Part shown: positions 1-64,000 of the stretch, piece after piece
Layout of the letters: the number at the start of each line of letters is the position of its first letter
Numbering within the stretch: the stretch's first letter is position 1
Assembly (NCBI RefSeq): GCF_964194155.1
Contig: NC_135890.1
Location: forward strand, 39,184,001-39,248,000
Reading direction: 5' to 3'
From: Cetorhinus maximus
Taxonomy: Eukaryota
Length of the DNA stretch: 64,000 bases
Notes under the pieces: model-generated
What the model was told of the DNA's origin: nothing
Databases searched by the model: none
Seen by the model: only the letters and a program-made list of their open reading frames with translations
Translations under genes and position numbers: made by a program

Positions 1-599
1 CTACCTTCACTATGACTACAAAGTGGTCTGCGAGATGGAAAATATCTCGAGCAATACCGACCTTCCCAGTTATGAAGACTTGGTAACCACCCAAAAAGTG
101 CTTAAAAATCACACTGGCCATTTTGGGAAACAGCAGCTGATATCAAATCCAGAATTGTGAGACTCAAGCAGCATAAAGAACCAAAGCCATATAATTAATC
201 CAACAGCAGAGGTCCTTGGCTTCGATTTCACTTGAAAAGAGCTCAACTGAATCCACCCTGGGCGTGGACAATGTGACCAACAGCTCCATAGCGAAAGATG
301 AGGGACGGCCCAAAGTGGCCATGAGTCTTAGGCAATAAAAGCGATCACATCGTCCCGCCCATTGAGGTCTTTCGCGGGAAGCACCACATTCCTCCATCTG
401 ACATCTCAGGAGGCCATCAAATGGATAACCAGATTAGACATCCCATTATAAACTTCTCACGTTGTACCCAAGTAGTAGCCTGACTCACATGGCAGGAGTT
501 TGCACCCTCTTAGCCAGATGATGATCCCAAAAGTTCTGCAGCCACCTGAAGGATACATTGTATCCCAGTGAAACATTGTATCACATGTGTAACTTTATA

Positions 600-1260
600 C
601 TGTCAGCGTACTCAGCTCCTCACCTTTTCGCCTAAGCAGCAGCGTCGCCACAGCGCTGTCCACACCACCGGACAGGGCACACACGACATGCCGCAGTGGC
701 CGACTCATCCCACTAGGCAGACCGAGGAAAGAGAGGCCCCGAGCCGCTCCTCCCCTCTCTGCTAACCGCTCACCGCCGCCGCCATACTCAAACAACCGGG
801 CTCCTCCCGCAGCAACACCCAGGAAACTGTCTCCGGCCGATAGAGTCCGGCCCGATGTTTGTACCCCCCCCCGGGGGTCTCCGTGCAGCCCCTTTCTTTG
901 TTTAACCTCAAGTGAAGGACAGTCTCTCAGCCTCTCCGTGAGCTAAAATACAAGTGAAGGATGGTGGATCCTTCACTGTGTGGACAGGAAGTCCTTTCTA
1001 CACAAACTTCTGGTGACCCATTTTGAGATATGCAAATATTCCTGAGAATATCTAATTGGCAATTTAATACAATGCAGAAGAAGCAAATTAAATTTGACCA
1101 GACGATATTGTTTGTTAATATTTGAAGGGAGTCTGATCCTCCGGCAGAATGATGCTAAAATTAACTCCGCACCGAGTCTCCGTCGCGGCGCGAGGTCCGC
1201 TGCTTATTTTATGCTAAAATTAAGCAACAACACTGAAAGCTCGTTTAAGCAAAACGACAC
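600..1260. promoter_or_regulatory. CpG-rich promoter of TRMU, probably bidirectional with the + strand PLP-enzyme gene
   Basis: CpG/GC-rich patches at about 640-900 and 1165-1200 in an AT-rich background. YY1-like ATGGCGGC on - at 778-785, octamer ATGCAAAT at 1030-1037, ATTGG at 1055-1059. The neighbouring gene's first coding exon has an acceptor, so it needs an upstream non-coding exon. Confidence 0.6.
624..708 (-). CDS. TRMU: TRMU (mitochondrial tRNA 2-thiouridylase, MnmA family), first coding exon; the gene continues off the left edge
   Basis: Encodes [29 protein letters not shown], with the SGGVDS PP-loop and near identity to the vertebrate TRMU N-terminus. ATG at 708, donor AAG|GTGAG after 624 (85 nt, phase 1). 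Confidence 0.95.
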
Positions 1261-1807
1261 CACAACTGCAATGTTTTTATACTTCTGAAAGGTCGTTTTT
1301 AGTCTTTGACAGAACACCGGAAATGCATACAGGGAGCTATTTAATGTTGCACAGGAACATTTTAGCGGAAGACCCGTTACAGGAGTGGATGTGGAACTGT
1401 AATAAAACTTCACTGATTTGAAAAGTTGTGAGCAACTTTTTTTTTTAGAATTACTTATTTGAATCATATAATTCATATTAAAATAGCGTACCACTAAAAT
1501 GAAAGATTATTTTTCATGCCTCTGCCTATCACCCTGTTCTCTTATCTGGTGCTAGTTGTTTCCAGACCTGCTAACCTGTTCTGTAGTCAATAAGTACTCT
1601 TGACCTCACCAAAGCTGTCATGTAGAAAACTGGGGAAAGGATGATACCATCAGATTTAAAAAAAACATTTTAAGAGTATAGAAAATAAAAACTTTTTTAT
1701 TTTCTTGCACCTTTCATAATATCAGGACATCCCAAAGTGCTGTGCAATGAAGTACTTTTGAACTGTAGTCACTGTTGTAATGTAGGAAACACAACAGCCA
1801 ATTTTTA

Positions 1808-1896
1808 GCAAAACAAAAAATGCTGGAAAAACTCAGCAGGTCTGGGAGCACCTGTGGAGAGAGAAAACCTGAGTTAACGTTTCAAATGACCCTTCT
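1808..1896 (-). mobile_element. Short PLE tail fragment with truncated HHR
   Basis: tgctggaaaaactcagcaggtctg...gagttaacgtttc family signature. Confidence 0.65.
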
Positions 1897-2183
1897 AAAT
1901 TTGTTTGCCAATTTGTCCCACAAATCTTGAAATTGCCAGCTGTAAGACAAACATTTAGTTACAAACATTTATGTATCTCAGTTTGAAACATGGCAGCGAG
2001 CTTGATATTGTGGACCTCCAAGTCCAATGCTGTATAACAGGTTAATTTGTCACCAACTGTTTAATCTGGGTTCTTATGTGAGCATCTTGAGCTAACTGTA
2101 AGGCAGACTATTCCTCAGCTTGCTCAGGTTAAGGAAACTTGGCACCTTCCCCTCCCTGAAACCTTTCTGATTGTTTATAAGGG

Positions 2184-2530
2184 AAATGGTGGTGCAGCAG
2201 TAATATCACTGGATTAGTTATCCAGAGGCCCAGGCTGATGCTCGAGGGACTTGGGTTAAATCCTACCGTAGGAGCTGTTGGAATTAAACTTCAATATATC
2301 TGGAGTATAAAGCTAGTCCCAGTAATACCGACTATTGTTGCAAAAAACAGCTGGTTCACTAATGTCTAGGAGTTCTGCCATCTTCACCTAGCCTGGCTTA
2401 CATGTGACTCCAGACCCATGCCAAAGTAGTTGACTCTTAACTGCCTTCTGAAATGGCCCAACAAGCCACACAATTCAAGGACAATTAGAGATGAGCAACA
2501 AATGCTGGAGCTTGCCAGCAGTGTCCACAT
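2184..2530 (+). mobile_element. tRNA-derived SINE with LINE-derived 3' tail (related copies at about 18768-19000 + and 57645-57992 -)
   Basis: A-box-like tggtgcagcagta and B-box-like gggttaaatcc; the tail matches the LINE end at 35200-35262. Confidence 0.7.
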
Positions 2531-3881
2531 AAGGTGTCAGCTGTGGCTCAGTTAATAGCACCCTCGCCTTTGAATCTGTGGGTTCGTGTCCCACTCCTGG
2601 AAACCAAGAACTGTGATTGTACTCGAACGAGTTGCAATCTGTGACTATTGATAACTCGAAAGAGTTTCCAAGAAAGAATTTTTAAAAAGTCTTGATCAAA
2701 TTTTCCAAACATTTTAATCAGATATTGGAGCTAACAAAAAAAAAATTGCATTAAGCACCATTAGAAATAAACCAGAATTTACAGGGGCTGCCGATATCAG
2801 TCTGGAGGAAGGTAAACAGTTCAAAAATGAATGTAAATCTTCTGATAAATAAGGCAGCTCCCCACCCCCACTATGATATTGAGTTTTTTCAATAGGCATT
2901 AGAAAATTATCACAGAAATCTGTGAGTATACCTGTCAAATTAGATGTCAAAATATGGATCAGAAATGAACATCTCAGCAATACGTGAACTTAGAGTGACA
3001 GGTCGTGTCACAGATGCTCTCAGTGTTCCCTGGGCTAAAAAGGTGATTGGGGTCGGGGTCAGGGTGGGGGAGGTGGTGGTATCTGTAAGGATTCTGGCTT
3101 TCGAAAGACTCCTACTGGAAAGTATTTGTGGATGGCAGGTGATAATGGGATATCACAGCTGTACTGTTCCTCACAATCAGAAAACTTTCCAATGCCCTCA
3201 CACCATGAATGGTCTTCAGGCAATATGAGGGGTTCAGGCAACAACTTGCATTTAGGCAATGTACTTAACATAGTAAACATCCAACGGCATATTATAGAAG
3301 TGGAGAATAAAGCAAATAAAAGGGGATGCCAAGCCATGGAAGGAGATTTAGAAGAGAGGACCAAAGTCAGTCAAAACTAAAATAGATCTTGAAAGAGAAT
3401 TGGAAAGGCAGAGACATTTAGGAAGGGTGTTCTGGTAAATAAAGCCATGGTGGCTAAAGGCTTTCCCAACAATAGAGGACTGAAGGACTGGTGGAAAGAC
3501 AGATAAAGAATAGAGTTGTAGACCTGAAGAATGGAGGCGAGGGCATAAGTGAAGAGAAAGCTGCAAAGATAGAGAAGATCTGAAGCTGTGGATGGAATCT
3601 GAACATGAAGCACATACCCTGATATGATACAGAACTTTTCAAGAAAGAAAAAGTTAATTCTTCACTCAAACATATAATGCATGAGGAGACTTTTAAATGG
3701 CTATCGGAATCTGTGCTGCAGCAAAACTTGGTCAGAAACTGAGTAACATTAGAGATAGTGAATCAAACTCTCCTGAGTGAGTGTTGATGGAGATGGAAAG
3801 ATAGAAATGAGGCAGATACCAACTCATTCTTTAACAATAGATAAAAATACTCATTTTTTTCAATTCAGAATCACAACAGAA

Positions 3882-4056
3882 ATGGAAGAAGCACAAACAT
3901 TGCTGAGCTTACAAATGTTGCAGGAAGCCAGGAAGACAGTACAAAGGAGCACTTTGCAGGTTATTAAAACTCCTCTGATCCATCTGCCTCATGGGGCAAT
4001 TCCAATGAAAATCAACTGTAATCTGTATATGAAGCTGGAAAACATGCAGACAACAG
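3882..4056 (+). CDS. Ser/Thr dehydratase-like, coding exon 1
   Basis: Acceptor ttcag at 3864-3868, ATG at 3882, ...KTPL...KLENMQTT, donor G|GTCGGT. Confidence 0.88.
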
Positions 4057-7000
4057 GTCGGTACTGTGAAGGCATTTATTGTGTTCTGTATCGTTTATTT
4101 CATGCACTGCACTACAGTAAGCTGATTATGTGAATTTCTTGGTTTTTTTAAGATAAGGGGAGATGGGACTCTGCTGTTAAAAACACAATGGAATGGGATA
4201 TTTTGAGAACGGTGTCTATTTTGTTAAAATTAATTAATTTCTGAAACTGAAAAATTACATGTGTGTTAATATAGTATTTTATTGTAATCATTCATCTTTT
4301 AAGCCAAAATCTGTCTAAACTACATAACATTCATAGCCATTAATTTATTAAGTGAAATATAACAAAATATAGGATGGAAATCCCTGATAGACTTAAATTA
4401 ATTTGTAGATACATTGTTAACTATTGGTTCAGTTGGAACTGGATTTCAAACATTCCTGATTGATTTTTTTATGAATAAATCAATGAATGTAAATTAATTT
4501 AATGATCTTAACACCCCTATCAGACTATTACTAATTTTAAAGTTGCTCAGAAAATGAGAGTCAATTTTGGAGCATTCAGTGTGGCACTTAGTTTTTTATG
4601 GGCCTTGTTGTGCTAATAATACATAAATTCCTCATTTTTTTTGTAGGTTCATTCAAAATCAGAGGAGTAGCTAATCAGTTTTCTAGAAGAGAAAGTGGGC
4701 CTTTCATTACAATGTCAGCAGGAAATTATGGGAAAGCTTTTGCCTATGCTTCAAAGCACTTTGGGCATCAAGGAAAAGTACTTATGGCAGACACAGCACC
4801 AGCATCAAAGACCGCCCTAATTGCCGTAAGCATGAATGTATATACTTATTAATTAACTTTAGGAAATCATAAATTTGAAGTGAATCTACATCTTTTCTGT
4901 GTCTAAAAACAAGGAAAGGGAAATGTTACTTTGCTGGAAGTAAAGGGAAGATTGTTGCTATAGTGACATCAGCTCATGAAGACAATCATATCTATCATTT
5001 CAATTCAGGAAACTTAATGCAAGGCTCATGGTGTAGGATAAGAGTCATAGTGTAGGATGTTATCATGGTTGAATAGTCAGAGAAAGCAGAGTACATAAAG
5101 AGGTAGTGACAGGTAGCTCTAAGTCTGACTTTTAAAAACCTGAAGAATACAAGAAGGTGCTAAGAGTGAAGAAGGTAAGGAGTTCCATAGTTTTGAGGTG
5201 CTGGAAAAGAACATTAAAGGACTGTGGAGTTAGTCTCAATTTTAACAATGGGGTGTCAAGGAGGAAGCTGTATATGACTCTTCTTCAGAGCTAAAGAAGC
5301 TAAATGTTAACTGTTTCTCTCTCCACAGATGCTGCCAGACTTGCTGAGTTTTACCAGCATTTTCTGTTTTTATTTCAGATTTCCAGCATTCACAGGATTT
5401 TGCTTTTGTCTTAAGAAGTTGTAGGAGTTATATTTGCCAATGGTGTGGAGTAGGATACAGATCTGTGCCTTTGATTAACTACACAGCAGCCTTGATGAGA
5501 CTGTGCCACCAGTTTGAGGTATCAGATCAGAGGAAAATTGGTTCCCTATACAGTTAGAGGGAGGAAAAGGAACACATCATATTGTCCAAGTAGGCAGATT
5601 GAGTTTATAGGAAGAAATCTAAAACCCTAAACTCACATTTCTAGTAGGAATGATGGAAAGGGGAAAAACACTAAAAATAGGGAAAAGTTCCAAAAATGTT
5701 TGATGTTATAGAAGAAATGTATAACCTTAAAATCCCCCAACGATAACTTTGCAATGTCAGACATAGCATCTGGGAGGTAACGTATGGAGAAATTTTTGCA
5801 GCTAACACAGATTAGAGGGCAAATAATCCTGGCTCAAGAGTGGAATTAATTGATTTTTGTGAGCCGGTAATCTGGGTGTCGTTTTGGCTTTGTATTGATG
5901 TATATTGATAAGTATTGTATTGTGTATTGATAAATAGATTGGAATCATTAGATTAGAGGTGCTGTATAAATGCAAATTGTTGATGATAGTGCACAAGTAT
6001 TCATCATTGCTCCCTATTTTCCTTAGCAGATTGGATGAACAAATATTCTTATTCAGGCCTCTGTCAATGCTGTCAGTATTCAGTGAGTAGCGACTCATTT
6101 GTTCATTGTGACTCCCCTCCCTCTGGTGGTAAAAGACAGTGGGATCGATTTTGCAGTGCCAATAGTAGGTGACGTGTTCAGTAAGGGCTTGCTACTTCAA
6201 ATGGCAAATGTGGAATCAGCACAGTTTTGAGCTAATTGCCCATTAATTCTGAATGAATCATACGTTGAAATTTTACCACTGTATTTCCAAGTGTAAGCGG
6301 TCTCTTCTCAATTTGCAAATACTTAATGAGGAGGCCAACACAATTTTAAAAGTTAAAATGGATTAATTTAATATGAAACATCTGATAAATTAAAAATCTG
6401 ATAAATCTTGTCAAAAAGTAACATCTATGACTGTTTAGCATAATTTATCAGATTTTTAAAAAAACACTTTAAATGATCAGATTATTGCATTTATTTTAAA
6501 AACTGTTTTAATTTGGAAAAATTATGCTTACTAAAAATATGATTTCCCAATGCCATTTTTAATGTGATGTCCAAGACCTTTTTACTGCAGCAGCCTTTTT
6601 TCCAATTTTTGTGGTGTAGTGACCATAAGCTATACCCACAATTAGCTGCCTTTTCTACCCACACTAGACAGTGCTGCAACTCACGCTAAAAGGAAATCTT
6701 CCCTTAAGGCAACCAAAATTCTTGCCACAGGGATCGCAGTAGGTTTTTACGGAGATTTATTCAATGTCAGCAACAAGAGCTATTGCTGCAACGCTGAACG
6801 CAAAATCCGGGCCAACATGTCCATTTATCCAGTGTCTCAGACCGAATTTGCTTGTTCATTATGAGGGATATATGAACTCACATCCATTACTCAGCAACCT
6901 GCTTCACTTTAGCAGTATTCAAGGAAGAATTCCCTTGATGATCCTGAGCCATATTCCCATTTCTAGTAGGTTCTGTGGGAATACGTTGCACTTGTACCAT

Positions 7001-10000
7001 TGCCACTGTTTTAACACCATTTTCTCTTCTGGTACAGTCTTTTCTGAAGACTCCTTAAGCATCCCTACTACTGCAACTTAGCTTCGAACAAGTCATTTTG
7101 ACATGTATAGGTTTATTACAATGGAAACATACTACTTTCTTTACTTCACTTCTAAGTTTTAAGTTATCACTTCTATTAACTTGACTCACATCTGTCTTTT
7201 CCCTAAAGCCAATACTTTTCCCAGTACCAAATTTGCTATTTCCCCAGTTTCCCTGTTGGGTTTTCCTATGACAACTTACTAACACACAGCTGTCTGAAAA
7301 ATATCATATGCATCTGCTAGAGCTGTTGCTTCCTGTACCTTAGAAACCTTACAGTCTTCAGATGTAACCTAATAGCTATTGGGATGCTGATTTGGAATTC
7401 TTCCAATATTATTAGCGCTCTCTCATTCTCAAAAGTTTGTTCTAACTTCATTGATCAAAATCACCTGTCAAACAATGTTTCCTTCTCCTCTATCAAATTA
7501 CACAAACGTTTCATTTGGACATTAAAGAAAAGACCAAAATTTCAACTGATAATGCTTACAAGCTTGTCCCTGCAGTTTTAGCTCGGAGCGGGACTCAATT
7601 CCTCAATTAAACTACTAGACTCTATTTCACTCTACAATCTAAGCTTTTCTCTAGCCAGTTTATGCTGCCTGATTTCACCCTCTCAAACTTTCATACTTCT
7701 CTTTCTTTTTCCAGTGTGAGCTTTTTCATTTCTCTATCTCTACCATCTGGATTAACTTCCAGTTCCAGTGCTATTACCTCAAGTATGCCAGCTTTCTTAG
7801 CCCCAGCTTTTAATTCTAACTCTAGCTTCTCTGCTTTTAACCTAGTCTTCATTATTTTTTGCGAATCACTCGGGGATAGAGCTTCTCTTTCCAGAAATGT
7901 AGCGATTGACAAAGCCATTCTGTTTTTCAATCAATATAGTAAAATTCCCTGTGGAAATCTTATCATAACATCAGCAAGTACCAGAATTTGTATTTGTCTG
8001 TGGATTTGAAATCCTGGGCGAGCCCCCAATTTATGTTATAATCCTGGACTAGACCCCCGCCCCCCCACCAAATGTTTGGTAAGATCCGGTTAGGGACCAA
8101 TAACATTTTGTTTAAAGTAGACAAAGTTTGAGATTCAAGATACTTGCTAAGAGAATGAAGCCACAAGATTCCACAAACAAAAATAAACTTTACTATGCAA
8201 GATCAGAAAGATAAAGCAATTTACACAATGTATCTTATACTCTAACATTCAGGATTAATATGAGGTACGTGAATTAATGGGCTAACTGTGGTCGAACATA
8301 CCACATTGCACAATAAATGGCAGATGCAACCAAGACAGGTTCCATAGATTTCTCAACAACCCACCCAGACGCCTGTAATACTGAGACAACCAATCTCATC
8401 GAAACTCTGTCTCTCTCACAAGGGATTTTGGTCTTCACCTTTGGAGATGTCACCTTGGATTTCTCTCCAAAAGTCACTCCAACTCTGAAGGCATCAACAA
8501 TGGCACATCATGCAGGGTTTCAATCTAGTCTCCCGAGACTCTGTTCCCCTGGTTTCCCAAGTCTGCACTCCAGCACCAACTCAAGCACAACTTCAGCTAT
8601 GCTGAGAACACCACTGTTCCAAAGGGTTACCTTCACCCCAGCATGGAGTCACCAACCTTCTGTTGCCTCCTTCAATCACCAGGGCTTCTCCTGAGCCCCC
8701 ACCACTTAGTCTGCCAAATGCAGCCTTTTTTCTGCTTGGAACCTCTTTCTGTGCTCCTCTTTCTCCTTAACTGGGACCGTTCCATGCCCAGGACTCTTCT
8801 TGACTATGGCACTCTGCTCCCAATCACATGATCCCATATTTGCACTTTTTTTTGCACAGGTGCAAAGGGCCTGTGTCCTCAGCCGGAAGCACTTCACATG
8901 CCAAATTGTGCAGGTGGTGCCCACTCCTGGCCTGTGCATGCATAAAACTTGAGACTTGTCAGGACTTGGGAGTTCCCAGCCCTCATTCCTAAAGAAGCTA
9001 AGTCTGGATCTCAAAACAAATGTTAAATCCAGTCACACTCACTATCTCATTAGGAAGTCTTGATAAATCTTTGTTTTTGGTTAGTCTCTCCAACTTTGAT
9101 AAACAGAGGCTAATACATTTGAAGTCACACCACAAAAATATAAGCATAAATTGCAAATGTGTAAAGTGGAAGAAGCTTACACTAAGATTATCATTTGAAA
9201 CATCAGTTTTATTTATCTTTGGAATTTAATAATTTTATGGAAATTCAGAAACTCAATTAATATCTTTAGTTGAGGGTTTTTGTGAACACCCCCACCTCAA
9301 TAGGGAGAAGACTTAAAATCTGGATGCTTTTTAAAATTAATTTACAGGATGTGGGCCTCGCTGGCTAGGCCAGCATTTAGTGCCCATCCCTAATTGCCTT
9401 TAAGGTGGTGGTGAGTTGACTTCTTGAACAGCTGCAGTCCATATGGTGTAGGTACACCCACAGTACTGTTAGGGAGTTCCAGGATTTTGACCTAGTGACA
9501 GTGAAGGAACGGCAATATATTTCCAAGTCAGGATGGCAAGTGGCTTAGAAGGGAACTTCCAGGTGATGGTTCCCATGTATCTGCTGCCCTTGTCCTTCTA
9601 GATGGTAGCAGTCGTGGGTTTGGAAGGTGCTGCCTAAGGAGCCTTGGTGAGTTTCTGCAGTGCACCTTGTAGATCATACACACTGCTGACACTGTTTGTT
9701 GGTGGTGGAGGGGGTGAATATTTATAGAAGGGGTGCCAATGAAGCAGGCTGCTTTGTCCTGAATGGTGTCAAGCTTCTTGGATGTTCATCCAGGCAAGTG
9801 GAGAGCATTCCATCACTGTCTTGACTTGTGCCTTATAGATGGTGGACAGGCTTTGGGGAGTCAGGAGGGGAGTTACTTGCTGCAGGATTCCTAGTCTCTG
9901 ACCTACTGTTGTAGCCATAGTATTTATATGGCTTGTCCAGTTCAGTTTCCAGTCAATGGTAACCCCCAGGATACTGATAGAGGAGGATTCAGCATCGGCA

Positions 10001-12404
10001 ATGCCATTGAATGTCAAGGGTCAATGGTTAGATTCTCCCTTGTTGGAGATGGTTATTGCCTGGTACTTGTATGGCACAAATGTTACTTGCCACTTGTCAG
10101 CCCAAGCTCTGGTATCCATTGACAAGTGTGAACCTGCCCCTGATTACTTGATGAAGCAAAGGAGAGTCATATTTAACTCAACACCATAACTCTGTACCTC
10201 TCTCCACAGATGCTGCCAGACCCAAGTATTTCTAGCATTGTTTTTAATTTCACATTTCCAGCATCTGCAGTATTTTACTTTCAGTTTAGGTCTCGGTTTT
10301 TTGTTCCATTGCAGCTTTAATAAAATACAAATTTGATGAAATAATGACATGACGTGGTGGCTCAACACTTTCAAAATATTTTTTGTCTTGGCCTTCTTGA
10401 TATTTTTAAAGTGATAAATATACCTTTCCAAACATTTGTAAGAGTTACAAATTGTCAAAATGGTTTCAGATTCTTCTGGGCAACTAGGATTTGTCTGAAT
10501 GTATTTGAACTTGAATTAAATAAAGGTCAAAATATTCAGAACTTGTATGCACAATTTGGTGGTGTCATTAAACTACCTCAAAATTGTAATCAAAACGAAA
10601 TTTACCACTACTAACCTGTTAGGCGCTGAAGAATTTGAAGAAGCTTTTGAAGAATAAAAAGATACTTTGCAAGTGATGTAATTTCTATAACGTTTGTAAT
10701 TAAGAAACAATTGTCACAAACTAATTGAGACTATCAAGTTATTCACAGGCCTTAAATGACATAGGTAGTCTTTATGGTGGCTATTATAATGGCATTAGTA
10801 ATATTAATGCTGCACATTTTTATATTACAACCTAGAGTTATGGTGTAGAAGTTGAACAGATACCATCCAAGTCATTATTGCCTACAGTGGAACAATTGGT
10901 TAAGGATCAGAAAATGATTTTCTTGGACCCTTTTGATGACATAGATTTGATTGCTGGCCATGGAAGGTAAAAATAAAGTTCTTCTAATTGTTTCTAAATT
11001 GATGTTAATTTTTAAAAAAACTAATTTGCTGCATCACATCAGAGGCCAAGGTGCCTTATTCCAGACATCCTCACTCCCCCTTTATAATTACTGATTATGC
11101 TGGGTCTAGTATTTCTCAACTGGAAGAATGTCTGACCTTCACATGGTCTCCTCAAGGGATCACAATTGACATACAGGATAATTCTTCGATCATTCTGTGA
11201 CTCCCTTGTCTAAATCAGACATCCCATCCGTGTTGAGAAACAATGACTTTTCTTAGATGGAAATGAATGTTTAATAGATTAATTAGCTAGTGCCAAAGTT
11301 ATACTTGAAGTGTGATTTTCTAAAAAATCTGCTAATTTCATCCATAATAAAACATTCAGCAAAATAGTTGTTCACAAGCAATATATTGATAATTCTCATA
11401 CATACCAACAAAACCTGCAGAAGTGGAGGATGAAGTCACCAAACTGAGCACATATTTCAATAAGTAGCAGTGCAAATATTTAAGTAAAATGTTAAAGCGG
11501 AACCACTGTTCTGAACCTAGATTGTGTCTCATTTTGCATTATATTAGCATAGGCCTTGAGATTCTTGAAGAAATTCCAAATCCTGACGTGGTGGCAGTTT
11601 GTTGTGGAGGTGGTGGTTTGCTTGCAGGGGTGGCTGCTGCTATCAAACTATCTGGCTGTACAACTACAAATATATATGGAGTGGAACCAAAAGAAGGTAA
11701 CAAACTCATACCTCAGCAGAGTCAAATTTTAGCAATTAAGGAGTTTTGAAAGCACTACTTTCACAATTTATGCTCTATCATCAGCTTGTACCATGTACAG
11801 AAGTTTTAGTGAAAATAAGCCAGTGTCTATGGATGTAAAGAGCATTGCCACAGGACTTGCTCCACCATTTGCAGGTAAGTGAAATAGAAAATATACAGCT
11901 GTAGCTTTTGGATGGACAGTTAAGCAAAATCAGAATTGCAACAAGCAAGTCATTTTAGAGAGTGGGTATATTTTTTACAATTCCATTATGTTTATTTAAA
12001 AAAGTGAAGATGCAGCTACTTGAGATACCATTGCAAGGAAAACAAGTCAAGGCATCAAAACCCAAAGCTACAAGAGAAAATTAAATATTTAATACTCCAG
12101 TAACACAAACAAGGAAGAATATTTTATCCAGCAGTGTCATTCAGAATCTTTTTATTCTACAACAGGTTCAAAATCATTCCAGATTTGCAGTCAACATGTG
12201 AAGGAAATCCTATTGGTTTCAGATGATGAAATAAAAGCAGCTGTTTCCATGCTGTACAAGATTGGCTTGGTTGTGGAACCCTCAGGAGCAGCTGCTTTTG
12301 CTGCTATTGTAGGAGAGAAGATCAATCTTAAAGGAAAGACTGTAGTGGTCTTAATAACTGGAGGAAACGTCAGTCCTGAAGAGCTTTGTTGCATTGTTCA
12401 TTAA
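3882..12404 (+). CDS. PLP-dependent fold-type II enzyme, L-serine/L-threonine dehydratase / serine-racemase-like, 320 aa; join(3882..4056,4647..4825,10836..10966,11548..11696,11785..11874,12166..12404)
   Basis: All five introns are GT-AG with matching phases; 963 nt open to TAA. Motifs: KLENMQTTGSFKIRG (PLP lysine), SAGNYG, PFDD..IAGHG, CGGGGL phosphate loop, GVEP, VVEPSGAA, ITGGN. Confidence 0.93.
4647..4825 (+). CDS. Ser/Thr dehydratase-like, coding exon 2
   Basis: tgtag|GT; GSFKIRG...SAGNYGKAFAYA...; donor GCC|GTAAG. Confidence 0.92.
5272..5408 (+). mobile_element. Short PLE tail fragment with inverted HHR 5' half
   Basis: atgactcttcttcagagctaaag (reverse complement of the HHR core and stem II) fused to gttaactg...cacagatgctgccagac tail. 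Confidence 0.7.
7000..9037 (-). mobile_element. Gypsy/Ty3-type LTR retrotransposon remnant: LTR (8034-9037), tRNA-Pro PBS (8011-8028) and decayed gag
   Basis: LTR ends TG...CA. PBS TGGGGGCTCGCCCAGGAT matches 16/18 to the tRNA-Pro complement. CCHC knuckle CFHCNKPIHVKMTC in ORF 7055-7285 and a charged gag-like segment at 7691-7930. Confidence 0.8.
10165..10282 (+). mobile_element. Degenerate PLE tail fragment
   Basis: gagtcata...actc...ctctctccacagatgctgccagac...tttccagcatctgcagtatttt. Confidence 0.6.
10836..10966 (+). CDS. Ser/Thr dehydratase-like, coding exon 3
   Basis: cctag|; SYGVEVEQIP...FLDPFDDIDLIAGHG; donor AG|GTAAA. Absent from the ORF track. Confidence 0.9.
11548..11696 (+). CDS. 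Ser/Thr dehydratase-like, coding exon 4
   Basis: attag|; IGLEILEEIPNPDVVAVCCGGGGLLAGVAAAIK...YGVEPKE; donor G|GTAAC. Confidence 0.92.
11785..11874 (+). CDS. Ser/Thr dehydratase-like, coding exon 5
   Basis: atcag|; ACTMYRSF...KSIATGLAPPFA; donor G|GTAAGT; preceded by an 88-nt intron. Confidence 0.9.
12166..12404 (+). CDS. Ser/Thr dehydratase-like, coding exon 6 (terminal)
   Basis: aacag|; ...VSDDEIKAAV...VVEPSGAAAFAA...VVLITGGNVSPEEL...VH*. Confidence 0.92.
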
Positions 12405-12510
12405 ATTAAAAAGTGAAAGACACCTTGTAATTAGCACAAAGAATAAGGCGACCAACACACAGACAGCCTGCAGATTTTTTTTTTTAAATACACTGGGGGG
12501 ATTTCAATAC

Positions 12511-14058
12511 CGTTATGGTCCCCGACCTGACTCCTAAATTTTGGTACAATCCCAGAAAAGACCCCCAAATTTTGTCATGATCTGGTTAGGGACTAGTAAC
12601 TTTATTTTGTTAAAGTAGACAAAATTTGAAATTCCAGTTACTAAGAGAATAAAGCCACAAGATTCCACTGTTTTAAACAAAATAAAATTTTACCATGCAG
12701 AAGTCAGCAAAGCAAGCAAACAATCAACTATCTTATACTCTAACATCCAGAATTAACAAGGTAAACATGAAATTGACAGACAAACTGTGGTCAGACACAC
12801 CACGAACTCTACATTAAATACAGACACAACCAAGATAGATTCCACAAATTCCCTCAGCAACCCACCCAGATGTCAGTGAGACACAAAAATTCTTCAAAGT
12901 CTGACTTTGTGAGGTTCAGCTCCTCTTTTGAGAGCATAGCTTCTTATTTCCCTTAATAGTCCCTCCAATTCAAGACTGCCCCAATGGCTGTTTGTCTCCC
13001 AGTTGTTCAAACTCTGAGACTATGGGCAGAATTTTGCCGTCAGCGAGCAGGCGGCGGGCCCACTCGCCGACACGTAAAATGACTTGGGATGACATTGGGT
13101 GGAACCCCCGAAGTCATCCCGGTCCATTTAAATTTTTAGGAAGGCGGGGGCGCAGCAAAATCAGTTGCAGGCCCGCTGACCTGTCAATAGCCAATTGAGG
13201 CCATTGACAGGGTCATTTAAACAATTAAAGGACCTGCCCGTCCAACCTTAAGGTTAGCGGGCAGGCCAAGAGCCCCGGCAGTAATAGATAAAACATGAAA
13301 CCTCATCCACCAGCGGGATGAGGTTTCATGTAGGGTTTTAAAAAGTTTAATAAAATTATGTAAATTATGAACATGTCCCATCTCATAGGGGGACATGTTA
13401 AGGAACTTTTTCTTCTATTTTTCATATTTTTAAAAGTTTCAGTGATCTCCCTGAGGCAGCACTTTGCCTCAGTGAGATGTGCGCTCTTTTGTGCGCGTGC
13501 GTGAAAGAGCACATTCTCACTTTTGGGGAAATCCCCCCCCCCCCAGGAAACGCATAGTGCTTCCCGCCAGACGTCACGCTGGACAGGCCTTAATTGGCCC
13601 GCCCATGTAAAATGGCGGTGGGGCCCGCTTCTTCAGCAGAGATCAGCTCCCCGCTCACCGGGCAGAAAATTCTGCCCTATGTCCCAATGGATTCATAAGG
13701 CTGCGCCCAGCATCTAGTTACCAGCACGATTCCAGCTCTCTTGCTACTGAGTGGAACCCCACTGCTCACAGGCTTTCCTTTGCCCCAACTGCCAGCTTCA
13801 CAGAGCTCTCACTAACACTGGGTCTCTTGAGTTCCCAGGGCTTGAGTCCCAGCCCCCTCAACAGCATGGAGGTAACAGCAGCACTTCAGCTGCATGGAGC
13901 CAACCCCCCTTTTCATCTGTTCCCTACAGGCTGCTGTTCACTCTGCCCCTTGAACTCATCTGTATGTTCTATTAATACCTCCCAATAGGCTCTGCCCCTA
14001 TTCTGAGGCAGGATCCAATGTAACCAGGCTGGGTACATGCTGTACCTTAAATGTTACA
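12511..14058 (-). mobile_element. Solo LTR related to 8034-9037, interrupted by a MITE (right boundary uncertain)
   Basis: 12570-12880 aligns by eye with 8075-8380 (ggttagggac...aaagtagacaaa...gccacaagattccac...tcttatactctaacat...caacccacccaga). Confidence 0.65.
13024..13677. mobile_element. Non-autonomous DNA transposon (MITE), PIF/Harbinger-like
   Basis: TIRs GGGCAGAATTTT...AAAATTCTGCCC, 3-bp TAT duplication (13021-13023, 13678-13680), CpG-rich, no coding capacity seen. Confidence 0.8.
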
Positions 14059-14251
14059 ATCTCCAGTCAAGCAGAGGTCATTCCTACAGGTGCCAACTTA
14101 CAAAAACAGTCCCTCAAAAAATTGATTCCCTCAATAAATGTCATGATTTGAGTTTAGAATACAGTTGAATTGGAACATTTTAGAAGGTTTGTCTTCCAAT
14201 ATTTGTAATTTGAAAAATACAAGAACCTTACTTTAGTATTTGTACTGTCAA

Positions 14252-14646
14252 GTTTATTTTTCCTTTTATATACACAAGTGTGTGCAGTATAACTTGTGTC
14301 TTTTATAGTTTCAATTTATGTATAAAATGTCCTACCATACCTGAGATACTACAGGATCTCAGCACACCAAGTGTATAGTGCTGCATTAAACATTTGACAT
14401 ATGCAACTTTATCTAATCAGTTGAGTTTACGGAAAGTGAGCAGCTGAGTTTGCCATAAATACTTCCAATGCAGTGCACTAAGGGACCTATTTTCTAATAG
14501 TGTGTTCTAACTATCCGGTTAGATTGGTACAGCTTTGATTGTAAGCATTTCAACAAGAAAATCCATACATTGCAAATAGAAATGTGCATCAGGTAACTAA
14601 CACTGGAAAAAGTACACATTCACATTTTAATTTTTTCCCCTTTATT
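14252..14646 (-). terminator. Candidate GTSE1 polyadenylation signals
   Basis: AATAAA on - at 14641-14646 and 14252-14257, downstream of the stop codon at 14922. Confidence 0.45.
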
Positions 14647-14921
14647 CAGTTGATTAGCTTTTCAATTTTTTAAAAATATATAATCACAATAGACAAATTT
14701 CACTACCAGGAAAAATATGGCAAGTGATACAATATGAGATTAACTGTGGTCCAAAGAGACATAGTAATCCGAAAGAATGACACTGACCCATTATTTCAGA
14801 ACATCCATTGACTTAGAAACAAGGAAATACACAGTGAGAACAAAACAGTTTAAAGAACAAGATTAAAGTAATATTACAGCAGTAATATGTATAGTAGCTG
14901 TAGACCATAACAGGACCTTTT

Positions 14922-15008
14922 CTAAAACTTCAGCAAAGGAGAATCCACATTCACATTTTCCTTGTTTTCGGGGCTCAACATAATCAGTGGAGAGCTGAAA
15001 TCTATAAG
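14922..15008 (-). CDS. GTSE1: GTSE1 terminal coding exon
   Basis: ttcag|LIDFSSPLIMLSPENKENVNVDSPLLKF*. Confidence 0.93.
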   Translation of the reverse strand, partial: LIDFSSPLIMLSPENKENVNVDSPLLKF

Positions 15009-18000
15009 CTGAAATAGAATTTTGTTTTACTTTTAGAAAAGGTTGAAGAAAATCTGTCAGCATATAATCTTATAGCACAGAAGGAAGCTGTTCAGCCTGT
15101 CGTGCCTGTGGCAGATCTTTGAAAGAGTTATCCAAGTTAGTCCCTCTCCCCATAGCCCTGCAAATAGTCTTCAAGTACATGTCCATTTAAAAGTTCCTAT
15201 GGAATCTGATTCCACCACTCTTTCAGGTAGTGTTTTCTAGATCTTAGCCCTCCAATGTGAAAAAATAAATTCTCATTTCCCTTATTTGAATTTTGCCAAT
15301 TATTTTAAACCAATGGCCTCTAGTTATTGACCTACATGCAAGAGGAAACAGTTTCTCCCTACTAGCTTTCTCAAAACCCTTCAAATTTTGGATAACTCTA
15401 TTAGGTCATCCCTTAGTCATTTCCACTCCAAAGAGAACAATCACAGCTTCTTCAATTTCTCCACAACACTTGTCAATCCCCTCTTTCTCACCAAGGCCTT
15501 AGTACCCTTCCTAAAATGTGATGCCCAGGATTGTGCTGAGGCCTGACCAGTGATTTGTGAAGGTTTAGCAATACCACCTTGTTTTAGTATTCAGTGCTCC
15601 CCATAACAAAGCCAAGTATCCCATATACTTCTTTAACCAACTTATTAACTTGCTGTGTCTACTTCAAAGGTTGTGAGTATACACACCCAGGTCCCTCTGC
15701 TCTTGCATCCCTCCCTTCAAAATAATACCTCATGTGTCTGCCCAATTCAAGTCTGTGTGCCACCCTGAAATGTTTACAAATGTTGCCAAACTTTGTATCC
15801 AAGTTTTGTATTATTAGCAAACTTTAAAATTGTATTCACCATACCCAAGACTTGGACAGTTATAAAAGTAATGGTCATAATACCAATCTCTGGGGGACCC
15901 AGTGCTAATGTCTCTGGTCAGAAAACAATTTGTTCACCATTATTCTCTGTTTCCTATCCGTTAGCCAATTACATACCCAAGTTACCATCATCCCTTCAAT
16001 CCTACATGCTTATGTTTTGAATAAGTCTGATATGTGGCACTTTATCAAATGCCTTTTAAAACAGTTCATAAATACATTCACCGTACCACCTTTATCAACT
16101 CTTTTGTTACTTAGATTAACCAGACAGGATTTACTTGGCAAATCAGTGCTGGCTGTGATTAATTAACCCATGCTTTTCCAAGTGTCAATTAATTTTGTCC
16201 TTGATGGCGGTCTCTAGCAGCTTTTCTACCAAAGATAGATTGACTATCTTGTTGTTACCAGGTTTCTCTCTCTCCCTTTTTTTGAATTGGGGTGTTATAT
16301 TTTCAATCCTCCAGTTCTCTGGTACCATTCCCATATACGAAAAGGATTGAACAATTGTGTAAAGTGTTTCTGGTATCTCCATTTTTGCTTCCCTCGGCAA
16401 CATATGAGGCATCCCATCTGGACTAGATGACTTGTGAACTTTTGAGTGATGCTAAATAGCACCTCCTTTCTATTTGTTATCCCATCTAATATTGGTTTCC
16501 TCCTCTTCTACTATAACATTAACTTCATCTTATGTGAAGACAGATGCAAAAGCTCAGTGCTCCAGACATGCCCTCTGCCTCCAAAGGTTTCAATCTTCAT
16601 CCCACCACTACTTTAATTATCTTTTCATTTTTGCCTATATAAAAAAGAAATTCTTTTTGTTATCTGCTAACTTCTCATTCTTGTTCCCTATCTTACATCC
16701 AATCTCCCTCTGCATTCAGCCTGGTTTTCTACTGAAGTTGGCTGAGTGAAAGAAAGTAGAGAGTAGTGGTGAACAGTTGTTCTCTCGAACTCCAGGATTG
16801 TACATAAGTGGGGCTCCCCGGGGTTGGTGTTAGGATCACTGCTTTTCTTGATCTACATTAATGATTTGGTGTGCAGGGCACAATTTCAAAATATGCAGCC
16901 AATGCAAAATTTGGAGGAGTTGGTGATCTATTACGAGGAGAGTGACAGAATTCAGGAATACATAGATAGGCTGATGGAAAGGGCAGACATGTAGCAGATG
17001 AAATTTAATGCACAGAAGTGTGAAGTGATACATTTAATGGGAAGAACGAGGAGAGGCAATATAAATTAAAAAGATACAATTCTAAAAGGGTGCAGGAGCA
17101 TATACCTGTGGGCATATGTGCACAAATTATTGAAGGTGGCAGGGCAGGTTGAGAAAGTGGTTAATAAGACAAAGATTCAGACTTTGGGGCAGACAATATA
17201 AAAGCAGGCAAGTTATAGTGAAACTTTATAAAAACACTGGCTCGACCTCAACTGGAATATTGTACCCAATCCTGGTAACCACACTACAGAAGGATGGGAA
17301 GGCTATAGCGGGCACAGAAAAGATTTAACGCAATGCTTCCAGGGATGGGAGATTTCAGTTACATGGATAGATTGGCAAAGCTGGGGCTGCTCCCCTTAAG
17401 GAAGAGAAGGTTGAGAGAAGACTTGATAGAGGTGTTCAAAATTATAAGGAAGCTGGACAGGGGAGATAGGGAGAAACTGTTCCTTTTGACTGAAGGGTTG
17501 ACAGCTAGAGGACACCAATTTAAGATAAATGGCAAAAGAAGCAACAGCAACATGAAGAAAATTTTTTTTTAATGCAGTGAATGGTTAGGATCTGGAATGG
17601 ACAGGGTGGAGGAGGCAGATTCAATCGTGGCTTTCAAAAGGGAATTGGATAATTATCTTAAGAAAAGAGATTTTCAGGGCTATGAAGAAAAGACAGGGGA
17701 GTTTGACTAGCTGAATTGCTTTTGGAGAGCTGGTACAGACAGGACAAAACAGCCTCCTACTATGCTGTAACCATTCTATGCTGTGCCTGAATTTGGTAAA
17801 AGTGGGTATTATAACTTATGTTTCCTTTATCATCTGGGGTTCTAGCTTTGGATGCCCTTTTTTTCCTCCTTATGAGGACATGCTTGGTTTGTATTCGGGC
17901 CTAATGTTGCTCACAAAGCACAAGTCAACACTCTTATTAATTTGCTTATATCACAAGTTAGTGATAACAGATCTTTGTGTTGATTTAGAATTTACCATCA

Positions 18001-21000
18001 AGATAATTCTCTCTAAACCTCTAGTTCATGAAATCCAAATTAATTAAACCAGTCAGTTTAAAAAAGCACAAATAGAATTGTGTTGCCTGGGCTTTGATGG
18101 TCATAGACCATAGTTCAGATACCCCTGGAATATTAAATGTTAAAATTTACAACAGTTTCATACTTGCTAAAGTGAGCTAGCTAACCAAACAAAATAGCTT
18201 ACCGGTTCAGGAGCCTTCATTGGTGCAACCCTCTTTAGGTCAGGAGTATTTGAGAGATCAATAAGTGGGTGGTCTTCAATTTGCTTATTTTTTGTATTAA
18301 CTTCAACTAAGAGATTCTAACGGGGAAAGAACATGGATGAAAAAAGTATGAATGATATTGGTCTATCCAATCAGTGGAAAATTAATTGTTCAGAAAGGCG
18401 GTTACAAAAATTGTTTCATTAAATTTAAAAATAACTAAACACATACAGCAAACAGAACTAGCTACCAATATTTTTGATAGTTGATCAAAATGGAAAATAC
18501 ACTCAGACATTTAAAATTAGGCCAACTTTAAAACCTTTCATTAGAATAGATGTAGTGCCACCTAAATGGGGGTCAGGAGAGAAATCTGAAAATAAATAGA
18601 AACCTTTTAGCTTGGTGAAATTCAAAGAACAATTGTAAACAGTTATCTATGCTGAACACCATTCTGTTCTCAAAGACAGGCTATTATAGGCTATAAATAG
18701 CTTATTTATTCAGTTACATCATCTTCAAGCATCAAAGTAAATTCAAAAGAGTGAACACATGAACCATAGTGCGGTGATTATGTTATTAGACTAGCAATCA
18801 GAGGCCTGGAGTAATAATCCAAAGAAGTGAACAAAAAAAAAGTGGCATAAATTTAAAAAAAGACCATTAAGTTGTTGGATTGCCATAAGACACCAAGTGG
18901 TTCGTTGATATCCTTTAGGAAAGGAACCCTCCAGTCTGGGCTATCTGTGACTCCCACATGAATGTGGTTGACTGCCCTCTGAAGTGGCCAGCATGCCACT
19001 CAAATGTATGCAGCAGATAGTGCAGTAAGGACTAGTTGGGCACAACAAAATACAGGATTCGTAAAACAACTAATGTGATTTAAGAAGGCAGCCACATCCC
19101 ACAAAATAAATGAACACGTCCTTTTAGGTATTATAAGGCTCCTACAAAATTTTAGAATGTGTCACCCAACTCAGTTAATATTGCCCGTCTGGAAGTCAAC
19201 AAAATTTGTGCTACTTCAAAAATTAATTCTAAAATAGAATTTGAAAAAACATAGGAAATTGTTTATCTCTTTGTTTCTCTAAACTAAATGAAGTATTAAA
19301 ACCAGTCCAGTACTGATATTGCTCTCACTTCTCAAAAGGCAAGAGAGTCAGAAGAAAATAGGTAAGGATTTACTGTTAAAGATATAGAATTCTATAAAAT
19401 TATATTTGATAGAGGAGGAAAGAAGAATGAATACATACAAAAAGATGTTAAAACAAATACATTCAGATTCTTTAACTAGTAGCCTTATCAAAGTAGCTTT
19501 AATATTGTAATATTAACTTTACTTGCTTGATCTGTAGTACATTCATACCTCCATGATTTGAGTCTCAGATGTATGCTCTACAGTTTTCACTTGGCATACA
19601 GTCTGTGGTTTATCAGGAGAAAAATCCAGGAAACAAGGAACCAGAGGTGGAGATATCTCTTCTTCAGAGGAATCAGATGAGCAAAGAGCTGGTGGCTTTC
19701 TCGACATTTTCTGTTCACTACTGAAACATAATAGTTAAATAGTAATGGGCTATAAAATGTCTAAAAAGTAAGCATTGAAATTTCACCTCCCCACATCTTC
19801 ATGACAGCTGTCAGGCATGTTCTTACTCAATAGCTGCTTAGCTGCAAATATCCAAAGCCAGTGGATGACTTAATCTGTCAGACTTCTGAATTCAGAGAGT
19901 TTGTTACATTGCTCAATGAACCTAAACAAAAATTAAGTTACTGTCTCCAGTTATACATGGTTGACATTTCAGAAAGCATTTTACATTTATATTCAAAATT
20001 CAATGCAAAACAGCAGAACTGGCTATTAGTCTCAGGTGAAATAGTAATGCCAGTATAATTGCATTATTAGCCTGGTAACGGGACAGGAGATAGTAAGAAA
20101 GTGAAATTCAATCTTTCACCAATACCCATTTTGAAAAAAAATCTCTGAACAGCAGATCGTGCAAGAGTCTGATGCACTTCCTATTGAATAAGATGTGCTT
20201 GAATTTACCAAGATACACAAACATATTTTTTTTTTTTAAAAAGACAACTTTCTTCTGGTTAGCAAAAAATAATGGCTAAATTATGCTATAGAATTTTTAT
20301 TTAAACTCTCAAACAAAATGTTTCTCGCTCACCTTGCTAGAATAGTTCCACTGGCTGATATACTACGGTTTTGATTAGCTATAGCTTGGCGAGATAACGA
20401 CCCAAGTCTTGGTTGTGTTTGTGGAGTGAATGTTGGAATACCCGACCTGCGGCGATTTAATGGTGTGGGTAAAGCAGATAAACGTCTCGTGCCAGGTGTT
20501 ACCGAAGTCAGTCTATTTGGAATGTTAGGTGTTTGCAGCATTCCTCGAATAGGTGGTTTGTTTGGAGTACAAGCCTCTATAATACTGATGAAAAGATTTT
20601 AACATGATATTAGCAATCTATAAACTAAAAGCACATATCTTGAGAATAATCCAATATTTGGAAGAAAACCAAATTTAAAACAAGAAAACATTTCTACAAC
20701 CTCACTTCTATGACATTAGAACCTAGTAAGAACTAGCCACACAGTGCTTCCCATATTTCTTCTCCAAAGGAAAGAAAATATTGATAGAGCTGACCAAAAG
20801 ATGGTTTTAAAGGTTGGCTTTAAGGAAAGTTGTAAAAAGGATGAGGGGGAGATGGATAAGTTTAGGCAGCTAAGCCTAGAGCTGAATGCGCAGGCAATGG
20901 TGGGACAATATTATTTAAATAGAGAGAGATTGCAGAAGTTTGAGGTATGGAGGGATCTGGGTGTCCTGGTACATGAATCACAAAAGGTTGGTATGCAGAT

Positions 21001-24000
21001 ACAGCATGTGATTAGCAAATGGAATGTTGTCATTTATTGCAAGGGAAATAGAATATAGAAGTAGGGAAGTTTTACTATAGTTGTATAGGGTATTGGTGAG
21101 ACCACATCTGGAGTACTGTGTACAGCTTTGATCTCATTTAAGAAAGCATATAAATGTTTTAGAGGCAGTTCAGAGAAGGTTCACTTGATTGATACCTGGG
21201 ATTGGGGGGAGTCGGGGGGTCGGCGGGGTGGGAGGTGGTGCGGGTAGTTATCTTATGAAGAAAGATTGGACAGGCTGAGCCTGTATCTACTGGAATTTAG
21301 AAGAATTACAGGTGATCTTATGGAAACATAAGATCCTGAGGGGGACTTGACAGGTGGATGCTGAAAGGGTGTTTGCCCTTGTGGTAGAGACTGGGGGACA
21401 CAGTTTAAAAATAAGAGGTTGCCCATTTAAGTCAGAGATGAGGAAAATTCTTTTCTGAGGGCTGAGTCTCTATGGAGTTCTCTTCCCCAGGAAGTGGTGG
21501 AGGCAGGGTTATTGAATACTTTTAAGGCAGAGGTAGATAGATTCTTGACTAACAAGTGAGTCAAAGGGTATTGAGAGTAGGTAAGAATATGGAGCTGAGG
21601 CCACAATCAGATCAGCCATGATCTTATTAAATAATGGAGCAGGCTCGAAGAGGCCGAATGGCCTATTCCTGCTCTTAATTCATATGGTCATACAAAGGGG
21701 ATACAGAAGAGGCCAGAATCTACTCAGCTTACTGGGAGGGGGCACTGTTAGAAAGACAAGGGTGGTGCTAAGGCCATGAAGGGGTGTTAAAAACAAGACC
21801 ACAATTTTTAAAAATGGGACAGCAAAGACAGACAGGAATGATGGATGAACACTTAGCATAAGAACAGAGGCAGAATTTTACATTTGTTGATGTTTACAGA
21901 AGATGAAGGAATGCAGACCGGCTGGGAGAGTGTTGAAATTGTTGAGTATAGAGATGAAAAACTAAGGGATGGAACACAGTTGCAGTTGAGTTGAGGCAAG
22001 TACAAAATTGGGGCATTGCTCTGGAGATGGAAGTAGGCAGTTTTTGTGACATAGACAACATCTATAGATCAGCTTGATGTTCCATTTGATCTCTAGAGTG
22101 CAAACAGTATCCAATGGGAAGAATGGGAGGCATGGCAATGGAGTTTGTGGCAGGAATGGAGGACAATACTTTTGATCTTTTAATGTTTAAATGGAGCAAA
22201 TTGTGCCTCAACCAAGAGTGAATGGCAGACAATTTGACAAGACAAGAAAGTGCAACATCAAGAGAGCTTGGGCAGAGGTAGAGCTGAACATTGTCAGTGT
22301 ACATGTACTGAACTGAGGAGGATCATGTCAAACTTCAAAAAGGAGAGACAAGTTGGTGGGATGGACAGACAAGTGCCAGATGCAATTTAATGGAGAGAAG
22401 TTTGGAGCAATTCATTTTTGTAAAAAGAATGCAGACAGACAATATAAACAAGGTACAATTCTAAAACGGATGCAGGAGCAGAAGGACCTGGGTGTATATG
22501 TGCATAAATCAATGAAGGTGGCAGGACAGTTTGAGAGAGCAGTGAATAAATTATAAGGCATCCTAAGCTTTATCATCAGGAGCGTAGAGAGCAAAAGAAA
22601 AGTTATAAAAACAGAATTACCTGGAAAAACTCAGCAGGTTTGGCAGCATCGGCGGAGAAGAAAAGAGTTGACGTTTCGAGTCCTCATGACCCTTCATTCT
22701 AGCATCCGCAGTTTTTTGTTTTTATCTCTGTGGAAGGGTCATGAGGACTCGAAATGTCAACTCTTTTCTTCTCCGCCGATGCTGCCAGACCTGCTGAGTT
22801 TTTCCAGGTAATTCTGTTTTTATTTTGGATTTCCAGCATCCGCAGTTTTTTGTTTTTATCTCTGTGGAAGAGTCATGAGGACTCGAAACGTCAACTCTTT
22901 TCTTCTCCGCCGATGCTGCCAGACCTGCTGAGTTTTTCCAGGTAATTCTGTTTTTGTTTTGGATTTCCAGCATCCGCAGTTTTTTGTTTTTATTTTTGTT
23001 TTTAAAAGAAAAGTTATGTTAAACTTGAATGAAATACTGGTTCAGCCACAACTGAAGTATTGCACTCAGTTCTGGGCACATTTCAGAAAGGATGTGAAGG
23101 CATTAGAGAAGGTGCAGAAAAAAATTCATGAGAATGGTTCCACGGATGAGAAACTTCAGTTACATACCTAGATTAAGAAGTTGGAACAGTTTTCCTTGGA
23201 GAAGCTTGAAAGGAAATTTGATAGAGGTATTCAAAATCAAGGGAGGTCAGGATAGAGCAGATAGGGAGAAACTGTTTCCATTGTTGGAAGGATCAAGAAC
23301 TGGAGGGCACAGACTTAAGGTAACCGGCAAAAGGAACAATAGTGACAAGAGGAACAATTTCTTCATGCAGCAAGTGGTTAGGGTCTGGTATGCACTGCCT
23401 GAGAGAGTGTGGTGGAAGCAGGTTGAGTAGAGGCTTTCAAAAGAGAATTGGATGTGATTTGTAACTTTAGGGCCATTTCACTGTTGTGACAAAGGTGGAA
23501 ACCTGATTGGAGAGGTTCAAAAAAAATGTAATGGGAAAGATGTCCATATATTTGAAAGGCAACAGCACTGACGATTGAGGAAATGAGGTTGGAGGTGGGT
23601 GAGTAGCTTCCAAGGAAGAGGTTAAAGGTGGGCATTTTGAGGAGGATGATGTTGATATCTTTTAAAAAAAGGAAAAAAAATCATGAGAATTGATTCATTG
23701 TAGCAGGGAATCATTTGCTGTGTTAGCTATCATAGGAGCTAGGGATTATCTTTGTTTTGAATGAGGGAGAAAGGAATCACTAGGAGGAACAGCTGGCATG
23801 GGAGAAAAGGGGGGGGTTTTCTGGGTACAAGAACAAAAAAGTGGTCAGCTGAGGCGAATGGATGGCCAAAGGCTAGTCTGGAGTTTAAAGTGCAGTTATA
23901 AGTGATTTGGAGGTGTTTTCTCTTCTCGGCACCCTCTCCCAGGTGAATGCAGGAGGAAGTCGGATTCGAAGAAGATATAGAATATAGGTGTTGAGGAATA

Positions 24001-27000
24001 TAAGATCAACTAGGTCAGAGATAGCTTTTACAGGTATAGAAAGGATACAGACGATGCCATGGCTGTTTAAACTATTGTGCTTTCTCTGGTTCTTTGAGGC
24101 ACCACTAAGCAGAATGGACACGGGCATATTCTGGTCACTATTTACCATGAGGAATATGCTCATGTACCAGAGTTTTGTTCATTTCACACTATTTTATTAA
24201 ACAAGGTTCTGCAAGCTGAGGTAGATGCAATTGGTTTGGCAGAATGAAAGCAAATGGGAAAAGTTGGAATGCTATCCAGTGGATTTACGCTGCAAAAGCA
24301 CAAACATGGTTGGAGTAAAGATAGTACTGAGCTTGCTTGCATTACCATTGGGCTAATAACCTGATAGTGATGGTCAAAGGAGTCACTTTACTTTTTAAAA
24401 AGGCATGTTTATTAGATGTATAGGAGGGACATCTACAAATCTATAGTCTGATATGCTGTTTTGACATTCTACTGCAATTAGAAAATTCTTGTTACCTCTC
24501 AATTGCACCGCATGACAACAGCTTCTTTGGTTCTGTTATTTTTGACTTTGTGGTTCGAGGTGAAGGTGCTTAAATGAGAGTTAATAAAAAATAATTAATA
24601 GTCTCTAAGACAAGTCAAATAGCCCTTTCTGCACCAGAAGACAAAATGAAGCAATCATATCCAACTGGATTGATCCAATAAGGAAAATTGTACACACAAA
24701 TCTCTCCCAAAGAAAGGATTAAAACAATTCTTCAAAAGTAAGTCCACTTATTTAGTTCTTATACAGCAATGACCATGTAAATCTTGAATCTGACAGTATA
24801 AATCTACTTTAGGGCTTTGACTATAATCACTCTTACTGTAATCCAAAAAATGCAAGATAATTCTTAAAGATGTCTACCATAAAGAAACACTTCCTATTAC
24901 ATACAAATGTAATTGTAGACCCAAGCAAAATACAATCCTATTTTTGTAGCTGCAGATCAGTTAGTGAAGGATCATCATTCTTCCCCATCCCCAATGCTAT
25001 GAACTTTTCAGAACTACATCTATTTTCCACTACAAACAATGAAATTCAAGTCATTTCAACTGGTGATAAACATTTCATGCACTTAATAATTTAGCCAAGA
25101 TTGACAACTAGTAATCCCAAATTGCATGAAAATTTGGAATTAAAATTACTAATACAAAATACCCAAGACCAAGACCTATATTTTGAGAGTGTTTATACTT
25201 ACCACTGGATCTTTTTGAAGCTTGGCTAGGAATAATAGATGTCTTAGTCTTTGCACACTGATCCCTCCCTAATGCATTTACAACTTGGTTTGATTTGATT
25301 TTAGTTTCAACCTTCATATCAATTGAGCCACTTCTTTGTAAACCTCTAATGGGCAGGGTCTGCATCCCTGATCCTTGCTGATTCACCTTTCCAGGAGTGG
25401 TTAGTTTACAAGTATTTGCTGGTTTCATTAATTTTGTTTTTGGAACGTCAATTGCACATGTAGAACTTGACTTGCTCTTTGGAGCCACAATTCTGCTGCC
25501 ATTTTTTGATGTTTGCAATTTTGATGAGTTTAAGGAAACATTCATGGACACCACTGAAAGAGAAATTGCAAGTATTTAGAACACAGGTTCTGAATTTGAA
25601 AGCAAGAGATTACCTTTCACAAATATTACACTGCCAGAAGCAGAATTTATCAGGTGCATATATTTTTTTTTTAAATATCCCTTAAGTTCATACTTGATAC
25701 TGCATTTTAAAATAAACCATTTTTCAAACATAACTTTACACATTATTTCACCAGAATGGGGTTTGGATAATCAAGGGACGATGGACAGACTTTAGTGGAG
25801 TTCAATCGCATTTTATAAAAGAACATGCCTTGTTACACAAATAGCACTTTCAACCTATTATAACTTTGCACCTTTCCATCTAATATAGTAATTTTTCATT
25901 TCAACACCAGCCTTCCAGAATATATTGCTATAATCACAGAAATTTACAGCACAAAAGGGGAAGCCATTGTGTCCATATCCACTGACAAGGAACCATCTAG
26001 CCCAACTCCACTTTCCGGCTCTTGGTCCGTAAATAGGTACCACCACTCCCCAGCCAACATCAATGTGCTTACATTAAAGTGCAACTCAAAGTAGAGACCC
26101 ACCACTCCTTAGAGAAATATAAAGGAATCTTTAATGCTCTTGTGTGCCTGCCAGTTCCAGAGCAATTTTGGAGGTGGTATGGGATTGAAAGTCAAGAATT
26201 TAATCCCCATTATAAACCAAGAATACAAAGGGCTTATTTTGAGTGCAGGGTAATATGAATAGACTCAAGTCTGGAATAGAGCAAACAACTGCCAGTGGGA
26301 AATTAGTACATTTAGGATGTTAGGTAGGTCTAATCCATTGGATGTGATGATGATGTGTCAAAGTAAACAAGGCCCCTCAATTTTACTTTTTAAAATGTCA
26401 GATATAAAAACCAAAAGCCGAATTCCATAATTTTTGAGTTACAAAACATTTTAAGATTGAAAATCCAACTTGCCTCTGCCACCACTAGCGGAATTATGAA
26501 GACCAGAATGGACACTGGATATAGATGACGAAGTATGGTTGAGAGTCCTTACTGCCATACCAGCACTCTGCTTCTTCACAGAACCTGAAGCCTTAGACCC
26601 AGATACCTTTGGTTGGCTTCCCTACAATAAAACCAAGTCTTTTTCTCAGAATGCAAAAGGACAAAAGAGGTTTTCCTAAGCATAGGTTATTCAGAGTTTC
26701 TCCTCACATTTTATCCTGCTCTGCTTAGTCTTTCAAAACCCAGACATAAACAGCACATGAAATTCAATGGATAACTGTGCAGTAGTATAAAATGAGGTAG
26801 TACATTTTGGGAGGAAGAATAGGGAGGTCACTTATTTCTTGTATGGTTCAAGTCTGGGTGGGGTAGAGGAACAAAAGTGATCTCGGAGCACAAATACGCC
26901 AATCACTAAAAGTTGCACCATAGTAAGGTTATTTATAAAGCAAACCAAGGACTAGGCTTTACTTGTACAGTGATAGAATTGAAAAGTAGGGAAATTATGC

Positions 27001-30000
27001 TAAACTTGTATCGAAGCTTGGGTTGGTCTACACTTAAGAGTACTAGCGCAGTCCTGGTCATCATATTATGAAAAGGAAATGAAGGCAGTGGTGAGGATCT
27101 GGAGAATATTTACAAGGAAGATACCAGAAATGCATGGGTATACATATCAGGAAAGTATTGACATGCTGGGTTCTCTTCTCTTTGGAAGAAAGGTTGATGG
27201 ATGACCTATTAGAGATGAAAGGTTTGGATACAGTGGATGCAGAGAGAATGTTTTCTCTTGTGGGGGAGAGCATAACTAGAAGCCATCAATACAAAATAGT
27301 CACCAAGAAATCTAATAAGGAATGCAGAAGAAACTTTACACCAAAGAGTGATGAATGGCGAGAAAATGAAACTCCTACCAGAGGGAGTGCTTGAAGCAAA
27401 TAGTATAGATGCATTTAAGGGGAAGCCAGACAAGCATATCAGATACAAGGAAGGAGAGAGTTATAATAGATTTGGATGAGGAAAGATAGGAGGAGGCTCA
27501 AGTAGGCCCATTTCTGTGCTGTATATCCTATGCATACTTTATGCTGCCCAAAGGGAACAGGTAGCAGTGCTACTAGAGTCTTCAAAATCTTATCAAGCAT
27601 ATTGCAAAGCCCTGCCCTCAAGCATAGCTTATCAAAATAAGAATGCCAAACTTGCTACCTTTACTCTGGTACATTGTTGCTATTACATGTGAAGCCATAA
27701 GAATAGATGCTTATAGTTGGAATAATCAAACATATTTTAATGGGTAGTTACAGGAATGCCTGACTTCAAAACTTTTGACTCAATCAGAACTATAAGACTT
27801 TCCCTTATTGAATCACTTATTGGCGAATAAAGGATACATTGAGCACAAGGTGTCAGACCTCAGCCCCATTCCCTTTGCTAAAAGGATATCTCAACAAAAT
27901 TAAGGCCACTTCCCCCTCATCAAAAAAATGCATTATACAAAAGAATTAGAAACGAAAAAGTAAACCAGCAATACAGAAATATGCATCTTTAAAAAAACAA
28001 ATCAACAGAAATGCATCAGTTTTATTTAAAAAGCCACAACCATATAATACTTATATCAAGTTATCTCAATTAATTAATTAATTAATTTTTGCACAATTCA
28101 CAAACATGTCCCAACTCAGGTGACATGTTTAAATAATTTTTTCCTCCTTTATTAAAAAGTTTCACTCTCAACTTAATCTCTCTGAGGAAGCTCCGTGCCT
28201 CAGGGAGATTTCTGCGCTCTTTCGCGCATGCTCAAAACAGCGCAGGTCCCGACTCTCCCTCCTCCCCCTGCCCGCACAGGTAGTATTGCTGGCCGTGCGT
28301 CATGCTGGGTGGGCCTTAACTGGCCCGTCCAGGTGAAATGTCAGCGCGCAGCCGATCGCGGGTGGTGATCGGCTCCGCGGCCGCCCAGCACACCTGACAT
28401 AGGTAAGTTTCTGGCCTATATTTCTTGAATAGTTTTTACTTTTAGCTAAGCGTATATCATTAACATTTGCATCAAGCTAAAAATTATAGTTTTATCTTAC
28501 AAAACATTTAATGTTAGAAATGTTTGGATAAATATGCTCAAATATATGTTCTTCCACATGACAAGCTATTCAGTATATGCTTGAGTGGAAATTTGGGATA
28601 GAGGATTTGTAGCTCCCATGCACAAGTTCACTGTGATACACGAGGAATAATTTTCACCCCACTCCTATGGCAATTCCCAGACTGTGGCAAAAGGCAATAG
28701 TGATGGTGCTGCACAGATTCACCAGGTTGCTGTCTGGTACAAGGAAATACAAAAAGAAATACTTGAACAATTGAGCTATTTTAGATTAGAGTCGAGGAGA
28801 TTACACAGTGATATGACAAATGTTTAAAGAGTTACAAAGATAATTAGGACAATTTAGATAGGAACGGTTTTCAGTGACTGAAGAATCTAGAATGAGGTGA
28901 AATAAGTAGGAGGTTAAAAGTAAAAGATTAGGACATAATGAGGGAAGTTTAGAAAATCGGTTTTGATCGATAGTTACTTCGTCAGTCACTAATTGCTGTG
29001 GAATACTCTATGTCAGCACTTAATAGATAGTTGACTGAAGGAAGAGAGGATAGGCAGACACTGCTTGTGTGGAGGTTAAACATCAAATAGACTGGCTGTG
29101 CCAAACAGCCTGTTCCTATGTTGCAATTTCTAAGTAATTCTACATGCAAAACCATACCTCATGGCAATCAGGTAGATTTATAAATAATTTCAATATAAAG
29201 TGGTAAGAATAATTATTTATTTTTTCTAAAAAAGCATTATACAATTTAAGCATTGAATAAAAATTAGGCCAATGGGATTTGGGATTACTTTCTTGGCATC
29301 ACTGAAGGGGTCTCATTTTTTTTGCTGGGTCAGAAGACTATTGTTTTGAGGTACTTTGATGCTGAATCACAAATCCACTACTGGAAACTTTTTGGTGGGG
29401 AGTGGGGGAGATGGTGGGGAGGAACAAATTATTTGGATCTTAAGTAAATGCTACAATTCCAATTTTGGGAGGTGCAACAAAAACACAATGCAAAACAAAA
29501 ATGTAAACAACAGGTAGCTTTGGGGGAAACAAAATTATTTGCATCTTTATACTTTAAAAGTTGCTTTAACAGGTTTGTTGTTATTGTAGCAATGGGTAAA
29601 CCACTATTATGTTTATGTTGCAGTAAATGGAAACGCTCTAGATCTTGCAATTGCCATAAACTATGCTACAAAAAATTGACTAGTTATAGTACAGTACATA
29701 GTAAAACTCTAACATCTAACCAGCCCATCACGTTTGCTGAAATTGTTGATTAATGTTAGACAGCTTAAATGCAACAGGTAACATTGAATAACTTTTGACA
29801 AACCTCTAGTATTCCATTCTGTATTGATTGTTTTACCAGAATAAGAAAACTGCTTACCTTTTCTGATGTACATGTTGGCTGTTCACCTAATGGAACTTCC
29901 CTCAAAGTTGTGCTCTCAGTACAAGCCACATCATCATTGCCTAATGATGGATTTCCGCAGTTTTGTAGCGGCTGCACAGAAGAGTTGATTACCTGGACAA

Positions 30001-33000
30001 CAGCTTTCTTAGGTGATTTTAATAGAAAGCCAGGACGAGCATTGGAAGAACAAACCTGCAGACTTTTCTGGATTGCAAGTGGAAGTAACCTCAGTGGACT
30101 ATCTTGAACTACAAAGGTTTCTCTTCTTGGACAACTTGGGCTGCTAATACCCCTCAGAAGGGTTAGTTTTAATTTTGATTCCTCTATAAATTGTTCCACA
30201 TTTTTACTGTGTATCATTTCATTTCCCATTTTCTCAGACTTTCCCTCCACATGGTTTTCAAAATGCAGTGCTAGTATGTTGGCTTCTCTGGAAACTTCAA
30301 CAAACTGGTCTGTGTTCAGAGGACTCCAATTCACAGTTTCTGCAGACTTCAAACTTTTCTCTTCCTTGCAATTTAAATCAATTCCAATAGCAACACATTT
30401 TTCCACGTGTCGAACTGGCCCAAGAAAAACTTCATCATCATCATCACTTTTTCCGCTAGGGAGAAAAAAAGCCTACTAGTTTAAGATTGAAAAGGTATTA
30501 TGAATTTAGTTTCATCTGCTTGAAGCTCAAACATTAGCGTGATCATACTGTGTAGGCTAAATTTCTGGTTAAACTTCTCAAGTCTGTACACCATCTGCAG
30601 CTAACTGACTCCTAGACAAGACCAATGCTCTGGAACCAGTTCTAGAAGGCGGCCTGGGGATAATGCTTTCTCTAGTCCCCTCCTTCCCATTAAGGATGTC
30701 CAATTTGCACCTGCACTAAACACCACATTTTAAGATCTAGAATCATAACAGCTATTCAATTAAAAACTCCTTTCTGGTCCCAAATTATGACTATCCCCAG
30801 AGGTCAAACGTGCAATTAAGTTCTCTGCCACAGTCTGGCTAGCAAATGCAGGCAAGCTATTCGTCTCGGAAGGTTGTAGGGGAGCCACAGCAGAGCATAA
30901 TCCAGTTCTTGGGCAACCAGTCTCACACACACACACACACACATGCACTTTCCAACAGGCAGAATCTGGCCCAGATGGCCCCAGAAAATCCACCTTTTGG
31001 TTGATCTCAACCTCACCACCTAATGTTTCTTCCATTCTATCAAATTCCACAACTATTATCCAGTGGTCTAAAATCTATTTATAATTAAAGGAAAGCGCAA
31101 TTTTTTAAAATCGCCTTTCTGATAACCTATTCCTTAAACCAATCACTGTGTGAAATTTGCAAGTCAGGCAGCACAACTTTGATGAAAGATCGAAATCCAC
31201 CAGAAATTCTTGACCCCATTTCCACCCCCCCTCCCCCAAGAGAGATACTGCCTAACATGCTAAGCAAGTGCTGCCAATATTTTTTGCTCTTATTTCTGAT
31301 TTCCAGCATTTGCTTGCAACTTGAATAATCTGTCTGTAAAACATCAATCCCCAATAAAAATTATATCTCCAGGCTTTTCTAAAAAGGGCCAGTGTCTTAA
31401 CATTTTTATCAACTGAGACTCCCAGCATCCAGTATCGTCTTAGTTGCCCTACACTGCTATCTATCAAGGGCAACATTACAGTGAACAATGTTTGACTGTG
31501 TCTGGAATCCTGAGTATAAGGCCATACATGGTAACATTGCTTCTTTAGCTTGCATGCTATCCCTCTGCTAACACAAGGCCTCAACTTCAGCAAAATATGC
31601 TCTTAACTAATGGTCAGAGTTATTACACTAATTGCACATTCCACAAATACTCTTCATTTTGATTCTTTAGTCCAAAAATAATTTTATATTTTTTAACCAA
31701 ATAAGCATATTTGGGCCAGGCTCCTAAAACAAAAATTATCTTTTAAAATCTGGTTGTATTGGAAACATGGCAACTAATGAACAAGTTAATTTGTAAACAT
31801 GGAAACCTGATATTGGATTCCACAGACAAATCTCATTCTGGCTCAAAGTTTCCACCTGCAACTATTTTTTCAGTTGAAACTACTTTCTAAATCAGTAGCG
31901 TACTGCATTTCCCAATTGGACCACAATCATTAACATCTTTTATTGAACCTTAAATACTTATTGTAACTGGAATATAACATTCACTACATTTTGGTTGTCT
32001 ACTACAAGCAGTAACAAGCTTGAGAAAATGAAAATGTTTACCTTGCAGGGGATAACAAAATATCAAAGTCAGAATTCTCTTCAGATAAAAGATTGAAATC
32101 TGAAAATACAAATTACATGCTGCTGAATTCACTGAACAGAGACACACGGAATACTAAACAGAAGATATTAAACTAAAGAACATTTTTCCAACTTTAACTT
32201 TTCACCATTTTAAGGGCAATGCCTGAATAAATATAATCCAAGGGAAAAAAGGAATAACTATACATTTACTCCATTTCAGTCTTTTCTTATTCCTCAGTTT
32301 CATGTTTTCAACCTAGTCAACAGCAGCTTTGGAGCAAACAATTTCCTTTTCAGGAATCTCTCAAATTGAGTGTGTTCTGAAACAAAGACCCACCATATCC
32401 AGTCATCACAAGGGAAAAAACTCCCGAGGTCCCACAGTGCAGTACCCAATTGCTTCGGAAATGGCCCAGGGGTTTTGCTTCAACATCTCTATCCAGGAGC
32501 TTCTGATTACTACTAAATTTGCTATTCAATGGTTTGAATCTGTTACTCATGATCTTACTCACACAATTTATTTTTCTGGATTTACTTTTCCTGTACCATT
32601 ATCTTTTTTGTATACATCTTTTAATGACTCAGGTATGCTTTTTCAAGGTTGAAAACCAAGTTTCTAAAGGTATTTCTGTTTAACTCAGCCCTTGGACACT
32701 AGGCTCATGACTTTTCTCTACAATGCACCACCAAGCAAACAAAAACAGCTTATAACATAACATCTTTATGTTCTAAAACATCCCAAGAAACCTAAAGCTT
32801 GGACACTGTACTTGATGTTGGGCTGACCAGAGAACTATGCAGCTTGATGAATTTGTCTATTTAGCCAAATCAGTAGCACACAAGTCTTTATTGATTGCTG
32901 TCCTAGATTGGCTGCGCATATTGAGTATCATCTCTTGGACTTCTAAATTTCCTCAACTTAATTATTTCAACACCATTCATTAGAGTATGTGTGTTGTCTT

Positions 33001-36000
33001 ATTTTCTTCGTTAGCAGTATTTACTTTTTCATGCATTAACTGGTATCTGCCAGTATTCTGTTCACTTGCAAATTGTCATTTGAGCTTGCTCCACTGACTC
33101 CAGTGCCCTTCCTTGTTTCATATAGTTGGTAAATTCAAATTGACTAATTTGCATACAATTTCAGAACCCAAGCTATTGGTGTAAATTAGAAACAAAAATT
33201 CTCAGTCCATCATGTCCGTGTTAGCCAAAAAATCTATCAGCCTGATCCCACTTTCCAGTTCTTGGTCCTCAGCCCTCTCAGGTGTCTATCCAAGTTTTTT
33301 TTTAATACAATAAGAGTGTTTCTGCCTCTACCATCCTTTCAAGGAGTGAATTTCAGATGTCCACCAACTGTGGGGTGAAAACATTTTTTCAACTCTTTCC
33401 AACCCTTCTCCCAATTACTTACTATCTATGCATCCTGATTATTGACCTCTCTGCTAAGGGAGATGGGTCCTTCCTATCCAAAACACCTCAAAACTCCCCT
33501 CAGCATCCACAGTACCAAAGAAAGCAACCCTGCCTATCTAAACTTTGCTCATAGCTAAAATTCTCCATTCCTGGCAACATCCTCATAAAGCTCTTCTGTA
33601 TCCACTGTAATGTAATCATATCATTCCTGTAACCCAGTAATCAGAACAGTGTGCTGTACTCTGGCCTAGTGTTTCCATACAGTTTTAACATCGCCTCCCA
33701 GCTCTTACATTCTATTCCTTGGCTAATAAAGAAAAGCATCCATTTGCCTTCTAAACCATCTAGTTGTTCTCCTACCTTCAGGAACCTGTGGACATGTACT
33801 CCAAAGTCACTCTGTCCCTATACACTTTTCAGTGTCCTACCATTTACTATGTATTTCCTTGCCTTGTTTACCCTCTCCAAACACATCACCTCACGCCTCT
33901 GGATTGAATTTCATTTACCACTTTTCTGCCCATCTGGAAATCCATCAATCTCTTCCTACAGTCTGCAGCTTTATTTCTCACTATAAACCACACAAACAAT
34001 TTTACATTAACTAAAAACTTAATCATGTCCCCTAGATTTAGGTCTAAATCATTGATGTATCATGAAAAGCAAGTGGCCCCTTACTGAGCTTTGCAGAACT
34101 TGCTGGAAACAGCACTCCAGTCACAGGAACATCTGTCGACCATTGCTCAGTTGTAGGAACAAAGGGTGTGTACTCTAGGATTCCATAGGCTCTTACTTTT
34201 CTGACCAGTTTGACTTTGTGAAATGCCTTGCTAAAATCCATGTACACTACATCAAACCCACTACCCTCATCGACTGCCCTCGTTACCTCAAAAAAAAAAT
34301 CAAATCAAGTTAGTCATACATGATCTACCCTTAACAAATCTATGCTGACTATCCTTAATTAATCAGTGTTTTTCTAAAATGACAATTTACACTGTCCCTC
34401 AGAATTTTTTCCAATAATTTTTCTACCATAAAGGTTAGGCTGACTGGCCTGTCATTACTCAGTCAGGCTTGTGCTAATAAGTGGCAAGCAACATTCACAC
34501 CAAAAAGTGCCAGGCAATGACCATCTGCAACAAGAGAATCCATCCATCTCCCCTTGACGTTCAATGGCTCTATCATCACTGAATCCACCACTGTCAACAT
34601 CCTGGGTGATTAACACTGATTTATAAGAAACAGATCTATCATAAACTGATCTGTACAGGCAAACTATATGAACACTGGCTACAAGAGCAGGTCAGAGGCT
34701 GGGAATTCTGAGGCGAGTAACTCACCTCCCAACTTGCCAAAGCCTGTCCACCATTTATAAAGACAAGTCAAGAAGTGTGATGGAATACTCCCCACTTGCC
34801 TGGATGAGTGTAGCTCCAACAACACTGAAGAAGCTCAACACCATCCAGGACAAAGCAGCGCACTTGATCAGCATCACATGCACCAACTTAAACATTCACT
34901 TGCTCCACTTCTGATGCACAGTGGCAGCAGTGTGTACCATCTACAAGATGCACTGCAGCAACTCAACAAGGCTCCATCAAACAGCACCTTCCAAACCCAC
35001 ATGTTTACAACTTAGAAGGACAAGAGCAGCAGATACATGGGAACACTACCACCTCCAATTTCCCCTCCAAGCCACACACCATCCCTTCACTGTCTTGGAA
35101 TCAAAATTCTAGAGCTTTCTTTCCAGCAACACTGTGGGTGTACCTGTCCGAAATGGACTGCAGCGGTTCTTCAAGAAGATAGCTCACCACCTTCTTCTCA
35201 AGGGCAATTAGGGATGGACAATAAATGCTGGCCTAGCCAGCGAAGCCCACATCCCTTGAATGAATAATAAAAAAGTACACAATAAATCAATTTAATTAGT
35301 TTAAAAAAGGGACTGAGACCAAAATGTCTCTAGTTGCCTATGTCCATTATGCCACTTTTCTTAATATGGTCACATTATCCTGGCATCTCCCCAGTGTCCA
35401 ACATGTAATGATCTCCAATGTTTCCCTAAGCACTTGTGACGATCCATAATGATTTACTAGTTTGTGCTCTTTTAGGTTATCCAAGGCTTCCATCTCACTT
35501 ATAACCTAGGCAAAAGTCACGACCTTGTTTATCAGTTTGCGGAGAGCATGTTGAAACTTGGGGAAAATAATTATTTAAAGTAATTATGAAAGTAATCAAT
35601 CATTCAGGATACGTACTAAACTATGTTCATTCACCGTTTCACACTTATTTGTATTTTTTATGGTTCTCAACTTTTCCAGTGACTGCCCTATTACTATTTT
35701 AGTACTGAAAGGGTTTCTTAATTTTATACTTACCTCGCCATCTATGTTTCTCCCACCTCCCTCAGTATCTCTTTGCCCATCCAATCACTAATCAGCTTCA
35801 AATGTTTTCTATATGCCCCTATATTTGATAACTAAACTTTCTCACTTCAAAACAATGATGAGACGAATGGCCAGTTATACTGGTTGAGGGACCAGGGCAC
35901 CAGAAAATCCTGCTCTTTTTCAAATACTGCCAGGGATCTTTCAATATCCACATGAACAAAAGAAGAACTCAGTTTAATGTCTTATCTGAACGATCTGCAC

Positions 36001-36327
36001 TATTGCAGATTATATCACAGATTGAAATCCACAACTTTCAGAGTGAGGTAATAAGAATGCTGCCAACTGAGCTTTGAGATTTGATTTGAATCTTATCACC
36101 ATGAGCTGGTTGAGATACAGGAGATCTTAAAAGCAAACGGCTATAGTCTAATTGACTAAGCCCCCTCTTACTGCCTTTTGAGGCATGTGTGGCACTTGCT
36201 TTGGAAGAAAAGCACAAGCCAATTAATTTTAAAACTATTTGTGTTCTTGAGATCAAATCCAGCTGTTCCATATGGTTAGATCTCAAGTAACTAAAGTTTG
36301 ACTACCTTTGTCAGTTTTCCCATCCAT
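14922..36327 (-). CDS. GTSE1: GTSE1 (G2 and S phase-expressed protein 1), about 624 aa; complement join(36306..36327,32042..32099,29858..30455,26474..26621,25203..25553,24496..24568,20333..20584,19549..19720,18203..18316,14922..15008)
   Basis: Phase-consistent 1875-nt frame. N-terminal GTSE1 domain (DDEVFLGPVRHVEKC, WSPL..FVEV..EA.ILAL, FIEESKLK, RETF...DSP), SALPTP..RRSGIP, LIDL/LIDF motifs and C-terminal KENVNVDSPLLKF. Adjacent to TRMU as in mammals. Confidence 0.93.
15062..16730 (-). mobile_element. CR1 LINE fragment
   Basis: Peptide VPENWRIENITPQFKK...PGN; CR1 tail at the left end. Confidence 0.75.
16737..17780 (+). mobile_element. CR1 LINE 3' fragment
   Basis: Peptide RRLREDLIEVFKI; tail tgctgtaaccattctatg. 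Confidence 0.8.
18203..18316 (-). CDS. GTSE1: GTSE1 exon
   Basis: NLLVEV...HPLIDLSNTPDLKR...; AG/GTAAG ends, phase 0-0. Confidence 0.9.
19549..19720 (-). CDS. GTSE1: GTSE1 exon
   Basis: ...SPPLVPCFLDFSPDK...; phase 2-0. Confidence 0.85.
20333..20584 (-). CDS. GTSE1: GTSE1 exon
   Basis: ...RRLSALPTPLNRRRSGIPTFTP... (SxIP/SxLP motifs); phase 2-2. Confidence 0.9.
20890..21690 (+). mobile_element. CR1 (HER1-type) 3' fragment
   Basis: RDLGVLVHES; tail gatcagccatgatc...gagcaggctcgaag...ccgaatggcctattcctgctc. Confidence 0.8.
22330..23455 (+). mobile_element. CR1 3' fragment, host of the tandem HHR insertion
   Basis: KDLGVYVH, PQLKYCTQFW and LIEVFKI peptides continue across the TSD. Confidence 0.8.
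22607..23003 (+). mobile_element. Tandem 134-nt hammerhead-bearing PLE-tail array with an inverted 5' segment and 14-bp TSD, inserted in a CR1 fragment
   Basis: Units start at 22727 and 22861; inverted copy at about 22605-22695; TSD AAAAGAAAAGTTAT at 22593-22606 and 23004-23017. Confidence 0.88.
23460..24330 (-). mobile_element. L2-like LINE fragment (others at about 21770-22310, 47820-48650 and 61630-61910)
   Basis: FEPLQSGF...HNSEMAL peptide typical of L2 RT; YTDNVQLY in the 22062-22304 ORF. Confidence 0.6.
24496..24568 (-). CDS. GTSE1: GTSE1 exon
   Basis: 73 nt, APSPRTTKSKITEPKKLLSCGAIE; phase 1-2 fits its neighbours. Confidence 0.8.
25203..25553 (-). CDS. GTSE1: GTSE1 exon
   Basis: 351-nt open K/S/T-rich exon, tttcag| ... 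G|GTAAGT; phase 1-1. Confidence 0.85.
26474..26621 (-). CDS. GTSE1: GTSE1 exon with GC donor
   Basis: ttgtag|GSQPKVSGSK...SGGR-G|GCAAGT; phase 0-1 bridges the flanking exons. Confidence 0.78.
26755..27535 (+). mobile_element. CR1 3' fragment
   Basis: FSLEERL..DL; tail tgtgctgtatatcctatg. Confidence 0.7.
28100..28417. mobile_element. Partial copy of the same MITE family
   Basis: Shares acatgtccca.ctca, atctc.ctgagg.agc...tgcctcag.gagat and gggccttaa.tggccc with 13370-13677. Confidence 0.65.
29858..30455 (-). CDS. GTSE1: GTSE1 exon (N-terminal domain)
   Basis: DDDDEVFLGPVRHVEKCVA...WSPL...ESKLK...RETF...DSPL; donor AAG|GTAAG. Confidence 0.93.
30924..30943. repeat. (CA)10 microsatellite
   Basis: Read directly. 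Confidence 0.9.
32042..32099 (-). CDS. GTSE1: GTSE1 exon
   Basis: 58 nt, DFNLLSEENSDFDILLSPA (cf. mammalian LLADEKFDFDLSLS); phase 1-2. Confidence 0.88.
32930..34460 (-). mobile_element. CR1 fragments
   Basis: YMDFSKAFHKV peptide and reverse-complement CR1 3' motifs. Confidence 0.7.
34465..35272 (+). mobile_element. Non-LTR retrotransposon 3' fragment (CR1/L2-group); related - strand copies at about 9335-10110 and 41330-42150
   Basis: ILGV.ID, LSTIYK.QV..VME.SPLAW peptides; tail aagggcaattagggatgg..aataaatgctggcc. Confidence 0.7.
36306..36327 (-). CDS. GTSE1: GTSE1 start-codon exon, coding part (whole exon 36306-36380)
   Basis: Strong acceptor ttttatag at 36381, MDGKTDK-G|GTAGT in phase 1, and an in-frame upstream TGA. 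Confidence 0.7.
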
Positions 36328-36484
36328 TCCTTGTATTGATCTCTGAAGCTGGTGGAAATGGAAGATTCAGTTTTCAAGCACTATAAAAGCAAATACAAAA
36401 CAGCAAGATGAAAAAAAAGTATATTTTTCCAGAAATTACAATCTCGCTTAATCATCTGCATATACAGGCAATTTAATCCCTGAT

Positions 36485-36770
36485 ATAAAGGCAAAATACT
36501 GCGGATGCTGGAAATCTGAAACAAAAACAAAAAGTGCTGGAAAAACTCAGCAGGTCTGACAGCTCTGTGGGGAGAAAGACAGAGTTAACGTTTTGAGTCC
36601 GTATGACTCTTCTTCAGAACTAAAGAGAAGTAGAAATGTGGTGAAATATATACTGTTTATGGCGGGTGGAGCAGGTGAAGCTGGATAGAAGGCCAGCGAT
36701 AGGTGGAGGCAAAGGAGAGAATGTAAAAGATGTCATTAACAAAAGGTCAAAGGGGTGCTGATGGTAGTGG
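36485..36770 (-). mobile_element. Penelope-like tail with degenerate hammerhead (36583-36621; GAAA changed to AAAA)
   Basis: On -: AGUU-CUGAAGA-AGAGUC-AUAC-GGACUC-AAAA-CGUU-AACU, followed by the family tail. Confidence 0.8.
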
Positions 36771-37440
36771 TACTCCCTGAAACTGCTTAGAGTTAGTCCC
36801 ATTCACATTAACCCACTACTTTATTTACACTATTACATTTGCTTCATTGCTCATGCAAGTCAGATAGATGATGTACTGCTTTATCCCATGTATTGTGCAA
36901 TATATATTAGGCTCGCTATATTTATACTGTAGGAATGGTAAATGCTATTTTGGGATCTAACTGCATGCTTTACAGACATCTTTGTGGAAACTGTTAAAAC
37001 AATAATTATATGCCTGCTTAAATACATTGTTCATTTTATCAGCAAGTCCAAAGCCCAGGAGAGATTAAAGGATACAAGCAACTTGGTGCTACGAGATAGG
37101 TACTGCATGCAGCAGTACTGGCAAGTGGTGTAAGAATCAAGTAGTTAGGCAGTGGTATAAGGTGGCAGGAGCAGAGGGTAAGAGCACTGGAGAGGTGGTT
37201 GTTGGATATGGCAGGACATTAAGTTTTCTAAAATTTAATATCAGGGTCTGTTCAAAACAAGTTTAGCCATTGATCATAGGCCCAACAGAGACCAAAAAAT
37301 ACAAAAGTACTGTTTCTAAATAATACTGATTCTGTAAACAAATTATTTTTAAAAAGTCAATCACATTACACCATAGATGACTTTGATTGAAAGCCATCAT
37401 AACCAAACACATTCAAACCCAACACAAGAACAGACTAATC

Positions 37441-37562
37441 AAAAAGCTGTATACTGTGGATGCTGGAAATCTGAAATAAAATCAGAAAATGCTGGAACCA
37501 CTGAGCAGTCCACAGATGCTGCCACATCCTGCTGAGTGTTTCCAGCATTTTTTTGTTTTTAT
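37441..37562. mobile_element. Two PLE tail fragments fused in inverted orientation
   Basis: gatgctggaaatctgaaataaaatcagaaaatgctgga followed by cacagatgctgcc...tccagcattttttg. Confidence 0.65.
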
Positions 37563-38411
37563 AACAATAGGCTATTTGGATCATAAAGGGATAAGGATTA
37601 ACAATAATAGCAGTGATTGATTGAACCAGCACACTAAATTTACTTTAAAATAAAAATGTTCATATCCACTACCTTCTCAAAATTTCTTCAAAGCATCCAT
37701 CCACATATTTTATCTTAACATCCTATTGCCACTCTGGTCTTAGTTGCTTAAATATACTCTATTAGTAGTATCCTTCTCTCACTAGCTCCTTTGGCCCTTA
37801 ACCTTCCACGATACCTAACCCTAAACATACTGATTTTAAAGCAGCTTAGAAACCTGACAAAGCGCCTGTTGCTCTTACGTCATCTCAAGCCTATATCAGG
37901 ATACTCCTCTTGGGCACTGAAAATAAAGTACAAGGTAAAACCCTCGAAATAATATTGAAGACACTCAAACTCACTTTGTTTCAATAACTACTCCACAGTC
38001 ATCGCTACTCAAAATGTAGCCTTGCCCTGAACAATGGTACACACTAATCTGACATCTCTCTCCTCCTCCCCGCAGACCAAGCAGCACACAGCTTTGACAC
38101 TGTTTCTCTCCCCACAGAATTGTGCCGTATTTAAGGATGGCTCCTTCAGTGCGTTGTAATGTCTGAACCCCCAGCCTGTACCTAACTAAATGATGCAAAG
38201 CGTGGAACGGTGGGGAAACTACACATAGCCCCCCCTCAGTGACCTGGGCTAACGGTTGCTGAGCCCAATCCAGTGGCTGCAGCGGGTCGGGTCGGGGCTA
38301 TTCGGGGGATGCCGAAGGTGGGAGGGGTGTGGATAGGAGGGGAGCCCCTTCCATTCTCCCCGTCGTGTGGACTAACCCTGCCGTCTCTGCCCGAACAGAC
38401 GCAGTCCTCAC

Positions 38412-38490
38412 CAAGGGGGCTCAGCCTCTCTGTGATCTTCTCCCTCGCACTCAGACACACCATCCACTAACGGCTACTCTCTCCTTTCCC
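38412..38490 (-). other. GTSE1: Putative GTSE1 first (5' UTR) exon
   Basis: Donor TTG|GTGAGG at 38412/38411, directly downstream of the promoter motifs inside a CpG island. The 5' end is approximate. Confidence 0.55.
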
Positions 38491-38496
38491 CGAGAT

Positions 38497-38600
38497 TTTA
38501 AATTCACTCACGTGACAAGAGTGCTCGCCGCTCATTGGCGCATTTGAACCAGGCCGTTGCGACTCGGTCCTTGCGCGCAGCGCATTCTGGGGTTTGTAGT
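38497..38600 (-). promoter_or_regulatory. GTSE1 core promoter: ZNF143/THAP11-type motif, inverted CHR, CCAAT box, E-box and CHR variant
   Basis: On the - strand: ACTACAAACCCCAGAATGC (38600-38582), TTCAAA (38548-38543; TTTGAA on +), CCAAT (38538-38534), TCACGTGA (38515-38508), TTTAAA (38502-38497). CpG island at about 38200-38700. Confidence 0.7.
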
Positions 38601-38799
38601 TCACAGCCCGCCACATGCACAGGTGTAGCTCCGACATGGGACTGGAGCAGCAGACACTGGGGATATGTTGCGGGTTCGATGTGGCGTGAGACAGTCTGGA
38701 GCTGGAGCATACATGCCCTTGAAGCCCCAGAAATAGATTGGTGAATGGACCAGGGTGAGACATGCTGGACGTCTCAATGTCAAATGGCAAAAACAAAAA

Positions 38800-39527
38800 T
38801 CCTCTGCCTGTCCGCAAGCATGACCCAGACCTCCCTGTCGCTTGCCATTTCAACACACCACCCTGCTCTCATGCCCACATATCTGTCCTTGGCGTGCTGC
38901 ATTGTTCCACTGAAGCTCAACGCAAACTGGAGGAACAGCACCTCATCTTCCGACTAGGCACTTTACAGCCTTCCGGACTGAATATTGAGTTCAACAATTT
39001 TAGTTCATGAACTCTCTCCTCCATCCCCACCCCCTTTCCGACCCCCCCTTTTTTTCTTCCCCAATAATTTATATAGATTTTTCTTTTCCCACCTATTTCC
39101 ATTATTTTTAAATGTATTTCCATCCATTGTTTTATCTCTACCTTTTGGCCTATTTCGATCCCTTCCCCCCACCCCCATTAGGGCTATCTGTACCTTGTTT
39201 GTCCTGCTTTCTACCCTTAATGTCACTTATTAGCACATTCCTTAGATAATATCACCACCTTCAACACCTCTTTGTCCTTTTGTCTATGACATCTTTTGGC
39301 TATCTCCACCTATCACAGGCCCTCTATCCAGCTCTACCTGTTCCATCCCCCTTAAACCAGCTTACATTTCACCTCTTTTCTATTTTTACTTAGTTCTGTT
39401 GAAGTGTCATACGGACTCGAAACGTTAACTGTGTTCCTCTCCACAGATGCTGCCAGACCTGCTGAGTTTTTCCAGGTATTTTTATTTTTGTTTTGGATTT
39501 CCAGCATCCAGAGTTTTTTGCTTTTAT
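38800..39527 (+). mobile_element. 5'-truncated Penelope-like retroelement: GIY-YIG endonuclease C-terminus plus 3' region with hammerhead motif
   Basis: Peptide PVACHFNTPPCS...RKLEEQHLIFRLGTLQPSGLNIEF is typical of the PLE GIY-YIG end. Pyrimidine-rich tail and HHR motif at 39392-39430. Possible low-complexity TSD AAAAACAAAA (38789-38798 / 39528-39537). Confidence 0.85.
39392..39430 (+). ncRNA. Hammerhead motif with variant core (CUGUUGA)
   Basis: AGUU-CUGUUGA-AGUGUC-AUAC-GGACUC-GAAA-C-GUU-AACU. Confidence 0.55.
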
Positions 39528-39629
39528 AAAAACAAAACTTCTTCATCTGTTGAGAGAAATGGAGTGAACGTTTCGAGTCCTTAAGAAGTAGTACTTCTAG
39601 AAGTACTTCCAGTAGAAATACTACTCTTT

Positions 39630-39668
39630 AGCTCTGAAGAAGGGTCATACGGACTTGAAACATCAACT
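39630..39668 (+). ncRNA. Minimal type I hammerhead ribozyme motif (core intact, stem I and stem III mismatches)
   Basis: AGCU-CUGAAGA-AGGGUC-AUAC-GGACUU-GAAA-C-AUC-AACU, in the short PLE tail copy at about 39620-39762. Confidence 0.65.
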
Positions 39669-40097
39669 CTGTTTCTTTCTCCACACATGCTATCAGACCT
39701 GAGTTTTTCCAGCATTTTGTTTTTGTTTCAGATTTCCAGCATCTACAGTATTTTGCTTTTTATATTAAATAACACTTCATGTCGTTTTGACTGAAGTCAT
39801 ACCAAAGTAATCAAATTCATTCATTCATAAAGTAACATAGAACTTAGCACAAAAAGCAGCCATTCGGCCCAACTACTCCTTACTACATGACTTCATCTAA
39901 CCCTATCTAACATACTCTTATAAATACTAATTGAATCTGCTCAAGCCATAAGCAAAACAGTTATGTCACATTATATCGTCTGCTTCCAGATCGCCACATA
40001 CAACCCATTTCACTGTTAAATTCTTCTTTGATATATTGTATTTATATTCTTAACTCAAATTGGATGCCTTGCTTTTCAACTGTAGACTTCGAAATAC

Positions 40098-40216
40098 GGG
40101 GCGGAATTTTACGCTGGAGGGATTTTACAGTCCCACTGAAGTCAATGGACCTTTTAATGGCTTGCTGCATTGTATGGCCCCGCCCCCACTGCAACTGGGC
40201 TGTAAATTTATACCCA
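40098..40216. mobile_element. Short MITE-like element with imperfect TIRs
   Basis: gggcggaattttac ... gtaaatttataccc. Confidence 0.4.
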
Positions 40217-41551
40217 TGGTGTTCATTGTCAAGGACAAAATTAATTCTCACTTGGAGAAGGAGTAGTAAATAAGGGACAGCCGGCACAGATTCATTATAG
40301 GTAAATCATGTTTGACTAACCTGAGTTCTTTGATGAGTAACAGAGAAGATTATTGAAGGTAGTGCAGTCTATGTATATGTGGACTTTCAAAAATTATTTG
40401 AATAAAAGTACCTTCTCACAGGTTTATTTGAAAAATTGTGCACTTGGTATTAAAGGAATATTGGTAACTTGGGGCTTAGAAGCAGAGAAGTGCTGAACAG
40501 GATGGTTTACAGACTGAAGTGAAGAATGCAGCACATATCTACTGGCTGCCCCTCAGTGACATCATCCAAAGACAGGATGTCAGATGCCACTGACAATATT
40601 CAGATCTCCCATTCCACAGCCTCCCTTGAACCCTCCACTGTTCTGTTGTCAGCCTACTGACATCCAGTCCTGGATGAACTGCAATTCCCTCCAGTTAAAA
40701 ACTGGGAAGACCAAAATCGTCATTGCCGTCACCTCTGTTACAAACTCTGTTCCCTCACCACTGATTCCGTTCTCCTCTCTGGCCACTCTCTCAGGGTGGA
40801 CAGATTGTTCACAACCTTATGACTTTCCCCTCACTACCTGTGTAAACTCATTCTGTCCTACAATCCTCCAAGAATGTTGTGTTTCTAGAAATACATAAAA
40901 GTTCCAACATAGAAACAGGCTGATAGTCTCATTAAGTTGGTTTTCCTCCTCCACATAAGCAAATATGCCTGTACCCCCTTTTTCTTCATCAATACAACCT
41001 ATCTAATTGTGAATATTAATATTTTTTTTTGCCTCAACCACAAACCCTGGAGGTAGATTACAGTTTCACAACTCTAAGAAAGTTTATCTTCCCCTATTCA
41101 AAATGTTTACACTTAATCTTGTCTCTTATCCATTAGAAAACAGTCTGCTTCTATCTACCGTTTGATCATTTCCTAATTTTGAGCAGCATTATATTGCCCT
41201 GAAAACTGTGCTGTTTGAATGTCTTGGATATCATCCGATATATTTCTTCATACAAAGCAGCATCCTAGTGAGTCCACAATAGACCTTCTCTAACAATCTG
41301 CTAGATGTTCTTTTAATATTTTTCTCATTTTACTTTCATCTTTTCATGGGATGTGAGCACTGCTAGCAAGACCAGCATTTTTGTCCATCCCCAATTGGTC
41401 AAGATGGCAGTAAGCCACCTTCTTGAACTGCTGCAAATAGTATGGTGAATGTACTCCCACAGTACTGATAGGGAGTTCCAGGATTTTGACCCAGCAACAA
41501 TGAAGGAATGGCAATATATTTCTAAGTCAGGATGGTGTGAACCCTGAACAG

Positions 41552-41638
41552 GAATCATATTCAACTCGAAGCTTTAACTCTTTCACTCCACAGATGCTGC
41601 CAGACCTGCTGAGTATTTCCAGTGCACTCTGTTTTTTC
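41552..41638 (+). mobile_element. Degenerate PLE tail fragment nested in a LINE remnant
   Basis: actcgaagctttaactc...ccacagatgctgccagacctgctgag. Confidence 0.6.
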
Positions 41639-42419
41639 ATCTCTGTTGTTGGAGATGGTCATTGCCTGGCATGAATGTTATTTTCCATTCATCAGCCCAA
41701 GCCTGAATGGTCTTTGGCATGAGGGCATGGGCTTCTTCATCCTCTGAGGAGTTGCGAATGGAACTGTACGCTGCAATTGGAGAAAAACTATTTTTAACTT
41801 TAAGACAGTGGGAAGGAAAATGGTTACTTCTAGGGCACTACCCTGCGGAATTCCTGTAGCAATGTCCTGGAGTTTGAAAAATGGTCTTCAACTACCACAA
41901 TCATCTTCCTTTGGGCTAGATATGGCTCCAGTCAGGGGTCTTTTTCTCCCAATTCCCATCAACTTTAATTTTACAAGGGCTCCTTAATGACATACTCAGT
42001 CAAGCGTTTCCTTCATGTCAAGGCCAATCACTGTCACCTTACCTCTGAGCTTCAGACCCTTTGTCCATGTTTGGATAAAGATTGCAATGTGGTCTGGTGC
42101 CAAGTGATTCTAGCAGAATCCAAACTGAGCAGCAGTGAGTAGAATATTGGTTATCCTAAATATATGTAAGTAATAACTAGTTTGAATTTACAGTCTAGTG
42201 GTTCTTAAAGTACTTTCGGAAAATAAAAAAATTATATAGCACTCTCCAAAACCTCAGGATATCCAAATGCACGTCCAAGCCAAGCAAAGAACGTGTAATC
42301 AGTGCTGCAACAGACGAGGCAGCCAAATTGTGCAGTGAAATCTCACAATGATTTAACAACAATCTGTTTTTGCTGGTAGTAGTTATGGGATAGAGTGTCT
42401 GCATGTTTTGTGAAGGGTG

Positions 42420-43570
42420 GGTCATGTTTTCAGGTTACTAACATGGACTGGTTAAGGAAGCGTCGATGGATGTTGCCTACATGGACTTCTAAAAGGTATT
42501 TTATAAGATTCTGCACAAGATGAGCAAAATTGAAAGCACACAAAATTTGTGCTAAGTTTGTGACATGGGCTGGTAATTGGTTGAGAGGTAGAGACAGAGT
42601 AGGGTTAAATAGAACATTCTGATTTATGAGATGTAACAAGTAGTGTTCCCCAGTGATCTCTTCTGGGGCCTCAGTTTTTCCCTCACTGTATTATTTAAGA
42701 CTTGGATGAAGGAATACAGTTGTATATGGAAGTCTGACACTAAACTAGGAGAATAGTTAGATACTTGTTTGACCAGCAAAGACTCGATGGGCCAAAGGGC
42801 CTTTTTCTGTGCTGTAGACCTCTATGATTCTAGGAGGTGCAGTAAGATGTGTAGATTTGAGCAGGAAGTTACAAAAGAACAAAGATGGATCAGCTGCTTG
42901 AACTCCATCTATCACAGTTTTGCTCAGTCTGGGAGGAGTGCAAGGTCATCCACTTTTAATCAGAGAAAGAAAAAATAGAATAATTCTTAATGGCAGCATG
43001 GACACATTACTGAAAGCTAGTGCACAGGTATAAAAATTAATCAAATAGGCTAGTAGAATGTTGGACCCTTAAAGGGGGTTGGAATACAAAGGTGACAAAG
43101 TGATGCCTCAGTTACACAGAGCCTTGGTCAGACTCTATTGAGAGTACTGCGTTAGATTTTGGGCACTAAACCTTAGGAGAGATTTACTGGCCTTTGAGTC
43201 AGTACAGCACACATTCACCAAAATGATGCAGGGGCTCAAAAGTTTTTATTATCAGGCCAAGTTGCTTAGACTAGGCTCATATTTTCTCCAGTTTAGAAGT
43301 TTGAGAGGTTATCTCATCGAGGTTTTTAAAATGATAGTGGGGTTTTGATAGGGTAGAGAGAGAAGTTATTTCCTCGCGTGGGGAGAATCCAGAATAGGGA
43401 AGCATAATTTTAAAATTAGAGCTAGACCATTTAGGGGTAAAATCAGGAAGCACTTTTTCATACAAAGGGTGGTGGAAATTTAGAACTCATTCCCTCAAGA
43501 GACATTGAACGGTGGGTCAACTGAAATGTTCAAGACTGAGATCAATAAATTTTTGTTGAGAAAGGATACA
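42420..43570 (+). mobile_element. CR1 RT/3' fragment
   Basis: tacatggacttc, gtgttccccag and gacttggatgaagg motifs plus CR1 3' motifs. Confidence 0.7.
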
Positions 43571-43892
43571 ACAGCACTTAAATTTACAAAGTGCCTTTAA
43601 CACAATTAAACATCCCAAGGTGCTTCACAGTAGCATTAAACAAAATTTCACACTGAGCCACATAAAGGAATGTTAAGGGAGATGAAAGGGGTAGATTTTA
43701 AGGAGTGTCTCAATCAGAAAAAAGGTAAAGAAGTTTAGGAAAAGGATTCCAGATCTTGGGGCATAAGCCTACAATCTTGACTCAGATGAAAGTGCTACCA
43801 CTGAACTAATACAGACAGCCGAGCCACAAGTTGAGCCTCACAACGCAGACACAAGTAGCCTATCAGAACTATTACTTACTCATGCCCTTAAA

Positions 43893-43935
43893 TTTATTAG
43901 ACCACAAGGAAAACATTTAAATATTTGAATTTATT
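43893..43935 (-). terminator. Candidate NDUFA9 polyadenylation signals
   Basis: AATAAA on - at 43930-43935 and 43893-43898, 110-150 nt past the stop. Confidence 0.55.
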
Positions 43936-44044
43936 TCTTTAAAACTGGACAACCCAACTTTTTATGTACATTACTGTCAAAGTAGGTGGGATGTGGTAAT
44001 CACTTCCTTCAGGAACCCACAAAGAGTATCTCATTCAGCACACA

Positions 44045-44215
44045 TTAGTAAGTCACAGGTGTTGCTGGCTTTGCATCCTCCAGGTCAGTGTCCAACCAGC
44101 GGTACCTGCGATGACGTCGCAAAACTTCAATTGCTTTGTGTTCAACAGGTGTTGGGGTTATTCCCAAGTCCTCCAGACCAGGAAGGTCAGGGTACTTCAT
44201 GTCTGTGATGTGCAA
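44045..44215 (-). CDS. NDUFA9: NDUFA9 terminal exon
   Basis: [41 protein letters not shown]...TY*. Confidence 0.95.
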
Positions 44216-47200
44216 CTAAAATAAATTCATAAACAATGTATATATGACATTTTACAAACTACAATTATTTCAGTGCCTCACTAAATTTTTATCTTCACAA
44301 GTTCTGTGTAAATCTTACCCCAATAAAATTTTCCTTTTCAAGAGTAACATTCAAACTTGACTAAAATTTTTAATTTGAATAGGTAAACTTTCAATAAATT
44401 CCTATAGAGCCTAAAAATTTAAAGAACCGTGGCTCAGTAAGCACTCATCTTAGTCAGGTCATGGGTTCAAGTCCTACCCCAGGACTTGGAACATAATCAC
44501 AGCTGACACTTCAGTGCAGTACAGAGTGAGTGCTGCACTTTTGGCAGTGCTATCTTTCAGACAAGACGTTAAACCATGGTTCCATCAGCCCTCTTAGGTG
44601 GACATAAAAGATCCCATGGGACAATTTGAAGACAAGTAGGGGAGTTTCCTTCATGTGCTAGCCAATACTTACTCCTCAACCACTAATATAGTTTAAGCTG
44701 GTCACTTGTCTTATCATGGTTTGTGGAACCTTGCTGTATGAAAATTGGCTACCACTTCTTCTACATTACAATAATGAATACACTTTAAAAAGTACTTAAT
44801 TGTCCAAGATGATCTTGAGGCTGTGAAAGAAGCTACATAGACGCAAGTTTCTCCTTCTTTCTGAAAATAGTGCACACAAGATTATAGGATGGCAGTGTTA
44901 AGCATCCGTTCATGAGCTTTGTCAGTCAGAGTTCTACCTTCAAATGCACTAAAGGGGTCTCTTTAACTGAACATATGTTTTACTGTTAAGGCCAATTGTT
45001 CTTATGTTTTAGATTTAACTAGTCTTGGTGCTTTCTGCTATTAATCCACACTGCTTATCCTTAAGCTACAGTAGGGAATCCAGGGAAAACTGAGGAGTTG
45101 GGATTTGTGGAGTCTTAAATTCGGGAATTTGAAATTGGGTGTGCAGTGGCTCTGAAGTTCAGGGAGGTGCATGACTTAGGGGGAAAAGAAAGGGAAATTG
45201 GAGAATGGGGCCTCCAGGAGAGATAAAACTGGGAAATGGGGCAAACTGCTGAATGGAGGTTTGGAGTAACAATGAACTCTTGGGAATGGGGGCTCAGAGG
45301 AAAGATGAAATGATGAAGATGGGGGATAATGAAATTTGGAGATGGTTGGGGCTTAAAATGGGTTTTCCCTCTTCCTCACCCACTGTTTCCCCTCTTTGCC
45401 TACATATGGTTGACCTCCTGATTCTTGGATTTCTTGTACAACAGCTGCTGGCAGGAAACCATAGGCAAAGATCTTCAACTACATGGAACCCAATTGGTAC
45501 AAGATAAATGCAAAGAAAATTGCAGAAATCATGTGATGTGATGCCACATAATCAGAATATCACACGATCAAACCTCCAGGAATGCTTCCAATTAGAGTTG
45601 GCAACCTGAGGCCCTGAGCTAGGGATGCACTTGAGTAATTTAAATGATGTAGTGCAGTTTAAGTGATGTAGCCATGTAAAGCTACAAATCAACAAAGGGT
45701 GAAGTCAGGTCATTACAGATGGAGTGACATTTAAAATGCCTACAGACTAGGTGAAGAGGCTGCAGGAAAATTTGCCTCATCATCTGAAAAGTAAACTTGG
45801 TAATCTACCATGAGCAGCACCATAGAAAATTTACTATTTTAAAAACTTTAAACATACAAGCACTTCTTAATCCAGGAGTCACACTTCTTCCTCAACACAT
45901 TGGCTGTCACACTTATGATATGCAAAGTCTGTCATACCTGTACATGATGAGCTCAAATTTTGCATTCATAAATTAGTGATGAATTATAGCAGCAATTTGG
46001 CATGATTTACAAATAGAAAAGAGAAAAATGGGTAGTAAAATTTCTGCTGAGAAATTAAATAAGGGCCTTATATCAAAGCAGCCAATGCGCAATAATAATT
46101 TCAGGAGAACTGAATCAAATGAATGTCACTGAACTATCATGTTGTTCAAATACATTTATAGGTCCATTCCCCCACCTCACTGCCTTTTGCCAGCCATCCA
46201 CACCAAGGCAAAAAATAATTCTAAAAGAGCGAACATGCATAAATAGAAAAAAAAGTAAAACAAAATTCAAATTATTAATCGTGAAACTGATGATGTCAGC
46301 CCTGCCTCAGGCAGTAGCACTCTCGAACCCACAACGTTCTGATTCAGAGGCAAGTCTCACTCCAGGACCTGAGCACAAAAATCAAGACTGACACTCTGAC
46401 AGTGTACTCCCTCAGTATTGCACTGGATGTGCCAGCTTTTGGATCTTAAACTAAGGCTTCATTTGCCTTCTTTGTTGAACGTAAAAGATTCCATGGTATT
46501 ATTCTGAAGAAGAGTGGGGGAGTTATCACAAATCACCTGGTCAATACTTATCCCTCAATCAGCATCATAAAAAGATTATTTGGTCATTATCACATTGTGT
46601 GTAAATTGGCTGCTGTGTTTCCTACAATACAATAGTGATTACACTTCAAAAGTACTTAATTGACTACAAAATGCATGGGGACATTGTCATTGTCTGTCAG
46701 AGTGTCATTCGGTGGTTATGAAAGGTGCTATATAAACACAAGCCTTTCTTTTTATAAAATTATATAAATCCTGCTGGAAATGCTTCTATTACATTTACCT
46801 GAACTCCCCACCTATCTGCCCAAGGACCAAATCTGATGGTAGTTCCCATCCCAGCCCCGCACCCCATAAAATGAGCCCAAGCCAGCCCTGACTAACCTGA
46901 TCCCAGTGTCTGGCATGCTACCCCCAATAAGCTCCAACGTTTTGCCGGGCCCAATGCTCCATGGTGCATAACGTCCTCTTCAATATGTGCACATCTTACT
47001 TACACCCTTCCAAATGAATAGCAGGAAATTATATGGCAGCCATTTCCAATGTTAGTTCACTGATGAGGAAAAAGCACCAAAAAGTGACATTTGTTTTTGA
47101 TGGTGTTGACTGACAGAGGAATGTTAGCTAGACACAGGAGAAATTCCTGCTGCTCTTCGAAAAGCGTCATAGAACTATCTAGATTGCATATTCAAGGCCT

Positions 47201-50200
47201 AAAATGCAACCAAACATAAATTCCAAGGTGAGCTCGGTGAAGAAACTTTACTTGATTATACATTTAGCAGTTGTTCATAAGAGTTTCATACCAAATCATG
47301 ATTGAATCCCTGGCTGCAGCACTTTTCTGAAAATAATTATTTTAAAAATGTTTTGAACTACTTTTTATGTACAATTTTGATGAAAAAAAAGCATCTAATG
47401 CTAACCGACCTATTAAAATAACGTACTAAGTATAAGTAGGGCAATGGTGCACACCAAAACCAAACACATACCCTGTCAACTTTGTCACGAGATGTCCATT
47501 GATCAAATGGGCTTATTTCAAAGATCCTCGCCATAAGACTGTGGTAAGAGAATGACAGCCATTTACTAGATTAAAACCAAATTGGTCACGGTGCATGCAC
47601 AATATAACTATGTAACAACAACCTGATAAAGCCCATTGCACTGATTTATAGTGCGGTCTAATATAGTTTAATCTACAAACTTAGGTAGCTAACTCTTCGT
47701 TCCTTCATTCAAATCATTAAAACTTATGATGAAACACTGTTTAACTTAACATAAACTAAATGGTACAATTTTAAACAGAGTGCAGGAGGAGAGAGACCTA
47801 GAGATTCGTGTACACAACAGCAACTTGTATTTATACAAGGTAATAAAGCCTTCCTTATAGCAGCATTATCAAACAAATTTGACAGAAACACAGAGAGATG
47901 TCAAGGAAGTTGAGCAAAAGTTTGGTTAAAGAGGAAGGTTTCAAGGACCATCTTAAAGGAGAGGAGAGAGGCCGAGCGGCAACCAGGTTGGGGAGGGAAT
48001 TCCAGAGTCTAGGACTTTGGCAGCCAAAGGCACGGCTACCTATGGTGGAGCAACTAAAATTGGGGATGTGCATGAGGCCAGGACTAGAGGAGTGCAGATA
48101 TCTCGGAGGGTTGTGGGGCTGGAGGAGATTACAGAGATAGGGGGAGGCGAGGTCACAGGGGGATTTGAAACAATGAAGAGCATTTTAAAATCAAAGCATT
48201 GTTTAACTGGGAGTCAATGAAGGTCAGTGAGCACAAGGGTAATGGGCGAATGAGACTTGGTGTGAGTTAGTATACAGGCAGCAGAGGTTTCTATGAGTGC
48301 AAGTTTATGGAGGATTCAAGAGAGGTAGCAGAACATCGGATCGTCAAGTCTAGAAGTAAAAAAGGCATGAATCAAGGTATCAACAACAGATATGGTGAAG
48401 CAGTGTTCCAGGAGGTGGAAGTAGGTACTTTATGTTGTGGCACAGATATGTAGTCAGAAGCCCATCTGGGGTCAAATATGACATCAAGATTGCAAGCAGT
48501 CTGGTTCATTCTCAGAAAGTTGTCATGGAGAGAGATAGAGTTTGTGGGTAGGGGACAGGGAACAGTGTTCCTGGCAGGGAACTGAAAACAATGGCTTTGG
48601 TCTTTGCATATTTAGTTGGAGGAAATTTCTGTTCATCCAGTACTTGATCCAGTACACAAGTCTTTGAAGGTGGAAGGACAAACTGAGAAGGCTGTTAAAG
48701 GCATATGGGTAGAGAAGCAAGTTATTTTAAACCTTTATGAAACACTGATTAAGCCCCAGCGGGAATAATTTGGCCAGTTCTGCGCGCACATTCTAGCAGG
48801 GCTAGGTGGCTGGGTTGGGGGTGATGGTGGTAGGGCAGGAGAGAATATCAGGGCTTTGGGGAAGAGATTTACTCGAATGGTACCAGGAATGAGAGATTTC
48901 AGCTACAGAGAGGGTTCAGAAACGAAAGCTGTTCTCTTCGCAGCAGAGCAGGTTAGGCAGAGATGAACAGTTTTGATAGCATAAAAATGGAGAAACCATT
49001 TCCAAAGGCAGGACAGTTGGTAACCAGAGGAAACACAACACAATTAAAGGTGACATGAGGAAATTATTTTATTTTTTTTATTTTACACACAGCAAGTTGT
49101 TGTGATCGGGAATGCACGAACTGAAAGAGTTGGGAAAGCAGATTCAATAATAACTTTCAAAAGGGAATTGGATAAATACTTGGCAGGAGGAAAATGTGCA
49201 GAGTTATGGGGAAATAGAAGGGAAGTGGGTCTAATTAGATAGCTCTTTCAAAGAGGGGCACAGGCATGATGGGTCGAATGGTCTCCCTTCTGTGCTGTGT
49301 CATTGTCATTCTATGTTGTGACAGACATATACATGCAGGAATCAGAGGTATACTTAAACTCCACAAAAGACCTAGCAGTACAAGCGTTGTCAATGGGCAA
49401 GGTTAAACCAGTTAAAAGTGAAGAATGAGGAAGGAACAGGTCCTCCTGACCACCAGTTTAATTAGGTCAAGCAATTTTACTTAAGGGGGGGCCGGGCAAT
49501 GGGAAAGGATCAACATAAAAGCACTTATGAAAGCAGACACTATTTTTCCCGCATTTTGATGTCTGGGACAATTAGAAGGTTATGAAGACAAAAATGTGAC
49601 AATTTTATCTTAACAATAAATATGTTCCTCCAGTAGATCGTTTTGATCAGAACAAAATTGTACGGTCATGCAGCTTTCATTTACAAAATTTGTAAGTTTT
49701 GGGCAGTAAGTATATTGGCTAATACACATTAAATATATATCATATAATTTTAGTTTCATGCTTTAATTTCAGATTGCAGTGACCCACAGCTCGCTAGGTT
49801 GAATCCCCATCTGTACCAAGTTCCTTTTCTTAGACATGTCACTGTGGGAAACAGTGAATGATGGCTACAAATGTCTTTTTGAAAAAAGGGGGAAAGTGAG
49901 AATAAAATAAGAAAGCAAAAATAGTTGGAATGTAAGTCTTAACAAAGAATATTCACTTTCAAATTGGGTTGCTCAAAAGAAATGAAACAAGACTTAACTG
50001 TGCAATAAGGCTGGACTAGAACTCTCAGCGCAAATCTGGACAAGAGCCAGGGGCGCAGAGGGATGCACAGGAACATACTACAGTAAGCTTTTGCGCTTTA
50101 GAGGCACAAATGGCAGCTTTTAGAGTTGTTCCTGTCCTATAGCTACTTGGGAGCATCCTCTCCTCTCAACCACAGGTTAAGAGAAAATTGGATGACAGAG

Positions 50201-53200
50201 AGTAAAACTGGATGGTAACATCATTTCACTTTTGGATGCTGATGTCTCTACTGTGTATTCCATCGCTGTGACCTTATGGCTGGTACTTACTGATAGATAG
50301 GCCTTGGCAATGGGTATGGTATAAATGGTCTATGCATAACAGCATATACATATTTCACAAAGTCATGAAGAAGGTATCGATGGGGCCTGTTAAATAAAAA
50401 ATGTTTTTCAGTTTATGAACATGCAAACAGAAATATGTTTATAAGTCTTCAATCCATTACAACATTATGCAGACAAAAATGCATTTCCAATATGCTTAAT
50501 TTTGACCAAAATCAAATCAAATTTGATCAGTAACAGAACCAACCCAAATAATCATTTTTATAATAAGCTTAAGTCACGCAGGAATGTATAGAATTGCAAT
50601 CAATATTGTCAGTTCCAAAGTCAAATAGAATGACGCCATAGCCCAATGTTCCATCTGAGCTGCACACCTATGCAGCAACCCAAAAGTCTCCACGCAGGTC
50701 ACACCAGTGACTGAGCGTGTACAGTCGTGCAAGAAACTTTGAAGGGGCCATACACTTAAAACAAATCACCCATGCACTTCAAAATAAAACTACATAGTTA
50801 GTGGGTACGTTGCTGTAGTCCAACTTTTAGCTTCTTTATAGTTTGTGGCTAGTTGTAACAAAGCATAAATATAGATAGTTACTAATGTTAAAACTCTACC
50901 GACAATGCATGTTGATAAGGAAAAGGAAGGCCAAGCCTGCAGTCATGGGCCATAGTCACAGCAATATGGTGGCAGGAGGATAATTCATTAAAGTCAGATG
51001 TATTGGATATTTGGAACAGTAGGAATAGAAGGAAGATGCTCTACTGAACTGCAGGGAGAAGATAGAGGAAACAACAGGAGTAATGGTACATCAAAAACAT
51101 AAGAAGGAAGGGCAGGGTGATTCCATCCACACAGAATATTGCTAATGACTTTGACAAGGGCCATTCGTGATGCTGTGGACAGGACAGAAACCAGACTGAA
51201 GGGATATGAACAGAGAATGGTGATGTTTAAGGACTTAAGAATGAATGAAGGTCAAGTTGATAATTGGAAAGATTGAAAGGGTTCAGGGATGGACTTTTTG
51301 AAGACAAGGTGATAACAGTACTGTTAAAAGAAAGGATCAATGTCTGAAGAAAGGAAGAAATTGATGAAAAGCTCCAGGTCTGGGGGAAATCAAATATTGG
51401 GTCAAATAGGAAATAATTTTGGTGCGAGCTGGGAAGAATGAAGTGAGGTGAAGCTGCACAACAAAGGTTGGGGGCCTAAGAGTATGAGGAAGATGTGGGC
51501 AGGAAGAGCAGAAGTAAATGTTAACCTTACTTAAAACTTACCCAACTATAACATATGATTTTCCATTGGAATCAGGGTCTTTAATAGCAGCTATAATTGC
51601 TTTGGCCACATCCGCCACCTATTTATTAAGACAGAAAAAATACACTTGCATAACTGGTTAAAATAAAACAAACAATCAGAATCATAAGTACCAGCTAAAT
51701 AATTTAAAACAAATCAGAGAAGTTTCTAATGTACATACATATACAGGTTGCTTTACAGTCTTCATGCCCAAAGAAATAAGGGGTGTGGCATGTCCAAACC
51801 AGCGCAAGTCTAGGGGAAAAGAATTGCAACACTATTTAATTATATACTTGAAAATTAGTAAAACTTTGTACAAAACTTAAACTTCACGAGGGGCATGCAA
51901 TTCTTTTCTCATTATGATAATATGCAATTCACATATTTTTGACAATTCACTCTTCATGCCTTTACTACAAACATTTAATGGTATGATAAAATCATAGCAC
52001 TGTGATACTTAAAATACAGACTCTTCCTTTTTACTGTAGTTCCAATCCAGGTTCTTATTTCTAAAGTATTTATCCTCATATGGGCTGGGCTGTCTCCAAT
52101 GTCCTGAAGTGAAATGTAAGGAGGGATACTCGCCCTTTCCCTTGCCCTCCATAAGCTCTGAGCTCAACATCAATGGCTGCAGCACATAACTTTAAGTACG
52201 TCAATTTGTTCAATTTAGGCCTTTATTCTCAGTTAATATTTGCTGATTTTATATTTTCATAAATGTTGTATGTAATGTGTGCAAGATTAACTTTGCTCTA
52301 TTGTTATTAACCATTTAGCTCATGTGTCATGTACACTGGTATATAGTTTCATTCTGTATACAGAAAGGGCACCAATACAGATGTTGGTATTCTAATCCAG
52401 GATTTATCCATCAGTGAAGCAGCTTCACTAAAAACAGCCTTTCTAAGCCTTTAGCTGTTCACCATAGTGAATAAGAACTGAATGTTTAACACCGGGAAAA
52501 AGTCTACTATCACAAATTGTTTCTAAATTTACTGCACTGTAGTCATATCATAACTGAGTTTTGTCTAGCTACAGGAAATGGAAATCTGTATTGTACAAAA
52601 ATATACAAAAGTTAATTAATTCTCACAGATTTGTTAAAGGCAAATTGTATCCGATTAACTGGAGTGTAAAACTTTGAACAAGAATGCTGAAAGTTAGATC
52701 GGTTAGGAAATCTTATTCTCTTTCTAGAAATCTAATTTTGTTTGTATTTAAATTCTAAATTTCATCTAGGCTTATGCAGGGATAGACAAGCTCTCCACTG
52801 GAAAACAATTGAAATTAATTAAGAAAAACCTGTTTAAGCTAGTTTTCTGTAGCTGGGGCACAGCTGAGTCTTTAGCTTCAGAGCATATAAATACGGGCCA
52901 CACAGTGTGACTTTTAACAACAGTGTTGGGAGTTGGGTGAGAGAGGGAGTTAGGAGAAGAGGGAAAGGTGTGCTCCTTTGATTTTCTAACTTTTCACTGT
53001 AAAAATTGGTTCTTACTCTACCATAGGGGTGCTAGCTCGATGCTTGGTGGGTATCTGGTAAGTGGTTAAGGTCTATTCTATTCCTAAAGTTTAAAATAGT
53101 ACACAAATTGGTGGTAAGGTTAAGAAAATACATAAGGAAGGAAAATAATTGAGTAAAATAATTAAGTAGTTAATTAAAACACATTAAAAGGTGGCAGGTG

Positions 53201-56200
53201 ATGCGTCACAACTGCAGCCTGCAGGAGTTCCTGGATGCCATTGTGATCCAGGGCAATCACATCGCTAGTAAATGTTTATGGCTTGAGGAGCTTTGGCTCA
53301 GAGTCATTGAGATGGAGGCCAAGCTGCAGACATTGGGGTGCATCAGGGAGGGGGAAAGTTACCTGGACACTTTGTATCAGGAAGCGGTCACACCAATGGT
53401 CAGGGACAGGAGGCTGTGACTGTGACTGAGACAGGTAAGGGGACCCAGAGGGCAGGAGTGCAGCAGCCTCAGCCTTTGCCATTGTCCAATAGGTTTGAGG
53501 TACTTTCAGGCTGTTTGCATGAAAGTGAGGGCCGCAGAGTGGATGAACTGACTAGCCATGGCACAGGAAGCCATTCAAGTGGGGGGAGCAAAAAGGAATG
53601 TATGTAGTGATGGCAGGGGACAGTATTGTGAGAGGATTGACACTGTTCTCTGCAGCAAGAATGAGACACCAGACAGCTGTGTTGCCTGCCCGGTGCCAGG
53701 GTTCAGGACATCAGCTCAGGGCTGGAGAGGAACTTGGAGTGGGATGCGGAGGGGGAGGGGGAGGATCTGGTCATCATGGTCCATGTAGGTACCAATAATA
53801 CAGTCAGTACAAGAAAAAAGGTTCTGCACAGTCAGTATGAAGAGCTAGGCGCCAAATTAAGAAGCAGAACCTCAAATATAATAATCTCTGGATTATTTCC
53901 TGAGCCACGTGCAAATTCGCATAGGGCAAATAAGATTAGACAAATGAATGTGTGACTCAAAGACTGGTAGATGGGAATTCTGGTTCTAGGGAAAGTAGGG
54001 GCTGTACCATTGCGATAGTCTATACCTGAACAATGCTGGGACCAGTGTTCTCATGAGCTGTATAACTAAGGAAGTAGAGAGGATTTTAAACTAAATAAAT
54101 AGTGGCAGCAAGAGACCAAATGAGGGAAGATGTTGAGACAAGGCTAGAGAGAAAGGCACTAATATGGGAAATGATAAAAGACTGTGACAGGAAGGGATAG
54201 AGAGTACAAATCCAGGAGTAAATCAGCAGATAAGACTAGAGGTTACAAAAATAACAAAAAGACAAAACCAAAGGCTCTGTATCTGAATGCACGTAACATT
54301 CGAAACAAATCAGATGAACTGATAGCTCAAATGGAAAGAAGTACGTACAATCTGATAGCAATTAGAGACATAGCTGCAGGATGACAAAGACTGGGATCTG
54401 AATAATGAAGGGTACGTGACATTTAGGAAAGACAGGAAGCTAGGAAAAGGTGGAGGGGTGGCTCTGTTAATTAACGATGACTTTAGTACAATAGTGAGAG
54501 ATGGTCTAAGTTCAGGAAACCAGGATATGGAAGCGGTTTGGGTAGGGATGAGAAATGATAAAGGCAAGAAGTCACTTTTTGGAGTGGTGTACAAGCCCCC
54601 TAAGAGTACCCATACAGTAGGACAGAGTATAAAGGAAAAAGTAATAGCAGCTTGTCAGAAAGTTATGGGGACAATCATGGGGGATTTTAATCTACATACA
54701 GACTGGAAAAATCTGATGGGCAAATGAGGAAGAGTTCATAGAATGTTTTTGGGATAGTTTCCACATTCTGGAGCCAACCAGAGAGCAGGCTATACTAGAC
54801 CTGTCTTGTGCAATGAGATAGGATTAATTAATGACCTCATACAGAAGGCACCCCTAGGTAGCAGCGATCGTAATATGATTGAATTTTACATTCAGTTTTG
54901 AGGGAGAGAAGAATGGGCCCAAGACTGGCATTTTAAACTTAAATAAGGGCAATTATGAGGGCATGAAAGCAGAGCTAGCTAAAGTGAATTAGGCAAATTA
55001 GGTTAAGGGATAGGTCCATAGAGATGCAGTGGCAGACATTTAAAGGGATATTTCAGAATACACAAAATAGATACATTCCAACAAGAAAGAAAAATTCAAA
55101 GGGAAGAACCTACTATCAGTGGTTAACCAAAAAAATTAAAGATAGTATCAAATTTGAAGTAAAAGCATATCATTGCAGAAGGATGGGTGGCAAGTCATAA
55201 AATTATTAAAGAGGAAAAAAAATTAGAATACTAGATAAAGCTACCTAGAAATATAAAAACAGATTGTAGGAATTTCTACAGGCATTTAAAAATAAAAAAG
55301 CTAACAAAGTGAGCACTGGTCCTATAGAAAAAGTCTGGGGAATCAATAATAGAAAATAAGGAGGTGGCCAATGAATTGAACAGGTATTTGCATCGTCTTC
55401 ACTACAGAGGATACAAGTAACATCTCAGGAATAGCTGTAAATCAGGAAATGGAAGAGGGAAAACTCAAGAAAATTACAATCACCAGGGAAATCGTACTGA
55501 GCAAATTTTTAGAGCTGTAGACTGACAAATCCCTTGGTCCTGATGGACTTCATCCTAGGGTCTTAAAAGAAGTGGCTAGTGAGAAAGTTGGTGCATTGGT
55601 TTTAATTTTCCAAAATTTCCTAGACTCGGGGAAGGTTCCATTAGATTAGAGAAAATGTAACTCCTTTATTCAAAAATGGAGGGAAATGTTAGAAGGTATT
55701 ATTAAAGATGCTATAGCAGGGCACAAGGTAATCAGGCAGAGGCAACATGGTTTTGTGAAAGGAAAATCATGTTAACCAATTTATTGGAGTTCTTTGAAGA
55801 AGTTACATGTGCTGTGGATAAAGGGGAACCAATGGATGTACTGTAATAGATTTCTAGAAGGCATTTGATAAGGTGCCACATCAAAAGTTATTGTGGAAAA
55901 TAAAAGCTTATGGTGTAAGGGGTAACATATTGGCATGAATAGAAGTTTGGCTAGCTAACAGGAAACAGAGTGGGTATAAATGGGTCATTTTCTGGTTGGC
56001 ATTATGTAACAAATGGTGTGCCACAGGAATCAGTGCTGGGAACTCAACTTCTTACAATTTATATAAATGACTTAGATGAAGAGACCGAAGGTATGGTTGC
56101 TAAATTTGCTGATGATGCAAAGATAAGTAGAAAAGTAAGTTGTGTAGAGGACATAAGGAGGCTACAAGGGATAGAGATAGGTTAAATGAGCGGGCAAAGA

Positions 56201-59200
56201 TCTGGCAAACAAAGTATAATGTGTGAAAATGTGAAATTGTCTACTTTGGAAGGAACAATAAAAAAGCATATTATCTAAATGGTGAGATTGCAGAGCTGAG
56301 GTGCAGAGGGATCTGGGTATCCTAGTGCATGAATCACAAAAGGCTAGTATGCAGGTACAAGAAGTAATTAGGAAAGCAAATAGAAAGTTATCATTATTGC
56401 GAGGGGAATTGAAAACAAAGGTAGAGAAGTTATGCTTCAGTTATATAGGGCATTGGTGATACCACATCTGGAGTACTGTGTACAATATTGGTCTCCTTGT
56501 TTAAGGAAAGAGGTAACTGAGTTGGAAGCAGTTCAGAGGTTTACTGGACTAATACCTGGAATGGGAGGCTTGTCTTAAGAGGAAAGGTTGAACAGGCTAG
56601 GCTTGTATCCGCTGGAGTTTATAAGAGTAACAGGCGACTTGAGTGAAACATAAGATCTTGAGGGGTCTCGACAGGGTGGATGTGGAAAGGATGTTTCCTG
56701 TTGTGGGAGAATCTAGAACTAGGGGTCAGTGTTTAAAAATAAGAGGTCGGCCATTTAAGACACAGATGAGGAGAATTTTTTTTCTTTCAGGGTATCGTGA
56801 ACCTCAAAAGGCGGTGGAAGCAGAGTCTTTAAATATTTTTCCAGCAGAGCTAGATAGAGTTTTGATAAGCTAAGGGGTGAAAGGTTATCGGGGTAGGTGG
56901 GAACATGGAGTTAAGGTTACAATCAGATCAGCCATGATCTTATCGAATGGTGGAGCAGGCCTGAGGGGCCAAGTGGCCTGCTCCTTCTCCTGATTTGAGT
57001 TCTCTGATGAAATAATAGAAGGTTGAAGGTAGTGAAATAGATGTATATATGGACTTTCAAAAAGCATGATACAAGTAACATCTCAGGAATAGCTGTAAAT
57101 CAGGAAATGGAAGGGGGAAAACTCAAGAAAATTACAATCACCAGGGAAATCGTGCTGAGCAAATTTTTAGAGCTATCGACTGACAAATCCCTTGGCCCTG
57201 ATGGACTTCATCCTAGGGTCTTAAAAGAAGTGACTAGTGAGAAAGTTGGTGCATTGGTTTTACAAACCACTGAAATAGAAGCACAGTATCAAAGGAACAG
57301 CGTTAACTTGGGTGTGTAACTGGCCCAGGGACAGGAAGCAGAGAATAATAATGAATTGATGTTTTTCTGACTGGACAGAAGCATGTAGTGGGGTCAGTAT
57401 TAGGACCATTGAGTTTCTTATAATATATAACTTGGGAGTGGTGAGTACAATTTTGAAGTTTGCAGATGATACAACATTTGGCAATATAGTAAACAGTGAA
57501 CAGGATAGCAACAGAATTCAAGAGGCCATAGAGACTGGCAAAATGAGCAGACGCAGATGCCATTTAATACGGTTAAGTGTGAAGTAATGCACTTTCATAA
57601 GAACATGGAGGAGGAGTATAATTCAAACAGTACTATGCAAGTAGGTGGTGGTGGGCCACCTTCTTGAATACAACTGAATGGTTTGTTGGGCCATTTCAGA
57701 TGGCAGTTACGAGTCAACCACCCTGTTCTGGGTCTGGAGTCACATATAGCTTAGACTGGGCAAGTACAGCAGAATAATTTCCCTAAAGGAAGTAAGTGAA
57801 CAAGATTTTTTTTTAATGACAATCCTGTAGTTTCATATTCACCATTATATTAGCTTTTTATTAGTTCACATATTAGCTTTTTATTCCAGGTTTATTTAGT
57901 AAACTGAATTTAAATTCCTAGCTGCCATGGTGGGATGTGAACTCCTGTCTCCGTTTTAACAGTCTGGGCCTCTGGATTCGTAGGCCAGTAACAAAGGGTA
58001 AGTTAGCCTAGTGGCTGTCTGAGATGGTTAAGGAAGGTATTCAAAACTGAGGTCTTTTGTAGAGAAACTAAGGAGAAACTGTTTCCTTTGGCAAGTGGAT
58101 GAGTAACCAGAGGTCATAGATTTTTAAAAAGTGGCAGCAGGGGGAGAATTTTTCCTCATACAAAGGATTGTTAGGATCTGCAACGCACCACTTGAAAGGT
58201 GCAATCAGATTCCATAATAATTTTCAAAAGGCAATTGGACATTTATTTGAAGGGAACTAATCTGCACATTTTGAAAGAAAAAGGAGTGTGAGATTACATA
58301 CAAACAAAAATTAGGAGCAGGAGGCGGCCACTCGACCCCTTGAGCATGCTCCATCATTCCAATAAGATCAGGGCTAATCTGATTGCAGCCTCAACTCCAC
58401 ATTCTGCCTACTCCCGATAACCTTTGACACCCTCGTTAGTCAAAAATCTCTCTACCTTAAAAATATTAATTGACCCGGCCTCCACCGCTCTCTGGGGAAG
58501 AATGTTCCAAAGTTTCACGATCCGCTGACCAGAAAAAAATTTCTTCTCATTTCCATCTTAAATGGGAGACCCCCTTATTTTTAAGCTGTGTTCCATAGTT
58601 CTAGAATCTCTCACAAGGGGGAACATCCTTTCAGCATCCACCCTGTCAAGTCCCCCGAGTGTCTTATATGTTTCAAATAAGATTACCCCTTATTCATCTA
58701 AACACCAATGGAAACAGACCTAACCTTTCCTCGTAAGATAACCTCCCCCCTCATCCCAGCTAGTCAGATGAACCTTCTCTGAACTGCTTTTAGCTCATTT
58801 ATATCCTTTCCTAAATAAAGGAGGCCAAAACTGTACACAGTTCTCTAGACGTGGTCTCACCAACACCCTGTATACTTGCAACAAAACATCCCTACTTTTA
58901 TATTCCATTCCCCTTGCAATAAGCGACAACATTCCATTTGCCTTCCTGATCACTCACTGTACCTACATACTAACTTTTCCTGATTCATGTACCAGGACAC
59001 GCAGATCCCTCTGTAACTCTGTTCTGCAATTTCTCTCTATTTAAATAATATGCTGTTTTTCCATCCTACCTGCCAAAGTGGACAAGTTCACATTTTCACA
59101 CATTTTACTCCATCCACCAAATTTTTGCCCACTCACTTAACTGATCTGTGTCCCTTTGCAGGCTCCTGATGTCCTCTTCACAACTTACTCTCCTACCTAT

Positions 59201-62200
59201 CTTTGTGTCATCAGCAAACTTAGCAACCATACAGTTGGTCCCTTCATCCAAGTCATTGATATAAATAGTAAATAGTTGACGCCCAGACACTAATCCCCGT
59301 GGCACCACAGTTATCACATCTTGCCAACCCGAAAACGGCTCATTAATGCCTACCCTCTGATTCCTGTTAGCTAACCAATCTTCTATCTGTGCTAATATGT
59401 TACCCCTTACACTATGAGCTCTTATTTAGTGTAGTAACCTTTGATGTGGCACCTTGTCAAATGCCTTCTGGAAATCTAAGTACAGGTTCCCTTTCATCCA
59501 TGTTGCTTGTTACTTCCTCAAATAACTACAATAAATTAGTAAAACATGATTTCCCTTTCACAAAACCATGTTGACTCTACCTGATTGCATTGAGATTTTC
59601 TAAGTGCCCCTTCATAACCTCCTTAAGAATAGATTCCAGCAATTTCCACAAGACTGATGTTAAACTAAATGGCTTATAGTTTCTGCTTTCTGTCTCCCTC
59701 CTTTCTTGAATAGAGGAGTCACATTAACTATTTTAGAATCTGATGGGATCTTTCCTGAATCTAGGGAACATTGGAAAATTAAGACCAATGCACCTACTAC
59801 CTCAGCAGCCTCTTCTTTTAAGACCCTAGGATGAAGTTCATCAGGGCCTGGGGACCTATCAGCTTTTAGTTCTAATAATTTTCTCAGTACCCTTTCCCTG
59901 TTTTCAGTTCCTCCCTCCCTTGCACCTCCTGATTCACAATTATTTTTGGGATGTTATTTAAATTCTCTCCAGTGAAGACAGGTGCAAAATATCTGTTCAA
60001 TTCATCCATCATTTCCTTGTTTTCCATTATTAATTCCACATTCTCACTCTATATAGGGCCAATGCTCACTTTATTTACTATTTTTCTTTTTAAATACCTG
60101 TAGAAACTCTTACTATCTGTTTTTACAATTCTAGCTAGCTTTCTCTCATACTCTAATATCTCCCTCCTTATTAATCCTTTAGTCATTCTTTGCTGTTCTT
60201 TATATTCTGTCCAATCTTCTGACCTGCCAGCCATCTTTGCGCAATTATATGCTTTTTCCTTCAATTTGATACTATCTTTAACTTCTTAGGTAGGCGTAGA
60301 TGGTGCGTCCTTCTCTTAAGAGTGCTCCTCTCTCACTGGAATGTAACTTTTGAGCATTTAGAAATATCTCCTTAAATGTCTGCCACTGCATCTCTACTGA
60401 CCTATCCCTTAAACTAATTTCCCAGTTCACTTTAACCAGCCCTGTCTTCATGCCCTCATAACTGCCCTTACTTAAGTTTAAAGCACTAATCTTAGATCCA
60501 CTCCTTTTTCCCTCAAACTGAATGTGAAATTTAATCATATTATGATCACTGCTACCTAGGGGCATCTTCACTACGAGGTCATTAATTAATCCCGTCTGAT
60601 TGTACATTACTAGGTCTAACGTAGCCTGCTCTCTGTTCAGTACTAAAACGCGCTGCTCTAAGAAACTGTCCCAAAAACACTATGAACTCATTATCCAGGC
60701 TAACTTTGCCAATCTGATTTGTCCAATCTATTTGTAAGTTAAAATCACCCACGATTATCACCATACCTTTCTCACAAGCCCCCATTATTTCTTCCTATAT
60801 GCCCCATTCTACAGTGTGGCTACTGTTAGGAGGGGGGGGGAGGCTATAAACCACCCGTACACGTGACTTCTTACCTTTACTATTTCTCAACTCTACCCAA
60901 ATTGATTCTACCTCTTGATCTCCAGAACCAAGATCATCACTCTATATGATACCAATGTCATCCTTAATTAACAGAGACATCCCACCACCTTTTCCTAGCT
61001 TCCTGTCCTTCCTAAATGTCATGTGCCCTTGAATATTAAGGTCCAAGTCTTAGCCATTACAGGGACATGGCTGCAGGATGACAATCAGTTCATACATATT
61101 TATTTCTATGATTCTGTAGGAAAAAGGGTCTATTGCTTCCAAGTAAAATACCAGCCTACATATTTCTAATTCAAAAGATGAATAGACATTCAAAGCACCA
61201 TATGCTTACAAAAAGGTTCTTACTTGCAAAATAATTTAGCAATTTGTCTTCTCTTCCAAATATTTCAGATGGCTTGATGATGATGGAATCTGGGAATTCT
61301 TCTCTCACAACCTTTTCTCCAACAGCCTGCCAGAAAAGATTCAGAACAAACGCATTTCCATTTTGCTCTGTGCACTTTGCTACTAATACATAGGGCTTTT
61401 AACTTTTGGAGGTCCCATGGAGGTTCTTACCTTTGTTCTTAGAAACTTTGAAATGCTCTTCATGTGAGCATTCAAGTGAGAAACATGGATTAATTTTTCA
61501 ACTCCGGCTTCCCTGGATGCATGAGCAATATCCTGTGGAATTTTGACATGGACATCCTCAAACTTGAAGTTCCTAATAGAAAGAAAAGGATTTAACCACT
61601 GATCACAAAACAAAGAAAAACACTCTGGAAAAATGCAATATTTTTGGCAGTCAATGTCAAATACTCCCAAGTCTAGATGGAGAGTAATGTTCACCTATGG
61701 GGAGGAGCGGATATAAACAGAGTTTGTGGTGGAGGTGAAAGATGTCCAATATGCTCCAATGTTGGAGGCAATTTAGGTCATTTAAGATTGAAGGCCTGAC
61801 AAGCAGTCTAACAACACAAGGCATGAAGGGGTCAAGGTGGTTGTGGTGAAGTAGAGTTGGGCATCATCAGCATCTGCAGGGAAGCTGACCCCATATTTGT
61901 AGTTAATGTAGTTAATAAGGGGAAGTCTTCTGCCTTCATGGGTAAATTGGTTATTAGAATTTTATTCTAAATGTAGTATCTGAAATTAAACATTAGAGAT
62001 TGGAAACTCAGCATCCAGAGAAATTATGGGCACAATTTTGGTAATTTTGTCTTTGTGTGATGGTGTAAAATGGGTGATGGCCAATCGGCAGTCTGTATTA
62101 TATATATCTCAATTTCAGGAGATGTGTGTCAACTGTGATTCAGTTGGTAGCACTCTCACCTCTGAGTTAAAATGTTGAGAGTTCAAGTCCCACTTCAAGA

Positions 62201-62994
62201 CTTGAGCACAAAAATCGAGACTGACATTCCAACGTAGTACTGAGAGTGCTGCACTGCCGGAGATGATGTCTTTCAGGACCGATGCTCTGTCGGGCCTCTC
62301 AAGTGGGCATAAAAGATCCAATGGCATTCTTTTGAAGGGCACTCAGGCCAACATTTCTCCCTCAATCAACAAATTATCTGGCCATTATCACATTGCTGTT
62401 TGTGGAAACTCGCAATGTGTAAATTGGTTGCCGCTTTTCTTAGAACAGTACAATAATTGCGAAATGACTGCATTGGCTGTAAAGCACTTTGCGGTGCCTG
62501 TGATCGTGAAAGTTGATATACAAATGCAAGACCTTATTTTTCATTTCAATATGGTCCTGAAGGTCCCAGTTTAAAAACTGGTATCTGCAGAGTTGAGCAA
62601 TATCATCAAAGGTTAGATATAAGCTGCTGTGATTTCTAGCAGGTCTTAAGTGTTCTTGTGAAACTACAGTCTAGTTCGAGTCAGTGCTTCAAAGAGGACA
62701 GATAACCGTAATACAAATCCCATTCCTACAGTAGCCAAGTAGGCCTCATTCTGAGCCTTTCACCCAATTAGCTAAAGGTTCCTCAGCCCAGAGACAACAA
62801 AAAAAAATCCTAATGTGTGGCAGCTGATCTACATTCAAAACAATGAATTCTATATAGCAAAATAAATAATTATTGTTCTTCCTTTGTTAAGCTGATGCTT
62901 ACCCTGTTTCCCATTCCCGTCCAACAAGGTTAATAACAACATTGGAATGTTCCACAGCTCGTCTGGTGGAATCTTTATCTCTAGGATTCCAATC
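44045..62994 (-). CDS. NDUFA9: NDUFA9 (complex I 39-kDa subunit), last 8 exons; complement join(62903..62994,61431..61572,61224..61326,51739..51809,51542..51618,50291..50386,47472..47538,44045..44215); 5' exons lie beyond the right edge
   Basis: 819-nt phase-consistent frame: [100 protein letters not shown]. Confidence 0.96.
44427..44860 (+). mobile_element. DeuSINE (SacSINE1-like) copy
   Basis: Same head, core and tail as 62126-62541. Confidence 0.68.
46294..46753 (+). mobile_element. DeuSINE (SacSINE1-like) copy
   Basis: Same head, core and tail as 62126-62541. Further fragments at about 1693-1800 (-), 2534-2600 (+) and 35870-36075 (-). Confidence 0.65.
47472..47538 (-). CDS. NDUFA9: NDUFA9 exon
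   Basis: [22 protein letters not shown]; phase 2-0. Confidence 0.93.
48650..49315 (+). mobile_element. CR1 3' fragment
   Basis: Tail gatgggtcgaatggtctcccttctgtgctg...attctatg. Confidence 0.65.
50291..50386 (-). CDS. NDUFA9: NDUFA9 exon
   Basis: [31 protein letters not shown]; phase 2-2. Confidence 0.93.
51542..51618 (-). CDS. NDUFA9: NDUFA9 exon
   Basis: [26 protein letters not shown]; phase 0-2. Confidence 0.93.
51739..51809 (-). CDS. NDUFA9: NDUFA9 exon
   Basis: [23 protein letters not shown]; phase 1-0. Confidence 0.93.
52870..56995 (+). mobile_element. Near full-length decayed CR1 LINE (ORF1 esterase-like, ORF2 APE + RT, HER1-type 3' tail)
   Basis: ORF1 remnants [10 protein letters not shown] and IMVHVGTN; APE motifs [23 protein letters not shown]; RT motifs GVPQ.SVLG, IYINDLD, KFADD; tail gatcagccatgatc...gagcaggc...tggcct; many stops and frameshifts. 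Confidence 0.9.
57000..58290 (+). mobile_element. Older CR1 RT/3' fragment interrupted by a local duplication and a SINE
   Basis: tatatggactttcaaaaagc, aagtttgcagatgatacaa and gagaaactgtttcc motifs. Confidence 0.65.
57068..57262 (+). repeat. 195-bp direct duplicate of 55410-55604
   Basis: Ungapped, with 6 mismatches by manual comparison. Confidence 0.9.
58310..61084 (-). mobile_element. 5'-truncated CR1 LINE (APE + RT + tail) with a short 5' inversion
   Basis: ORF-track peptides [17 protein letters not shown] and [17 protein letters not shown]; tail at 58310-58400; inverted piece at 61051-61084. Confidence 0.9.
61224..61326 (-). CDS. NDUFA9: NDUFA9 exon
   Basis: [34 protein letters not shown]; phase 0-1. 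Confidence 0.94.
61431..61572 (-). CDS. NDUFA9: NDUFA9 exon
   Basis: [47 protein letters not shown]; phase 2-0. Confidence 0.94.
62126..62541 (+). mobile_element. DeuSINE (SacSINE1-like) tRNA-derived SINE
   Basis: tRNA-like head (tcagttggtagcactc...gttcaagtcccac), central taaaagatcc.atggca...attatcacattgctgtttgtgg...aaattgg.tgc block, tail ending aaatgcaag. Confidence 0.7.
62903..62994 (-). CDS. NDUFA9: NDUFA9 exon
   Basis: [30 protein letters not shown]; phase 0-2. Confidence 0.94.
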
Positions 62995-63455
62995 CTGATA
63001 ATCAAATATAGAAGCACTTATCATATTAGAGGACAGATTAAAAATTCAGCCAGCCTTTGTAACATTAATGTCCAACATGCAACCTCCTATAGTTGGCAAG
63101 CCATCCTTCAACACCAAAGCAACTCAGTATATATGTTTACTTTTGGTACCTGGTGGTTTGCCCTATTTGAATTTCTTGGGGCTGGAGGCTTGGAAGCAGA
63201 TACTTTAGTATTACTGCCTCTTTGTGGCTAAATCAGATTGGTCAATATCAGCAGCTTGAGATATGTAGAAATTATTGGGGATGTGGATTTAAACTTTACA
63301 TGTGGTCATTGAAGCTTAGTAATATGCACCCATTCAGCCCACAAAAATAAAAGTTTGGACGCTCCTGTTCAACATGGTAGCCAGTTATTTCAACCAATTC
63401 CACAGATTGGAACATTTCCACCATGTGGATTGCATACATTTTCCATCCATTCAAG

Positions 63456-64000
63456 ATAAAAGCAAAAAACTGCGGATGCTGGAAATCCAAAACAAAAACA
63501 AAAACAAAAATACCTGGAAAAACTCAGCAGGTCTGACAGCATCTGCGGAGAGGAACACAGTTAACATTTCGAGTCCGAATGACTCTTCATCAGAACTAAA
63601 GAAAAATAGAAGAGGTAAAATATAAGCTGGTTTAAGGGGGGGTGGGACAGGTAGAGCTGGATAGAGGGCCAGTGATAGGTGGAGATAGCCAAAAGATGTC
63701 ATAGACAAAAGGACAAAGAGGTGTTGAAGGTGGTGATATTATCTAAGGAATGTGTTCATGGTGACATTAAGGGTAGAAAGCAGGATGAGCAAGGTACAGA
63801 TAGCCCTAGTGGGGGTGGGGTGGGGGGGAAGGGATAGAAATAGGCTAAAAGGTAGAGATAAAACAATGGATGGAAATACATTTAAAAATAATGGAAATAG
63901 GTGGTAAAAGAAAAATATATATAAATTATTGGAAAAAGGGGGATCGGAAAGGGGGTGGGGATGGAGGAGAGAGTTCATGATCTAAAGTTGTTGAACTCAA
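63456..64000 (-). mobile_element. Penelope-like element 3' region, same family as 38800-39527, running off the window edge
   Basis: Highly similar reverse complement of about 38985-39527; contains an intact HHR core. Confidence 0.88.
63559..63597 (-). ncRNA. Minimal type I hammerhead ribozyme, intact core
   Basis: AGUU-CUGAUGA-A-GAGUC-AUUCG-GACUC-GAAA-U-GUU-AACU: stem I AGUU/AACU, 5-bp stem II, vestigial stem III, NUH triplet GUU. Confidence 0.8.

Follow-up and report, generated by a model that had tools for sequence, protein, structure and literature searches.

A 134-nt hammerhead-like tandem array is explained by Penelope-like element biology and is not a new retrozyme family

Introduction

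The window analysed here, a stretch of 64,000 nt, holds a short array in which hammerhead-like letters recur, and the question raised by this locus is whether the array belongs to a mobile family of its own or is a product of Penelope-like elements (PLEs). The sequence-only reading had described it as a non-autonomous hammerhead repeat family akin to retrozymes, with one-off template jumping by reverse transcriptase (RT) as a caveat. Retrozymes consist of tandem repeats that carry working type I hammerheads and give rise to circular RNAs (PMC7229834). A preprint traces their origin to PLE pLTRs, describes them, with a mean consensus of 363 bp, in the one chondrichthyan that it includes, and gives eight of nine predicted dimers as inactive (bioRxiv 10.64898/2026.07.22.740005).

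Results

TRF detected a 134-nt period with 2.2 copies and 97% matches at 22697-22993. This repeat lies in a 397-nt insert between two exact copies of a 14-bp TSD (AAAAGAAAAGTTAT), of which no other copy occurs in the window, and the insert interrupts a CR1-type fragment, a label taken over from the sequence-only reading (Table 1). When the insert and one TSD copy were deleted in silico, the flanks became collinear with the copy at 16963-17649 (70% over 717 columns), which makes this a true insertion. The first 89-91 nt of the insert (22607-22695/6) form an inverted arm that is 98% complementary to both units. TRF, the exact TSD and the empty-site alignment together bear out what had been read from the letters, namely a 397-nt insert with a 14-bp TSD, an inversion of about 90 nt and two 134-nt units in a CR1 fragment, and the motif letters of each unit are as described. 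The insert has no coding sequence, the unit has a GC content of 43%, and the window contains roughly ten more pieces from this repeat family.

Table 1. Features of the insert, its flanks and two related PLE copies (unit position +1 is window position 22861, or 22727)
Feature	Positions	Strand	Remarks
CR1-type fragment, left part	22346..22592	+	collinear with 16963-17649 across the empty site
Left TSD, 14 bp	22593..22606	+	
Inverted pLTR arm, unit positions 95 to 6/7	22607..22696	-	outer end at the first PLE 3'-end cluster (88-106)
Direct arm start, 5'-truncated	22697..22732	+	tail positions 105-133 and natural tail continuation to +140
True unit 1, parent +7 to +140	22733..22866	+	G8-A9, stem II, GAAA, GUC site, tail, continuation
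Hammerhead remnant 1, from stem II as far as the cleavage triplet	22736..22758	+	stem I of 1 bp
True unit 2, +7 to +133	22867..22993	+	outer end at the second 3'-end cluster (128-142)
Hammerhead remnant 2	22870..22892	+	stem I of 1 bp
Tail-end stutter, T-rich, 10 nt	22994..23003	+	
Right TSD	23004..23017	+	
CR1-type fragment, right part	23018..23453	+	collinear with 16963-17649
Related longer PLE copy	38759..39527	+	endonuclease ORF end, 3' UTR, pLTR with intact stem I region
Related longer PLE copy	63456..64000	-	3' UTR and pLTR, CUGAUGA core

The insert carries five substitutions, all of them private transitions and none common to both units; repeat and insertion are therefore of about the same age, in keeping with the earlier description of a non-coding tandem made when the insert arrived. 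The units differ from each other at 3/133 positions, and each part is about equally far from the family majority. The inverted arm has the parental T at N7, its inner end, where the array has G.

In parent coordinates the two junctions fall at 22732/22733 and 22866/22867 and are base-identical; the previously proposed 134-nt period holds, while the unit starts given as 22727 and 22861 shift to these joints. The parental sequence after the tail (L080, L082) is CTCTGTG followed by the element body, all seven continuation letters being present in 3 of the 35 tails scored, and the parent head reads CAGTT-CTG(T/C)TGA-AGGGTC. Most simply, then, the array's TCTCTGTG/GAAG is the tail to +140 fused to the head at +7, and the apparent CUGUGGA core is the usual tail continuation, CTCTGTG, running straight into G8 of the ribozyme. 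Of each unit as drawn from 22727 and 22861, the first six letters are probably tail continuation and not ribozyme. An alternative origin of the joint is a crossover within the shared TCTGT plus one substitution, and under either reading the joint deletes AGUU, the 5' strand of stem I.

The junction together with stem II had two matches in the 3.99-Gb assembly, both at this locus, with exact matching and with up to two mismatches alike. A 24-nt junction had five genome matches, two here and three at ordinary 3' ends; the latter (L001, L004, L005) were rejected as junction carriers, being plain 3' ends that meet host or TSD sequence with the same first letters. A junction-agnostic pattern with a 12-42-nt gap gave eight genome matches, made up of this locus, three nested insertions and four other private joints, and the window junction was absent from these seven other short tail-to-head loci, all of whose joints differ. 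The three nested cases (L008, L012, L014) were rejected as short tail-to-head tandems since they are nested in an older pLTR with the core inside the TSDs; they are younger PLE copies within older pLTRs, a position that the search pattern favours. The window's long PLE copies (39395, 63594) also lack the junction, as had been stated. The genome check put forward with the sequence-only reading therefore yielded no locus beyond this one at up to two mismatches. The proposed repeat family is confined to one locus in 3.99 Gb, and the retrozyme-family model is largely refuted by the junction search, a junction unique to the locus being the first of three outcomes that the sequence-only reading had named as refuting it; the caveat of one-off template jumping accords with a junction unique to the locus.

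We then considered the hammerhead itself. Stem I is 1 bp in both units, and at least 4 bp in 62 of the 80 sampled copies with a core. With a hammerhead fold imposed, the two units gave +1.2 and +0.3 kcal/mol, compared with -7.5 kcal/mol for L082, and in neither of the consecutive units are the core, stem I and stem II of a type I hammerhead all complete. Because the joint removes the 5' strand of stem I, the hammerhead of the array appears to be broken, and neither self-cleavage nor the seeding of a retrozyme is expected of the unit. The earlier caveat had coupled a poor stem I with U at the conserved A6. Stem I is indeed reduced, but U or C at position 6 is family-wide and not decay: positions 6-7 in the 80 core copies (L016-L105) read TT in 38, CT in 37, CC in 2, CG in 2 and TC in 1, and A6 was found in 0/80. 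To judge from these copies, a U at this core position belongs to the subfamily. A young subfamily that includes window copies 39395 and 36618 has U or C at this position with stems I and II kept. A6C is a natural hammerhead variant able to cleave (PMC7151607), so position 6 alone is no proof of a dead ribozyme. Minimal PLE hammerheads have poor activity and work as dimers (PMC4209133); from the legend to Figure 1 of that paper we infer that a dimer would gain helix III only and would still require stem I.

Rfam returned no hammerhead match at the gathering score in the window, nor at E ≤ 10 in 22500-23100, and it misses intact minimal hammerhead copies too. The miRNA-type hairpin matches that it gave in 22500-23100 were set aside as arising from the inverted repeat, and the other short matches as chance. 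When 66-nt cores were folded freely, neither the array nor the parent copies reached a significant z-score, so that this measure does not discriminate between them.

The unit is the pLTR of an EN+ PLE with a Neptune/Nematis-type linker. An exact search of the 3.99-Gb genome with a 36-mer from the unit gave 6,256 matches; the 36-mer adjoins ORF pieces of 389 and 428 aa in L073 and L072 (RT plus C-terminal GIY-YIG), which supports the PLE origin suggested earlier. The CPRRRCNTC found 5' of GIY-YIG is the CX2-5CxxC motif between RT and EN, by which the Neptune/Nematis clade is defined in PMC8557442; judging from this motif the clade would be Neptune/Nematis-type and not Poseidon, with Neptune and Nematis left undivided by the linker. 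A PDB search with the ORF gave no matches. The 83-aa ORF piece of the longer copy at 38759..39527 had no Pfam match, and by eye it matches the C-terminus of the L073 ORF.

Family statistics were taken from 100 copies among the matches listed, all from the first 48 Mb of C1 (loci L016-L105). In this sample 37 copies have 3' ends at 88-106 and 49 at 128-142, and an inverted partner lies within 700 nt in 44/100. The arms of the insert end at +95 and +133, that is, in the two 3'-end clusters of the family, and the inversion is therefore nothing special. A tail of 30-40 nt and an inverted pLTR are known for PLEs (PMC8557442, PMC3846280). In vitro, cleavage of both target strands is followed by extension from two internal RT starts that bound the tail, and ribozyme cleavage is not needed for PLE insertion (PMC11167929). 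Mobilisation by PLE RT/GIY-YIG machinery, as previously proposed, is thus supported by the PLE 3' ends, the inverted arm and the TSD, whereas the 5' inversion and TSD that had been taken as marks of a separate mobile unit are ordinary in this PLE family.

The 5' ends of short copies peak at -1 (12/100, with 23 at -3 to +1, in the same sample among the matches listed), and +6/+7 is not a 5'-end hot spot there (2/100). The peak sits on an initiator-like TCAGTT, which resembles the Inr consensus and is also the 5' strand of stem I. The peak at about -1 is probably the transcription start, and the solos of about 100-135 nt would then be strong-stop-like products.

Contigs from 4 of 22 runs, whose RNA status is mostly guessed, gave family coverage when compared with 22845-23400, and no tail-to-core joint was present among the 15 joints listed of 45, which come from contigs only, with the tail end repeat-masked. 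A contig of depth 6269 in run X4 was rejected as a circle because it traces to one solo copy, L192. This copy (L192:1490-1660, G000:C25) is a solo pLTR with a stuttered 5' end that matches the X4 contig, the RNA status of which is a guess, and it probably sits inside a highly expressed host transcript.

Tail-to-head PLE tandems also exist elsewhere in this genome. A pattern with a 43-280-nt gap gave at least 137 tail-to-head matches genome-wide; 100 of the 137 were listed and represent 93 loci, from which 13 were left out because their filler looked non-PLE by eye, so that 80 loci (87 spacers) were analysed. Donors lie at 131-160 in 17 of these loci and at 189-369, an upper limit set by the search pattern, in 63; acceptors span -243 to -1. 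Donors avoid 145-188, with a single exception at 160, and this gap is perhaps a protein-bound region downstream of the tail. The joints are mostly private. The few that recur do so mainly at microhomologies, namely 250/-120 in four loci and 242/-143 and 242/-36 in two to three loci each; the four 250/-120 loci (L125, L165, L166 and L178, on C3, C10, C10 and C15) could reflect descent or a microhomology hot spot. Common ancestry was rejected for the L080 junction, as the matches at L108 and L109 belong to another subfamily and the joint position therefore recurs independently.

Among the 74 scorable loci, the same junction was present on both arms in 13/59 with long donors and in 0/15 with short donors (p=0.058). 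When the comparison was restricted to loci with an adjacent inverted arm, the counts were 13/30 (donor at +189 or beyond) against 0/8 (donor at 160 or less; Fisher p=0.034, post hoc). Repetition of the junction on one arm was seen in 8/59 of the scored long-donor loci. The 13 both-arm loci are L080, L114, L118, L119, L139, L140, L160, L161, L165, L166, L171, L173 and L178. The same deletion junction on both arms argues that the template carried it, and these loci are better retrozyme candidates than the window locus because their acceptors lie upstream of stem I. Arm ends lay within 2 nt of their own acceptor in 12/110 cases against 2.8 expected (0/20,000 permutations); for inverted arms alone the coincidence was not significant (3/23 against 1.5 expected, p=0.16).

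Four 367-nt units with an identical junction were found at L168 (G000:C11:102663607-102664990), three of them identical over the 78 nt compared and the fourth different. This locus is a nascent pLTR minisatellite with a unit close to the 363-bp chondrichthyan retrozyme mean. At L126 the junction is repeated although the first unit extends about 600 nt upstream. Later DNA expansion is thus visible at L168 and probably at L126. Tandem by-products are a regular, low-frequency output of PLEs in this genome, and the window array is the shortest multi-unit array found in this continuum of PLE mini-tandems.

Discussion

Our preferred explanation of the array, which we hold to be the probable one, is a single insertion by the protein of a high-copy EN+ PLE, during which RT re-read a short linear pLTR RNA. 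The endonuclease cut an A-rich site in the CR1 fragment with a 14-bp stagger. As the matching ends and the in vitro work (PMC11167929) suggest, both target ends would then have primed RT at two internal pLTR starts, +95 giving the inverted arm and +133 the direct arm. The template may have been a short linear pLTR RNA with its 5' end or a hard stop at +6/+7; RT on the direct arm would have run off at that point, restarted at tail position +140, done so twice, and then stopped at +105, where it would have been joined to the other arm. The product would be an inert by-product without the 5' strand of stem I. A linear template is suggested because the inverted arm ends where the junction acceptor lies, with the parental T there, and because arm ends coincide with their own acceptors more often than expected; however, this T is a single base that may have been added without a template, the coincidence of arm ends with acceptors is not significant for inverted arms alone, and +6/+7 is no hot spot for 5' ends. 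Fold-back priming of the inverted arm was rejected, as no supporting microhomology was seen by eye.

Linear re-reading demands two equally precise jumps for the two base-identical junctions, which a circle or a DNA duplication would give free. We regard it as rather unlikely that PLE RNA from +7 to +140 was privately ligated without a ribozyme and copied for 2.2 rounds. Such a one-off rolling circle would fit the identical junctions with their private mutations and the both-arm and one-arm repeats at scored loci with donors at +189 or beyond (13/59 and 8/59), as well as the arms of L080, neither of which contains the other, so that fold-back copying cannot explain them; circular PLE templates have also been proposed (PMC4209133). 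It does not fit the inverted arm, which ends exactly at the joint on the parental base without crossing it, nor the short-donor loci with an inverted arm, none of which has a crossing junction (0/8 against 13/30, the post hoc comparison given above). There is a small chance that a partial tandem arose by a single template jump, perhaps at the 5-nt TCTGT microhomology, and soon gained a unit by DNA duplication. Expansion does occur in the family (L168, L126), and unequal crossover has been invoked for the birth of retrozymes (bioRxiv 10.64898/2026.07.22.740005), but the units have no derived substitution in common except the junction base, albeit in small numbers, and the distance between them (3/133) is similar to that of each part from the family majority. 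It is very improbable that the array belongs to a genuine non-LTR retrozyme family, spreading through dimer self-cleavage and circularisation. The tandem non-coding unit, its 43% GC, the long TSD and the PLE ancestry would suit one (PMC7229834; bioRxiv 10.64898/2026.07.22.740005), as would the cleaving A6C variant (PMC7151607); against it stand the loss of stem I in both units, which even a dimer would presumably need (PMC4209133), and a joint that is not at the cleavage site. Only one locus was found in 3.99 Gb, an argument that would weaken if a source locus were lost or missing from the assembly.

Among known systems, the template-jump chimeras of TPRT include the end-to-end jumps of R2 and the twin priming of L1. 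The window insert resembles them in having inverted and direct arms from two primers and a junction that joins an RNA 5' end to a downstream position, but its arms overlap and start at fixed internal PLE sites instead of a poly(A) tail. With EN+ PLE insertions (PMC8557442, PMC3846280, PMC11167929) it shares an inverted 5'-truncated arm, a tail on one side only, a TSD of about 10-14 bp and a minimal hammerhead in the pLTR; it differs from them in having no coding sequence and in a partial tandem that has contracted to 134 nt and whose repeats meet at a base-identical junction. Animal non-LTR retrozymes are likewise short non-coding tandems from PLE pLTRs with low GC and a TSD longer than 4 bp (here 14 bp). 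Unlike them, however, the window array has an incomplete hammerhead in every unit, occupies a single locus, and has a 134-nt unit below the 220-350 nt of the monomers studied in that work (PMC7229834; bioRxiv 10.64898/2026.07.22.740005). The preprint asks for two consecutive units with complete motifs, and the array has none. The window array thus behaves as a PLE partial tandem, and its likeness to a retrozyme does not extend to hammerhead integrity or copy number; the locus is real, is explained by known PLE biology and is not a new family.

The locus by itself carries little weight, being a single dead by-product in a genome with thousands of pLTR fragments; it serves as a caution that a tandem with hammerhead-like letters is insufficient for a retrozyme call. 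The wider population is of some value for the question of how PLEs form tandem and inverted structures. The only novel lead is the hint of circular or re-read templates given by the both-arm junctions, a pattern for which no publication was found in the literature searched, including few subscription papers. We tentatively raise the possibility that the PLE RNP regularly copies short pLTR RNA fragments 'round' without ribozyme cleavage. The copying might use covalent mini-circles or a precise end-to-end re-reading by both RT subunits, and the fragments kept to about +189 or beyond would be those that template both arms and keep an intact hammerhead. If so, retrozymes would be born de novo from PLE transcripts in this genome, and a few may already be shared (L125, L165, L166, L178). 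A young, high-copy family with a mappable RNA 5' end (about -1), RT starts at +97 and +133 and dozens of private junctions, some of them on both arms, allows circular and jumping templates, and the origin of retrozymes from PLEs, to be tested directly in the genome.

Splicing was rejected as the source of the joint, as splice-like signals predict a different joint. In the pLTR region of L082 and at window 22940-22946, a splice-like branch-point, pyrimidine and AG run lies directly 5' of the core, and there is a splice-like donor CAG/GTAATT at +80 and a possible acceptor directly 5' of the first ORF ATG. A putative 5' intron in the pLTR region would hold both RT starts, and its donor is not kept in older subfamilies. 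Elsewhere in the window, two LINE-like stretches of about 2.6 kb (54381-56996 and 58308-61057) lie in inverted orientation and are 73-75% identical.
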